This document shows, in pieces, positions 1-64,000 of a stretch of DNA of 64,000 nt. The DNA is taken from contig JAPMXV010000020.1 of assembly GCA_026936335.1 (NCBI GenBank), positions 192,128-256,127 of the forward strand, written 5' to 3'. A program made the position numbers and the translations under genes. Within the stretch, counting starts at the first letter, position 1. The number at the start of each line of letters is the position of its first letter. The stretch is from Mantamonas sphyraenae STR306. Its lineage: Eukaryota > Protista > CRuMs. A model generated the notes under the pieces. The model saw only the letters and a program-made list of their open reading frames with translations. It did no database searches and was not told where the DNA came from.

Positions 1-806
1 CTGCCGGAGTCGAGCTTTGTGCTGGACGACTTTAAGCGTCTGTACCAGAACAAGAGCAACACCCGCAAGGACGTGCTGCCCACCTTCTGGGAGACCTTTG
101 ACGCCGAGGGATACTCGCTGTACCACATCGAGTACGACGACCCGGCTGCCCTCGAGGGCCAGGCCGACTTCCAGGTGGCCAACCTGGTCAACGGCTTCTT
201 CCAGGTGAGTTTTCTTTTTTCCGCCCCGCTTGCGACGACGACGACGACGACGACTGAGCTTTTCCCCTTGTTCCCATTTTCCCTTTTCTTCTGTGCTGCT
301 GTTGTTGCTGGTGTGCGCGCCGTGTCGTCCGGCCATGAGGATCGATATAGTTATCCCTGTCTGAAGATTTAACTTTTCATTTTCTAAAAATGTGGAAGCC
401 TACAACTATGCTGAGCCAGCAAGCAGCCGCCGCAGCAGAAGCAACAGCAGCAGCAGCACGCGAGCGAGTGCGGTGATCTGTGGTGTCTTTGTGCCTCGCG
501 GAAAGCTCACACATAACCCTCCCCGGGCAAACACAAACGCAGCGTCTGGACCGCCTGCGCAAGTACGGCTTTGGCATCATGCTGATCTTTGGCGAGAAGA
601 AGAAGCACACCCTGTCCGGTGTGTGGATCTTCCGCGGTGACGGCATCCCGGCCGAGATGTCCACTTGCGACGACAGCGAGCTGTACATCTTCAAGCGCCT
701 GAACCCGCAGGACGACGCCGACAAGGAGCTGTTCAGCGACTACATGGCCTGGGACGGAAACCTCGGTGGCCGTGGCGAGGCTCTGGACGGCAAGGTGTTT
801 GTCTAA
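1..806 (+). CDS. EEF1G: Elongation factor 1-gamma, C-terminal part (5'-truncated by the window edge); exons <1-204 and 543-806
   Basis: Spliced product LPESSFVLDDFKRLYQN...NLVNGFFQ|RLDRLRKYGFG...SGVWIFRG matches the EF1G C-terminal domain. Phase-0 intron 205-542 (GTGAGT...CAG) with a CTCAC branch-like motif. Confidence 0.95.
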
Positions 807-937
807 GTTGCTGGAAACAACAAAAACCCGCTGCGTGAGGCCAGCGGATCCCGTGCTGGTTCTCTCCAGTGCATTTCCCAAAACGAATTCTCTCTCTGCA
901 TTGGTGTTTGTGTTTGCTGTGTGTCTTGTCCAGGAGG

Positions 938-3648
938 TCACCTGCTGTTGCTGCTGCTGGTGCTGGATGTGGCTGCGAGGTGGAGAGCGAGGGTGCCGCG
1001 TGTGACGACGCCCGAGTCGCTCCGAGTCCGTGTGGACGGCCCAAGCCTGGCAATGGGTTTGAGCCCCACAGGTGCGACGCCGGGAGTGACAAAGGGCTGG
1101 CTGGCGCGTTGCAGATCCAGAAGAATGTCGTCGGGAGTGGCCGGTGCAAACTGTCGTGGTTTGGATGGTGGTGGCGTGCTGCCTACGGGTGGATGGTTGA
1201 TGACACGCACGTCGTCGTCCTCATCCGTCTCTTCACCATCCAACTCCTCGTCGCTGTCCCGTCGCGGATGTTGCTGTGGCCGTCGTTGCTGCTGCTCGTC
1301 CTCTGTGTCTGTGCTGGCTCGTGGCGACTTTCCCAACCGTTGCAGCACCTTGCGCTTTGTTGTGGGCGTGTGTGCAGGCGACTGGCTGCCCGACGCTACG
1401 CTGCTGGGCGAGCCTGTGCGCGCTGCATTGACCAGGGCGAGCGCAGCGGTGGCTGACGTGTTGGCCACCAGTTGCGGGCGTGTGGGCGTTCGTGGCGTAT
1501 CAATGGTAGTGTTGCCTGTGGGTGTCGAGGTGCGCGAGGCAGTGGGTGTCGAGGTGCGCGGGGTGGTTGCAACCGACTTTGCCGGATCGCGGGTGGCCGA
1601 GGCTGGCTGACTGTGTGCGCCTGCACCCAGATGTTCCACATCGTGCTTGCCAGCGGGCGTGGCATGGCCAGGCAGCTTCACGTACCAGGTGCTGGTGTCC
1701 ACACGGCCAGTCGCATCGAGGTAGTGGAGGACGGCCATGGCTACCAAAAGGAGTGCCCAGAGAATGTACATGGCGGTTTGGGCGGGTTCCTTGGATTGGG
1801 GTTGGTCCACGATGGCAATGCCCATGAGGGAGGCCAGGGCACTGGCAAACTGTGCAGTGGCACGCCAGTAGTCCCAGATGGATTGCGAAGGCCGTGTGAG
1901 CGCACAGTAGACGGCCAGCACAAGCAGGAAGCAGAACTGGATGCACATGCGCGCCAATGGGTAGTTGTTGAGCAGCCAGGAAAACACAGTGATGACAAAG
2001 CCCAGGTTGTTGCTAAGCAGGTGGAAACTAGGCGTCCAGCGGATGTCCAGCTCCATGTCGCGCTCTTCCCACAGTGGCGTGCCCAACACGGCCATGGGAT
2101 AGTACAGAGCCAACGTTAGCAGGCCAAACCAGACCATGGCAAAGTGGGAGGCATCCCAACAGGCCACAGCAGGGTCGCGGTACAAGACGGCTGTGTTGCC
2201 GGCCGCTGAATAGTTGCAGAAGAGCACCGAGACCATTTGGTTGATGAGAGGCACGTACAAAAGGCTGGAGACACCGGACAGGTACTCCAGGGCATTGAAG
2301 TGGACGTCGATGCCTCGCAGAGATAGCCACCCCTGCCATCGGGGAGCCTCGAGGAGGAGCCGCATGACGACCGAGATGACGACCGAGAGGGCAAACAGCA
2401 CAGCAGGCTGGCGCAAGTTGAATTGCAGAGAGGTGAACGTGGCACGGAGCCAGGGATGCCAGGGCACAGTGGGGGTGTTGAAGGAAAAGGCGCTGAGCTG
2501 GACAAACTCCCAAAAGATGGAAAAAATGGTGAGGTAGTTTGCTGTGTTGCGTCGAATGTGGGAGGAGGAGGGTGTGCTCGTGGCTTGTGAGCGCACGCCG
2601 CAGTACGTGGTCAAGCCCAGCAGGAGGGCGAGGATGAGCACGAGGACGGTGTCGACGGCCGCTCCGCCGTCACCGAGAGATGGATAGTCGCCGTTGGCCA
2701 CGGCCCCACCAACGCCCATGACCACAATGACCAGCACCAGGAGTAGGACATCGATGGCCCACTGGATCTGTCGCGGGATAGGTTCGTTGAGAAACCAGAG
2801 TGGTACGGAGAGGGAGCCCACAAGCGGGTTGTGTGCAATGTCCATAAACTGCACACGCAGACACAGTAGCGTGGGTGGGCAGAGTGAGCCAGGATGCACG
2901 TGAGGGATTGCGGGAGGGAGGCCGGGCGCGGTTGAAACGTTACCTGCAAACGCTGCAAAAGGCCAATCTCCGGGATGAGTGAGGAGAGGCGGTTGGAACT
3001 GACGTCGAGGAGACGCAGACGTTCCATGCCCGACACTGTGGTGGGCAGAGTGGTGAGCTGGTTGTTGTTGGCGCGGAGGACCTCAAGTTTGTCCAAGCGG
3101 CCGATTTCCCGCGGTAGCTGTGGACAAGGATGGGCCGCAGGAGAGGGCGGGTGCACACAGGGTGAGCGGAAAGGGTGCAGAAACGAGGGGTTGGGGCATT
3201 GGGCGTTCTGGGGTCAAACTCACAAGAGTCAGCTGGTTGTAGCCGAGGTCGAGGTGCTTGAGGCTGACCAACGCGCCAATCTCGGCGGGCAGAAAGAGAA
3301 GGCCATTGTGGCTGACGTCGAGGGTGTGCAGGTTTGTGAGGGCACCCAGCTCGGGTGGAAGGCTCATGAGTTTGAGGGCACGGCATTGCAGAGTCTCCAG
3401 CTGGACGAGATTGCCTGCAACGGGGAAGGGGTTAGCACTGACACAACCAAGACACGGGGAGGCCTGGGGGCACACGAACCGATGACGGGATCGAGCTCAG
3501 TAAGCATGTTTTCGTTCAGGTCGAGCTCTTTGAGGTGTGTGAGCGTACCCAGCGATGCAGGCAGCTCTGTGAGAGCAATGAGGCCGGCTTTGAGCGAGCG
3601 CGCCTGGTCTTCACGACACTCGCGGATGGCCTCTTCAAAGAGCTCCAT
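938..3648 (-). CDS. N-terminal leucine-rich-repeat, multipass membrane protein; exons ~3648-3480, 3414-3224, 3117-2944, 2848-938
   Basis: LxxLxxLDLxxNxL repeats spread over three reading frames and joined by three GT-AG introns in consistent phase, then about 9-10 hydrophobic segments and an S/T/P-rich tail. Confidence 0.8.
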
Positions 3649-3738
3649 GGGGTTGCGCTGTCCGAGGCAGGGCAACGAGGAGCACAACCAACTTTTACAG
3701 ACAAGCACACATCCACACTCACCGGCGCCACAAACATC

Positions 3739-4101
3739 ATGAACCAAGCACGCAGTAGTTCGATCCAGGCGCCGAATCCGCCGCAGAAAGGGTCGTTCCC
3801 GTTGGATCACGACGGCGAGTGCACCGAATCGATGGCGCAGTACATGGAATGTCTGCAACAGCACAGCAACAAGATTGTGGAGTGCAAGAGCCTGGCCAAG
3901 GTGTATCTGGAGTGCAGAATGAAGCGGTGAGTTCAAGCGGTGCGGCGGAAAGGAGTCGGACGAATTTCGCGTGCGGCGCACACGACTCACATGCCTGCGC
4001 TACACAGAGGTCTGATGATGGAAGAGCCCATGAGCAACCTGGGCTTCCAGGAGGAAGAGGGTGGCGAGGACACAGACGGGAAACAGGAGAGGCAGGAGTG
4101 A
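3739..4101 (+). CDS. COX19: Cytochrome c oxidase assembly protein COX19 (twin CX9C); exons 3739-3926 and 4008-4101
   Basis: PPQKGSFPLDHDGEC...YMECL...CKSLAKVYLECRM(R)GLM...LGF is the COX19 signature; GTGAGT...CAG intron. Confidence 0.95.
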
Positions 4102-4136
4102 GACGAGCGCGCGCGGCTGGGCAGGCAAACTACAGC

Positions 4137-5410
4137 ATGGACGTGGAGCTGCTGAGCAATGCGAGGAGGCTGCGGCAGGAGGCATTGGATGTAAATGAAG
4201 CGTTGAGAACGACAGAGGCAGGGGCAGTGAGCCAGGTGGATTTGCGGCGCTCGGCTCTTGCGGACGAGGAGCGGAGCAAGCTGCAGGAGCTGGAGATGCT
4301 GGAGGGGGAGATTGCAGACATGAAGAAGCAGTTGCGGGAGTTGGAAAAGGCACAGGCACAGTCAAAGAAGCTGGGCAGCTCGGTAGAGTGGGTTGTACAG
4401 CGTGGACGTGTGGACGTGTGGTGGATTGTGGATTGGCGCGCGCGTTGCTGACACGTCGGGCGCACGCAGAGAGCACCTGGACGTGGCGTCGAAGCAGATG
4501 TACAACACGATGTTGGCAGATGATGATGCTCTGTTTTCACAGGCGCAGGAAGACGAGATCCTGCAACAGGTGGGTTGCAGAACGGGGTGCCGATTTGGGT
4601 GATGGCGGGAAAGCGCGGGAAGCGTCTGGATTTTTTGTGTGTGGATGGGGCTGACACACGGCACGGGGTGTTTTGCACGGTGTGTGTTGCGTGTTGCAGA
4701 TTGGTGAGCAGAGGGCGTTGGGCATTGAGATTACACGTGCACACCAGCACGTGCTGAGTGGCAAGGAGCAGGAACAGATCGACGTGCCCACAACGAGGCG
4801 TGCGCGGAACCGTGGAAGGGGCAAGGCAAGGACGACAAGTGTGCGTAGGTACAAGGTGGAAGGGCACAGCTGGGGCAACACATTCGGAATGGAGTTTCTG
4901 GTAAAGGAAAGCAGTGAGCTGACGGTGTTTGGGCTGGAGGTGGAGGTGTGCGAGGCTCTGCAGGAGCCGTTGAGGCCGTTTGTGGCCAAGTGTGAGAAAG
5001 ACAATTCGGTGCAGGGCTTCCTGAGTGGGCTGGCCGGCTATTGCAACGTGGCGGCGCGGCGGCAAGGAGTGTACAGAGCGTTTGCGCAGGAGTATGGCCA
5101 GGAGGTGGAGTACGTGGAGAGTGTGGCGTGCACACAGATGACGTATATGGATGGCACGCAAGGGGTGGGTTTGACCATGGACTGGACGGCAGAGTGGAAC
5201 GAGGAGAGCAACGGGTGGGACGAGGTCGTGGACTGCTGGATGGTGAGCACAGAAACGTACCAGGCCCAAGTGGGGCAGAGGCTGATGGAGCAGCTGAGCG
5301 CAGGCTGGAACCAGATGTTTAGGGATGTGATGGTCCAGTGTGAGGGCGATGTGTTGACCGCGCTTCGCTTCCTTGTGGAGAGTGTGCGTGGTGAACGGTT
5401 CGATGAATGA
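4137..5410 (+). CDS. CENPP: Centromere protein P (CENP-P/Ctf19)-like kinetochore protein; exons 4137-4387, 4470-4569, 4700-5410
   Basis: N-terminal coiled coil, then RRYKVEGHSWGNTFGMEFLVKE...LRPFVAKCEKDNSVQGFLSGL...RRQGVYRAFAQEY and a terminal ALRFLVESV. These parallel the recalled CENP-P motifs (RHRLSGNC...FQLEF...LSEFVSRAEE...RKRTFKHLKEKY...ALESLIKSL). Two GTGGGT...CAG introns keep the frame. Confidence 0.65.
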
Positions 5411-5531
5411 GGGAGGAGAAATGAAAGGAAGAGTGTGTTTTGGGATGCGAATCATGTTGAGAGTGGGTGGAGACAGACAGAGGACGGGAGGTCGGACGCG
5501 GAGGCCACCAAACAAAAAAACAACAGCCAAC

Positions 5532-6646
5532 ATGGACGCGGGTGCATCCGCGGGAATTGTCCTTGCGATCATCGTGGTTTTGGTGTTGATTTATATCAAT
5601 TACTCACTGATCATTGTGCACCAGGCTGAGGGTGAGTCGTGGGGAGGGGCGCATGGATTTCCCATTGACGACGCAAACTCACGCTGCGGGCTGGGACTGG
5701 CACAGGCATGGTGATTGAGCGGTTCGGCAAGTTCCAGCGCGTTCTAAAAAGCGGGCTAAACTGGATCACGCCGTTTGTGGACACGCCGCGCTCGTTCAAC
5801 TGGACGCGTACGTCGCTGCTGCCGTCGGGAGCGATCGAGGACACACGGTGAGTTTGACTTTGCGCATGGTTTTTCGGGTTGCGGGGTTGCCTTGGGCCGT
5901 ACAGCTGACACCACAGGGACACACGGGGCACACACAGCACTACGGACTCGCGCATCGACCTGCGTGAGAGCGTGTTCAACTTTATGCGCCAGGAGGTGTA
6001 CACCAAGGTGGGTTAGCGCGGGGCGAAGAGAACGGGCGGTGTTGATGGAGTTTGGCGGGTGCGCACAGGTGCACGGAGGGACTGACACACGACGCACTGG
6101 GGTGCGCTTGAAACATGTACAGGACACTGTGCTGGTCACAGTGAACGCACTGATGTACTACCGCATCTTTGACATCAAGAAGGCGGTGTACGAGGTGGAC
6201 GATCTGGAGTCGGCGTTGAGCAACACGGCTCAGACTCAGCTCAAGGAGGTGTTTGGAAACGTATGTGGCGTGAATGGGGCGAGAGAGTGGAAGGAGCAAC
6301 AGTGAGATGGGGCGTCCATGGGGCACACACGTGGCAGAGGTGATCGGAATGTTGCAAGCGGCAAGAGAGAGACGCACAGAGAGAGAGGCGCCACACAATT
6401 TCCCTCTTGACTCACATTGGTCGATGCGGGCAAACGCAACACACACACCACAGATGTCGTTCTCCGAGGCGCTGCAGTCGCAGGCTGCGATCAACAAGCA
6501 CCTTGGCGCAGAGTTTGCCAAGCTCTTCTATGCCTGGGGCATCAGCGTGGTGCGTTGTGGGCAAATTGAAGGGGGAGAAAGCCGGGTTCCCACCAGGCAT
6601 GATCGCAAACTCCAGACTCGGTCGACTGACACGGCGATGGCGACAC

Positions 6647-6677
<31 letters not shown>

Positions 6678-7194
6678 GGAACGTATGGAACTGCTGGAGT
6701 TGACGCCGCGCGGCAACATCTCGGACTCGATGAAGAAGCAGATGGTGGCTGAGCGTCAGCGACGAGGAGAGTTTATCCGCTCGGAGGGTGCCAAGAGCGC
6801 CATGCGTCTGACGGCCGAAGGAAACAAGATGGTGTCTGTGAACATGGGTCTTGCCGAGCAAGAGGCGACCAAGAAGCGCTCGGAGGGCGAGGCTGGTGCC
6901 AAGATCGAGCTTGCCCAGGCCGAGTCGAACGCGCTGGAAACGGTGGCCCAGGCCCTGAAGACGGACGGAACGGCCCAGTCGCAGTACATGCTGTCGCAGC
7001 GTTACCTGGACATGTTCCGCTCCATGAACGCCAACGTGGATAACAAGAACATCTACCTGCCGTACGAGGTGTTTAACATCTCCGGCCTGGTCGGCACGCT
7101 GCCCGATTCGTTCGGCCTCAACTCGAGCTTCTCTGCCGCAGGAGTGCCCGAGAACGCTGGTGGTGATGACGATGAGTTTGACGATCTGTCGTAA
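5532..7194 (+). CDS. SPFH/Band-7 (stomatin-like) membrane protein; exons 5532-5631, 5706-5847, 5938-6007, 6123-6260, 6454-6549, 6679-7194
   Basis: N-terminal TM helix, VIERFGKFQRVLKSGLNWITPFVD, RIDLRE, QEVYTKD, KAVYEVDD, WGISVERMEL and QMVAERQRR motifs; five introns in consistent phase. Confidence 0.92.
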
Positions 7195-7305
7195 GGAGGG
7201 TCTGACCCTGAGATGATGAAACACTGGAATTTGGGACCAGAGAGTGCTGAATTCATTGTCTTGGACGTTCCTTCCGTCGTTGTCGCCTTCCAGCGTCGTC
7301 TTTGG

Positions 7306-8790
7306 TCACCCTCTGTCCATGCTCGAGTTGATGGCGTCGAGAATGCCGACAATGGGAGACGGCGTGTCGCCGTGTTGATCGTTCTTGCCGTCGTTGGTTT
7401 CCTTCGACGCGTCGTCCGAGTCCTCCGAGTCCTCCGAGTCCTCCGTTAGCTGCCGGTGGGGTACAGGCACAATCAAAATGCGAGTCGGGGGTGTTTCTGC
7501 GCCACGGCCTTCGCCATCCTCCTCCGACGTGTCGGTGGTCCACGACGGTGTGTCGGAACGCAGGGTATTTACAACAAGCCGCTGCGTTGCGATGCGTGCG
7601 GCAGCAGAGGAAGACGAGGAGGATGAGGAGGAGGATGACGACGGCACCGCGTCGACGTCGCTATCGCTAGTACTGCTCTGGTCGAGCAGAAGCTGCTCGG
7701 CATCTGCGCTGGCAATGGTGGCATACTCCTCCTGGGCGCCTATGTACAGGGAGAGGTCCTCAAGAAGAAGAGGTTTGTGCACACCGAGGAGGGAGGCATG
7801 TGCGAGGTGGAGCAGGTTGGGCAGGGTGGCGTTGACACGTTCAACAGTGACCCCAAAGCGGGTGCACAGATAATACACGTTCTGGTTGAGCAGCATGACG
7901 GCACGCTCGGCCTCGTCACGAGTACATGTTTCAAAGTGAAGGGGGAGCCGAGTGTGTGATAAGGGCTGCAGAATAGACGAGGCCGAGCCAGCATGGCGCA
8001 ACGGGTAGGGCAGGAGAACATCCAGGTACCGGCCCAACAGCTGTGTGAGACGCACGAGATAGCCCATGGCTGTGGAGATGAGCTCAACGGGCTCGAGCGT
8101 GTGAAGGCCTCCTGCGTCTGGAAGGTGAAGGTTGAGGATGCGGCAGCTGTCCTCGTCGTGGGTGTTGGAACGAGCGTGGCGCACAAGGAAGAGCCGCATC
8201 AGGTTCTGGACGTGGTATCTGCGCAACAGAGCCACTTGGTGGTTGATGCGTGCACTGTGGATGGCCAAAGTGCGCAGCTGGGCTGGAAACGAGACATCCA
8301 ACTGCCTCTGCCGGCGATCCAACAGGGCTCGTGTGCGCGCCAGCTTCTCCCGCTGCTCGTCGTTGTGTTTCCGCAGCAGCCACACCGCTTCTCGATCTGT
8401 GGGCCACCCGAGGGCACGAGGTATGGCATCGAGACACGTGTCAGCTGCGTGGGAAAGAGAAATGGGACACAGATGCACCGGAGGGCGGAGCCAAAGGCAG
8501 GCGGCCGAAAACGGAGGGTGGAGATTCCGGACCTTCAATCAAGGCGTCGAGTTTGTCGGTGATGAGTGAGACCAGGTGCTGTTTGCGCGCGCGAGCAGCT
8601 CGTCGCATGGCGGACTGGTGTTTGGCGCGCAGCTTGAGGTGCATGAGGTCATGGACGAGGTTGTGGACGTGCTGGGCGTCTGCGGTGGCCTGTTCGAGGC
8701 GTGCCTTGCGTGGTGCCACCACACGGCTGGCCACGCACTCGGGACAGGAAAAGTAGGGACTCTTCCTTCGACAGGCCACGCAGACGTAGG
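7306..8790 (-). CDS. ATG14/VPS38(UVRAG)-family PI3K complex subunit; intron ~8532-8397; start codon not resolved
   Basis: N-terminal CxxC...CxxC (CVACRRKSPYFSCPEC), coiled coil, and ISTAMGYLVRLTQLLGRYLDVLLPYPLRHAGSASSI, typical of the ATG14/VPS38 domain. Confidence 0.75.
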
Positions 8791-8862
8791 AACCAGACGG
8801 AATGTGGACCTTGATGGTGCCGGAACGCGAGCGGGTTGCTTTGGCTGCGGCGACGCAGGCAG

Positions 8863-10641
8863 ATGGACCGCATTCGAGTGGACGTGCTGGACAGCTCTGT
8901 GCATGAGCTGACAGGCAGACACGGCGCGTGTGTGGCCTTGTGTGGTGGCGGACGAGTGGTGTTGGGCATGGGAAGCGATGGCGCAGGACGGTTGTTGGAC
9001 TCGTGGGTGGAGCTGAGTCAGGACAGCAGCCGCAGCAGCAGCAACAGCAGAGGCGGAGGCGGACATGGAAGCAGCGGCGATGATGATGATGACGATGGAG
9101 GGTATGGAAGCAAGCGCATGACAGTGCGTACGTTGGCCAGAAGTGCTCGTGGGAGGGTGCACGCCGGAGCAGCGTTGGTGGAGGAGCGGTGGCTCGTCGT
9201 GTTTGGGGGCATGGACAGTGCCAATGAACCACTGGGCGACCTGGCCATCCTGGACACAGAAGGTGGCCAATGGCTGGAGTTGCACAAAGAGTGGATGGTG
9301 CACAACAACGTCAGCTTCTCGGCACACCAGGAGCAGTACCTGCGCGACGACGGGTCGCCGTGTCCTCGTATGGGTCACGCCATGGTTTCCAGCCAGCACG
9401 AGGCGGCATTGTACATAAGCGGAGGCAGCACAGGCGTGCAAAGGATGGATGTGTGTCTGGACGACCTGTGGCGGCTGGCGAAAGGCGACTCGGGTTGGCA
9501 CTGGCAAAAGATCACCGCCGTGCGAGGGCAGCCGCCACAGGCACGGTGCCACCATGCCATGTGCCTCTCTCAGGGCATCCCAAAGGCCATGGCTATGTTG
9601 TTGGACATGGACACACGATACACGGGCGACGGGACCGTGGTGTTTGTGCACGGCGGACGTCTCCACCACTCGGGCAAGGCCCAGGGCGATTTGCACATGT
9701 ACCACAGGTCCACGGGCCAATGGGTGAATGTGGGTATTCATGCGCGCAACAAGGAAGCAGCCCCGCCTGCATTGGCCGGCCATTGCATGTGGTTGGCCGA
9801 GTCGCCCGCACGACTCGTGCTCTGGGGAGGCCAACAGGCCAATCAGGAGATCAACGATGGCTTCTTTGTGTTGGATCTGGCCACACTCGTGTGGCAGGAC
9901 GATGTGCAAGTGGAACAGGGGGATGCACGTGGAATGTTGCGTCTGCCAGGCCTGAGTCACGCGGCAACGGCTCAGGCTCCTGGCGGGTCGTGGGCGCTTG
10001 TGTTTGGTGGCCAGGACAGCAAGCGAGCAACACGTGCTTTGATGGCTGTGGTGCACATGGAACACTCAGGCAACGGGGGCAGCGACATGGAGGAGGAAAA
10101 CGACTGGACTCGAGATGCAAAGGACGAAGCAGACACGCAGTCCTGGGATGCATTTGCAGGTGGGACGCAGACGACATCACTACTGACACACACAAGCACA
10201 GGACGGGGACATGCGTCGTGGTCAACGCAAACGAGAGACAACGAGTCGATGCTGGTGAAACATCTGTGCGAACAGCTGGACAGCAAACATGAACAGCTGA
10301 TGCGCACTCGAGCAGACCTGTCTCGCATCCTCCAGAGCAAACAGGCACTCGTCGACTCTGTGGGCGATCTGCGTCGCAGACTCAGCGAGCGTGTGCAACA
10401 GGTGGGGCGTCTCAAGGCTGAGCTGGAGGGTGGAGGTGCAGCCATCGACGCCTCGGTGTCTCCTTGGATGCGTCGCAGGCATGCACCGCCTCCACTCGAC
10501 GACGACAGGCCTGTTTTCGCATCCAAGGCTGTTCAAACAGAACCCCTGCGTCACCCATGGGTCGACTGGATGCCAAGTTTACTTCTGGTCGCTGTGGTGG
10601 CGTTGCTGCTTCTGCTGCTCTTTCGTGCAGGGGGAAGGTGA
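8863..10641 (+). CDS. Kelch-repeat protein with coiled coil and C-terminal transmembrane anchor
   Basis: Repeated R.GH/HA...LxVFGG...DLW/W Kelch motifs, a coiled coil near 10250-10430, and hydrophobic C-terminus LLLVAVVALLLLLLF. Confidence 0.8.
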   Translation: MDRIRVDVLDSSVHELTGRHGACVALCGGGRVVLGMGSDGAGRLLDSWVELSQDSSRSSSNSRGGGGHGSSGDDDDDDGGYGSKRMTVRTLARSARGRVHAGAALVEERWLVVFGGMDSANEPLGDLAILDTEGGQWLELHKEWMVHNNVSFSAHQEQYLRDDGSPCPRMGHAMVSSQHEAALYISGGSTGVQRMDVCLDDLWRLAKGDSGWHWQKITAVRGQPPQARCHHAMCLSQGIPKAMAMLLDMDTRYTGDGTVVFVHGGRLHHSGKAQGDLHMYHRSTGQWVNVGIHARNKEAAPPALAGHCMWLAESPARLVLWGGQQANQEINDGFFVLDLATLVWQDDVQVEQGDARGMLRLPGLSHAATAQAPGGSWALVFGGQDSKRATRALMAVVHMEHSGNGGSDMEEENDWTRDAKDEADTQSWDAFAGGTQTTSLLTHTSTGRGHASWSTQTRDNESMLVKHLCEQLDSKHEQLMRTRADLSRILQSKQALVDSVGDLRRRLSERVQQVGRLKAELEGGGAAIDASVSPWMRRRHAPPPLDDDRPVFASKAVQTEPLRHPWVDWMPSLLLVAVVALLLLLLFRAGGR

Positions 10642-10696
10642 ATTGAAATGAGAATGGATTGGTTGATTCGGTGTTGGTTGGTTGACGCTCAGACGC

Positions 10697-12216
10697 TTAC
10701 AAACCGGTGATCCCCTTGAGCTTCTTGAGGTCGTCGATCTGCTGCTCGAGGGCTTCGACGTCGGCAATGAGCTGCTCGCGCTCCTCCAGGTCGAGGCCGT
10801 TGCTGTCGTAAAGCTTGTGGGCACGGCGGTGCTGCACAACCTCGCGGAAATTTTCGTAGCCGTACTCACGCTTGCTCATGGTGAAGTACCAGTAGCCGAC
10901 GAGGGCGGAACCGGTGCCGATGAAGTACGTGATAGGTTCCATGATATCCCAGGAGAACTCCCACCAGGTGAGGCGGGCCAGGAAGCCAAACTCGACGCCC
11001 AGGAAGGCAAGGCCACCCCACATGACGCGGTTGGAGTAACTTGCAGCCTGTGTGTCCAGGTCCAGCTTGAGCTTGTTCAGTGGCTCGAGCTCGCCGTGCT
11101 TCTCTTCCAGCGCTGTGTACAACTGCTCGAGCTTGGCGTCCGAGTGGTGGCCCTTGATGTCCATGGCCTCCATGGCGGCGTCAATGACCAGCTGGGGCTT
11201 GAGCACGACTGTGTTGGCCAACAGCGGGTCCTTGGAGTCCGGGAAGTGCATGATCAGACCCAGGTGGTGGAGGTAGCGTGCCACACGGCGGGCTTCGATC
11301 TGATCGACGCCCTCATCACTGGCAATGGTCAAAAACTCGTCCAGGGAGATCTGCTGGCGCGGATCGCCAATGACACGCTGGCGAAGGCGGTTGATGTCCA
11401 CGCGTGCCAGCACGCCCTTGAGGCCCGGGATGTCGTCCACGTTGGTGGCCGAGTCCCACGTTGACGGCGGCACCACACGCACCGTCTCGCCGTCGATGTT
11501 GACGTTGAAGTCCGTGTGCAGCAGGTGGCGTACGGGCGTGCGCAGCGAAATCAGCGCGTCGTTGTTGTCCGTCACGCTCACGTTCTGGATGCCCTTGGTT
11601 TGTGCTGTGGCATCGAGGAAGGCCGTGGGAGAGGGGATCGTGTCAGAGGGTGTGTGGCGGGTTGCATGCACGTTGCTCGTTCCGCCGGCGCGACGGTTGA
11701 CGTCGGGAGGGTTTCCTTACACAGCATCTCCTGCACAAAGTGCTCCACCTCGCTGTCGCGATCCAGAAAGAAGACGCGATCCTGGCCGTTGAGACCCAAG
11801 GTGAGTTTGCCCACGCCGTTGACGTCTTCCATTTGCACGACTCGGATGGCTGTGTGTGTGTGTGTGTGGAGGGAGAGACGCGCGCGGACGAGAGGGCGCC
11901 AAGAGGGCCCCGTTGCGCGAGACAAGAAGGCTGCGTCAGCTTGGGCACAAAGGCAGAAGGCGGGCGGCACAGGGTGGCCCTGGGTGCATATGTACACGAT
12001 TGCCTGTGGTAGAAAGGGAGGTGGCATGGAGCAGAGGGCGGCTTGGATGGCAAAGGGACGGCGTGTGGGGTGGGTTTGTGTGCTGAGCGTACCTTTGCCC
12101 GACGGCTTGTCCTTGTCAGAAGCAGCGAGTGTGGGGCCCGTGTGCAGGCATCGCTGGACATGTGCGCCAGACACCCAAGCGGTGGGGCGTGCGTGTTTGG
12201 TGGCTCGCACAAACAT
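10697..12216 (-). CDS. MCU: Mitochondrial calcium uniporter pore subunit; exons ~12216-12093, ~11850-11721, ~11605-10697
   Basis: Two TM helices flanking WWEFSWDIMEPITYF (DIME filter), with coiled coils on both sides. Exon 1 (MFVRATKHARPTAW...) resembles a mitochondrial presequence. Confidence 0.93.
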
Positions 12217-12316
12217 TCGCTTTGGGAGGGTGCGGAGTGGGTGCCACAGCGCCGACGGGGGCAAAACCCTTCGCTCTGCTCTCGGAATGCGAGTCATTCA
12301 GTTGCAATCGACAGAA

Positions 12317-15300
12317 ATGGACACGGCCGAAGACCCGTACTACGTGGATGCCGTGTGGGAGACAGAGGGATCGGTGGCGCAGGGCGGTATCGCCATGACC
12401 TCGGCTGGCTCCACAGCAAGCGCAAGCCGCGGGTCGTCGCCGAGCCCGGGCCACCACTCGCCCAACCCGGCCAGCAATGACTCGGTGCACGGTGGCGACT
12501 CGGCCAGGGTGTCTCTGGATGACAAGATGTTGCGCTCCAATCACAGTGCCCTCGACTTTGCCGGCTCCTGGGTGCGTGAGTCGACACTCGCGCGCAAGTT
12601 GTTCCTCTGGTGGTACCACATCACACTCAACCCCATGCTGCGCGGCAGTGAGACCTTTGTCAGCGAGCGCATCCGCCTGTGCAACTCGCTCAACCTCACC
12701 CTCTTTCTCATCAACATGCTTCTGTGGCTGGCGTTCATGTACGTTGTCCCGCACGCCCACGCGCTCCTCGCCAGACGTCCAGCACTTTCTTCTATTTCCG
12801 CAACTTTCCACAAGCCACTTTCGCTGCACCGTGCACGTCACCACCTGCCCATCGCCACGTGCGCACTCCCACTGCACCCAGGCACACCTTGTTTGCACAC
12901 ACTCACACACTCCTGCTTCCATGTGCACACACAATCTGGGCAGCCCACTGTCTCAGGGCTGGTCTCCAGGAAGAATCACTTGGCTTCTCTACTCCCTGGC
13001 CTCCGGAGTTGCGTTTCTCGTCGGCCGCACGCGCCACTGGCACCGTGGCGTCATGCTGTACCTGATTTTCATCGGAGCCATGATCCTCGTGCTGCTGGCG
13101 CTGCCCAACACGGCCATCAACATTCCACAGCAGTTCCTCTTTCTGCTCCTGCCTGTGGTGATCAGCTCGCTTGTACTGTCGGCGACCGAGATGGCTTACA
13201 TGCTCATGTGCTTTCTGTTTCTGGCGCTGCTGTTGCCGCTGGTCAACACGTCGCTGAACTATGGCACGCTGACGAGCTCGCTGGTGTTCCTCGGGTTGCA
13301 CTTTCTCATCAGCGTCTCCAAGGTCACCAACTATCAACGTGAAATCACCACCATGCGTAACGCGGCCATGGTGCTGCGCAAGTCGGAGAAGCGCTACCGG
13401 TCGCTGTTCACGGCAACGTTTGAGGGAGTGGCGATCTTTGACCAAGGTGGACTGCTGCTGGACGCCAACCCGCGCTTTCTGGACATGTTTGGACACACGA
13501 TGGAGAATGTGCTGGGCAAACACATCTCGTTCATTCTGCCCACCAACAATCACAGCATGCACAAGCTGACCAGCGTGTTTGCAAGCCACGGCTCCCTCGA
13601 GGGGTACGCCAAGCACAGCGACGGCTCCAAAATCGCGGTGGAGATGTTTTGCAAGCGTCATTCGTACGAAAATGTCAGCCACGCCTACGTGGTGGCTGTG
13701 CGTGACGTGAGCGCACAGCGCATGGCCACGAAAAAGTCGGCCGAAAGCGAAAGCAAAACCAACTTTCTGGCCATGGCCTCACACGAGCTGCGCAACCCTC
13801 TGAACGTCGTATACGGCTTTGCGGAGAAGCTGATGGCGGCGCGAGAGGAGCTGCCGCCACGCTTCCGCGATCTGGTGCGCTTGATGAGCGAGGAGGCTCG
13901 CAGTTTGCGGCAGCTGATCGACGACCTCATCGACTTGGCGCGCATCGAGAGCAACCGGGTGGAGTTTCACAATGAGCCCTTCTCCGTGCGCAAGCTCATC
14001 TACGACCTGCTGGAGGTGCAGAGCGTCCACTGGAAGGCAAAGAGTCTGCGTGTCATCCCCACCGTCAACGTACCGGAGCTGGTGCTGGGCGACTCGCATC
14101 GTGTGGCACAGGTGCTGCGCAATCTGGTGTCCAACGCGATCAAGTTTACGCAGGCGCGGGGCCTGCTGAGCGTGAGTGCAACGATGGCGCCGGACGAACT
14201 TCGTACGCCCAACGGCCTGGTGCAGTCGCGTGGCATGTTGCACTTTGTCATTGCCGATGGAGGCAAGGGCATTGCCACCAATGAGGTGTCGCAGCTGTTC
14301 CAGCTGTTTTCGCAGGCAGAGAGTGGTCAAAAGCAGGCCGGCAGCGGGCTGGGTTTGTACATATGCAAGCATCTGGTCGAACAGATGGGCGGGCAGATCT
14401 GGGTGCGCTCGAAGCTGAATGTGGGCACGACGTTCAGCTTTGTGCTGCCGCTCAAGGTGATTGAGGAGAACGACGGACGATACACGCGGTTGTCGAGCTT
14501 GCCCTCTGGCCTGGACCACTTGCTGCCCGAGTCCCTGGAAGACAGCGAAGGCACGCTGGCACAGTCTGTGCTCAGTGCCCAGGCGGAGCATCAGCGCAGC
14601 AGAGACACGAGCCAGTTGCATCCGATCCTTGTGGCAGAAGACTTGGTGAACAACCGCACCGTGCTGTCCATCTTGCTGGAAGACATGCCGTACGACATCA
14701 CCTACGCCATCGACGGCTACGAGGCGGTGGAAACGGTCAAGGCCAACCCGAACAAGTTCAAGGTCATCCTGATGGACGTGGGCATGCCGCGCATGGACGG
14801 CTACCAGGCCACCAAGGTGATTCGTGCGTGGGAACAGCAGACCAACGGCAAGCGACACCCCATTGTGTTTTGCACTGCGCATGCCTCCAAGGCACACATC
14901 CAGGAGGCCGAAGCAGCAGGTGGCGATGGGTACGTCACCAAACCCATCGACATCAAGGACCTGCTGGCTGTACTGGAGAAGCACTGTGGGGAAGCTGAAG
15001 AGGTGGAGGTGCAGGACGACAAGGGCAAGGGCAAGGGCAAAGTGAATGCTCCCGGTGGTGGGCTGAGTTCTGGCAACGATCACACGGCGGACACGCAGCA
15101 GGCCGAGGTGGAAGAGGTGGAAGTTGTGGTGGTGGATGGTGGTGCAGAGGAGGGCATGTTGGAGGGCACGTTGATATTGGCAGAGGGGGAGGAGGACGAA
15201 GAGGAGGAAGAGGCGGATGAGGAGGAGGAGGAGGACGCAATTGTGGCGTGGGTGCCACCAAAGATGCTCAATTTTGCGCCTGTGTTTCTGGACAGCATCA

Positions 15301-15605
15301 AATCGGAAATCAAAAAGTTCCACAAGCAGGCAAAGAAGGTGCCTGTGGACAATGTGGTGGCCTCGACGCCCGAGGAGGAGGACACAGAGGAAACGGCTGC
15401 ACAACGAAAGGTGCTGAACAAACTGAAAAAGATGGGCCACGGGTGGAAGGGCAGTGGCAAGACAGTGGGCATGCCCGAGGTGACAACGTACGGCAAGGCT
15501 GTGGAGGATGCGGGCAAAGAGTACGACCTGGCCGGGATGCTCTCCTGGGTGGAGAAGCTGGAATACTATGTGGAGCATGTGCAGATACGGGAGCAAAGGA
15601 GTTGA
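12317..15605 (+). CDS. Membrane-bound hybrid histidine kinase: TM region, PAS, HisKA, HATPase, REC, HPt; intron 12739-12943
   Basis: PAS (YRSLF...DANPRFLDMFG), H-box ASHELRNPLN, N-box NLVSNAIKFT, G-boxes DGGKGI and GSGLGL, receiver (AED...ILMDVGMPRMDG...TA...KP), and C-terminal HPt-like GHGWKGSGKTVG. Confidence 0.93.
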
Positions 15606-15670
15606 GAGGATCAGGGAAGGGGGTGGGTACAGGGTTGAGTCGACGAATGAATGGTGTGCGAGCGTCCGCG

Positions 15671-17236
15671 ATGACGTCAACACGAGAATTTTTTGCGTGG
15701 ATGGCCATCGACCGCACAGAGGTGCTGGAGCACCTGAAGCACCTGTTCACGATTGCGTGGCCGGTGATTGTGGGATTCTTTTGCCAAAACATGCTGATGA
15801 TCCTGGGCATCATGTTTGTGGGCCACCTCGGGGCAACGGAGTTGGCCGGGATTGCCCTGGGCTCCTTCTTCACGAATGTCACGGGCTTTGCGACGTCGAG
15901 CGGCATGCTAACAGCTCTGGACACGCTTGCGGCACAGGCGATGGGATTGAAACAGATGAAGCTGGTCGGAGTGCTGCTGCAGCGCATGCTGGTGATCCAA
16001 GCCGGCATGTGGGTTCTGATTTCCATCATCTGGCTGAACACAGAGAGCATCCTGTTGGCTCTGGGTCAGGACCCTGAGGTCTGTGTGTATGCAGGACAGT
16101 TTGCGTCTGTGTCTGTGCTTGCGCTGCCGTTCTTCATGCTGTACGAGTGCGTCCGTCGATACCTGTCCGCGCAAGAGATTACCAAGCCGGCATTCTACGT
16201 GACGCTTGCAGCAGTGCCGTTTTGTGCGCTGTACAACTGGCTTTTGGTGAGTGTGCTTGGACTGGGCTTTGTGGGCAGCCCCGTGGCCCTTGTGCTTGTG
16301 TATGCGCAGCTTGCGTTGTCGCTTGTGGCGTACTGCAAGTGGCAGGGACTTCACACAGCGACGTGGGGAGGGTGGACACGTGCGGCACTGTCTGGTCTGA
16401 AACCAATGATCAAGCTGGGCAGCTTTGGTGTGCTGCAACTGAGTGCAGAGTGGTGGGCGTTTGAAATCAACGCAATCTTTGCGGGTCTGCTGGGCACGGT
16501 GGAGTTGGCGTCGCAGAGTGTGATCATGACGAGCACGGCGCTGTTGTTCATGGTTCCTTTGGGCATCTCGGTGGCAGTGTCGGTGGTGGTGGGCAATTTC
16601 CTGGGCAGCGGCCAGGTGCGCAAAGCAAAGGTGGTCAGCGCGGTGGCGACGGGAGTGACTGCCGCGTGCATGATGGTGCAGGGTCTGCTGTTGTTTGCCC
16701 TGCGCGATGTGTGGGGTTGGATCTTTAGCAACGACCAGCGGGTGGTGCTGATGGTGGCGCACGTGCTGCCTGTGCTGTGCCTGTTTACGACTCTGGACGG
16801 CCTGCAGGGCACAATGAGCGGTGTGCTGCGAGGCTCGGGACGCCAAAACATCGGTGGGTATTTTAACCTGTTTTCCTACTGGATGGTGTCGTTGCCGCTG
16901 GGCCAGGTGCTCGTCTTTGTGACGAATCCAGAGCTGGGGATTATGGGGTTCTGGATCTCGCTCAGCGTGGGCCTTTTGATCAATTGCACGTTGCTGGGCA
17001 CGGCGCTGTACCGCACAGACTGGGACAAGGAGAGCGAAAAGGCAGTGGCGCGCGTGGAGGAGCAGGAAGAGGCAGCAGAGGCGGCCGGGGCGGTGGGGCT
17101 GGACTCGATTTCCCTGCGCGAACACGAAGGTGGTGACAGTGACGAGGAGGGGGGAGAGGAGGGAGAGGAGGGAGAGAAGGGAGAGGAGGGAGAGGAGGGA
17201 GAGAAGGGAGAGGGAGAGAAAGACGAGACGGTGTGA
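15671..17236 (+). CDS. MATE-family multidrug/toxin efflux transporter
   Basis: FVGHLGATELAGIALG, ALDTLAAQA, EWWAFE, DGLQGTMSGVLRGSGRQ; about 12 TM segments and an acidic EEG-repeat tail. Confidence 0.95.
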   Translation: MTSTREFFAWMAIDRTEVLEHLKHLFTIAWPVIVGFFCQNMLMILGIMFVGHLGATELAGIALGSFFTNVTGFATSSGMLTALDTLAAQAMGLKQMKLVGVLLQRMLVIQAGMWVLISIIWLNTESILLALGQDPEVCVYAGQFASVSVLALPFFMLYECVRRYLSAQEITKPAFYVTLAAVPFCALYNWLLVSVLGLGFVGSPVALVLVYAQLALSLVAYCKWQGLHTATWGGWTRAALSGLKPMIKLGSFGVLQLSAEWWAFEINAIFAGLLGTVELASQSVIMTSTALLFMVPLGISVAVSVVVGNFLGSGQVRKAKVVSAVATGVTAACMMVQGLLLFALRDVWGWIFSNDQRVVLMVAHVLPVLCLFTTLDGLQGTMSGVLRGSGRQNIGGYFNLFSYWMVSLPLGQVLVFVTNPELGIMGFWISLSVGLLINCTLLGTALYRTDWDKESEKAVARVEEQEEAAEAAGAVGLDSISLREHEGGDSDEEGGEEGEEGEKGEEGEEGEKGEGEKDETV

Positions 17237-17340
17237 GGTGGTGGGGTGAGGAGGGAGAGGAGGGAGAGGAGGGAGAGGAGGGAGAGAAGGGAGAGAAGGG
17301 AGAGGGAGAGAAAGACGAGACGGTGTGAGGGGGTGGGGTG
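17150..17340 (+). repeat. Purine-rich (GAGGAGGGA-type) repeat with a direct duplication of the MATE stop-codon region
   Basis: GAGAAGGGAGAGGGAGAGAAAGACGAGACGGTGTGAGG occurs at ~17200-17238 and again at ~17293-17330. Confidence 0.85.
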
Positions 17341-17366
17341 TGTTTTCAATGTGCTGTTCATTGGCT

Positions 17367-19060
17367 TCAGGCGACCTGAGCAAAGCCCATGCGGTGGTTC
17401 TCGGCGTCAAAGAGCGAGTAGTACTTGCGGATAAAGACATCGCCGAGGATGTAGAGCTCACCAATCTGCGGGGGCAGCTTGATGCCGAGGAAGCCGCTGA
17501 GGCACTCCTCTTGGCCGGCGGCGCCGATCTTGAGGATGTAGTCGTTGGGGGTCAGGGTAAAGTCCTTGCCGGCGAGGGTGATGGTGACGTCGGGCATGTG
17601 GGGGATCTGGCTGCAGTTGACGATGTACTCGTTGGTCGGGTTGGGGAGCTCGTCGCAGACCTTCTCCAGCTGGGCCTCGATCTGAGCCTCGGTACGGTTG
17701 TTGCCGAGGGCCTTGTCGAGGAGGGTGATGACAGCCTCGCACAGGGCGCAGCTGGTGCCGCCGACGTTGTTGCCGTCGAGGGAGTAGGTGCGTGCCTTGG
17801 GGCAGAGGCCGAGGTTGGTGCAGATGGTCTTGGGGTCGAGCTTCTGCAGGAGCATCTGGACGAGCTCAGGCTCGTACTTCTGGACAAAGGCGTCGCACTC
17901 CTCAGCAAGGAGACCCGTGGCGCCGATGAGCTTGTTGATCTGGTCCATGACCTCGACGGGGCCAGCGAGCAGGGACGTGCCTGTGTCGGCGATGGCCTTG
18001 CAGGGCTTGCTGGAGGAGCAGAAGTTCTGGTTGCCGGCGGCGAATCCGTCCATGGCAAACATCCAGTAGTTCTCCTCGATGAGGGGCACGTAGGTGAGGT
18101 CGCCGGTGAAGTGGCTGGTGTCGACGCCGCCGAGAGTGATCTCGCCGTTCTCGCCGCTCTTCGGGGAGAGGTAGTAGCCAAAGAGGGCCTTTTCGATCTT
18201 GCCCTCGGCAACGGCGTTCTTCCACCACGGGGTCACGTTGTCCACAGAGATGCTCTGGTAGGCCATGCCCATGATGCCGTCAAACTTGGCGGCGACAAAG
18301 GCCAGACCGGGCTCGCTGGTGGCCTCGCCAAAGACCTGGTCACCGACGACGACGTTGCCCACACCGACGGCGTCCTGGGAAAGGAAGCCCGTGCAGGCGC
18401 CGCTGCCGTACTGGATGCTGAAGGCCTTGCCGTTGGCGACGTAGGTGTGGGACTTGGAAGAGTCGTACTTGTGGTGCAGGTCACAGGCAATGTCGGTGAA
18501 CTTGCACTTCTTGGACGGGATCCACAGGTTGGAGGAACCCTGTAGGAGAGGGTGCAGGTGGTGGGGTGGGGTGGGGTGTGTGTGTCAGAGGCGGGGGCGC
18601 GTGCGTTTTCGGGAAGAAGCTGGCCAAAGAAAAAAATCCACGCGGAATGCGCGTGCATTTGCGCGCGTGGGCAGGGTGGAGAGGGAGATGGGAAGGCGTG
18701 GGAGGGTTGTGGGGATGGGGCCGTAGTGTGGAAAAGAGTACGTACGGTGTCCGGGACGACAAGGAAGTCCTGGGCCGGGTTGCCGATGGTGATGGCAATG
18801 TAGTACTGGGCATCTTCAAAGTTGGAGATGGGCACGTTGGAGGTGGAGACCTCGGCGCCGTACTTCTGGAGCAGGTTCTTGGCGATGCGCTGGCGCTGCT
18901 CGGCGACGTAGCGCAGGTTGGCGGCATGGAAGTTTGTGCCCGAGGCGTGCATGGCCTGGCGGACAGTGGTGTCCATGCGATGAAGCTGGACGCGCTCCAT
19001 GGCCAGGGCAGCGTGGCTGAGAGCAATCACAACGAGAAGACAAGCAAGAGTCTTGTTCAT
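17367..19060 (-). CDS. Cathepsin D/phytepsin-like A1 aspartic protease with a saposin-like insert; intron 18745-18540
   Basis: Signal peptide, DAQYYIAITIG, catalytic DT|GSSNLW (split by the intron) and DTGTSLLAGP, YILGDVFIRKYY; six-Cys swapped saposin insert at ~17640-17905. Confidence 0.95.
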
Positions 19061-19145
19061 GGTGTGTGGGTTGCACAGAATGGGGTTTGGTTGCTGCGGC
19101 TGGGGCAGGAGCGTTCGTGCGGCAAACGTTTTCCTTCCACACGAG

Positions 19146-22100
19146 ATGCAGTGGCAGCAGCAGCAGCAGAAGGCGCAGGGAGGCAGCACGGGAACCAACA
19201 CGGGAGGCTCGGGCAACACGGGCAGCATGAGCCCCGTGGTGGGCGGGGTTCAGCATGGAGGAAGCAGTGGAAACGGAGGCGGGAGCAGCAGTGGCGGCAG
19301 CTTCGGCGGCGTCTCGGGAGGGAGTGGAGGAAACAGCGTGCAGAGCGGCGGAGGACAAGTGATGATGGGTGGAACGGGCTCGAACGGAAGCGAAATGGGT
19401 GGGGGTTGGCAGGGAGGCTCTGTGGGCATGGGTTCAAGTGGAGGTGTAAGCGGAAGCGCGTTTGGAGGCGGCCCTCCCAATGGAGGAGTAGCATTCGGCT
19501 CGGTCGGCGGCAGCGGAAGCAGCATGAGCAGCAGTGGGAGCAGCACGGGCGGAGGCGGAGGTGGAGGTGGGTACGGAGGTGGGTATGTAAACCCGTACGC
19601 AAACAGCTACGGGGGTGGGGGCGGGGGAGGAAGCAGCAGCGGAGGGTCGAGTTCGACGACGACAACGACGTCATCGTCTGTGTCTGGGTCGGGAGCGGGC
19701 TCGGGAGGGCCGGCCAAGGTTGGAGGAGCGAGCTACGGAGGGCAAATGAGCGGAGGAAACACAGGGGCGGGCAACACGGCCAGCAGTAACCAGTCAAACA
19801 GTGGGAGCGGGAGCGAGGTGCCGTTCTACATTCGGCAGCAGCAGGAGATGGCTGCGAAGCAGGCGGCGGCACGTGCGGCAGCGGCAGAGGCAAGCAGCTC
19901 GAGCACGACGCGACTGCAGTACACCAATGTGGCAGAAGACCAGTACCAGGCGCTGTCGCTGGGTACTCTGGATAGCACGAGTTCGACGGGCGGACTGAGC
20001 GAAGATGCCGGTAGCAGCAGCCTGGGCGGGAGTGGAGGAGTGGTGAACCCATACAGCAAGGGCAGTGCAGGAGGAAGCAACACAGGAGGGTATGCGTATC
20101 CGAGCAGCGGTGCCATGGCAATGGGGGGAACCAACATGAGCAGCAACAGCGGGACAAACGCGAACAGTGCGAGCGGGAACCAACAGGACGGGAGCAAGGG
20201 TGGAGACGACGCAGGCAAGCAAGGTAGGAGCAAGAGTGGAAAGAAAAAGTCGCGCATCGATCCGAAGCAGATTCCGTCGCCGGCGGCAAACAAGGAAAAC
20301 ACGCGTGCATACTACGCGGCCCAGGTGAGCGGAACCAAGTATTTGCCGCCTGCACCGACGGCGCCGCAGGTGATTGAGGACAAGGGCAACTGCTCTAGTC
20401 GGTTTGTGCGCTCGTCTGTGTACAACGTACCTGTGAACGCGGAGCTGCTGGGCAACAGCAACCTTCCGTTTGGGCTTGTGGTGCAACCGTTTGCAGAGAC
20501 GGACATTGGGGAAGAGCGAGTGGCAGTTGTATCGACAGGGCAGGAGGGGCCGATCCGGTGCCGGCGGTGCCGCGGGTACATCAACTGCAGCGCACGATTT
20601 GTGGAAGGCGGGCGGTCGTGGGTGTGCCCTCTGTGCGATTGCAGCAACGAGGTGCCGAGGGACTACTTTAGCAACCTGGACGCCAACGGGAACCGTTTGG
20701 ATTTGGAATCGCGGCCGGAGCTGCAGCGGGGGAGCGTGGACTTTGAGGTGTTCCACGCGGACTACCTGAAGGAGTACGACGGGAAGGAGCCCGAGGCTAT
20801 GGCGTATGTGTTTGTGATTGACGTGAGCCCCGGTGCAATGAGTAGCGGGATGGTGGGCGTGGCGGCGGCAGCGATCCGGGAACAGCTGGACGAGCTGCCG
20901 GCTGGAGACGCGGCGCGCGTGGCATTCATCACGTACGACACGAGCGTCCACTTTTACGACGTGAGCGAGCGGCAGTCGAGCCCTGCGATGCATGTGGTGT
21001 CGGAGGTGGACGACATGTACGTGCCGCTGCCGCACGGGTCTGTGGTGACGCTGGGAGAGTCGCGTGGGCTTGTGGAGGAACTGCTGACGACGCTGGAGTC
21101 GCCGAGCATGTTTGGGCAGGGCAAGAGCAGCGGGAGCGCGTTTGGAGCAGCGATGCAAGCGGCGAGGCTTGCACTGAGCGAGAGCCACGGAGGGCGTGTG
21201 CTTGCGTTTGTGGCAAACATGCCGTCGTACGGCCCGGGAGCCATGAGTGGGCGCAAGAACCGACGGGTGTACGGAACGGAGCAGGAAAAGACACTGTTTC
21301 TGCCGCAGGGCAACTTTTATCCGACTCTGGGGGCGGAACTGAGCGAAGCCGGTGTGGCGGTGGACCTGTTCCTGTGTGCGAGCAGCTTCATGGACGTAGC
21401 GAGCCTGAGCGCGGTGAGCCGGCTGACGGGCGGGCAGGTGCAGTATTACAGCAAGTTTATGGGCGAAGGAAGCAGCGGGGCCAAGCTTGCGCTGGACGTG
21501 GGGCGTGCAATGCGCCGAGAAAGCGGATACGACGGCCTGATGCGAGTGCGCACAAGCACGGGAGTGACAGCGGTGGCACACTACGGCCACTTTCTGCCAA
21601 AGAGCGCCACAGACATGCGCATGGCGGGCGTGGACGCAGACCTGACGTTTGCAGTGGAGCTTGCGCTGGAGAAGGAGCTGGAGGACAAGAGCATGGCGTG
21701 TGTGCAGGTTGCAATCCTGTACACGGCAGCTGATGGGACACGGCGCATCCGTGTGCACACGTGGAGCGGACGTGTGACGTCGAACCTTGGCAACGTGTAC
21801 AAGTATGCAGACCTGTACACAGTGGCGGGCCTGCTGACGCAAAAGGCGCTTGCCCAGGCGGAGCAGAACAGCACCAACGCGGCACGGCAAGAGATCAACA
21901 AGGCGTGCGTGGACATGCTGTACACGTACCGGAAGTTTTGTGCAAACTCGAGCGAGCCGGGCCAACTGATTCTTCCCGAGTCGCTGAAGCTGCTGCCTGT
22001 GTTTACGCTGGGCATGACCAAGACGGCGGCATTCAACTCAAACACAAGCGTGGTGCTGGACGCACGCGTGGCGGACATGAACGCGCTTCGACGCATGCCG

Positions 22101-22592
22101 CTGCAGCAGCTGACTCTGTACGTGTACCCGCGCATGTATGCGTTGCACGCGTTGCACGAAAAGGCGGGGCTGGCTGTGGAAGGGGAAACCAACATTGTTG
22201 CGATGCCAAAGGCGGCGAGCCTGAGCAGCGAGCACCTGACAAACGACGGAGTGTTTCTGCTGGACAACGGCCAGGACTTTCTGGTGTGGGTGGGAAGCAA
22301 CGTGGAGGAAAGCGTGCTGGACCGTCTGTTTGACGTGATGGAGGTGCGTGCGCTCGGCAAAGAACCGCAGTGGAGGGAGCTGGACAACGACTACAACCGA
22401 CGTGTGTGCGCCATGATGGAGTACCTGCGCGAGACAAGGAGCAGCAACCCGATGGTGAGCGTGGTCACGCGTGGCAGTGCGATGGAGCCGTGGTTCCTGT
22501 CGTTCTTGTTTGAAGACCGCAGCGTCGGTGCGATGAGCTACGTCGACCACCTGTGCTCTATCCACAGGCAGATTCAGAGGCGATTGGCGTGA
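19146..22592 (+). CDS. SEC24: COPII coat cargo adaptor Sec24 (Sec24C/D-like) with a Gly/Ser-rich N-terminus
   Basis: RIDPKQIPSP, zinc finger RCRRCRGYIN...WVCPLC, trunk YVFVIDVS, RRIRVHT, GQLILPESLKLLP, and terminal SYVDHLCSIHRQIQ. Confidence 0.96.
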   Translation: MQWQQQQQKAQGGSTGTNTGGSGNTGSMSPVVGGVQHGGSSGNGGGSSSGGSFGGVSGGSGGNSVQSGGGQVMMGGTGSNGSEMGGGWQGGSVGMGSSGGVSGSAFGGGPPNGGVAFGSVGGSGSSMSSSGSSTGGGGGGGGYGGGYVNPYANSYGGGGGGGSSSGGSSSTTTTTSSSVSGSGAGSGGPAKVGGASYGGQMSGGNTGAGNTASSNQSNSGSGSEVPFYIRQQQEMAAKQAAARAAAAEASSSSTTRLQYTNVAEDQYQALSLGTLDSTSSTGGLSEDAGSSSLGGSGGVVNPYSKGSAGGSNTGGYAYPSSGAMAMGGTNMSSNSGTNANSASGNQQDGSKGGDDAGKQGRSKSGKKKSRIDPKQIPSPAANKENTRAYYAAQVSGTKYLPPAPTAPQVIEDKGNCSSRFVRSSVYNVPVNAELLGNSNLPFGLVVQPFAETDIGEERVAVVSTGQEGPIRCRRCRGYINCSARFVEGGRSWVCPLCDCSNEVPRDYFSNLDANGNRLDLESRPELQRGSVDFEVFHADYLKEYDGKEPEAMAYVFVIDVSPGAMSSGMVGVAAAAIREQLDELPAGDAARVAFITYDTSVHFYDVSERQSSPAMHVVSEVDDMYVPLPHGSVVTLGESRGLVEELLTTLESPSMFGQGKSSGSAFGAAMQAARLALSESHGGRVLAFVANMPSYGPGAMSGRKNRRVYGTEQEKTLFLPQGNFYPTLGAELSEAGVAVDLFLCASSFMDVASLSAVSRLTGGQVQYYSKFMGEGSSGAKLALDVGRAMRRESGYDGLMRVRTSTGVTAVAHYGHFLPKSATDMRMAGVDADLTFAVELALEKELEDKSMACVQVAILYTAADGTRRIRVHTWSGRVTSNLGNVYKYADLYTVAGLLTQKALAQAEQNSTNAARQEINKACVDMLYTYRKFCANSSEPGQLILPESLKLLPVFTLGMTKTAAFNSNTSVVLDARVADMNALRRMPLQQLTLYVYPRMYALHALHEKAGLAVEGETNIVAMPKAASLSSEHLTNDGVFLLDNGQDFLVWVGSNVEESVLDRLFDVMEVRALGKEPQWRELDNDYNRRVCAMMEYLRETRSSNPMVSVVTRGSAMEPWFLSFLFEDRSVGAMSYVDHLCSIHRQIQRRLA

Positions 22593-22641
22593 GGGATGAG
22601 AATGTAGGAGACGGGAATTTGCCTTCATTGCGTTTGTTGGT

Positions 22642-24775
22642 TCAGGACCAGTAGGTGGGAACGATTTGGGTGACGTCTGCGCGGCAGATGGGACACTGGC
22701 GCAAGGGGAACTGCTGGGTGCACTCTAGGCAGACGCACTGATGGCCGCAACGCAGGAGCACCGTGTCGATGGCGTTGTCCATGCAGACCTTGCAGAGGTG
22801 CATGTCGTTGAAGCGGTCGATGAGGTTCTTTTGTGCGGTGACGAGGATCTGCTGCTGGTCGATGCGTTCTTGCTGCATGCGCATGGCGGCAAGGGCCATG
22901 TTGTCTTTCCATAGCCTGATGAGGGCCTTGGGGTCGCGCGGGGCGGGTGGGGAGGGAGAGGTGGCGGACGGGGAGGCAGTGGAGGTGGTGGAAGAGGTTG
23001 TGGTAGAGGTGGAGGTCATGATGGTGGTACTCTCGGGTGGGGAGGAGGAGGAGGCGGATGAGGAGTCTGTGTGGGCACGCGTGGTAGCTTCGAGAAGGAG
23101 CTCGACAATGGTTTCGTAGCCGTGGTCGAGGGCGGTTTCGAGAGGCATCTTGCCACGTACGTCGGGGATGTCGAGGCGTGCGTCGCGGTTGACGAGTTCG
23201 AGACAGCCGAGGTAGTTGCCAAAGCTGGCGGCAATGTGGAGGGCAGTCTCGCCTGTGTTTTTGTTGGCGGCGTCGATGTCGACGTGTGCGTCGAGGAGCA
23301 CTTTGAGGGTGTCGATGATGGCCTCGTTCTGTGCAGCTATGTGAAGGAGGGTGTTTCCGGCGTCGTCGACAATGGAGCCGATCTCCGGGTAGGCCTTGAG
23401 GGAGGCAGTGAGCTTTTGGATGCTGCCTCGCTTGACGAGAGCAAACATCTTTGCGTTGGAGCGACGCTTGACCGGCTGGTCGTCGTCGTTGGAGGCGGAC
23501 GTGGTTGCTTGGGAAAGGTTTGCGACGGTGGCTTCTTCGGCGTCGCGCTCTTGTTGGGAGAGGGGTTGCAGGGCGAGTTTGTACAGGGTGTCCATGAGAT
23601 CTTTGTGGGAATCCTGTGGGAGGGCGGGGGTGAGCGTGTGCTGTTGGGCGTGTGGTGGGCGTGTGGTGGTTTCCGTACCCAGTATTTCGCAGCGAGCTGA
23701 GGCTTGACGGTGAGCATGTTGATGTCAAAGATGGTGTCTGCGTTCTTGAGAAAGGGTTGAAGGTCTTTGGTGTGTGGGGGTGTGGGTGGGTGTGAGCGGA
23801 CGGGTTGGAAGGGGTTCGCGAAGGGAAACGGGCGAGAAACGGACCGGGAACCGAGGCGAACCAGGCGAGGAGGTCCTCGTGGGTGGAGAGAAGGGTGGCA
23901 ACACGTTGTCCCTTGTGTTTGGCAACTCTGTGGGCGGGAGTGTTGGTGCTCTTGGTGATGGCCTTGGCCTTGGCGTTGGAGGAAGAGGAGGTGGAAGAAT
24001 AAGATCCGCGGTCGGAAAGGGGCGAGTAGCCAGCGCGAGGGGACGGGGTGGACATGGCATACTCGATGGTGTCACGGTGGGAGGGGACGTCGTAGTCGAT
24101 GTGAGCGGCGAGACGTTCCTCGAGGGCTCGCTGGAGGAGCTGGGCCCGAATGGCAAGGACCTGGTTCACGTTGTCGCGTGCGTAGGTACGATGTGAGCGA
24201 TGGACGTGGTCCATGTCATCGTCGAGATCATCGTCTTCATCGTCTTGGTCGTGGTCGCTAATGATGTCCAGATCATCGTCGCGGTCCACAAAGTCCATCG
24301 AGTAGGCGTAAGGGTTGCGGAAGGGGTTCTCATGGATGGGCGTGTACGATGAGATGGATTGGGCGGTGGAGCCAACTTCGTAGGAAGAGCGTGCAGAGCG
24401 TGAGCGAGGCATGCTGCGTGTGGACGGCGGGGTGTTGTTGGAATTGGCCGTGCGAGAGGAGGAGGAGGCTGAGGAGGCTGAGGATGAGGAAGAGGAGGAG
24501 GAGGAGGAGGAGGAGGAGGTTGTGGTGGTGGTGGACGACGACAAAGGCACGGCGGTGGTTGAAGGCGTGCGCTCGTCGTCTGTGGAGGGTATGCCCGTGG
24601 AGAAGGAGAAGGAGGCGCGACGGCGGCGTGGTTGTTGCGGAGCGTTGTTTGCGTTTGCGTTTGTCTGGGCCTGTGGGCTGTGGTTGCTGCGGGAACTGAT
24701 TGTGGTGTTGCGTCTCTTTGGCGCGGACGTGTTGGATGTGGAAGAACGCACAAGGCGTGTTTCCTGATTGCCCAT
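22642..24775 (-). CDS. Ankyrin-repeat protein with C-terminal C3HC4 RING (probable E3 ligase); two short introns between ~23.61 and ~23.86 kb
   Basis: GNTLLHIAA and GETALHIAA ankyrin repeats; RING CKVCMD...LLRCGHQCVCLEC...CPICR; start MGNQET resembles an N-myristoylation site. Confidence 0.85.
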
Positions 24776-24858
24776 GGCGTGGAGGGATTGCTTTGGGTCG
24801 GCGCGAGGAGAACCAAGCAATTTTCTTTTCTCATTTTTAATAATCCGATCCCAGAAGC

Positions 24859-26521
24859 ATGGTTGGGAACAAGTCGTCGTTTGCTTGGCTGGCTGTAGTG
24901 GCGCTGTGTGTGTGCGCGCTTGCAGGGTTGGCCGAGGGCAGCAGGCTGCACGTGCCTACGCTGTCGGAGAAGGACTTTTGTCCGCTTTGCTTGGAGGAAC
25001 TGCCCAAGGTGCTGAAGGACCTTGAGGACAACGCCACGCAGCACGAGATCGAGGCTGTGTTGTTCAAGGCATGCGAGATTGTGTCTGGATCACTGCGACA
25101 GAAGTGCGAGGACGGGGTCAAGGCGCTGGTGACGGCGCTGGGGATGGGCGTTCAGCCGCTGACGCAGCGGTACTCGACGTACGCCACATGCAGCATCCTG
25201 GGTCTTTGCGAGGTGGACTGCTGCGAACATCCTGTCCTCCCAGAACAGGTGGTAGGTGCTTGGTGAGATTGGAGACAGGGTGGAGAGGAGGAAGGCAAAG
25301 TGTGTGTGGGGGCGGGGGAAATTCGCTGACTCGCTTACTTTTTGCGTGAATGTGTGCGCTTGCGTTTCGGGCGCGGTGTAGCACATTTCGATCACAAACG
25401 TGCCTTCGGAGATGCGCGTGACGTGGGTGACGCTGACAAACCCGACAGGAGTGAACGTGCAGGTGTCGCAGAGCCCGTTTGGGGCAACGAGCGAACCGTT
25501 TGAGCAGGCGGAGCAGGCGGCGTGTTCCACAGACACGTACACGAACGGCGGATGGACAGGATTCATCCACACGTGTCTGATGACTGGTCTGGCACCGAAA
25601 ACGCGCTACTTTTACCGTGTGGGCAGCAGCAAGGCGGTGTCGCAGACGATGCTGCAGTTCACGACGCGCGACCCTGCGGCGAAGCAGCTGAACGTGGCCG
25701 TGCTGGCGGACATGGGTGCCACGGACGTGTCGGACCCGACCATCATGCAGCTGTTGCTGGAACGTCCGGAGCTGGACCTGGTGGTGCACAACGGCGACAG
25801 CAGCTACGCGGACCTGGACCAGACGCTGTGGGACTCGTTCTTTCGCAAGATCGAACCGATTGCAGGGTATGTGCCGTACATGACGTGTGCAGGCAACCAC
25901 GAGAGCCTGGAGAACTTTGCGGCGTACTCGCATCGATTCTTGAACCCGAACAACAGCTCGGACCTGTACTACTCGTTCGACTACGGGATGGTGCACTTTT
26001 TGGCGATCAACACCGAGGCGTCGGATGACTTGATTGCAGATCTGAGCCCAAACACGGCGCAGTACGCGTTTGTGGAGAAGGACCTGGCAGCGGCGGCGGC
26101 CAAGTCGACGTGGATCATTGTGTTTGCGCACAGGCCGTTTTACTGCTCGAACCACCACAGCATCGACTGCATGGGCAACGCAGACACGTTCCGTCAGCAC
26201 ATGGAGCCTCTGTTTAAGAAGTACGGCGTGGACCTTGTGATTACGGGTCACAAGCACAACTACGAACGGACGGCGCGCGTGTACCAGCAGACGCTGGACA
26301 ACGACGCACCGGTGTACCTGGTCAACGGATGCGCAGGCAACAAGGAACACCTGATGAACAGCTTTCAGGATCCGCAGCCTGAATGGTCCAAGGTGCGCTT
26401 TGGCAAGTACGGCGCGGCGAGGATGAACATCACCGAAGACTCGCTGCAGTTTACGTTTGTGCAAGACGAGACGAACATGGTGCTGGACCACTTTGAAATC
26501 GAGCCACGCAAGAAGGTGTGA
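24859..26521 (+). CDS. Secreted purple acid phosphatase with N-terminal saposin-B domain; intron 25252-25381
   Basis: Signal peptide, saposin (CPLC...C...C...CSILGLC), PAP N-domain (PEQV|HIS...MRVTWVT, YFYRVG) and all five metal-binding motifs: DMG, GDSSY, GNHE, AH, GHKH. Confidence 0.9.
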
Positions 26522-26547
26522 GAGGATGGGGGGTTTGTCCGGTCAAT

Positions 26548-29271
26548 TCATTCATCAAAGAGCAATTCGCGGATCTCGAGTTCGAGGGAGGAGAGGTGGA
26601 GGGGAGAGGCGGAGGAGGAGGCGTCTTGTGGAGCAGTGCGTTGTTGGGAGGTGGATGAAGATGGGGTGACGAGGTGCTGCTTGGCGTTGCGTAGCTGCCT
26701 GGCCTCGTTGAGACGTTGTTGAAGATCGCGGATGCGCTGATGAGCGAGGGCCTGCTCGCGTGCAGCCTGGTTGAGACGCAGCACCTCTGCTTGGAGGCGT
26801 TTGTTGACACTGCGCTGCTGGGCGAGTTCGTGTTTGCAGTCGCGAAGGGTGCGGAGCTCGAGCTGGGCCTCGACAAGCTGCTGGTGGCTGGCCTTTGCCT
26901 CGAGGGCTTTGGACTCTGCATAGGCGAGCTGTTCTCGCATGGCACGCATGCGTCCCTCGCAGTTTGCATGCTCTTGGACACGTTCTTGCATGAGACGGAC
27001 CTGTGCTGCGGTTTCGCGAATGGTGGAGGTGCTGCGTGCGAGTTTGTCGCGGAGATCCGCTTGTTCGCGGCGTGCTGTGGATTGGACGTGCTCAAGCTCG
27101 GCCTGGGAGGCAGACAGCTTAGTGACGAGCTCGCCGACCTTTGCTTCGAGTTTGTGTGCGGCATCCTTGGCCGCGGAGAGTTCGGCGTGTGTTTGGCGTC
27201 GTTCGCCACGCAGGAGCTCGTTGTCGGCCTTGAGCTGGGAACGCTGTTCGAGGAGATCGTCGACACGTGCCTGTAGGGATTGGATTTGTACAGAGGAGGC
27301 GGAGGAGGAGGAGGCGGAGGAGGAGGAGGCAGGTTTGGCGGGCGTGGACGTGGCCATGTGTTCGAGATGGACGTCGCCGTCCCAGTGGATGACGGCACTG
27401 ACGAGAGCCTCTGTGGTGGAGACGCCAGTGAGGAGAGAGGTGTCAAGGAGTTGTTTGTGGACGCGTAGGTCCTGAAAGAGCTTGGGTACGGCAGGGGAGT
27501 CGGCGGCAACGTTTGCCTCGAGAGCCTCGAGGGTGGCGGTGAGCGTGTAGAGCTGTTGGCGAGCCTGGGTGGCGTTGTTAAAGAGCACCTGGGCGAGGGA
27601 ACGGAGGGAGTCTTCTGTGCCGGAGGCGGAGGCGGAGGCGGAGGCGAGAGGAAGTGGGGCAAGCGGGGCGGATTGCTGTTGGGTGAGGGCGGCGATCTGT
27701 TTGCGAAGAGCACGGAGTTCGTGGTGGACGGTTTTGTTCTCGCGGTGGACTTTGTCCATGGAGGAGCGGAGGTGGTCGACTTGAGCAGCGGCCTGGCGTG
27801 CCTCGGCGCGGGTTTCGCGCAGTTGGCGGGTGCGCTTGTTCATCTTTTCCTTGAGGCGGTCAATTTGTACATCGTAGTGGGCCGGAGAGGTGGAGGAGGC
27901 TGGTGGGGAGCGGGCGGGGGAGGGTTCGCGAGCGGTGAGGACGGCTGCAAACGGGTCAGATGCCTTTGGAGTCCAGGAGGTGGAGGGATTTGATGGTGCA
28001 GGGCTTGTGGATGGTTTGTGGGCGTTCTTGGCGGCTGCGAGTGCGCCAAGGTTGATGTGGGGCACGGTGACCTGTGTGTGGGAAGGAGAGGACCCGGTGG
28101 GTTCGGAAGTGGGGTGGGATGCGCCGCCGACACGGCGGATGGAGCGGTGTGTGACGATGTCCATGTTGTCTGTGGCATCGCTCATGCTGCTGGAGCGTCG
28201 TTGTGCGGAGTGAACATCCTCAAAGTGGACGGGCACGCGTGGGGTTGTGGGAGGATCTGCAGCGGAGAAGCTGTGGCGCTTCTGGTTTGCAGGGTGGCGG
28301 AGACGTGTGCTGGGGTGAGTGCCATGGTGTTGGTCGTCGTCGTCGTCGTCTTGGGAGGAGAGACCGAGACTGAGGGCTCGGAGTTCGGGCATCTTGTCGC
28401 GGTAGTGTTCCATAAGGCCGTCGACGATGTCACGGCCGGTGTCACGGTCAGAGGGCGGGTCAGACTCTGAGTTGCTGTCTCCATGGGCAAGCTCTGCGCT
28501 GAGGGAGTGTGTCATGGTCTTTGCTGGTTGTTTGGGCTTGCGTTTCTTCTTGCGCTTCTTGGGCGGGTCGATGGTGGCGGCAAGGGCGGCAGTGATGTGT
28601 GTGGTGGGATTGCGCTTGCGGGAAGCAGCAGCCTTTTTGGTACGGTGGCCCGTCTTGTGTTTGGGCTTGTGGGTCTTGCGCGCCAATTTGCTTTTCCCTT
28701 GTGAGCCGTTTGCAACGCCGCGTGCGCGGCGGAGGGTGGAGGCCTCTTCAGAGTCGGAGGGGTGGTCGACAGGGTCTTCGTTGCGTGTGCGTGCGGGGGA
28801 GGAGGATGTTGTGGTGGTGGCTGTGGTGGAGGTTGTGGCGGCGGCAGTGCGCTGGGCTGCGTGGTGGTCGACAAGATTGTCAAGTCGTCGGGCGGAGAGT
28901 TTGGCGAGGCCTGTGCGAGGTTTGGGCAGACCGTGGTCGTCTTTGATGACGACCGAGCCTGAGCGCTGACGCTGAGGGGAGGTGGAGTGGATGGAGGGCT
29001 GGTCAGAGGCGACGCTGACGCCAGCGTCGGATTCACGGTCGGGTTCGGGGGCATCCATGCCGTCGGAAGACTGGGAGGTTGGGTGAGTGTCGTGTGGAGA
29101 GGGTTCGACGAGCCAGCGGGGCGTGGTGGATGGAGAGGTCGGGGATGATGGCGAGCGGGGGCCCTTTGCGGCGGCGTCCTTTGCGGCGACCTCGGCGACC
29201 ATGGACGCAAAGAGGCCCATGTCGGAGAGGGTGCGTTTGCGTGGTTTGGCCAAGTCCAACTTTGCAGGCAT
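26548..29271 (-). CDS. Hypothetical protein: disordered basic N-terminus and long coiled-coil C-terminus
   Basis: ~907-codon ORF filling the space between neighbours; heptad-rich C-terminal half; no recognisable catalytic motif. Confidence 0.7.
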   Translation of the reverse strand: MPAKLDLAKPRKRTLSDMGLFASMVAEVAAKDAAAKGPRSPSSPTSPSTTPRWLVEPSPHDTHPTSQSSDGMDAPEPDRESDAGVSVASDQPSIHSTSPQRQRSGSVVIKDDHGLPKPRTGLAKLSARRLDNLVDHHAAQRTAAATTSTTATTTTSSSPARTRNEDPVDHPSDSEEASTLRRARGVANGSQGKSKLARKTHKPKHKTGHRTKKAAASRKRNPTTHITAALAATIDPPKKRKKKRKPKQPAKTMTHSLSAELAHGDSNSESDPPSDRDTGRDIVDGLMEHYRDKMPELRALSLGLSSQDDDDDDQHHGTHPSTRLRHPANQKRHSFSAADPPTTPRVPVHFEDVHSAQRRSSSMSDATDNMDIVTHRSIRRVGGASHPTSEPTGSSPSHTQVTVPHINLGALAAAKNAHKPSTSPAPSNPSTSWTPKASDPFAAVLTAREPSPARSPPASSTSPAHYDVQIDRLKEKMNKRTRQLRETRAEARQAAAQVDHLRSSMDKVHRENKTVHHELRALRKQIAALTQQQSAPLAPLPLASASASASGTEDSLRSLAQVLFNNATQARQQLYTLTATLEALEANVAADSPAVPKLFQDLRVHKQLLDTSLLTGVSTTEALVSAVIHWDGDVHLEHMATSTPAKPASSSSASSSSASSVQIQSLQARVDDLLEQRSQLKADNELLRGERRQTHAELSAAKDAAHKLEAKVGELVTKLSASQAELEHVQSTARREQADLRDKLARSTSTIRETAAQVRLMQERVQEHANCEGRMRAMREQLAYAESKALEAKASHQQLVEAQLELRTLRDCKHELAQQRSVNKRLQAEVLRLNQAAREQALAHQRIRDLQQRLNEARQLRNAKQHLVTPSSSTSQQRTAPQDASSSASPLHLSSLELEIRELLFDE

Positions 29272-29313
29272 AATGGGAGGGCGTGGGGGGGAGGGGGAGT
29301 TGATTTGCATTGG

Positions 29314-30294
29314 CTAGAGCGGGTCGGAGGCGAGGTGCTGGACGACTCGGAGAAGGAGCTCGTCTGGAAGCGTGCTGTACAGGTGAGAGGGCGTGTAGGC
29401 GTCCATGGAGCCTGCGTCAAAGAGAAGATCGCGCTCGGTGGTGTTGAGGAGGAGAAGGGTCTCCAGGGCCGTGTCGAGGGGGTCGGGAAAGAGTGGGTGC
29501 GTGCTGGTGGACCACGGGAGGGTGCGTGCAAGGTCTGCGGCACTTGTTTGGGAGTTGATGGGTTTGAGGTGAGGATCAGCGCCACGTTCAAGGAGGATTT
29601 GGATGGCGTCGAGGGAAGAGGCAGCGACAGCGGCCATGAGCGGGTCTGTGCTTGTGTCCGGAGAGGCGTGGACGGGCACACCGAGGTCGAGGAGGGTCAG
29701 AAGTGTGTGAGTGTCATCTTGAGTGGCAGCTTGGATGAGGGCCTGGGCATCGGCGATGTTGCGTCCGACCGTCGGGTGTGGATTGAGGCTGATGCCGAGC
29801 TTGAGGAGAGCGCGGTTGTTTTGGAGGGCGTCGTCGAGAAGGTGGTGTTTGAAGGGTTGGGAAAAGTCGTTTTCGTAAAGGTGAATGTACAGGAGGGTGG
29901 TGTTGTGTGTGATGAGATCGGCAAGAGCCGGGAGCGAAGCGTCGGAAAGGTGGTTCTTCCAGAGGCCCAAGGAGAGGACGGGCGGGGCAGAGTCAGACGA
30001 GAGGAGGTCTGCGAGTGCAATGAAGCCGGCGTCGCCTATATGGGAGCCGCTGAGGTCGAGCTCTGTGACGGAGAGGTTTGTGTGGAGGGCGTCGACAAGG
30101 GTTGGGATTGCGAGGCAGTTGAAGCGCTCGAAGCGAAGGGAGACAGAGTGGGGGGAGGGTTGATCAAGAAGGATGGCGGCCGAGTCGGCGTCACCTGCGT
30201 TGAGGGCAAGGAGAAGCGGAGCGGGCTCCTTGCGGAAAGCCAGCATGGGGACGGGGTTGGGTGGGCCCGCGTGGGTGCACAGAAACTTTGACAT
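29314..30294 (-). CDS. RI-like LRR plus ankyrin protein with C-terminal F-box/SOCS-like motif (paralogue of 44421-46475)
   Basis: ELDLSGSHIGDAGFIALADLL-type LRRs, ankyrin PLMAAV...LLERGADP, and C-terminal WSTSTHPLFP...NTTERD...GSMDAYTP...LPDELLLRVVQHL. Confidence 0.8.
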   Translation of the reverse strand: MSKFLCTHAGPPNPVPMLAFRKEPAPLLLALNAGDADSAAILLDQPSPHSVSLRFERFNCLAIPTLVDALHTNLSVTELDLSGSHIGDAGFIALADLLSSDSAPPVLSLGLWKNHLSDASLPALADLITHNTTLLYIHLYENDFSQPFKHHLLDDALQNNRALLKLGISLNPHPTVGRNIADAQALIQAATQDDTHTLLTLLDLGVPVHASPDTSTDPLMAAVAASSLDAIQILLERGADPHLKPINSQTSAADLARTLPWSTSTHPLFPDPLDTALETLLLLNTTERDLLFDAGSMDAYTPSHLYSTLPDELLLRVVQHLASDPL

Positions 30295-30434
30295 GGCTGT
30301 GCATCCGAAGCAATACAACTACTGTGGACGCAGCCTGGGATTTTGTAGGTGGTGGAGGGGGATGATGAGGAAAAGGGCCGGGAGAAAAGCGACAGAGAAC
30401 ATCGCTGACGCAAGGTTCGTGTGCAGTTCTGTGT

Positions 30435-33400
30435 TTGGCCACAGTGGTATGTTGTGTGCAGGAGGAAGGAAGGGAGGGATCTGCGGGCGATGGTTGGGTG
30501 TGGTTGTCGAGGCTAACACGAGAGGGGGGGGCGTGCGCGGGTCAGCTTGCGGTGTTGGGATCTCTGACGTTGCTTGTGTTTGTCAACTCTGTGGATTCGG
30601 GTGTTACGAGGCTTTCGAGCACGGAGGCACACGCACACACTCTGGAAGGGTGTCAAATTGTGTACAGGCGTGGCGGATTGCCAGGGCTGCCGCTGCTGGC
30701 GCGTGTGGAACATTCACCGTGGCATGTGCCCGAAATTCGTGCGTCGCCAACAGGCTTTTTCGTGCGGGACACGCGTCCGCGAGTGTCTGCGAGCATGGAT
30801 GTGTTTCTGTGTCGACTGGTGATCACGGTGCCGCCCGGCGCTGTGGTGCCGGCAACGACGATTGCGCAGGAGAAGCACAACGTGTCTGTGCCTGCGTCGG
30901 GCATGTCGTTTGAGTCGCTGACGCTGGAGGGCTCGTTTACGGCGACCCGGCTGCAAAATTTGCACACGGTGTCGTCTCTGACGCTGCGTTTGAGTGACTC
31001 GAACGTGGAATTGACAAACACGTCGTTTGGGAGTCTGTCGATGGACGTGACGGGGAGCACGGTGCGGCTGAGCACGAGGCAGTCGATTGCGGTGTCGTTT
31101 GTGCGTTTGGACCCTGCACAGGTATGCCTGTCGTCGTCTGTGGCGACGCCGTCTCTGCAGGAGTGCATTGTGGAAGCAAACAGCACCAACTGCACAGCAA
31201 GTGCATCGATGGTGGGACCTGATGCGACGGTGCGCGTGGTGAACGCAACGGTGCGATCGTCGTCGTTGTCGATCTCGTCGCAGCCTCTTGTTGCGACGAC
31301 AGGGTCGCTGAAAAGGGTGCAGTCTGCCAACACGGTGGGCCAGCGCGCAGGGGTTGATTTCACGCCTGGGGAGCGATCGAGCCTGGTGAATCTTTTTGGC
31401 AGGGTGCGAGACGGGAGTGCACAGGTGGACCTGGTGATGTTTGATGTGCCCGGAGCAACGCCAAACGTGACGTGGATGTGGTCGCGCAAGCCAATCTTTC
31501 TGGAGCTGGACTCTGCGTTTCTGTATCTGACTTCGGCGTCGCTTCTTGCGCCGCAGTCACGTGTCATCGACGCGTCGACACTTCCGTCTGTGTGTGCTCC
31601 TCCTCAGACGGCAGCGGACGGCTTGGCCAGTCGGCGGGCAGTGTACGAAGCGATTTCCGCGGTGGTTGGATCGCAGAGCGAGGGCACGATTGCATACTTC
31701 AACGGAACAGGCAGGCCGATTGGCATGTTCCGGGACGAGACTACAAATGAGCTGGTGGAGCGGGAGATGGACATCTGGACAGACACGTTTCTGTTCCTGA
31801 CGGTGCTGTTTGCGGCGTTTCTGGCGTTTGTGATCTCGCTGCTGGTGACGCTGAGCGTGGCGAGGCGGGTGCGAGACAGTGCGCGATCGCAGGACCTGCA
31901 CTCGTTCTTTGCGTGGTTCGACGTGTCGCTGGACAAGATCATCAACGCAGAGAAGCGAAAGAGGCACGCGGCGGCAGCGGTGGAGGCCGACGTTCAGCAG
32001 TCGTCGTCGCTGCTGGATGACGACGGCTCGTGGCGCAGTGCGCTTGGGGCAAACTGGTTGGATGCAAGCATTGATCAGGGCAACTGGAGAGATCACTTTC
32101 AGGAAGTGCGGCTCGGGTTCTATGCAGGGTTTTTCCCGCTGCCGCTTGTGCTTGCGCTGGTGATGCCTTCGACGTTGTTGTCGATTGCGTATGGGTAAGT
32201 GTGTGGGTGGGTGGGTGTGGGGGTGTGGGGGGGTGTGTGTGGGGGGGGGGTGGGGGGAGGGGCGTGTACTGAGAGGGTGGAACTGACAAGTGTTGTGCCT
32301 CGTGGTGTTCAGGTACGTGCCGACGTTTCTCAACCAGTTCTCGATTTTTGCATACATTGTGATCGGGCTCGGGGTGCTGTTTACGTTTGTGGCGACGGTG
32401 GAGTATGTGTTGCATCTGACGCATTTGCAGATGCGCAAGTTTACGATGTTTTTCCACTTGATGCTGGTGGTGAACTCGTCGCTGTCGCTGTTCTTTTTGA
32501 TCAATGTGGCGCTGTGGGTGATCCTGGGGGTGATTATCAAACCGGACGTGGCGTTGCCATACGCAGCGGCGGTGGTTGTGTTTTTCACGCAGGGAGTGAT
32601 GACTTCGCGGCGGCTGAAGGAAATGCGTGCCAAGGTTGTCAAGTCGCTGCGAGACGCGCTGTCGCGCTTCAACTTGCCCGTGGTGGACTCACTGACGGAT
32701 GCAGTGGACTCTGCGGTGGAGGTGTCACGTCAACACCTGCAAGGGGAAGAGGGAAACAAGTCGCAGACGGCTGTGTCGTCGCTGATGGCGAAAGCAAACC
32801 TGGCCATCAGTGGAGTGGAACAGTTTTCGCGTGCGGCACAGGGCCAACACAAGCTGCTGTCGAAGATTCTGCAGATTACAAAGCAGGCGACGCGCACAGA
32901 CACACACAAGTTTGACACGGTGCACACGCTGGCACGTGAGATCCTGCCACTTGTGTTGGAGGGGCACGTGGAGCCCGTGAAGGAGTCCATGCACGGGATG
33001 CTGCAGGAGCTGTTTCAGGACGCGCTCCCAGATGCAGGGTCGATCAATGTGGAGCACAAGGCGCGGCATTTTGTGCACGGTGCACTGATGCCGCGGATTG
33101 CGCGTGTGCTGCATGAGCATGCGACGCCGTTTGCGCAACAGGTGCTTCTGGCTGTGCACGAGCTGCCAGACAGTGCGTTGAAGAACGTGGTGGTGTCGCG
33201 CACGGACACGGTACTGGCAAGCAACTTTCCGGCGACCCTGACCGCGGATATTGCCAAGGCGCTGGAGCAGCAGGTGCGTGAGCAGGGCGACTACAAAGCC
33301 TTGGTGGCGCAGGCCGAGAGGATGTGGAAGGCGATGCAGCAAGGCGAAAGCCTGCGGCCGCTGGCTATGGGCTATGTGTTGGAGCTGTTGTCCAACGCGT

Positions 33401-36400
33401 CGAGCAAGGCGTGGCGCACGGTGTTCAACAGCGTGCTGCTGCCGGATAGCCTGGCGCAACAAGTGCTGCTGCAAGCGACCACTAGCATCCTGCCGGAGCA
33501 CGTGCTGTCCAAGTTTTCAAAGGAGGCGCGTTCTGAGCTGGCAACGCGTGCGCTGGAGATTGTGTTTCGCTGCTACAAGCACGACGAGAGCGAAGGCAAG
33601 GTGGTTGCGTCTGCGCCTCTGAAGGCAATGTTGCCTGCGCTGAAAGCAGGCAACACGGCGCGGTTCCCTGGGTGCTGGGCAAAGCTGGTGACGGTGTTGG
33701 TGTCGAGTGAATCGATCCCGGGGCCCGTGCGTGGCATCCTCAACAGCCGGACGTCGGTGGATGCACCGATGCCTGTGCAGCTGCTGTGTGACATGCATGA
33801 TGTGTTGGTGCAGAACAAGGCCAAGGTTGTGGAGGACGTGGCGTCGGACAAGGAGGCGACGCTGAACCTGATCCAACACATGCTCACGTCGGCAATCATG
33901 ACGGCGTCAACGATTTCGTCGGCACGGTCGGCGGACCACCTGTTTCCGCCTGAGCTGGCCAAGGCGATTGTGCGGAGCGCATGTGAACGGTCTATGGAGC
34001 AGATCTTTTCGCTTGTGCTGGAACCACTGCTGCAGGGAGCAGAGTTGCGGCCTGTGCTTGCGTCGCTGGTGCGCGCGACGATCGGTCACCCGAGCATGCG
34101 CAGCGAGATGATGGATGCGTTGTCGGCCAAGCTGGACAAATGCGCAGGTGTGTTTCGTGAGGAATTGGTGTCGACGATTGACGCGCGTATGGGCAACATT
34201 GTGGTGGAAGACTCGATCTGGAGGGCCCTGATTGGCGTGTGCGGCAAGCCGCCATCTTCGAGTGGGATCTCTGGAATGTTTTCGTCGTCGTCGTCGTCGT
34301 CGAGCAATACGATCGCGATGGACGATTTGTCTGGGCCGGAACCGAGTGCGCCGGCAGCGCGTGCGTCATTGAAGGCGTACCTGAAGATTAAGAGCAAGGG
34401 CAAGGACCTGCTGCGGGAGTTGGTGGTTGCTTTGGCTCAGGAGTTGCTCGGGGCCATTGATGCACAGACACTGCTGCGGGTGTTTCTGCAGGATGCGGCG
34501 GAGGCTGAGTCGCTGGACCGATCGTCGGTGTCGTTGGTGACGCGCATCATGCAGCTGTTTGAGCCGGACGAACAGCAGCAAACACGTGCGCAGAAGCTGA
34601 TGGGCGACACGAGCTCGCAGCCGCAGGCGCCGTCGCGCTCGCTGCAGGATGTGTTTGGTGCGGCGCTGCAGAGCGCGTTTGGAAAGGGACCTCCGTCGCC
34701 GCCGGATGAGGAGGCGGTGAAGGCGCTGGTGGTGGCAGTGATCCCTGTGGTGACGCATGGAAGACAGGGGATTGTGGAAGCTGCTGTGAACAGTGTGCTG
34801 CCACACATGGAGCCTCCGGCGGAGGTGAGTGTGGACTGGGCCGGGTTGATGGCGGAGTTGGTGAGCGCGATCGACTCGCAGCGTCTGCTGGACAAGTTTA
34901 ACCTGACGGTTTTGCTGCAAGAGCGGCTGCAGAACGACGATGCGCTTGGCGGAGTGATCCACAAGCGGCTTGCGAACAAGCTGTTTGCGCTTGTGGAGCT
35001 TGCTGACCCAGCGGCGAAAGTTCAGTTTGCGCTGGCAGTGCTGGAACACAAGCACAGATACGTGGCGCAAGTTGTGGAATTGCTGGAGCCGCACTCAGTG
35101 GTGCTGGACTTTGGGCGGACGTTGGCGACGCAGGCTCTGTTTTGGAACAAGTCTGTGAAGCGGATCATGGGCCCGGAAAACACGGCGTTGTCGGCGTCGC
35201 AGCTGTTGCAATCGTTTGACAAGGCGTTCCGTGCGCATTTCAACGCACAGCTGAAACAGTGGCAGAAACTGGACGCGGTGGCGTACCTGCAGCACGGGTT
35301 CAGTGCGCTGAGCCAGCAGACTCTTGCGTCGAATCTGAACCACGTGCTGTCGCAGTTCCTCGTGCAAACGGCAGTGCAGCAGCTGGAACGGACGGTGACC
35401 GAGTCTGGGAATGGCAAGGCGACGCAAGTGGCGCAGCGGGTGTGGCAGGCGTTGAGTGAGCCGTTGCTCTCGACACCGCTGGGCGGGATGGTGACGTTTA
35501 TCGACACGGCCAAGTCTCAGCTTGTGGGCGACGAGCGATTCTTCAAAGAGCTGCTGCAGGCGCTGTTTGAGGCGCTTGGAGAGCAGATGAGCACGGACAA
35601 CGAGGGCATGGGGGAAGTGCCGCAAGGAAACATCGGGGAACACATCCAGACGCTTCTGTCGCAGCACCTGCAGAGTTTGGACGCGACGAAGCTGCTGACG
35701 CGTTTGGTGATGCGTATGCTGTCGATGGTGTTTCCTCTGAAAGTGCTGCACTCGATCATGGAGCTGCCCGTGGTGGTGCGCAACGACCCGGTGAATTTTG
35801 TGCCTGTGGCGATGCGGACGGTGCTTGAGGTTGTGGATGTGGAATCGATGGCCACGCGACTGCTGTCACCACTGGCGACGGAGATGCTTGTGTCGAATTT
35901 GGGCACGGCGTCGCAGAAGCACTTTCGGGCCAACCTGGCACAGCACGCGGTCGCGTTCCGCGGCCACCTGGGCCAGGTGGTGGCGACGATCAGCCAGAAG
36001 CAGCTGTCGACACAGGCAATGAGTCGGTTGGTGGCAGATATGCGGGAGCGTGCACAGCGGACTGCGGGCGTGCGGATGTTTGAGGGCACTCTTGCGTTGC
36101 TGCAGGAGCAGGCCGAGGCTGTGTATGCGGCAGAGCAGCATGCAGAGAACAAAAAGGAAGTGAAGAGCGAGGCGGGAGCGGGCGAGGTGGCTGGGTTGGA
36201 GAGCGGGGCAGCGCCTGTGGAGGGGCCGATCACGCGCTCGCTTGTGGAGGCGTTTATTACGGCCGAGTTTGGGGCGCAGTTTGCGGAGATTGCGGCGCGT
36301 GTGGACCCTGCACGTCTGTTGGGTGGACAAGTGCACTCTGTGGAGGAGCTGTCGCAACACGTGGTGCAGACGGTGGTGCACAGCGTGACGGGGGAGGACT

Positions 36401-39400
36401 GGGCGCGTTTTGGTGCACAGAGCATGCGTTCGATGGCGAAGCGTGCGACACACGGACAGCTTCAGCTTCTGATTCAGGTGCTGCCGCCTGTGGCGGACCT
36501 TGTCAAGGCGAACGAGGAGGCGCTGAAGGAGAAAAGCACGTGGCATTTTGCAAAGCACCACACACAAACGGTGTACAAGGCGTTCTTGGACGACACGGCG
36601 CGGCTGCAGCCTCTGATGGAACTGTTTGCGGAGCCTGCCAATGCCCAGAGCATCAGCGCGGGATTGAACTCGTTCTTTGCGGCAGAAATGCCTGAATTCG
36701 CGGCGCAGCTTCGATTGAACACGAATTTTGACGCGGAACTGAGCGCACAACACAGCGCAGAGATGGTAGAGGCGCTGCACAATGCATGCAAGGCGGTGGA
36801 GGTCGTGCAAAAGGTGATCAAGGCAGCTGCACGCGGATCTGGGCAGATGCCGATGGAGCGCTGGAACGCGGTGGTAGACGCAGCGGCAAAGAACACCAAT
36901 GCATCTGCGCTGCTGCACACGTTGGCAGACACGGTGCTGTCGCACACGGGCGCGGTGCACGACCAGATTTTGGAGCGTGTCGAGGCAGCACGTGCGGCGA
37001 CGGCGAGGGAGTTTGTGAAACAGCGGGAGACGCTGCAACATGCAGTGTTGCCGCTGTTGCCGCTGCTGCACGAGGTGGCAGCGACTCAGGTGCGCAAGGA
37101 CATTGATGAGAGGTTTACTCTGAACGAAGAGGTTGCGACAGAGTACGTGCAAGCGGCTCTGGAGTACGTGCAGGTGGGAGCCAAGCTGCAGCACATTTTG
37201 CCGCGGGTGAACTTTGGAGAGATTGACGACGTGCGATACATTGTGCAGGTGACACTCGAGTCTGTGTCTGCGGCGTTCCGCAAGCACGCAGAGGAGCCGG
37301 AATGGAACGCAGTGGAGTGGATGGCGGAAGCAGTTTCGCTGAGCGGGAAGCCGCTGAGTAGTGCGCGTCTGATGGGCGTGGCGAAGGAGATGTCACATGT
37401 GTTGGCGTGGGAGGTGCAGCGAGACGTGGTGGCCGAGTCGCTGACGGCATTGCTGCGTGTACTGCAGTCGAGCAACAGCATGGTGCGTCTGTCAAAGGCG
37501 ATCATGGAGGACGTGAAGGAGTTTGTGGCTGGGCAAACGTCTGCCATCAGCCGATTGACGTTTGAGCGTCGCTTTGCGCAACAGGAGTTTGTGCCGATTG
37601 TGGCTCGGCACATCATCGGGGCGCTGGGGGAGAGCCAGCACCAGCTTGTGTGTGAGTGGGCGCTGGCGTGCGTGTCTGTGACGACGGACGCGCGGGTGGA
37701 ACTGGTGACGGCGGACATGCTGGGATACCTTGGGCCGACACTTGCGGAGCTGTTGCCTCGCACGCAAGGGGCGCTTGGACAGCACATGCGAGACACGCTT
37801 GTGTCTGAAGAACCAGAGGATATGTTGGTGCGTGCGTTGGGTTCCGTGGGCGAGGCGATGCAGACACAGCTGTACGCGGTGTTTATGCACATGGACGAGA
37901 TCAAAGCGGGCTTTGTGCGTGAGCTTGTTCACCACTTCCGCAAGGATGTGTTTGCGGCGATCGAGTATGGGGACGACCACTCGCTGTGCACGTGGTTGTC
38001 AGGGATCACGGGCGTGGCGGTTGGCCCCGATGGAATCATTGAGCGTGCAGATGTGGCGGCAGCGGACGAGGAAGCAGAGGAGGAGGAGGAGGAGGAGCAG
38101 GGTGAGGGTGACTGGGCGCCGCTACGTGGTGTGATTACGGTGCTTCGTGCGCACAACTCGCTGTATGGGTTGGAAACGCGCAACGACAGGCAAGAGATTT
38201 TGCGGGCGCTGCTGACGGGATTGTGCGAGGCGTACGTGGAGGAGGAGGAGAATCTGCGGGACATTGAGCCGCTGCTGTTTAGCAACAAGAAGCACAAGGG
38301 CGGCCTGTTCCACCGAGAGTTTGTGCGCACGCTTGTGTCTCGCGTGGATGCGATGCGTGTGGTGGAGGTGTTTGCGCGTGCAGTTGTGAGCAAGCTGGGA
38401 GCCAACTCGGGCGAACCCGGACGTGCGGCGTCGAGGCAAGTGCGCAACACGATGGCTGTGGGCGACCCGTCGCTTACACTGACGGCGTCGTATGTGAGGT
38501 CGTGGAACCCGTCGTGTGGAGCAATGGTGGAGGCGGTGGCAAGCGCCGTGGAGGAACAGTTGGACGACGGGGAGAAGGAGGCGTTGGTGCAGACCGTGCT
38601 GAGCGCCCTGTCGACACTGAAGTACCCTGTGGCGGGCGGGAAGCGACGCACAGTGACGGAAGAGGCGCAGGTGTTGGAGTACGCCGTGGCAGGGGCAGCG
38701 GAAAACCGGGGTGTGACGCGAGACTTGACGCGGTCACTGGTGTCTGTGCTTCGCAGCGTGGCGTCTGCATCTGAGGATGACGAGTTGATTGCGGCGACAG
38801 GGGCATTGTCCGAAGAGTTGACGCCTGCGTACGAGGCGGTGCTCGCTCTGGAGGCATTGCGCAGCGTGCAGGCACACGTTGAGGTGCTCGTGGTGGATGT
38901 TGGGGCAGAGGCGGAGGGCCATAGGCTGGTTGATTGCAAAGTGGACGGCGTGTCGGAAGGAAGGGTTGTGAGTGTGGTTGTGAAGGAGGGAGAGGAGGGC
39001 CAATTGCTGCAGCAGCTTGCGAGGAACGCTGTGCAAGTGCTGTCGCTTCCTGGAATGGCGGTACAGCTGCTCGTGAGTGCCAAGTTGGATGCACAACAGC
39101 TGTATGTGCAGACGGAGAAGTTGTGGAGCAGCCCTGTGGGCGACGCGATGATTGATGGGACGGCGGAGTTGGCGGGTGGTGGTCGTGTGGATGAGGTGGA
39201 GGAAGTGGAAGTGGCCGCAGAGGAGGAGGGAGAGGGGGAGGAGGAGGAGGAGGAAGATGAGTGGGGCTTCTTCCAGCAGCAGTTTGAGCAGCAGGATGTG
39301 GGTGCGCTTGCAAAGGCGGCGGTGCGTGTCGTGCCTCTGATTGAGAGATACGCGCTGCGTGTGGTGCCGCAAGAGATGGCTGCGTTTGTGCAGGAACAGC

Positions 39401-42400
39401 CTCTGCCGGAGGGGTGCGTGCGTGAGCTGCTGACGCGGCTGGTGGACGAGCTTGAGGCGTCGCCGCTGTCGTTTGTGGGAGCACAAATGCGAGAGCAGAT
39501 GAAGTCGCTGGAACAGGTGCTGAGCAGTCCGTCTATGCACAAATCGATTCGTGCGACGGTGGTGGACAAGGTGTTGTTGGGAGTGGCGAATGTGACGAAC
39601 GGAGACGAGGTGATTGTGCGTGTGCTGGGTGGATTGAGGGGATCGACGTCGATCCTGGACGCATCTGTGTTGCAGAGGGTGTTTGCGAAAATGCTGTCGT
39701 CGGTGGACACGATGAAGATCCTGCAGGAGCTGTTTGTGGAAATGGCGTCGTCGGTGGTTCCGTTTGCGCTGCTTGCGCGCATGTTTGACTTGCTGGACAG
39801 TGGACACACACGTGTGGCGGAGGCAGAGGGAGGAAACGGATGCTTTGGATCGTGGTGCGGCGGTGCAACGGTGCAGGAGGCAGAGGGGGCGCCGGCGGAG
39901 ATGGACGAACAGTCGATGAAGGAGTTTGCCAAGCTGCTGGCGACGACGGCGCTGAAGGTGATGCAGGTGGACCCGCAGCTTGTGGTGCGTCAGACGGTGG
40001 GCGACCTGGCAGCGATCCTGCCTGTGGACACTGTGCTCTCGGACGTGCGGTCACGTATGCGCAACTCAAGCCGGCACTTTTTCGCAAACCTGAAGGTCAT
40101 GGCGACGCGTGCGCTGCACGAGATCCCGAGCGAGGAGCCGTTGGCAAAGTGCCGCCGATTGCTTGTGGCAGTGATGTCTGCAAACGGGGACGGTGCGGCA
40201 GCGGAGGAGCTGAGCCGGGACCAGCTGATGCGCGTGTGTGAGGCCATGGTGGAACGAGTGTTTGAGGCGTTGCGCAACGTGTCTGGAAGCCGAATGGTGC
40301 TTGTGGAAGCACTGGGAGAAGGGAAGGTGCAAGAGGTTGTGGAGCGAGCGATGGAAATGGTGGACGCAAAGGCACTTGTGCGTGGGGCGGTTGCGGACGC
40401 GTGGGAAACGCTGCTTGCGCCGGTTCTGGAGGAGAGGGAAGAGATGAGCGAGATTGTGGAGGAGGTTGTGCGCTGGTGGCCGCATATCCAACAGCTGGAG
40501 ATGAACTACGTGCGCAGCATGCCGCGTGGGGTGAGCGGGGGAGCGGCGGTGGAGCTTGTGCAAGCGACGGTTGTGGACACGAGGGACGTGATGCTGCAGA
40601 TGGCGCTGGACGAGATACACGGCAGCGACTTGCCAATTCCGAGTGACAGCGAGGAGGAGGAAGAAGAGGAGGTGGAGGTGGAGGTGGACGAGGTGGCTGT
40701 GGGTGTGGACGAAGCGAGTGAGGAGTTTGCGGCGGAGGACGTCCAGGCAGTGATGAGGCAGTGTGTATGCGGCGCAGATGTTGCTGGACGCCTGTTGAAG
40801 GCGCATGGAGGAGAGGTGGAGGCGGCGGTTGCGGGTGTGCCTGTGCTGAAGGCGGAGGAGGTGCCGTACGCGATGAATGTGGAGGGCCTGCAGGAGAGTG
40901 TGATGGAGGACCTGAAGGTACAGCTGTTTGCATGCATGTCGGATGCGTGGATGGTGCCGAGCTCGTTGGTGGACGTGTTTGAACGGTTTTGGGAGGTGTT
41001 TGCACGTGCGGTGGACGAGGGGGCGGTTATGGAAGAGGTGAGCCGTGCTGTGACGGCCGGGGTGGTGAGTCCGACGGGGTGGAGTGTGGATGCGGCCAAG
41101 GGCACGGTGCACACGTGTGTGGTGAAGATGTACGAGCAGGTGTTTGACGTGCGGCGGGTTGTGGAGAATGCGTCGGAAGATGAGGTGGAACAGCTGGTGC
41201 CGTACCTGGGAGCGGTGTTTGTGGAAGAACGGCTGGAGACGGCGCTGTCTGTGGTGGCGATGCCGACAGGGAGCGGAAACGCGACGAATCTTGTGCATGG
41301 GGTGTTTGCGGCGGTGGGAGACACGGTGTCGAAGGAGACGATGGAGAGTGCGGTGGAGCAGCTGATGGAGAATCTGGGGATGTCGATGCTCACGGATGTG
41401 GTTGCGCCGGTGGACGAGTCGATGCGGTCGGAGAAGTACGGAGCGGCTGTGTCGCAGCTGTTTGTGGAGCAAGTGAACAGGCTGCGACGTGGGCTGGAAG
41501 GCGGGCCGCTGCACTTTTTGAGCGAGGCTCTGGGGACGGAGGAGGTGCAGGGACAACTGGAGCAGGTTGTGCCTGCGGTGCTGAGCCGAGTGATGACGAC
41601 GGCGGTGGGGCTGCTGTCGAAGCCGGAGGCGTACGAATTTGTGCGGAGCAAGGTGCTGGGAGTGGGAAGTGCATCGCGTCTGGACAGCGTGAGCTTCACG
41701 GAAGCGCTGTTGCGTGTGGTGCCGCCGGAGGAGCTTATGCACGAGTTTATCCGCTCGCTTTTTGTGATGGTGTCGTCACCGCTGGAGATGATTGCGCATC
41801 AGAAGCTTGCGCCCGTGCTGGCGTCGCTGAACGAACGCCGCGTGCGCAAGGACCTTGTGCGGCGCGTGCACCAGACGCAGGAGCAGCTGACGGCAAACCT
41901 GTTTGCAAAGTTGGAGGAGCTGCGTGGGATTGTGCCAAGCAGCGAGGCGAGCGTGGACGAAAAGACACTGCCTGGCCCGCTGCAACGTGTGTGGGGCCTT
42001 GTGCCGTGGGACGTGATGGACGCTGAGCTTCGGGGACGTGCTGTGAAGAGCATGCACGAAGGGCTGATGGATGCGGTGATGACAAAGGAGAACGCACACA
42101 CGGCGTTGCGCGGGGCAAAGGGGGGCCTGCCGGGGGTGGTTCGAGCAGCGGCGATGGCAGAGCCGTTGCACATGTGGGGGCGTATTGTGAAAGAGGCGGT
42201 GGTGCCTGTGTTGGAGCAGGGTCTGGAGTCGGAGGCATGGATGAGTGCGCTCGGGGCAGAGTGGGCACGGCTGGCGGACGAACTGGACTCGGAGAACAAG
42301 CGAAAGTACAAGGCTCGGCGACAGTTGCGCTCGACAAAGACGTCGCACAACCTGAACCGCAGGAGCCGAGGGGACTCGCTGGAGAAGGAGCGCAAGAAGG

Positions 42401-44424
42401 CCAAGGTTGTGTATCGGGAGACGATTATGGCGCGCACTGTGTCTCTGCTGGACACGCTTGCTCGCAAAGCCGGGCTGGCTGCGCTGGAAAACATCGAGAT
42501 GGGAGAGGAGGCTGTGGAGGAGATGCGTGTGGAGGTGGCCGGGATCGTGGAGGGGCTGTTTGAGGAAGTGGGTGCAGAGTACCTGCGTGCGCGCAGCGAC
42601 GGATACGGTTGGCTGTATGCGCTGTACCGTCTGGAAGCGGACCAACAACAGACGCTGGGCCGTCAGCTGGCCGGTGTGCTTGCGTCGTTGCCTGTGTTGG
42701 GGGAGCGCATTGCGGATTTGGTTGAGCGGGACGTGTGCGACCCATCGGACGTGCTGTGGGCGTTGCTTGGCGAAACGTGGCACGCAAGCATGAGTGTGCC
42801 GTTTGACGAAGAGACGGGCTACATCGAGAGCGGGTTTGTGCTGCCTGTGCTGACGCACGATCGTTTGTGGAGCGGAGTGGAGAGCGTGGTGGAGATGGTT
42901 GCCGGGAAACTGTGCGGGATGGACTCGTTGGAGCCGACGCTGAAGCGATTCTGCAGGTACGTGGCGGGCGGAGCAGGTGCAGTGCAGCTGACGGAGCAGG
43001 ACATCTTTTGGGAGGAGAGCGATGACTTTGTCGAGGACATGGAGCGGTGGTACACGAGGAAGTTTGCACACGGAGGAGTGAACGAGGAGATGCGAGAGAC
43101 GATGCGTGGTCTGGCTGTGAGGAGGCAGGAACAGGTGCTGAGCGACCGAGATGAGATGGATGGGTGGGCAAAGGAGTACGGGGTGCGTGACCCGGAGGTG
43201 GGTGTGTGCCTGCACTATCTGGATGAGACGCTGAAGGGGATGTGGGGGCTGTGCAGCAAGGCGGAGCTGATCGAGTGGATTGCGGAGGATGCGCTTCATG
43301 CGCTGCAGACGCCGAGCAGCAACGGGCCGGGAGCGGTGGAGTATGCGCACGAGATGTGGAAGAGCATGGAGAGCGGGATGGCCGACTGGCTGCGTCGTGC
43401 AAACACACAGTTTTGGGAGGTTGCGTGCGCAGAGGTGGAGGCGAGGCTGCAGCAGCTGGGACAAGAGGTAACGCAGCTGTTGGCGGTGCAGGGGATCCGT
43501 GCGGAAGAGTTGCAACTCGAGAGGCTGATGCAAGGATGGCTGGGGCAGGCTGACCTGCGGGGACTGTGCGTGGCGATGCTACAGCGGTCGTCGTATGCGC
43601 TTGTGCAGCAGACGCTGTTGGGAAGCGGCCCGGCACTGGTGGGTGCGGTGAAGGCGACGCTGACGGCGCCGGCAGACGGGGAAGTGGACCAGAACATGGT
43701 GCAGCACGCGTGGGAGATGATCAAATCGAACAAGAAGGCGATGGGAGAGATGTTGATCAAGGGTAGCCGGGAACTGCTGAGCAGGTACGCGGCGGAGAGC
43801 CAGGGGATGGTGCGTGGGATGGTTGCACAGAGCAAGCTGTCGATGCAAGCGGTGGCACAGATTCTGGGACCGGAAGCGAGTGGCCTGCTGGACGGCGTGC
43901 AGAGCAACCCGTATGTGAAGATGGTTGCGCGGCTGCTGGTGGACGTGAAGCGAAAGCTGGGCAATCCGCCGATTGCAGATGCGCAGTTGCGGGTCAAGGT
44001 GGCGGAGGTTGTGTTTAAGCGGCTGCTGAAGCGTGTGGAGGAGATCTTTGGGGTCAGCCAGGGGCAGATCGTGAAGACGATGTTTGTGGCGCTGGGCACG
44101 CTGAGTGGGGTGTTTGTGTTTATCTTTTTCGGGATCTCTGCGGTGAGCGGGCCCGGGACGGTGTTTGCCGTGGTCAACACGGCCATTGTGGGTGTGGCAG
44201 GCTTTGCAAACAACATGAAGGACAAGAAGGGGGACGACGACCAGCTGACGGTGAGTGACGGGGATGTGCAGAGTGGTGGCGGTGGGGTTCTCATGCAGAT
44301 GGTGCAGAATGCGATGGAGGGCTTGGTGGAGGAGGGAGGGGTGGTGTGGAATGGGATCGTCGATGAGATCTGCGCTGCGGTGAGGGAGGACGACGAGATG
44401 CGGGGGTTGTTGGGCGGAGTTTAG
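30435..44424 (+). CDS. Giant (~4600 aa) multipass membrane protein of unknown function; intron 32195-32312, probable 5' intron ending at 30545; start not resolved
   Basis: The 587-aa and 4044-aa ORFs join in frame through GTAAGT...CAG (GG+G = Gly). TM clusters lie near the N-terminus, at ~31.8-32.6 kb and at ~44.05-44.2 kb, separated by a long A/L/E/V-rich helical region. Confidence 0.8.
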
Positions 44425-46475
44425 GGGTTTGGCTGAATGAAGGATAGGATGCGATGGATGAGCTCGTCTGGGAGGGTCATCCACAGGGCTGTGGGTGTGT
44501 AGGCGTCCATGGAGCCGACGGTGAACATGATGTCGCGCTCGGTGGTGTTGATGAGGAGGGCGAGTTCGATGGCGGCGTCGGTGGCGTCGTTGTGCACAAG
44601 CCAGTGCGTGGAGTGGGACCAGTGGTGGGATCGTGCGCAGGAGATGGCTTGTGGGGATGGGCGAGCTCCCCATTCGCGCAAGAGATCGATCGCTGCGTTG
44701 CTGTGGTTGTCGACAGCTGCGTGCAATGGAGACGGATCAGTGCGCGCGTTTGCAGAGACGCCCCAGTCGTGGAGTGTGTGCATGGAGGATGTGTCGTTTC
44801 GGGAGCAGGCTTGCACAAAGAGAGTGGCTTGGGAGAGATTGCGCTGGACGAGCTGCTGGACATCGTCGTTGGCGATGCCCAAGAAAAGGCAGGTGCGGTT
44901 GGATTCAAGGGCTTGAAGCAGTTTCGCAATGCCTGGCTTGCCGATGTGTGCCCTGTGTCGGTCTAGACGCAGCTCCTGGAGCGTGGTGTTTGAGACAAGG
45001 ACCGAGGCCCACGCTGCGGCCAGGTCGTTGTCGATGCGGACCCCTTGCAGGGCAAGAACTTCCAATGTTGTGTTTTGAGTGAGAGCATCGGCTATGGAGG
45101 AGACGCCATCAGCACCAAGGTCGTTCTCGTCCAACAAAAGCTTGCGCAAAGAGGTATTGTGAACGAGGGCCGCCGCCAGGGCCTGTGCGCCCATGTCGTG
45201 GATGTGGTTGCGGTCCAATCGGAGCGTGTGCAGGGTGTGGCGATGTTGGATGACGTGTGCAATGGCCTCTGCACCGCAGGGAGAGAGATTTGTTTGGCCC
45301 ATGTCGAGGATTCGTACGGAGTTGTTTTCGAGCAACCCGTCGGCCAGAGCGCACACATCGTCATCGTCGAGAGGGCAGTGGCGGAGATGTAGTGATGTGA
45401 GCGAGGTGACTTGCTTCAGCGCGGAAGCAAGCTGGAAGCAGAGAGTGCCGGAAATGGGGAGTCTGTTTGCAGCAAGGGAAGAGAGCGTGGAGCCAAGGAG
45501 CAGCGAGTGCAGTTGCGGCATCTCGATAGGGTTACCGCTTAACATGAGGCTCTTCAGCGTGGTGTTGTTCTCGAGAGCCGCTGCCAGTTGGGATTTGTCG
45601 TCGGAGAAGGAGTTCCAGCCCAGGTCGAGCTCGGTGAGGGAAGAGTTGTCCTGCAGGGCGTTCAAGATGAGCCCTGCGCCTTCACAAAGCTGATTGGCAC
45701 TGAGGTGAAGGGTTTGAAGGGATGTGTTTTGGGTGAGGACCTGCGCAAAGGCTGGGGCGCATGTGGCGCCGGCTTCGTTGACGTTTAGATCCAATGAAAG
45801 GAGTGTGTGGTTGTGCGTGAGTGCGTCTGCAAGTGCCATTGCGCCTGTGGATTTGATGCGGTTGAGCTGGAGGTGGAGAGAGCGGAGAGTGTAGTTTTCG
45901 CGTAGGGCAGCGGCGAGAATGGTGGCCCCTTTGTCGCCGATGCCAAGAGAGGACAGGTAAAGGTGCCGGAGAGTGGTGTTTGCGGAAAGCTGGATGGCCC
46001 ACGCCTGTGCGGCGGCTGTGCGACCGAGATTTGCGCCGAGATCGATCGTTTCCACAGACGGAGCGAGCAACGGGGCCAAAGCGGCGACTGTGTCTTCGGA
46101 CAACATGTTGCTGCATAGGGAGATGTGGGTGATGGTGTGTTTGGATGTGGACAGGGCTTCGGCGAGACGGAGGACGGCGTTGTCTCCCGGCGTTGTGCCG
46201 ACAAGATCCAGGTGCTGGGGATGCAAGGTGAGATGTGAGAGAGGGGAAGGGGGAGGGGAAGGGGGAGGGGAACGGCAGGGGTAGCGGGTTACCTTGTTTG
46301 TGGTGGACTCGAGGGCAGTGCGCAAGTCGGCAAGGCTCGTGTTGGGTTGCCCTAGCAAAGACTGAATGGAGTCCTGGAGGGACTTGGGGAGGGGGGGGTG
46401 GGGGGGTAAGGAGATGGGGAAATGGGGGGGGGGGGGGGGGCGGGGGGGGAGGGGAAGGGTGGGCAGACTGACCAT
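44421..46475 (-). CDS. NLRC3/RI-like LRR array plus ankyrin and C-terminal F-box/SOCS-like motif; probable in-frame introns at ~46472-46375 and ~46292-46216
   Basis: About 14 NxxLxxLxLxxNxIgdxGAxxLAxAL repeats, SPLHAAV ankyrin, and WSHSTHW...NTTERD...GSMDAYTP...LPDELIHRILSFI. Confidence 0.85.
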   Translation of the reverse strand: MVSLPTLPLPPRPPPPPHFPISLPPHPPLPKSLQDSIQSLLGQPNTSLADLRTALESTTNKVTRYPCRSPPPSPPPSPLSHLTLHPQHLDLVGTTPGDNAVLRLAEALSTSKHTITHISLCSNMLSEDTVAALAPLLAPSVETIDLGANLGRTAAAQAWAIQLSANTTLRHLYLSSLGIGDKGATILAAALRENYTLRSLHLQLNRIKSTGAMALADALTHNHTLLSLDLNVNEAGATCAPAFAQVLTQNTSLQTLHLSANQLCEGAGLILNALQDNSSLTELDLGWNSFSDDKSQLAAALENNTTLKSLMLSGNPIEMPQLHSLLLGSTLSSLAANRLPISGTLCFQLASALKQVTSLTSLHLRHCPLDDDDVCALADGLLENNSVRILDMGQTNLSPCGAEAIAHVIQHRHTLHTLRLDRNHIHDMGAQALAAALVHNTSLRKLLLDENDLGADGVSSIADALTQNTTLEVLALQGVRIDNDLAAAWASVLVSNTTLQELRLDRHRAHIGKPGIAKLLQALESNRTCLFLGIANDDVQQLVQRNLSQATLFVQACSRNDTSSMHTLHDWGVSANARTDPSPLHAAVDNHSNAAIDLLREWGARPSPQAISCARSHHWSHSTHWLVHNDATDAAIELALLINTTERDIMFTVGSMDAYTPTALWMTLPDELIHRILSFIQPNP

Positions 46476-46625
46476 GGGTGGGGGGAGGTGGTGGTGTGGT
46501 TGGGGCAGCGGGTGGAGGCAGCGGGGTGATGAATGGCGTTGTTGGGAAATACGATGTGGCTTGTGGTGCTCTGTTGACACGTGTGGATGCAGGGTGACGG
46601 TGGTGGTGGTCGTGGGGGGTGCGCA

Positions 46626-49600
46626 ATGGGGTTCAAGAAAATTATGTGGGCGCGGCAGGTTGTTGGGGTGGTTGTCGTCGCTCTCGTGGTGTGTTGCGCA
46701 CGCGTGTCGGCGTCGTGTGAGCAGGAGAAACAGATGGCGGCAGTCGCACGTGCCCTGGGCCTCCCGGCGCTCGCGGAAGGCACGTGCTTTTGCACGTTTG
46801 GGCCGTGGGAAACGACACTGGCCTGCTCGGGGAAGTACAACGCCTCAGACGCGTGTTGCGGTACCACCGAACCGTCATTGGCTATTACTCTACGCACAGT
46901 GAACATCAGCAAGTCGGGTATTGACGCGCTACAGGCTCTCCCGCGCGTGGAAACGCTCTCGTTGCTGGGCCGTTCCGTCAACGCACTCCCAGAGTGGCTT
47001 TGTGAGCTTGGCAACCTCACCACGCTGATAGTCCGAACCACAGACATCTCGTATATCGCGGATTGTGTCGGAAAGGACATGCCGCTTCTGTCAACACTCA
47101 CTTTGTACGACGCAAGGCTGAGCACAATCCCAGAGCCGCTGACCAAAGCCAGCAAGCTGCAATCACTGGACATGAGCTTCAATCAGCTCCAGAGTATTCC
47201 AGGCACCATTTCGGGGATGTCGTCTTTATCCAGCCTCGTTCTTTCCGAGAACCAGATCGACACTCTGCCGCTGTCGCTTCGAAATCTCACGTCGCTGACA
47301 AGCTTGTACGCGGACAACAACCATTTTACTATGGTGCCAAAGGTCATCTCCTATATGCCGTTTCTTCAGACGCTGGATTTCTCGACGAATCACATCACGT
47401 CACTGGAGAACTTGGCCGTCAATCCGGAAACATCCACACTGCGTTTGCCCTCCAACCAGCTGTCGAAGATTCCAGAGGTTCTGTGCACATGGTCCAAACT
47501 TCAATATTTGGACATCAGTCAGAATGCCATCCAGGATCTACCTTTATGTGCGAGCATGTGGTCGGCCATACAAATCCTGAATCTCGACAGGAACAAGTTT
47601 GCTCGTGTGCCCGACGTCATGCGCACCCTACGCAATCTGACAGAGTTCAACATGGACACGAATTCTCTCCTGGAGCTTCCGACCTGGATAGGTGAATTCA
47701 CAGAGTTGAAATCGCTGTCGGTCGTGGACAATCGAATCACCACTTTACCGGGCGAGTTTTCCGGGTTGAAGAAGCTACGCACGATTGCTGTGGCGAACAA
47801 CAGACTTTTTGGCCTACCGGACTCGATTTGCATGTTGCCGAGTCTGTGGTCGATGGACGTGTCTCAGAACAGGCTCTCGTCCTGGCCAGCGCACTGCTTC
47901 GACCATACGCCCGTGCTGCAGTTCCTCATCGCGAACAACAACCATTTCACAGAGCTGCCTGCGAGCATGGCCAACGCGAGCAGGCTCACAAGCATCACCT
48001 TCTCCCACAACCAGGCACGCGAGTTGCCCGAGTTTTTGGCGCAGCTGCCACTTTCGTACTTGGACGTCGGGTACAACCAACTGCGCGAGCTTCCGCCTTG
48101 GCTCGCAAACTTGACATCCATGCAGTATCTGGACGTCTCATTCAACCCGATTGAGGGCGGTGTGCCCGAGTCGTGGGCTGCTCTGACACAGATCACGACC
48201 CTGGGGTTGTCGGGCCTCGGGTTGGAAGCATTGCCTGGTTTTGTGACAGAGCTATCCATCGTGAGAGAACTGTTTGTGTCATCCAACAGGTTGACCTCTC
48301 TGCCTGACCAGCTGGGTGACCTCGCACAGCTTTCCACCGTCGTCGCTGAAAACAACCGGCTGACCTCAATTCCCACGTCACTGGTCAATCTCAAGCTGCT
48401 GTTTCGTCTGGATGTGAGCAACAACTCGCTTTCGGCGTTGCCCAAGTTCACACTGCTGCAGTACCTCCTGTTCCTTGATTTGTCCCAGAACTGCTTTCGC
48501 GAGTTGCCCGCCGACCTCGGGGTGGTCATGCCCAATATGGACATGTTGGATGTGTCCAAGAACAAGCTGACTGTGCTCCCAGATTCGCTGTCAAGGATGT
48601 GGCGCCTGAAGAAGCTGATTGTCACCGACAACATGCTGAAGGATCTGCCAGATCTGTCCTCGCTGACCTTCCTGGATTCACTGTGGTTCAGCAACAACAA
48701 TATCAAGGAACTCCCACGTCTCTCGACAGAATCTGTGCTCCAAGCGCTCTTTGCGTCGAACAATCAGCTGCAAGTGCTGCCAAACTCGCTTTGGACCGTC
48801 AAGGCGATCACCACGGTGCATCTGGACGGAAACGAGCTCACTGGACTTCCAGAACACATTGAGCGGGCAACCCAACTGCGTACCTTGCATGTACAGCGCA
48901 ACAACTTGACAGCGCTGCCACCCGGATTGTGCAACGCCACAAACTTGGTGAACCTGGATGCATCGTTCAACACGATTGCCGCGTTGCACGGTGATTGGTC
49001 ATCCATGACCAAGCTGCAGCAGCTGGCGTTGAACAACAATGTGCTGGGCACAGACGTTGTGGCGCGTCTGATGCGCATTCCGTCGCTCATCTCGCTCGAC
49101 CTGAGCCACAACAGGCTGCGTGGAGTCATGCCGGCACTTCCGGAACACAGTTTCCCGGCGCTCTCTTCTCTGGCCTTGAACGACAATGGGCTATCTGGGC
49201 CCGTACCGGGCGAGTGGCTGCAGCTGCCGTCGCTGCGGTCGCTGCAACTTGAGCGCAATCAGCTCAGCAGCGTCTTGGCAACTACTGTGTTTGTCTACAA
49301 CGAATACGTGACACAGTCGCGTCTGGAGAGGCTGGTTATGCATCATAACGCGCTCACGGCGATGCCAGACGGCCTGCGGTCGTGGGAGACGCTCACTCAC
49401 CTTGACCTCCATGCGAACCAGATTCGGGGCGCGGTTGACTTTTCAAGTTTGCCGCCCAATCTGGTGTACTTGGATGCGTCGCAGAATGCAGTGAGCTCGG
49501 TGGCGCTGGATAGCGTGCTGGGCACACGCACGCTGGCGCTCGAGTTCATTGATTTGTCGCAAAACGAAAACATGGTCGGCTCCGTTTCGGACGCCGAGTT

Positions 49601-51533
49601 TCCGTCGCTGGAGCAGTTTCTCGTGTACGACACGCGCGTGAGCGGAACGATGGACTCGTGGAAATCGGTCGGCCGACTTCAGCGCTTGGACATTCACAAC
49701 ACACACGTGTCTGGCGGCTTTCCACACACGTTTCGGGAGACCACAAACCTGTGGTATGTGGATGTTCGCAACACGGACATGGACTTGTCGCGCGGGGAGA
49801 CAAGCTTTCTGCAGGCGTCACCGACGCAGAGTATTGCGTTTGGCAACGTGTCATGCCCGGTGTTGCTGACGCAGAACAGGCCGCTGCACTTTTTCTACCT
49901 GCCGAGCAACTGGATCGAGCAGTGCCGGTGCGCAAATGGGTTCTTTGGGCGCAAGGAGCGTTGTTTGCCGTGTGCAGAAGACTTTGCCGACTGTCAATGC
50001 AAGCAAGGACGCATCCGTGGTTGCCGTGTGGTGGCTGCGCCCAATGCCACGCAAGACTTTCTGGCTGTGCTTCCATGCCCTGTGCCGGCAGCTTGCTCGG
50101 ACATCCAGCAAGACAACACCCCTGGCGCGGTAGACCAGGCATTGGCATGTGGCCAGGGCTATGCCAACGGCTCTCGTCTGTGCAGCGAATGTGCACAGGG
50201 ATTCTTCAAGTCGGGGCGCGTGTGTGAAGAGTGCCCAGGCCCGGTGGAGATTGCGCTCACGGTGCTGCTGTACGCAGTCCTTCTCGGAATGTTTGGCATA
50301 ACCGTGTATCAACGGAAACTGTACCGTGGTGGCGAAGAGGCGACGATGAAGATTGTGCTCTTCTTCTGGCAGATCCTGGCCACAATCGAGCAGTCGTCGA
50401 TCAGCTTGAAGACGGCATTGCACCGTGTGCACACACAGCAGCATGCGTCGTGGTTGCACGTGGTTGTCTCTCAAGCCATGGTACTTGTGCATCGCGTGGC
50501 TTCGAGCATCAACCTGTCCATCGCTGCGGTGCAATGTCTTTTTGCGCCTCCTGCAGGCTTCAGCGAGCGATGGGAGGCCGAGTTTTACACAAGCAACACC
50601 ATGATTGTGCCTGTGGTTGTGATTGTGGGAGTTGGGTCCCTGTGTTGGAGAGCATGGCACCGATACAGGCGACGTGGGCACCACTTGCTGCAAGAAGAGG
50701 ACGAGGTTGTGGCCACGCGCCTGCAGACTCTGGCAGGCATGCTGCTGTTTGCACTTCATGTGGCCTATGGACCCATTTTGCTGCAGTCACTGAGCTTTTT
50801 GGCGTGCACAGACTCGATCACCGGAGTTGGGAACGAACAGGGATGGGTCTACCTCAACCAGTTTCCGTTCCTGTTGTGCCACGGCGGAGAATCGCGGGAA
50901 CTACTGGGTGTGCAGAGCACCGCGTGGGTTTTGCTTGTTGTGGTGGGTCTGGGTCTGCCCTTGCTGGACGCGGTGGCCTTGTGGTGGATAGGGCGACAAG
51001 ACGCAGCGGATGAACCGTGGGCGCAGACCGTGTTTGGCTTCCTCTACGCGTCGTACAAGCGCGACTATATGGCGTACGAACTGGTGGTCATGCTTCGGCG
51101 CGCTCTCGTGACCGTGCTCGTCACAGCCGTGCCGTTCTACGCGCAGCTGACCTTCTTTGTGCTGTTGTTCCTGGTGCTCGTTTCATCCACCTGGTTCCAC
51201 TCGCGCTCCCAACCATTTGTTCGTGACTTGGACAACCGCATGGAAACCTTGAGTCTGTACACGCTGCAGACGGTGTTTGTGACGGGCGCTGCAGTGACAT
51301 TGAGTCGCACACGGTTTGACAATGCCGCGGTGGACGTGCTCGCGCTGGGCGTGGTGTTGATAACAGCGGCGGTGGGGATGTTGCTGTTGGTGGCCATGGC
51401 ATCCAAGGCAGTGTCGAAGGCTGGGGATCGTTTGGCCGGAGCTGCACGGACCGCCTGGAGGGGATTCCAGAGCGAGGGACGTGGACGCGGGGTGAAGATG
51501 GGGAATCTGAAAAACTCGTTGTTGGGGAGGTGA
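46626..51533 (+). CDS. Large LRR receptor-like protein: signal peptide, ~35 LRRs, Cys-rich linker, ~7-TM domain
   Basis: Hydrophobic N-terminus, LxxLxxLDxSxNxLxxLP repeats at 46.9-49.8 kb, CGQGY...LCSECAQGFF Cys-rich module, and a TM bundle with FGFLYASYKRDY..YELVVMLRR and QPF...DNRME. Confidence 0.88.
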   Translation: MGFKKIMWARQVVGVVVVALVVCCARVSASCEQEKQMAAVARALGLPALAEGTCFCTFGPWETTLACSGKYNASDACCGTTEPSLAITLRTVNISKSGIDALQALPRVETLSLLGRSVNALPEWLCELGNLTTLIVRTTDISYIADCVGKDMPLLSTLTLYDARLSTIPEPLTKASKLQSLDMSFNQLQSIPGTISGMSSLSSLVLSENQIDTLPLSLRNLTSLTSLYADNNHFTMVPKVISYMPFLQTLDFSTNHITSLENLAVNPETSTLRLPSNQLSKIPEVLCTWSKLQYLDISQNAIQDLPLCASMWSAIQILNLDRNKFARVPDVMRTLRNLTEFNMDTNSLLELPTWIGEFTELKSLSVVDNRITTLPGEFSGLKKLRTIAVANNRLFGLPDSICMLPSLWSMDVSQNRLSSWPAHCFDHTPVLQFLIANNNHFTELPASMANASRLTSITFSHNQARELPEFLAQLPLSYLDVGYNQLRELPPWLANLTSMQYLDVSFNPIEGGVPESWAALTQITTLGLSGLGLEALPGFVTELSIVRELFVSSNRLTSLPDQLGDLAQLSTVVAENNRLTSIPTSLVNLKLLFRLDVSNNSLSALPKFTLLQYLLFLDLSQNCFRELPADLGVVMPNMDMLDVSKNKLTVLPDSLSRMWRLKKLIVTDNMLKDLPDLSSLTFLDSLWFSNNNIKELPRLSTESVLQALFASNNQLQVLPNSLWTVKAITTVHLDGNELTGLPEHIERATQLRTLHVQRNNLTALPPGLCNATNLVNLDASFNTIAALHGDWSSMTKLQQLALNNNVLGTDVVARLMRIPSLISLDLSHNRLRGVMPALPEHSFPALSSLALNDNGLSGPVPGEWLQLPSLRSLQLERNQLSSVLATTVFVYNEYVTQSRLERLVMHHNALTAMPDGLRSWETLTHLDLHANQIRGAVDFSSLPPNLVYLDASQNAVSSVALDSVLGTRTLALEFIDLSQNENMVGSVSDAEFPSLEQFLVYDTRVSGTMDSWKSVGRLQRLDIHNTHVSGGFPHTFRETTNLWYVDVRNTDMDLSRGETSFLQASPTQSIAFGNVSCPVLLTQNRPLHFFYLPSNWIEQCRCANGFFGRKERCLPCAEDFADCQCKQGRIRGCRVVAAPNATQDFLAVLPCPVPAACSDIQQDNTPGAVDQALACGQGYANGSRLCSECAQGFFKSGRVCEECPGPVEIALTVLLYAVLLGMFGITVYQRKLYRGGEEATMKIVLFFWQILATIEQSSISLKTALHRVHTQQHASWLHVVVSQAMVLVHRVASSINLSIAAVQCLFAPPAGFSERWEAEFYTSNTMIVPVVVIVGVGSLCWRAWHRYRRRGHHLLQEEDEVVATRLQTLAGMLLFALHVAYGPILLQSLSFLACTDSITGVGNEQGWVYLNQFPFLLCHGGESRELLGVQSTAWVLLVVVGLGLPLLDAVALWWIGRQDAADEPWAQTVFGFLYASYKRDYMAYELVVMLRRALVTVLVTAVPFYAQLTFFVLLFLVLVSSTWFHSRSQPFVRDLDNRMETLSLYTLQTVFVTGAAVTLSRTRFDNAAVDVLALGVVLITAAVGMLLLVAMASKAVSKAGDRLAGAARTAWRGFQSEGRGRGVKMGNLKNSLLGR

Positions 51534-51582
51534 GAGTGGAGTGGTTGGGTGAGGGTTCGGGTGCGGGAATGAAACGGTTCAT

Positions 51583-52086
51583 TCATTCGAGGCGCTGGCG
51601 TTTGGAGGAGGAGGAGGAGGAGGAGGAGGAGGAAGGGGCTTTGCGCTTGGGCAGGGTGAAGGAGGGGATGGGGTAGGCGTTGACGAGTGCGGAGGTGGTC
51701 GGACGGGTGGTGGTGTGGGGTGTGATGCGGTCGATGAGGGTGTGGAGGAGGGTGTGCAGTGTGGCGTCGCTGGGTTTGGGGTTGTCGAGCCAGGCGATCT
51801 TGAGGGAGAGGGAGGTGACGCCGCGGGCGAGTGTGTTCTTGATGGTACCTTGCACCTGCTTGTAGGTGAGGCGTGGTCTGAGGAGGCGGAGAAAGAAGGC
51901 CAGGTCGACAGGCGGCACGCCAACGTTGCCCAGCGCCAGGATGATGTGTCGCACCAGGGAATTCAGGCTGCCGTTGTTGATCAGCTCACGCAGTGCCTGG
52001 TGCTCGTGTGAATGCTGATGGCGAGGGTGCATGGCTGCACAAGGGCAGCACCCTTGCATCAGCTGAACAAATTGTCCCCATTTCAT
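51583..52086 (-). pseudogene. 5'-truncated third copy of the subtelomeric repeat-domain gene; possibly a translated 167-aa mini-ORF
   Basis: 51583 to ~52038 is nearly identical to the 3' ends of the genes at 56033 and 59905 (ALRELINNG...KRQRLE). Homology stops ~45 bp from the stop codon of the upstream effector gene. Confidence 0.7.
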
Positions 52087-55000
52087 TCAACCTCCACCAC
52101 CACCACCTCCTCATCATATTCTTCACGCGAGGGTGCCCCCCGGAAACTGGCAGATGACCCAACATCGGAATGCTCATCGTTCCCTGTCACCGGAAACTCG
52201 ATGTTGGACAGAGGTCCCAACGCATTGTCACCAAAGAATCCCCTCAACTGCTCGTACCCGACCACAAACAGACCGCACATCTTGACTGTCACTCCCCCCT
52301 GCACCACCGCCGTGTGCTGCCACTCCGCCAACTCTTTCTGCAGATCCCGATGGATGTGGTTCATCCCCATGTTGGCCACGAGTGGTTTGTGTCGGGGTTC
52401 TGTGTTCAGAGCCATCACAGCATCCATCATCGCCATTTTCAGAGCCTCTCCAAACGAGAGTGCTTGGTGTTTCCCGGTTGTCGTCACAATGCCCAGAACA
52501 ACGCTGATCTGCGTTGCCCCCATGCGACGTCCAAGCTGCGCAATCTGCTCCCTGGCCGAGTCCACCTTGAGAAACTCATCCCAACAGTGGAGCTCATTCA
52601 ATGAAGTGCTCTGTGCGTAGTGCTTGCACTGGATACACTCCATCAGCAGATGGTCCTGGTCTCCAGCAACTTGAAAAAACGTGAAAACATCTGCAAAGGG
52701 CGCACCCCTTCCGTTGATGTACACACGATTGACTTGCGGCTGTGTAGATTTGAACGCATCTTTGACATACCTTGTTTCACCTTCTTTCATCTTTTTCAGA
52801 CTGGCTTTCATCTTGTCAATGTGAATATCGTCGACCTCAGCTTCCATCTTGTCGACCTCGGCTTCCATCTTGTCGACCTCGGCTTCCATCTTGTCGACCT
52901 CGATTTGCTTCGTGTCATAATCGCTGCCCCGAGGGAATCGGTGCTTCATCGCCACCGGGATGAGGTAATCGCCACCCAGATTCGTTCTGATTTGAAAATC
53001 AGCCGTTCTGAGTGGCACGCTTGCCCCGCTATTCCAAATTTTCCAGTACGGCATTGTCCCGTTCTCATTGCACCGGTACTGACCCAGGTACAGCTTGAGG
53101 GCCACAAACTTGGCACAAAATTCTTCAAACCCGGGCCCGTCACGGAGCACAACAGAGTCCATGTGCCAAGTGCGTGTCCAGTCGGTCGTCAACGCCACCA
53201 AGGTCCCGTCCACACTGAAACAGCCACCTCGCTTGGTGACAAGCCCATTGTTTTCAGCATCTGGGTGCTCTTTCTCCAGCTCATTCAGGGGCAGGTTGAA
53301 CAGCTCCCCGGAAAGCAGTTTGTTTGAGTTGTCTTCGTCGAAGGATGAGTGCCACTTCCTGGCGAGACTTTTGATGGCATCTTGCGCCAATCTCCGGAGG
53401 TCATCATGCTGATCACGTTCCAGAGCTTCCTTGAACTCGGCGTTGTTCTTCTTTGCCCGATTGCAAAATCGAATCATTGCCAGCGGAGACCCACCAAGCA
53501 TGACGGACAGGCGGTTGCACTTATCCAAATCGATGTCAATGCTGAGAGCTGTGGCCAACTGCTGGAACATGGCACCAGTGAACCACTTCATGTGGAAAGG
53601 GAAATCCCCTCCTCCGCTTGATTTCACAGCCTGCTGCTTGGCAGCATGCACCAAGCCAGCGACTGCAAAAACAAGCCTGTAGTTCAATACTTGGTGGACG
53701 CCCGAAAGCTTGTCCGTGATGATCTTCAGTGCATGTTCCTTTTCCTGTCCAACTTTCGTCTCGCGCAGTTCCTGGCTCTCGTCAATGGTCACCAGCACCC
53801 ACGCGTCCTCGACACCTAGTTTCTCCAAACCCACGGTGACGACATCTTCAATGCAGATCCGGTACTGCTGCAGCACCTTGTTCGCAAGTGAACTCGTGAG
53901 CACCTTGGTGGTTGTCCAGCCCATGAGCATTCGCAGGGCAAAAATCGTCTCCAGCTCATCTATGGATCGGTTGCTTTCGGTTGTGGCACTGTTTCCGCAG
54001 TTGTACGTCACGTGGAACACAAGCACGGACTTCTTCAGCACAGTCTCAAGCACCGACGGAAGCTCAAGCAGAAGTCGCGTTTTCCCCGATCCAGGCACAG
54101 TGACCGCAGAAAACACACCCATCCGCGGTTCCCGCAGGTCATTCTTATTCATGCTCAGGAAGTGGCGGAACTGCCTCTCGTAGTCATCCCGCCCAATCCA
54201 CTCCTTGGTAGGCGATTCCAGCAGTCCGAGAGTCCCTGCCCATGGGCGAACAAAATCATCACGCAATTCCATTCCCAGTTCCTCCAACATGCGTTTCATG
54301 TCCACGAACGTGGTCAGTACTGTGCGCTCTGTTCATGTGGAATGTGCAATCAGCAAGAAGACGCAGGGCCGGTGTGAGCGCTCCTGCGCTGACGTGCCTG
54401 GCGTGACACCCTCCCACGACCACCACACACTCACCTCCCCATTTCTCTTGTGCGTTGCTCGCCCCTCGCCCAGTTTCTGTAGCCGTGGTGAGTGGTAGTG
54501 GCGTGTGAGTGGGCCGGGGACTGCACCAGCAAAGGATGCTGACGCGTGCTGGATGAGTGGGTCCCACGCACGACCTACCTGGTCGTTTCCCATTGCCACC
54601 TTCAGTGAAACGTGTTGATGGCCCTTCTGTGTGCGTGGAGTGCATCAGAACCGGTGTGAGCGTGTGGGTGATCACGCTTCCGGGCCAATTCCGCCCAATT
54701 CGCTGACGTGACACCCTCCTACACCCACCACACACTCACCTCCCCAATCCCCTTGTACGTTGCTCGCTCCTCGTCCAGCTCCTGTGGCCGTGGTGGGTCG
54801 TGGCGGCGTGTGAGAGGGCCGGGATAGTGCTGGGCACAGGGAAAATGGAACTCACCTGGTGCGGTATGATGCTGGCTCTGGGGAGTGTTTCCCAGTTGGT
54901 GCTTGTGTACCCTCTTCCTCAGATCATTCACGATCCCGGAAATGGTCAGCACTTCTTGTGCTGCGGCGTTCGCCAGCGTTTCTGCCCTCGTGCATGCATT

Positions 55001-55894
55001 CTCTGCACGTTTCACACGACCTTGCAGTCTCTGCTCATTTGGAGACTCCTCCAGGGCAGTGTACGCATTGTTCAGCTCCGTCTCAGCACTCGCCAGCTTC
55101 GTCTCAGCACTCGCCAGCTCCGTCTTGGCACTTGCCAGCATCGTCTCACCTTTCAGCAACTCATCTCTCTCTCCATCGTTTGTGTTGTTCGCCCCTCGCC
55201 CAGTTTCTGTGTTCGGGGTGGGTCATCATGGCGTGTGAGAGGGGCGGAAGGTGCTCGTTTACGTAGCAAGGGATGACTGGGTCCCTCGCACGACCTACCT
55301 GCTCCTTTCCCTTGCTGAGACTCAGTGGAACCCGTTGAAGACCCCACTGTGTGCGTGGAGAGCATCAGAACCGGTGTGACGGGTGAGTGATCACGCTTCC
55401 CGCCAATTCGGCCCATTCCGCTGACGTGTCTGACGTGACGCCCTCCCACGACCACCACACACTCACCTCCACCTCCATCTTGTGTGTTGTTCGCCCCTCG
55501 CCTAGTTCCTGTGTTCGGGGTGGGTCATGATGGCGTGTGAGAGGCTGGGCGGATTCGAGCAATCAGGAAAACTCGGCAATCAGGAAACTCAGCAATCATC
55601 AGGAAAACCGCAATCAGGAAAACTCGGCCAACGAGGCCCGAACAACGTACTGATGGCATCAAAGGGCTCGCCTTCTTGGATGAGAGATGCACTTTGCAAC
55701 TTCTCAACTGTGGTGTCGTTGGCCAGGAAAATCTCTTGCCATTCCAACCTGACCAATTCCACCTCTTCGCCCGTTTCCACCTTGTACATTTGGGCCACAG
55801 ATTTCAGAATGTGCCCCACCGTCATTCCCTTCACCGTCGACACCTCGAAGAAGCGGTCCTCGACTTTGACACTGACGACGGCAGGCATCGACAT
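52083..55894 (-). CDS. Crinkler/RHS(CR)-type effector: Ubl-like header, microexon linker, coiled coil, P-loop NTPase, PD-(D/E)xK nuclease fold; exons 55894-55651, 55508-55467, 55346-55299, 55206-54856, 54781-54740, 54626-54579, 54476-54435, 54328-52083 (1020 aa)
   Basis: Walker A PGSGKTRLL, TYNCG, Walker B VLVTIDESQ, REase-like NGRGAPFADVF...IQCKHY, and ubiquitin-like VSVKVEDRFFEV...MTVGHIL...LANDTTV. Seven GT-AG introns, all phase 1, give an open 3063-nt frame. Confidence 0.8.
52828..52900 (-). repeat. In-frame 21-bp tandem repeat (EAEVDKM, about 3 copies) in the CR effector
   Basis: GCTTCCATCTTGTCGACCTC units repeated on the + strand. Confidence 0.9.
54390..55540. repeat. Tandemly duplicated intron-exon units carrying 42-nt and 48-nt microexons
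   Basis: Recurring blocks CACCACACACTCACCTCC, GCCCCTCGCC, GCATCAGAACCGGTGTGA, CACGACCTACCTG and GGCGTGTGAG at a period of roughly 260-300 bp, interrupted once by the coiled-coil exon. Confidence 0.85.
55559..55627. repeat. Intronic minisatellite, ~17-bp unit in 4 copies (GCAATCAGGAAAACTCG)
   Basis: Four adjacent, slightly degenerate copies in intron 1 of the CR effector. Confidence 0.85.
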
Positions 55895-56032
55895 AGTAGG
55901 TCTGTGCACGCAGGCGCAACGACCCGATTGTCGTTGTTGTCGGCGGGGCGAAGAAGATGGACTTGATCGGAGGTGGGAAGGTTGGGTGGGGAGGGGAGGG
56001 TGGGCTGGAGGCTTTGCATGTGAATGGGTGGT

Positions 56033-59000
56033 TCATTCAAGGCGTTGGCGTTTGGAGGAGGAGGAGGAGGAGGAAGGGTCTTTGCGCTTGGGCAGGGTGA
56101 ACGAGGGGATGGGGTAGGCGTTGACGGCATCGACGGTGGTGGGACGGGTGGTGATGTGGGGTGTGATGCGGTCGATGAGGGTGTGGAGGAGGGTGTGCAG
56201 TGTGGCGTCGCTGGGTTGGGGGTTGTCGAGCCAGGCGATCTTGAGGGAGAGGGAGGTGACGCCGCGGGTGAGGGTGGCGCTGATGGCACCAACCACCTGC
56301 TTGTAGGTGAGGCGTGGCCTGAGGAGGCGGACAAAGAAGGCCAGGTCGACAGGCGGCACGCTAATGTTGCCCAGCGCCAGGATGATGTGTCGCACCAGGG
56401 AGTTCAGATTGCCGGTGTTGATCAGCTCATGCAGTGCCTGGAGCTCGTGTGTGTGCTGATGGCGAGGGTGCTTGGCTGCGCGTGTCTTCATGTGTGCCAG
56501 CAGCGTCTGGAACTCCCGCGCCGTGCAGCTGCTACGCTCGTCGCCGTGATTAGCAATGTTCCAGCCGCTGCGCACGGACTCAGGGTGCCAATTGTCCACC
56601 ATGGTGGTGGTGAGTTGGTGGTCGTAGTCGCATTGTGTCCAGTGTGGGTCGCTGTCGTTGTCAGCAGGGCGTCGTGCTTTCTGCAGCCACAGCTGGGTCT
56701 CCTTGTGCTCCTTCCAGGTGGTGGGATGGGGCCTGGCACCCAGAGTGTCCATCTCTGTGATCAGCAGGTGGAGGAGGGCGTAGTTGGGGTCGCCGTGGTC
56801 GTGTGGTTCCTCCAGCCAGCACACCTTCGACCCAGCCTTCGTCACACCCATGGCCAGACCAGCGTTACTGATGGATTTTCTGCACTCCTGTTGATCCACT
56901 TCACGGCCGAGGAGGGTGAGGCAGAAGGCCATGTCGCCCTGGGAGAGGGGAATGTTGCCCAGAACGAGCTGAATCTGTCGGACCAGCGTGTTCAGGGTGC
57001 CATGGCAGATCACAACACGCGCCTGCAGGCTCATGAGGTCAGGGATGTCGTCGATGGGATGCTCGTTGGCCAGGTTGTGCATGTGGTTCAGCAGTTCCGT
57101 GTGCTCCTTCTTGTTGCTGTGACTGCGCTCGCTCTTGCGCCAGGACGTCCAGCCACTGCGCATAACGCCATCTGGCAGTCCATCCTCCACAGCCAGCATC
57201 TCCTCCTCTGTAGGCTCGTGCAGAACAAGCTCGGGGATGTCGAGGGTGTTGACGGCGTCGCATGTGATGGGACGGGTGGTGATGTGGGGTGTGATGCGGT
57301 CGATGAGGGTGTGGAGGAGGGTGTGCAGTGTGGCGTCGCTGGGTTTGGGGTTGTCGAGCCAGGTGATCTTGAGGGAAAGGGAGGTGACGCCACGAGTGAG
57401 GGTGGCGCTGATGGCAGTCACGACCTGCAGGTAGGTGATGTGTGGCCTGAGGAGGCGGACAAAGAAGGCCAGGTCGACAGGCGGCACGCCAACGTTGCCC
57501 AGCGCCAGGATGATGTGTCGCACCAGGGAATTCATGCTGCCGTTTTTGACCAGTTCACGCAGTGCCTGGTGCTCGTGTGAGTGCTGATGGCGAGGGTGCT
57601 TGGCTGCGCGTGCCTTCATGTGTGCCAGCAGCGTCCGGAACTCCCGCGTCGTGCAGCTGCCACGCTCGTCGTTGGGATTGTGCGTTGCCCAGCCACTGCG
57701 CACAGATTCAGAATGCCACGCGTCCACCTTGTTGGTGGTGAGGTGGTGGTCGTAGTCGCATTGTGTCCAGTGTGGGTCGCTGTCGTTGTCAGCAGGGCGT
57801 CGTGCTTTCTGCAGCCACAGCTGAGTTTTCTCGTGCTCCTTCCAGGTGGTGGGATGAGGTCTGTTGCCGAGAGTGTCCAACTCTGCCATGAGCAGGTGGA
57901 GGAGGGCGTAGTTGGGGTCGCCGTGGTCGTGTGGCTCCTCCAGCCAGCACACCTTCAACCCAGCCTTTGTCACACCCATGTCCAGACCAGCGTTGTTGAT
58001 GGCAGTTCTGCACGTGCGTTGATCCATGTCACGGCCGAGAAGGGTAAGGCAGAAGGCCATATCTCCCTGGGAGAGGGGAATGTTGCCCAGAGCGAGCTGA
58101 ATCTGTCGGACCAGCGTCAACAGGGTGCCATGGCAGACCACAACACGCGCCTGCTGGGTCATGAGGTCGGGGATGTCGTCGAGGGGATGCTCGTTGGCCA
58201 GAGTGTGCATGTGCTTCAGCAGTGCCGTGTGCTCCTTCTTGTTGCTGCGGCTACGCTCGTCACAGTATCCAATTGTCCACCCTTTGCGCTCAACACCATC
58301 TGGTAACTTGTTCGTCATGTTCACGCCTGCTTTCTTCCCTGCGCCGGTGTCTCCGTTCTTGGCCCTCCTTGCCCGTGTGCTCGACGTTCCTGTCTCGGTG
58401 CCACTGCCAGCCGTGACCCTGCGCCTGCGCTGTCCGCTGCCTTTCGTCTGTTGTGAAACAGTACGTCGGCTGTTGTGGTCTCTGCCTCGTCTGTGGCCTC
58501 GACTTGTGCGTCTCGGCTGCCACTCGTCCAAGTCCTCCTGTTCCATGTCGTCTGTGTCATCGTCGCTGTCGTCTTGCGGCATGTACTCCTCATCCATGGC
58601 ATCACCAGTGCCTGCAAAGCTGAGTGTACCCTGAGTTTCCACCTCGTCGTCCACGTGCTGCTGGGTTGCGTCGTTTGCCTCTCCATCTTTTTCGTACGCC
58701 TCCATCCCTGAGCTGGTCATCCACTCTGAGTTGCTGGAGATTGAACGTGGTTCACGATGGCAAAAGTTCAGGAGCATCAGGTCCTCCACGTCGCCAGTGT
58801 CATGTGTGCGTGTGTCCTGGTCTGCGTCGTCGTCGTCGCTGTCTCCAGTCTGCCGTGTGGCCTGGTGGGAGGAGGACGACGATGTGGTGGTGGATGTGGT
58901 CCGTGTGATGCCGACAAACGCAGGGCTGATGCGTTTGGGGACGCGGTTGTGGTTGATGGTGGGTTGAGCAGGCGGAGGGTGCGACGGAGTCTGAGCGAAG

Positions 59001-59606
59001 TGCATCTGGGCGGTTTGTCGCGGCTGAGGAGGCGGCGGAGGAGGGTAGGCGTAGTATGGGTGGCTCTGATGAGCATATGTGTAGTGCTGCTGAGGGTAGG
59101 TGTTGACAGGGACCCAGATGATGGGTGGTTGTGGGTGCTGGTACGGGTTTTGTACGCCTGAAACGGGCAGCATGTTCGGAAACGGCTGGGCAGCCACGGG
59201 AGGGACCATGTACGCGTAGCTGTGGGGGGAGACGGGGAGGGGCAGGGCGGAGTGGGACTGGTGAGCAGAAGGCGGAACGGACGCCGTCAGAGCAGAAGCG
59301 GGGGTGAAGGGAGGCTGGAACGAGCAGGGAGGGAAAAGATGGAAGGAGGGAGGCAGACGCGGAAACTGGCCACGGGGAGGGCAGTGACAGGGGAGAGGGA
59401 ATCGGAGAAGAGCGGAGAAGGCAGCGACGGTGGTAATGGGGATGTGCAGATGCAGGGAAGGAGGGCAGGGAAGCGACGCAGGCATGGAGGAGGCAAGCAA
59501 GCGGGAGAAGCGGGCAGTCAGAAAACGGAGTGGAAGGCAGAACGCACGCTGTGTAGGTGTTGGGTGTGTGTTGTTGCTTGGGAGTGCTTGAGTAGTCTTT
59601 GTCCAT
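56033..59606 (-). CDS. Subtelomeric repeat-domain protein, copy 2 (exons 59606-59548 and 59219-56033); four copies of an unrecognised helical domain
   Basis: Phase-2 GTGCGT...CAG intron conserved with copy 1; P/Q/H-rich, acidic and basic N-terminus, A-B-A-B domain array, KRQRLE terminus. Confidence 0.8.
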
Positions 59607-59700
59607 GATTGTGGTGGTGGTAGTGGAGTGTAAGTGGATTGTATTGGACTGGTGGAGGGTGTTGTGGGTGTTGGTGACGTTTTGGTTGAAGGCGGATGGG

Positions 59701-59874
59701 TGGGGTGCACAGGTGTACGAGGCTAAAGAGACGGGGTTGGTGATGAACGGGGAGGAGGGGGAGGCAATGTTTGGGTGTGGTAGGATGGAGGAGTATGAAC
59801 CGACTGCACAGTGGATGACACTGCCGGAGGAGGAGATGGAGAGGGTGGTTGGGTGGGTGGGGAGGGGAGGGTGA
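59701..59874 (+). pseudogene. 3' fragment of an LRR/ankyrin-family gene carrying only the C-terminal F-box/SOCS-like motif
   Basis: ETGLVMNGEEGEAMFGCGRMEEYEPTAQWMTLPEEEMERVVGWV* aligns with ELALLINTTERDIMFTVGSMDAYTPTALWMTLPDELIHRILSFI from the gene at 44421. Confidence 0.75.
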
Positions 59875-59904
59875 GTGGGAAGGGTGTGGGAATGAAAGGG
59901 TGGT

Positions 59905-62900
59905 TCATTCGAGGCGTTGGCGTTTGGAGGAGGAGGAGGAGGAGGAGGAGGAGGAGGAGGAGGAGGAGGAAGGGTCTTTGCGCTTGGGCAGGGTGAAGGA
60001 GGGGATGGGGTAGGCGTCGACGAGTGCAGGGGTGGTGGGACGGGTGGTGATGTGGGGTGTGATGCGGTCGATGAGGGTGTGCAGGAGGGTGTGCAGTGTG
60101 GCGTCGCTGGGTTTGGGTTTGTCGAGCCAGGCGATCTTGAGGGAGAGGGAGGTGACGCCACGGGTGAGGGATTTGCTGATGGCACTTTGCACCTGCAGGC
60201 TGGTGAGTCGTGGTCTGAGGAGGCGGACAAAGAAGGCCAGGTCGACAGGCGGCACGCCAACGTTGCCCAGCGCCAGGTTGATGTGTCGCACAAGGGACAG
60301 CAGGTTGCCGTTGTTGATCAACTCACGCAGTGCCTGGTTCTCATTTGCGTGCTGATGGCGAGGGTGCTTGGCTGCGCGTGCCTTCATGTGTGCCAGCAGC
60401 GTCTGGAACTCCCGCGCCGTGCAGCTACCACGCTCGTCGCCGAGACCGTTGGTCCAGCCACTCCGCACAGACTCAGGATGCCACTTTTCCACCTCGGTGG
60501 TAGCGAGATGGTGGTCGTAGTCGCATTGTGTCCAGTGTGGGTCGCTGTCGTTGTCAGCAGGGCGTCGTGCCTCGTGCAGCCACAGCTGGGTCTGCTTGTG
60601 CTCCTTCCAGGTGGTGGGATGGGGCCTGTCGCCGAGGGTGTCCATTTCTGTCATGATGAGGTGGCGGAGGGCGTAGTTGGGGTCGCCGTGGTCGTGTGGC
60701 TCCTCCAGCCAGCACACCTTCAACCCAGCCTTTGTCACACCCCTGGCCAGACCAGCGTGAGGGATGGCAAGGCTGCACGCCTGTTGATCCATGTCACGGC
60801 CGAGAAGGGTGAGGCAGAAGGCCATGTCGCCCTGGGAGAGGGGAATGTTGCCCAGAGCGAGCTGAATCTGTCGGACGAGCGTCAACAGGGTGCCATGACA
60901 GACCACAACACGCGCTTGCAGGGTCATGAGGTCTGGGATGTCGTCGATGGGATGCTCGTTGGCCAGGGTGTGCATGTGGTTCAGCAGTGCCGTGTGCTCC
61001 TTCTTGTTGCTGTGCATGCGCTCGCTCTTGCGCCACTTTGTCCAGCCACTGCGCACGACGCCATCTGGCAGTCCATCCTCCACGGCCATCAATTCCTCCT
61101 CTGTGGGCTCTGGAAGAACAAGCTCGGGGAAATCGAGGGCGTTGACGGAGTCGACGGTGGTGGGGCGTGTGGTGATATGGGGTGTGATGCGGTCGATGAG
61201 GGTGTGGAGGAGGGTGTGCAGTGTGGCGTCGCTGGGTTGGGGGTTGTCGAGCCAGGCGATCTTGAGGGAGAGGGAGGTGACGCCACGGGTGAGGGTGGCG
61301 CTGATGGCATGTTGAACCTGCTGGTAGGTGAGGTGGGGCCGGAGTAGGCGGGCAAAGAAGGCCAGGTCGACAGGTGGCACGCCAACGTTGCCCAGCGCCA
61401 GGATGATGTGTCGCAGCAGGGACTGCTTGCTGCCGTTGTTGATCAGCTCACGCAGTGCATGGTTCTCGTATGTGTGCTTATGGTGAGGGTGTTTGGCTGC
61501 GCGTGCCTTCATGTGTGCCAGCAGCGTCTGGAATTCCCGCGCCGTGCAGCTGCCTCGCTCGTCGCTGGGATTGGCTCTGCTCCAACCTCTGCGCACAGAC
61601 TCAGGATGCCATTTTCCCACCTCGGTGGTGATGAGGTGGTGGTCGTAGTCGCATTGTGTCCAGTGTGATTCGCTGTCGTTGTCAGCAGGCCGTCGTGCTT
61701 CCTGCAACCACAGCTGGGTCTCCTTGTGCTCCTTCCACGTGGTGGGATGGGTCCTGTCGCCGAGAGTGTCCATCTCTGCCATGAGCAGGTGGAGGAGGGC
61801 GTAAATGGGGTCGCCGTGGTCGTGTGGCTCCTCCAGCCAGCACACCTTCAACCCAGTCTTTGTCACACCCACGGCCAAACCAGCGTTGATGATGGCAGTG
61901 CTGCACGCATGTTGATCCATATCACGGCTGAGAAGAGTAAGGAAGAAGGCCATGTCGCCCTGGGAGAGGGGAATGTTGCCCAGAGCGAGATGAATCTGTC
62001 GGACCAGCGTGTTCGTGGAGCCATGGCAGACCGCAACACGCGCCTGCTGGGTCATGAGGTCGGGGATGTCGTCGATGGGATGCTCGTTTGCCAGATTGTG
62101 CATGTGGTTCAGCAGTGCCGTGTGCTCCTTCTTGTTGCTGCGGCTGCGCTCTTCACTGCGCCAGTTATGCGACCATCCTTTGCGCACAACCACAACTGGC
62201 AACTTGTTCGTCTTGTCCACGCTTGCTTTCTTCCGTGCACCGTTGTCTCCGTTCTTGGCCCACCTTGCCCGTGTGCTCGACGTTCCTGTCTCTGTGCCGC
62301 TGCCAGCCGTGACCCTGCGCCTGCGCTGTCCGCTGCCTTCCATCTTCTGTGGACCAGCATGACGGCTGATGTGGCCTCTGGGCCAATGTGCGCTGCCTCT
62401 ACTTGTGTGTCTCGGCTGCCATTCGTCCCTGTCCTCCTGCTCTATGTCGTCTGTGTCGTTGTCGCTGTCATCTTGCGGCATGTACTCCTCCTCCATGGCA
62501 TCACCAGTGTCTGCATAGCTGAGTGCACCCTGAGTTTCCAACTCGTCGTCCACGTGCTGCGGGGTTGCGTCGTTTGCCTCGCCGTCTTCTTCGTACGCCT
62601 CCATCCATGAGCTGGTCGTCATCCACTCTGAGTTGCTGGAGATTGTTCGTCGTTCACGGTGGCCAAAGTTCAGGAACATCAGGTCTTCCACGTCGCCGGT
62701 GTCTTGTGTGTGTGTGTCCTGGTATGCGTCGTCGTCGTCGTCGTTGTCTCCAGTCTGCCGTGTGCCCTGATGGGAGGAGGACGACGATGTGGTGGTGGAT
62801 GTGGTCCGTGTGATGCCGACAAACGCAGGGCTGATGCGTTTTGGGACGCGGTTGTGGTTTCCGGTGGGTTGAGCAGGCGGAGGTTTCAACGGAGGCTGAG

Positions 62901-63505
62901 CAAAGTGCACCTGGGCGGTTTGTCGCGGCTGAGGAGGCGGCGGAGGAGGGTAGGCGTAGTATGGGTGGCCCTGATGAGCATATGCGTGCTGCTGCTGCGG
63001 GTGGGTGTTGACAGGGACCCAGATGATGGGTGGTGGTGGGTGGTGGTACGGGTTTTGTACGCCAGAGACGGGCAGCATGTTCGGAAACGGCTGGGCAGCC
63101 ATGGGAGAGACCATGTACGTATAGCTGTGGGGAAGATGGGAGGGGCAGGGCGGGGTGGCAACGGTGAGCGGAAGGCGGAATGGCCGCCGTCAGGGCAGAA
63201 GCGGGGTGAAGGGAGGCTGGAGCGAGCAAAGAGGGAAAACGGAGGAGATTGGCAGACGCGGAAACTGGCAACGGGGAGGGCAGTGAAAGGGGAGAGGGGA
63301 TCGGAGAAGAGCGGAGAAGGCAGCAGCGGTGGTGACGGGGAAGTGGAGATGCAGGGGAGGAGTGCAGGGAAGCGACGGAAGCATGGAGGAGGCAAGGAAG
63401 CGGGAGAAGCGGGCAGCCAGAAAACGGAGTGGAAGGCAGAACGCACGCTGGGTAGGTGTTGGGTGTGGGTTGTTGCTTCGGAGTGCTTGAGTAGTCTTTG
63501 TCCAT
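59905..63505 (-). CDS. Subtelomeric repeat-domain protein, copy 1 (exons 63505-63447 and 63124-59905)
   Basis: Same structure as copy 2; MDKDYSSTPKQQ exon 1, CTCAC branch motif, in-frame splice, A-B-A-B domain array. Confidence 0.8.
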
Positions 63506-63778
63506 GGTGGTGGTGGTGGTAGTGGAGTGTATGTGGATTGTGTTGGACTGGTGGAGGAAGTTGTGGGTGTTTGTGATATTTTGGTTGAAGGCGGATGGGC
63601 AGTGCTGACTGCGCGTCGTTGCAGGACAACGGCCACTCACTAGCGACATTTCCACTGCCATCTATTGCTCACTGCCCCATATCACCACCCAACTCAGCCA
63701 CCCCGCCAGCAGACACAAGCACAACTCACATGACCTAGACCGGACTCAAATATTTACCACTCTGAGTTGCAGGAGTTT

Positions 63779-64000
63779 GGGTTAGGGTTAGGGTTAGGGT
63801 TAGGGTTAGGGTTAGGGTTAGGGTTAGGGTTAGGGTTAGGGTTAGGGTTAGGGTTAGGGTTAGGGTTAGGGTTAGGGTTAGGGTTAGGGTTAGGGTTAGG
63901 GTTAGGGTTAGGTTAGGGTTAGGGTTAGGGTTAGGGTTAGGGTTAGGGTTAGGGTTAGGGTTAGGGTTAGGGTTAGGGTTAGGGTTAGGGTTAGGGTTAG
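63779..64000 (+). repeat. Telomere (TTAGGG)n, right chromosome end
   Basis: Tandem TTAGGG to the window end with the G-rich strand running 5' to 3' outward; a TTTGGG variant at the junction and one TTAGG variant at ~63908. Confidence 0.99.

Follow-up and report, generated by a model that had tools for sequence, protein, structure and literature searches.

A subtelomere of Mantamonas sphyraenae, a free-living bacterivore of the CRuMs lineage, carries a gene that, to judge from its sequence, probably encodes an NTPase-nuclease of the biological-conflict type, with an architecture like that of Crinkler/RHS-type (CR) effectors. We put at about 0.6 the probability that this is a CR-architecture NTPase-nuclease effector carried between chromosome ends by the homology of the repeat genes around it. 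The physical linkage of effector and repeat genes is real, and recombination explains it better than the toxin-antidote relationship suggested by the sequence-only reading.

In the 64,000-nucleotide stretch analysed here (the window), which is a subtelomere, the order from the telomere is repeat gene D, repeat gene C, the effector, and a repeat-gene remnant (Table 1). The earlier account of four minus-strand units proved correct; they are two tandem repeat genes, a spliced NTPase-nuclease gene and a repeat-gene fragment. The remnant and the 3′ end of gene C are direct repeats, bracketing an effector-specific segment of 3.9 kb (52042-55979). The whole block of gene C, effector and remnant is found again at two more chromosome ends, C8 (97% identity) and C11 (93%). 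The M. sphyraenae assembly is telomere-to-telomere.

Table 1. Features of the chromosome end, in window coordinates.
Feature	Position	Strand	Remarks
Telomere	63778..64000	+	TTAGGG repeats to contig end; TTAGGG at contig ends genome-wide (PMC10492846)
Repeat gene D, 1069 aa	CDS 59905..63114	-	N-terminal Pro/Gln-rich, acidic and basic stretches; four related helical modules; KRK...KRQR tail
Repeat gene C, 1058 aa counted from the Met that corresponds to the start of D	56033..59209	-	81% amino acid identity to D
Gene C, 3′ end, forming a direct repeat with the remnant	56021..56490	-	
Effector gene, 8-exon model	55894-52083	-	
Effector exon 1	55651..55894	-	81-aa header, ubiquitin-like fold proposed only; conserved in 3 copies
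Mini-exon, 42 nt, phase 1-1	55467..55508	-	Gly/Asn-rich linker; intron and mini-exon unit is repeated
Mini-exon, 48 nt, phase 1-1	55299..55346	-	
Coiled-coil exon, 351 nt, phase 1-1	54856..55206	-	Internal 21-nt repeat
Mini-exon, 42 nt, phase 1-1	54740..54781	-	
Mini-exon, 48 nt, phase 1-1	54579..54626	-	
Mini-exon, 42 nt, phase 1-1	54435..54476	-	
Last effector exon, including stop	52083..54328	-	P-loop NTPase, helical middle region, heptad repeat, nuclease-like C-terminal domain
Walker A, P-G-S-G-K-T	54078..54098	-	G72, G74, K75 invariant in 13 family members
Walker B, hydrophobic stretch followed by D-E-S-Q	53772..53795	-	D175, E176, Q178 invariant in 13 family members
21-nt tandem repeat	52825..52929	-	Encodes 7-residue coiled-coil unit; copy number varies across the three loci
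PD-(D/E)xK-like core	52623..52697	-	F-A-D-V strand, then ...M-E-C-I-Q-C-K
5′-truncated repeat-gene remnant	51583..52040	-	Last module, gene-D residue 914 to stop

With its predicted splicing, the effector comprises eight exons totalling 3060 nt (1020 codons) that close in frame, and stop codons in the required phase are absent from every exon. All seven introns are GT-AG and all seven lie in phase 1. The mini-exon/intron unit is confined to the three copies of the window subfamily (window, C8, and C11). At C49, a paralogue of the header exon (40% identical, with the same A|GTACGTT donor at the same position and in the same phase, phase 1) is joined to CHAT-like exons in a different gene, and subfamily 2 of the effector family has a coiled-coil header instead; headers are thus modular and combine with different C-terminal parts, as in CR proteins. 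The header itself gave nothing at E<=10 in a Pfam scan of its exon, nothing relevant in a PDB profile search with four header sequences, and no similarity to the N-termini of the M. plastica proteins, while its C49 paralogue gave sub-threshold Pfam matches only, including USP7_C2 and Par3_HAL_N_term. Database searches with the effector were run exon by exon.

The order of parts read from the letters, from header through coiled coil and P-loop NTPase to a PD-(D/E)xK-like motif, was confirmed. As in CR proteins, a P-loop NTPase with invariant Walker A and B motifs follows the header. Weak matches to AAA_16, AAA_19 or AAA_22 were obtained for 6-7 of the 13 aligned members, all under the Pfam cut-offs, and queries of the PDB, both by single sequence and by profile (A1, A2, A3, and A4), returned weak P-loop matches only, among them ORC1 and ADR1. 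Pfam scans of the ORF, of each exon piece and of all 13 family members found no nuclease or Crinkler family. The motif alignment consists of 13 sequences in three clades sharing 21-25% identity, expressed M. plastica proteins included, and across it the motif A-x-F-A-D-V ... D ... E-C-x-Q-C-K is invariant or nearly so: D539, E556, C557, and C560 are present in every sequence, Q559 and K561 in 12 of the 13. AF2 runs on the 740-aa ORF reached a pLDDT of 34 alone and 33 with a 7-sequence alignment, and the models are unusable; these low-confidence models show helices across the middle region (ORF residues ~240-460), which yielded no domain assignment.

CR effectors combine a header, a P-loop NTPase, in some cases an HTH, and restriction endonuclease-type (REase) C-termini, according to Zhang et al. 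(2016, NAR 44:3513) as cited in PMC5289972. The naming of the Mantamonas gene as CR-type holds as a lead only. It is favoured by the architecture, the motifs and the protein-language-model neighbours: in the ESM Atlas, ‘Crinkler family protein’ clusters are among the neighbours of both subfamilies, at 0.95, and subfamily 2 also has clusters with an NTPase and Hjc or Mrr, at 0.88-0.89. Conversely, HMMER searches provided no link of the effector family to known CR proteins, and the Pfam Crinkler profile PF20147 is absent from the header exon and from the whole genome, control genomes being likewise silent. The protein may instead be a STAND/AAA-type NTPase with a non-nuclease C-terminal domain, for example a signalling or scaffold ATPase, in which D...ExxQxK would be a lineage-specific structural or binding motif. 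Consistent with such a protein, HMM searches and comparisons with PDB and Pfam matched the C-terminal region to no nuclease family, the position of the classical D or E is held by Q, and Q and K are swapped in the paralogue C69. We nevertheless regard it as unlikely, though the best placed of the alternatives, given that D539, E556, and K561 are kept across such divergent clades, that the C-terminal motif region has the protein’s lowest pN/pS, that both low-confidence models place the motif on consecutive strands followed by a helix and a strand (a strand-strand-strand-helix-strand order), and that Hjc or Mrr_cat nuclease domains are found in language-model neighbours.

The effector family in M. 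sphyraenae numbers 12 copies and one fragment, the copies being three near-identical ones and nine diverged paralogues, and all are subtelomeric wherever the contig end is known. The proposal that the effector is subtelomeric and has spread between chromosome ends is thus upheld, by the three near-identical blocks as well as by the 12 family copies. Sequence relatives elsewhere amount to two M. plastica transcript families. A phmmer search against 1.84 billion representatives returned M. plastica proteins and two coiled-coil-only matches, with no others, and viral and metagenome scans contained no effector relatives. Three word-based searches were blank, and the search with A1 missed proteins of its own alignment, perhaps through low-complexity words crowding the candidates. 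By sequence, then, the family appears restricted to Mantamonas in every database searched. Over deep pairs of the family dN/dS is 0.31-0.52. Within the protein the nuclease core is the constrained part, and the NTPase and middle regions have pN >= pS; ORF residues 541-600, which hold most of the nuclease-like motif, show zero nucleotide changes among the three copies of the window subfamily. Between these copies dN/dS is close to 1 and the divergence of introns does not exceed that of exons, so selection gives no sign of current function in them. Broken members also occur: the reading frame is shifted in C71 and interrupted by one TGA in C34.

The repeat gene is an orphan that lies next to the telomere at most chromosome ends, in one orientation. 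In gene D the modules run A1-B1-A2-B2, with a super-repeat of ~375 aa, and no family was matched in a Pfam scan. The C8 and C11 ends each have one repeat gene, which corresponds to gene C. An upstream start for gene D at 63505 had been put forward and is unsupported, as the extension is open in some family members only (open frames of 1080 to 1281 aa). Likewise, what had been taken for a separate small gene, a ‘single-domain copy’, is the remnant of a repeat gene’s last module. It begins within the module, ~45 nt past the effector stop, and its reading frame differs among the window, C8, and C11; at C11 it carries two compensating frameshifts and has lost the KRK motif. An ATG-initiated ORF of ~165 aa spans the module at all three loci.

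Nearly all effector copies with visible flanks adjoin repeat-family sequence on the same strand, and in 9 of 10 a truncated repeat copy follows within 45-85 nt downstream, and C71 has no repeat fragment adjoining; upstream context was seen for C69, C8, C11, and the window. The two families co-occur at other ends in one direction: effectors adjoin repeat sequence, but the repeat gene is present and the effector absent at no fewer than 35 chromosome ends. The repeat junctions fall at residue 914 in the window subfamily and at 613/627 (equivalent to 988/1002) in the other subfamily, both within the B module, and all copies within one subfamily share one junction and one context. Sequence shared between ends stops at the 3′ end of the remnant. 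Between the window and C8 there are 0-4 differences per 300 nt beside the effector, 34-67 per 300 nt in the 5′ part of gene C, and 5% divergence in the remnant; between the window and C11, divergence is 3.5% in the effector ORF, ~10% in gene C, and 7% in the remnant. Divergence is thus at its minimum over the effector and climbs in both repeat-gene flanks. Blocks common to several ends, family homology at their bounds, and mosaic divergence, the marks of a subtelomeric duplicon spread by homologous recombination, are all present. The divergence gradient could, however, have arisen because other members of the family convert the flanks more rapidly, and not through cassette transfer.

From these features we propose the following picture. 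The predicted protein of ~1020 aa would consist of a small header, flexible linkers encoded by mini-exons, a coiled coil, and a STAND/AAA-like P-loop NTPase, with a variable helical middle region and then a putative C-terminal PD-(D/E)xK-type nuclease. It may act as an NTP-gated nuclease in biological conflict, either in defence or as an effector, with the NTPase and middle region controlling or targeting the nuclease. The full and 5′-truncated repeat genes at its flanks would serve as homology arms, and gene conversion or break-induced replication between ends would copy the effector cassette from one end to another. The repeat genes would be the vehicle of spread, not an antidote.

The same topology invites a more active role for the nuclease, which could cleave the telomere-adjacent gene within its last module, after which repair would copy in a replacement 3′ end together with the effector; the host gene would be restored and a displaced 3′ fragment left behind, as with integrative elements in tRNA genes. 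The arrangement is exactly that of full gene, insert and displaced 3′ fragment, at least two different junctions exist, both in the B module, and a transposon origin has been proposed for CR NTPase-nuclease modules (Zhang et al., 2016, as cited in PMC5289972). If true, a deep-branching eukaryote would harbour a gene drive powered by a nuclease and operating from one chromosome end to another. We consider it unlikely too. The terminal inverted repeats, target-site duplication and varied contexts of a DNA transposon or homing element were not found: there are no terminal inverted repeats at 52042 or 55979 and no target-site duplication, and the one junction common to each subfamily gives no sign of repeated independent insertion. 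Moreover, of the more than 45 potential targets only 12 carry an effector; gene C, the distal flank, was co-duplicated with the effector in the window and C8, which plain recombination explains; and the cleavage specificity is putative only. That the cassette either rides selfishly on telomere repair or spreads actively in a homing-like way is correspondingly doubtful.

Least probable is that the repeat-domain protein, or a single-module fragment of it, binds and neutralises the nuclease as partner or immunity factor, the pair spreading as a selfish or defence module. In its favour, the effectors lie beside repeat-family sequence on the same strand with a truncated copy close downstream, the ~165-aa module ORF persists at all three window-subfamily loci, and the tail of the repeat protein resembles a nuclear-localisation signal, the nucleus being the site of action of the CR effectors examined to date (PMC5289972). 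Against it, the linkage of a toxin-antidote pair would be reciprocal and is contradicted by the effector-free ends, the place of an intact, conserved antidote gene beside the toxin is taken by a decaying, 5′-truncated copy whose frame varies by locus and whose KRK is removed by the double frameshift at C11, the full repeat copy flanking the effector is an ordinary member of its family, the C71 effector adjoins no repeat fragment, and the M. plastica homologues have no repeat module.

Transport of a CR-architecture effector by repeat-gene homology, if correct, would extend Crinkler/RHS-like NTPase-nuclease effectors to CRuMs, in a family so divergent that standard profiles miss it. It would also offer a concrete view of how conflict-type genes are carried between ends, with an effector nested in copies of a telomere-marking gene, and would make the cassette a tractable example for studying how conflict-gene repertoires are assembled and reshuffled in subtelomeres. 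The cassette makes the toxin-antidote idea clearly testable as well, even though present evidence disfavours it.

Among known systems, CR effectors share with the Mantamonas family the order of parts (a small N-terminal header, a P-loop NTPase, and a C-terminal PD-(D/E)xK-like motif), modular headers, Crinkler clusters among the language-model neighbours, and occurrence as a multigene family in a free-living eukaryote. In contrast to them, the Mantamonas family has no detectable sequence relation and no PF20147 header, its folds are putative, its linkers derive from symmetric phase-1 mini-exons, and it is, as far as sequence searches reach, restricted to Mantamonas. The retrotransposon hot spot (RHS) family of trypanosomes, which has been placed with Crinklers as CR proteins (PMC5289972), is likewise multigenic and subtelomeric, has an NTP-binding motif, and mixes intact with broken copies. 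At the Mantamonas locus, however, retroelement insertions were not observed, an orphan gene next to the telomere takes the place of VSG expression sites as neighbour, and no sequence similarity between RHS proteins and the effector was found. Phages and ICEs that integrate in tRNA genes insert at the 3′ end of the gene and carry a replacement 3′ end, so that an intact gene, the insert and a displaced 3′ fragment as direct repeat result, as in Mantamonas; the Mantamonas cassette differs in having neither an integrase nor an att-like short core, in its direct repeats of ~200 nt to 1.3 kb, which provide ordinary homology, and in its setting at a eukaryotic chromosome end. Yeast Y′ elements and fungal telomere-linked helicase genes are subtelomeric duplicons spread by ectopic recombination or break-induced replication. 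With these Mantamonas shares a one-orientation gene beside most telomeres that supplies homology between ends, a sharp boundary of shared sequence, and mosaic divergence, but in Mantamonas that gene encodes an orphan four-module protein and not a helicase, and an unrelated effector is nested between its full and truncated copies.

At the right end of contig C20, where TTAGGG repeats occupy the window from 63778 to its end, the minus strand carries four units, listed here from the telomere inward: two full-length genes of a repeat family (D and C), a predicted NTPase-nuclease effector gene, and a repeat-gene remnant. This is the layout claimed in the sequence-only reading, except that the innermost unit, which it had taken for a single-domain gene in its own right, is instead the 5′-truncated last module of a repeat gene. 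An upstream start for gene D at 63505 is unsupported: only part of the family keeps that extension as an open frame. The assembly analysed comprises 25.06 Mb in 78 contigs; the M. sphyraenae FALCON assembly has been described with about 59% GC and TTAGGG ends (PMC10492846). A Pfam search matched no family to the repeat proteins, which consist of a low-complexity N-terminal third, four related helical modules with landmarks recurring every ~375 aa, and a KRK...KRQR tail. At least 38 full-length copies (82-89% identity; tblastn against the whole assembly) were found, nearly all directed away from the telomere, at 800-1000 nt from the contig end. The plus strand of window 56000-64000 is G-rich throughout (GC skew +0.19 to +0.33), even though the long genes there are minus-strand ones; the repeat genes therefore have a C-rich coding strand. 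The many long antisense ORFs arising from the G-rich composition, such as 56024-57580 (+), are probably not genes. Converging on the cassette is a 1650-aa ORF at 46581-51533 (+), the first gene inward of the subtelomere boundary to be chromosome-specific. It matches LRR strongly (LRR_8 E = 4e-70) over 17 stretches, and its C-terminal third is hydrophobic.

Features of the window, effector-family copies and the header paralogue (C numbers, contigs of the same assembly; L numbers, retrieved stretches of contigs; left and right, contig ends)
Feature	Location	Strand	Remarks
Repeat gene D	CDS 59905-63114	minus	
Repeat gene C	CDS 56033-59209	minus	81% aa identity to D
Effector, spliced gene	55894 -> 52083	minus	
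Repeat-gene remnant	51583-52040	minus	last module, 5′-truncated
Effector subfamily 1	C20 right, C8 left, C11 left		
Effector subfamily 2a	C17 left, C12 right, C17 right, C30 left, C71 left		
Effector subfamily 2b	C72 right, C69 left, C34 right, C6 right		
Effector fragment	C58 left		
C71 copy	L031, C71 ~5.3-7.6 kb		frameshift splits gene into two ORFs
C34 copy	C34:728637-730511		one in-frame TGA
C58 copy	C58:4185-4367		61-residue fragment only
C49 header-paralogue gene	L041:1495-3228, C49 ~466.1-467.8 kb		C49 reaches at least 597.8 kb

The last exon of the effector gene contains a 740-codon ORF (52083-54305), which short upstream ORFs join through canonical splice sites. The predicted 8-exon model has seven GT-AG introns, each in phase 1, the required phase is stop-free in every exon, and the CDS of 3060 nt is exactly 1020 codons. 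An 81-aa header, a candidate ubiquitin-like domain for which Pfam gave no family at E<=10 and a PDB profile search nothing relevant, is encoded by the first exon. Gly/Asn-rich linkers come from five mini-exons, each 42 or 48 nt long, placed on both sides of a 351-nt coiled-coil exon; these are parts of a repeated intron and mini-exon unit confined to the three subfamily-1 copies. The coiled-coil parts hold two distinct tandem repeats with a 21-nt (7-residue) unit (52825-52929 and 55052-55156); the copy number of the first varies among the three chromosome ends, in frame every time. The header, searched like the rest of the model one exon at a time, is 40% identical to a header exon on contig C49, with which it shares both the codon position at its end and an A|GTACGTT donor in phase 1; this conservation supports the effector header splice site. 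The C49 header is followed by exons with collinear, sub-threshold CHAT (caspase-like) matches, so the same header may also serve a protease-type effector.

Pfam, PDB and word-based searches assigned no domain to the 740-codon ORF. A phmmer search of 1.84 billion representatives returned four matches, two to the coiled coil and two full-length homologues. The latter, both M. plastica transcripts of ~22-24% identity, are the effector's only relatives found outside this genome, and a profile built from them and the effector uncovered another, diverged subfamily within it. The 13-sequence alignment resolves three clades with 21-25% identity between them. Its invariant columns (numbered in the last-exon ORF) include G72, G74 and K75 of Walker A and D175, E176 and Q178 of Walker B; N531, A535, F537, A538, D539 and V540; and D551, E556, C557 and C560. 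Of the 13 members, 12 have Q559 and K561. Together with weak Pfam matches to AAA_16, AAA_19 or AAA_22 in 6-7 of the 13 and weak PDB matches to ORC1 and ADR1, the Walker motifs make the prediction of a P-loop NTPase sound. A C-terminal nuclease is plausible: the D...E-C-x-Q-C-K motif falls on consecutive strands followed by a helix and a strand in two low-confidence models, constraint in the protein is strongest in the surrounding core, and Hjc or Mrr_cat domains occur among the language-model neighbours of subfamily 2; no HMM or PDB profile match confirmed the assignment. In the subfamily-2b paralogue at the left end of C69 (L037:1246-3357), Q and K are swapped (E-C-I-K-C-Q), which may denote an inactive or altered active site.

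The census in this genome stands at 12 effector copies and one fragment, all lying ~4-17 kb from the contig end where that end is known. Effector-specific DNA in the window (52042-55979) meets repeat-family sequence on both sides: its upstream edge lies 15-55 nt past the stop of gene C, and the remnant starts ~45 nt beyond the effector stop, at gene-D residue 914. At five subfamily-2 loci a truncated repeat gene follows within 67-85 nt, its start being residue 627/1002 for 2a and 613/988 for 2b (equivalent positions), and the 2a spacer resembles a decayed continuation of the module. C69 likewise has a full repeat gene ending upstream of the effector; there the effector opens with a coiled-coil header exon, after which comes a phase-1 intron. 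The family thus repeatedly shows one order: full gene, effector, truncated gene. The C6 subfamily-2b copy (371144-373159, +, near the right end) points toward the telomere, opposite to all others, hinting at an inversion or a local history of its own.

Sequence common to the three subfamily-1 ends stops at the remnant's 3′ end. Compared with C8, the window shows 0-4 differences per 300 nt, starting in the effector and continuing into the 3′ two-thirds of gene C; the count climbs to 10-15 and then 34-67 toward the 5′ end of that gene, with 5% in the remnant; against C11, divergence is 3.5% in the effector ORF, ~10% in gene C and 7% in the remnant. Patches of 13 shared differences within the remnant resemble conversion tracts, and no terminal inverted repeats flank the effector-specific segment. 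Gene D is only 89% identical in DNA to the C8 repeat gene; the window appears to have gained it as one further distal repeat gene. This pattern points to recombination between chromosome ends and agrees with the earlier proposal of spread by subtelomeric exchange, divergence being low in the effector and rising in both repeat flanks. Most simply, the repeat-family flanks would serve as homology arms, and gene conversion or break-induced replication would move the effector cassette between ends. An active version, in which the nuclease cuts a module and repair copies in a replacement 3′ end together with the effector, shares its topology with integrative elements that restore their target gene, and at least two different junctions exist, each within the B module; nothing specific speaks for it, and we consider it unlikely. 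The idea of a toxin-antidote pair, with the repeat protein as a partner or immunity factor neutralising the nuclease, is not supported: effectors nearly always lie in repeat-family territory, yet the co-occurrence is one-sided, at least 35 ends bearing a repeat gene without an effector, and the downstream copies are truncated and look like pseudogenes, with a reading frame in C20 that differs from those in C8 and C11, a double frameshift and loss of the KRK motif in C11, and no downstream fragment at all at C71, alone among effector copies.

The three subfamily-1 copies are too young for judging selection (1-3.5% different, dN/dS near 1, introns no more diverged than exons). Older pairs have dN/dS of 0.31-0.52; constraint falls on the nuclease core and on a small number of further segments, whereas pN equals or exceeds pS in parts of the NTPase and in the helical middle region. 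M. plastica moreover expresses the homologues. Both points indicate that the family is living and has fast-evolving regions, which is the expectation for conflict genes.

New here are the effector census with its two subfamilies, the M. plastica homologues and the closed 8-exon predicted model; the header shared with a CHAT-like gene; and the repeated occurrence of effectors nested between a full and a truncated telomere-adjacent gene, with divergence fitting cassette exchange. The sequence-only reading had called the gene a CR-type (Crinkler/RHS) NTPase-nuclease effector. A profile search found the Crinkler header family PF20147 neither in the header exon nor, in a scan equally silent on the control genomes, anywhere in the genome, and no HMM or sequence match placed the gene among known CR proteins; the effector reading, which rests on motifs and architecture, is plausible. 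ESM Atlas neighbours of both subfamilies include 'Crinkler family protein' clusters (score 0.95, 205-207 shared features). CR proteins are described as joining a header to, most often, NTPase, HTH and REase domains (PMC5289972), so the predicted effector architecture fits theirs.
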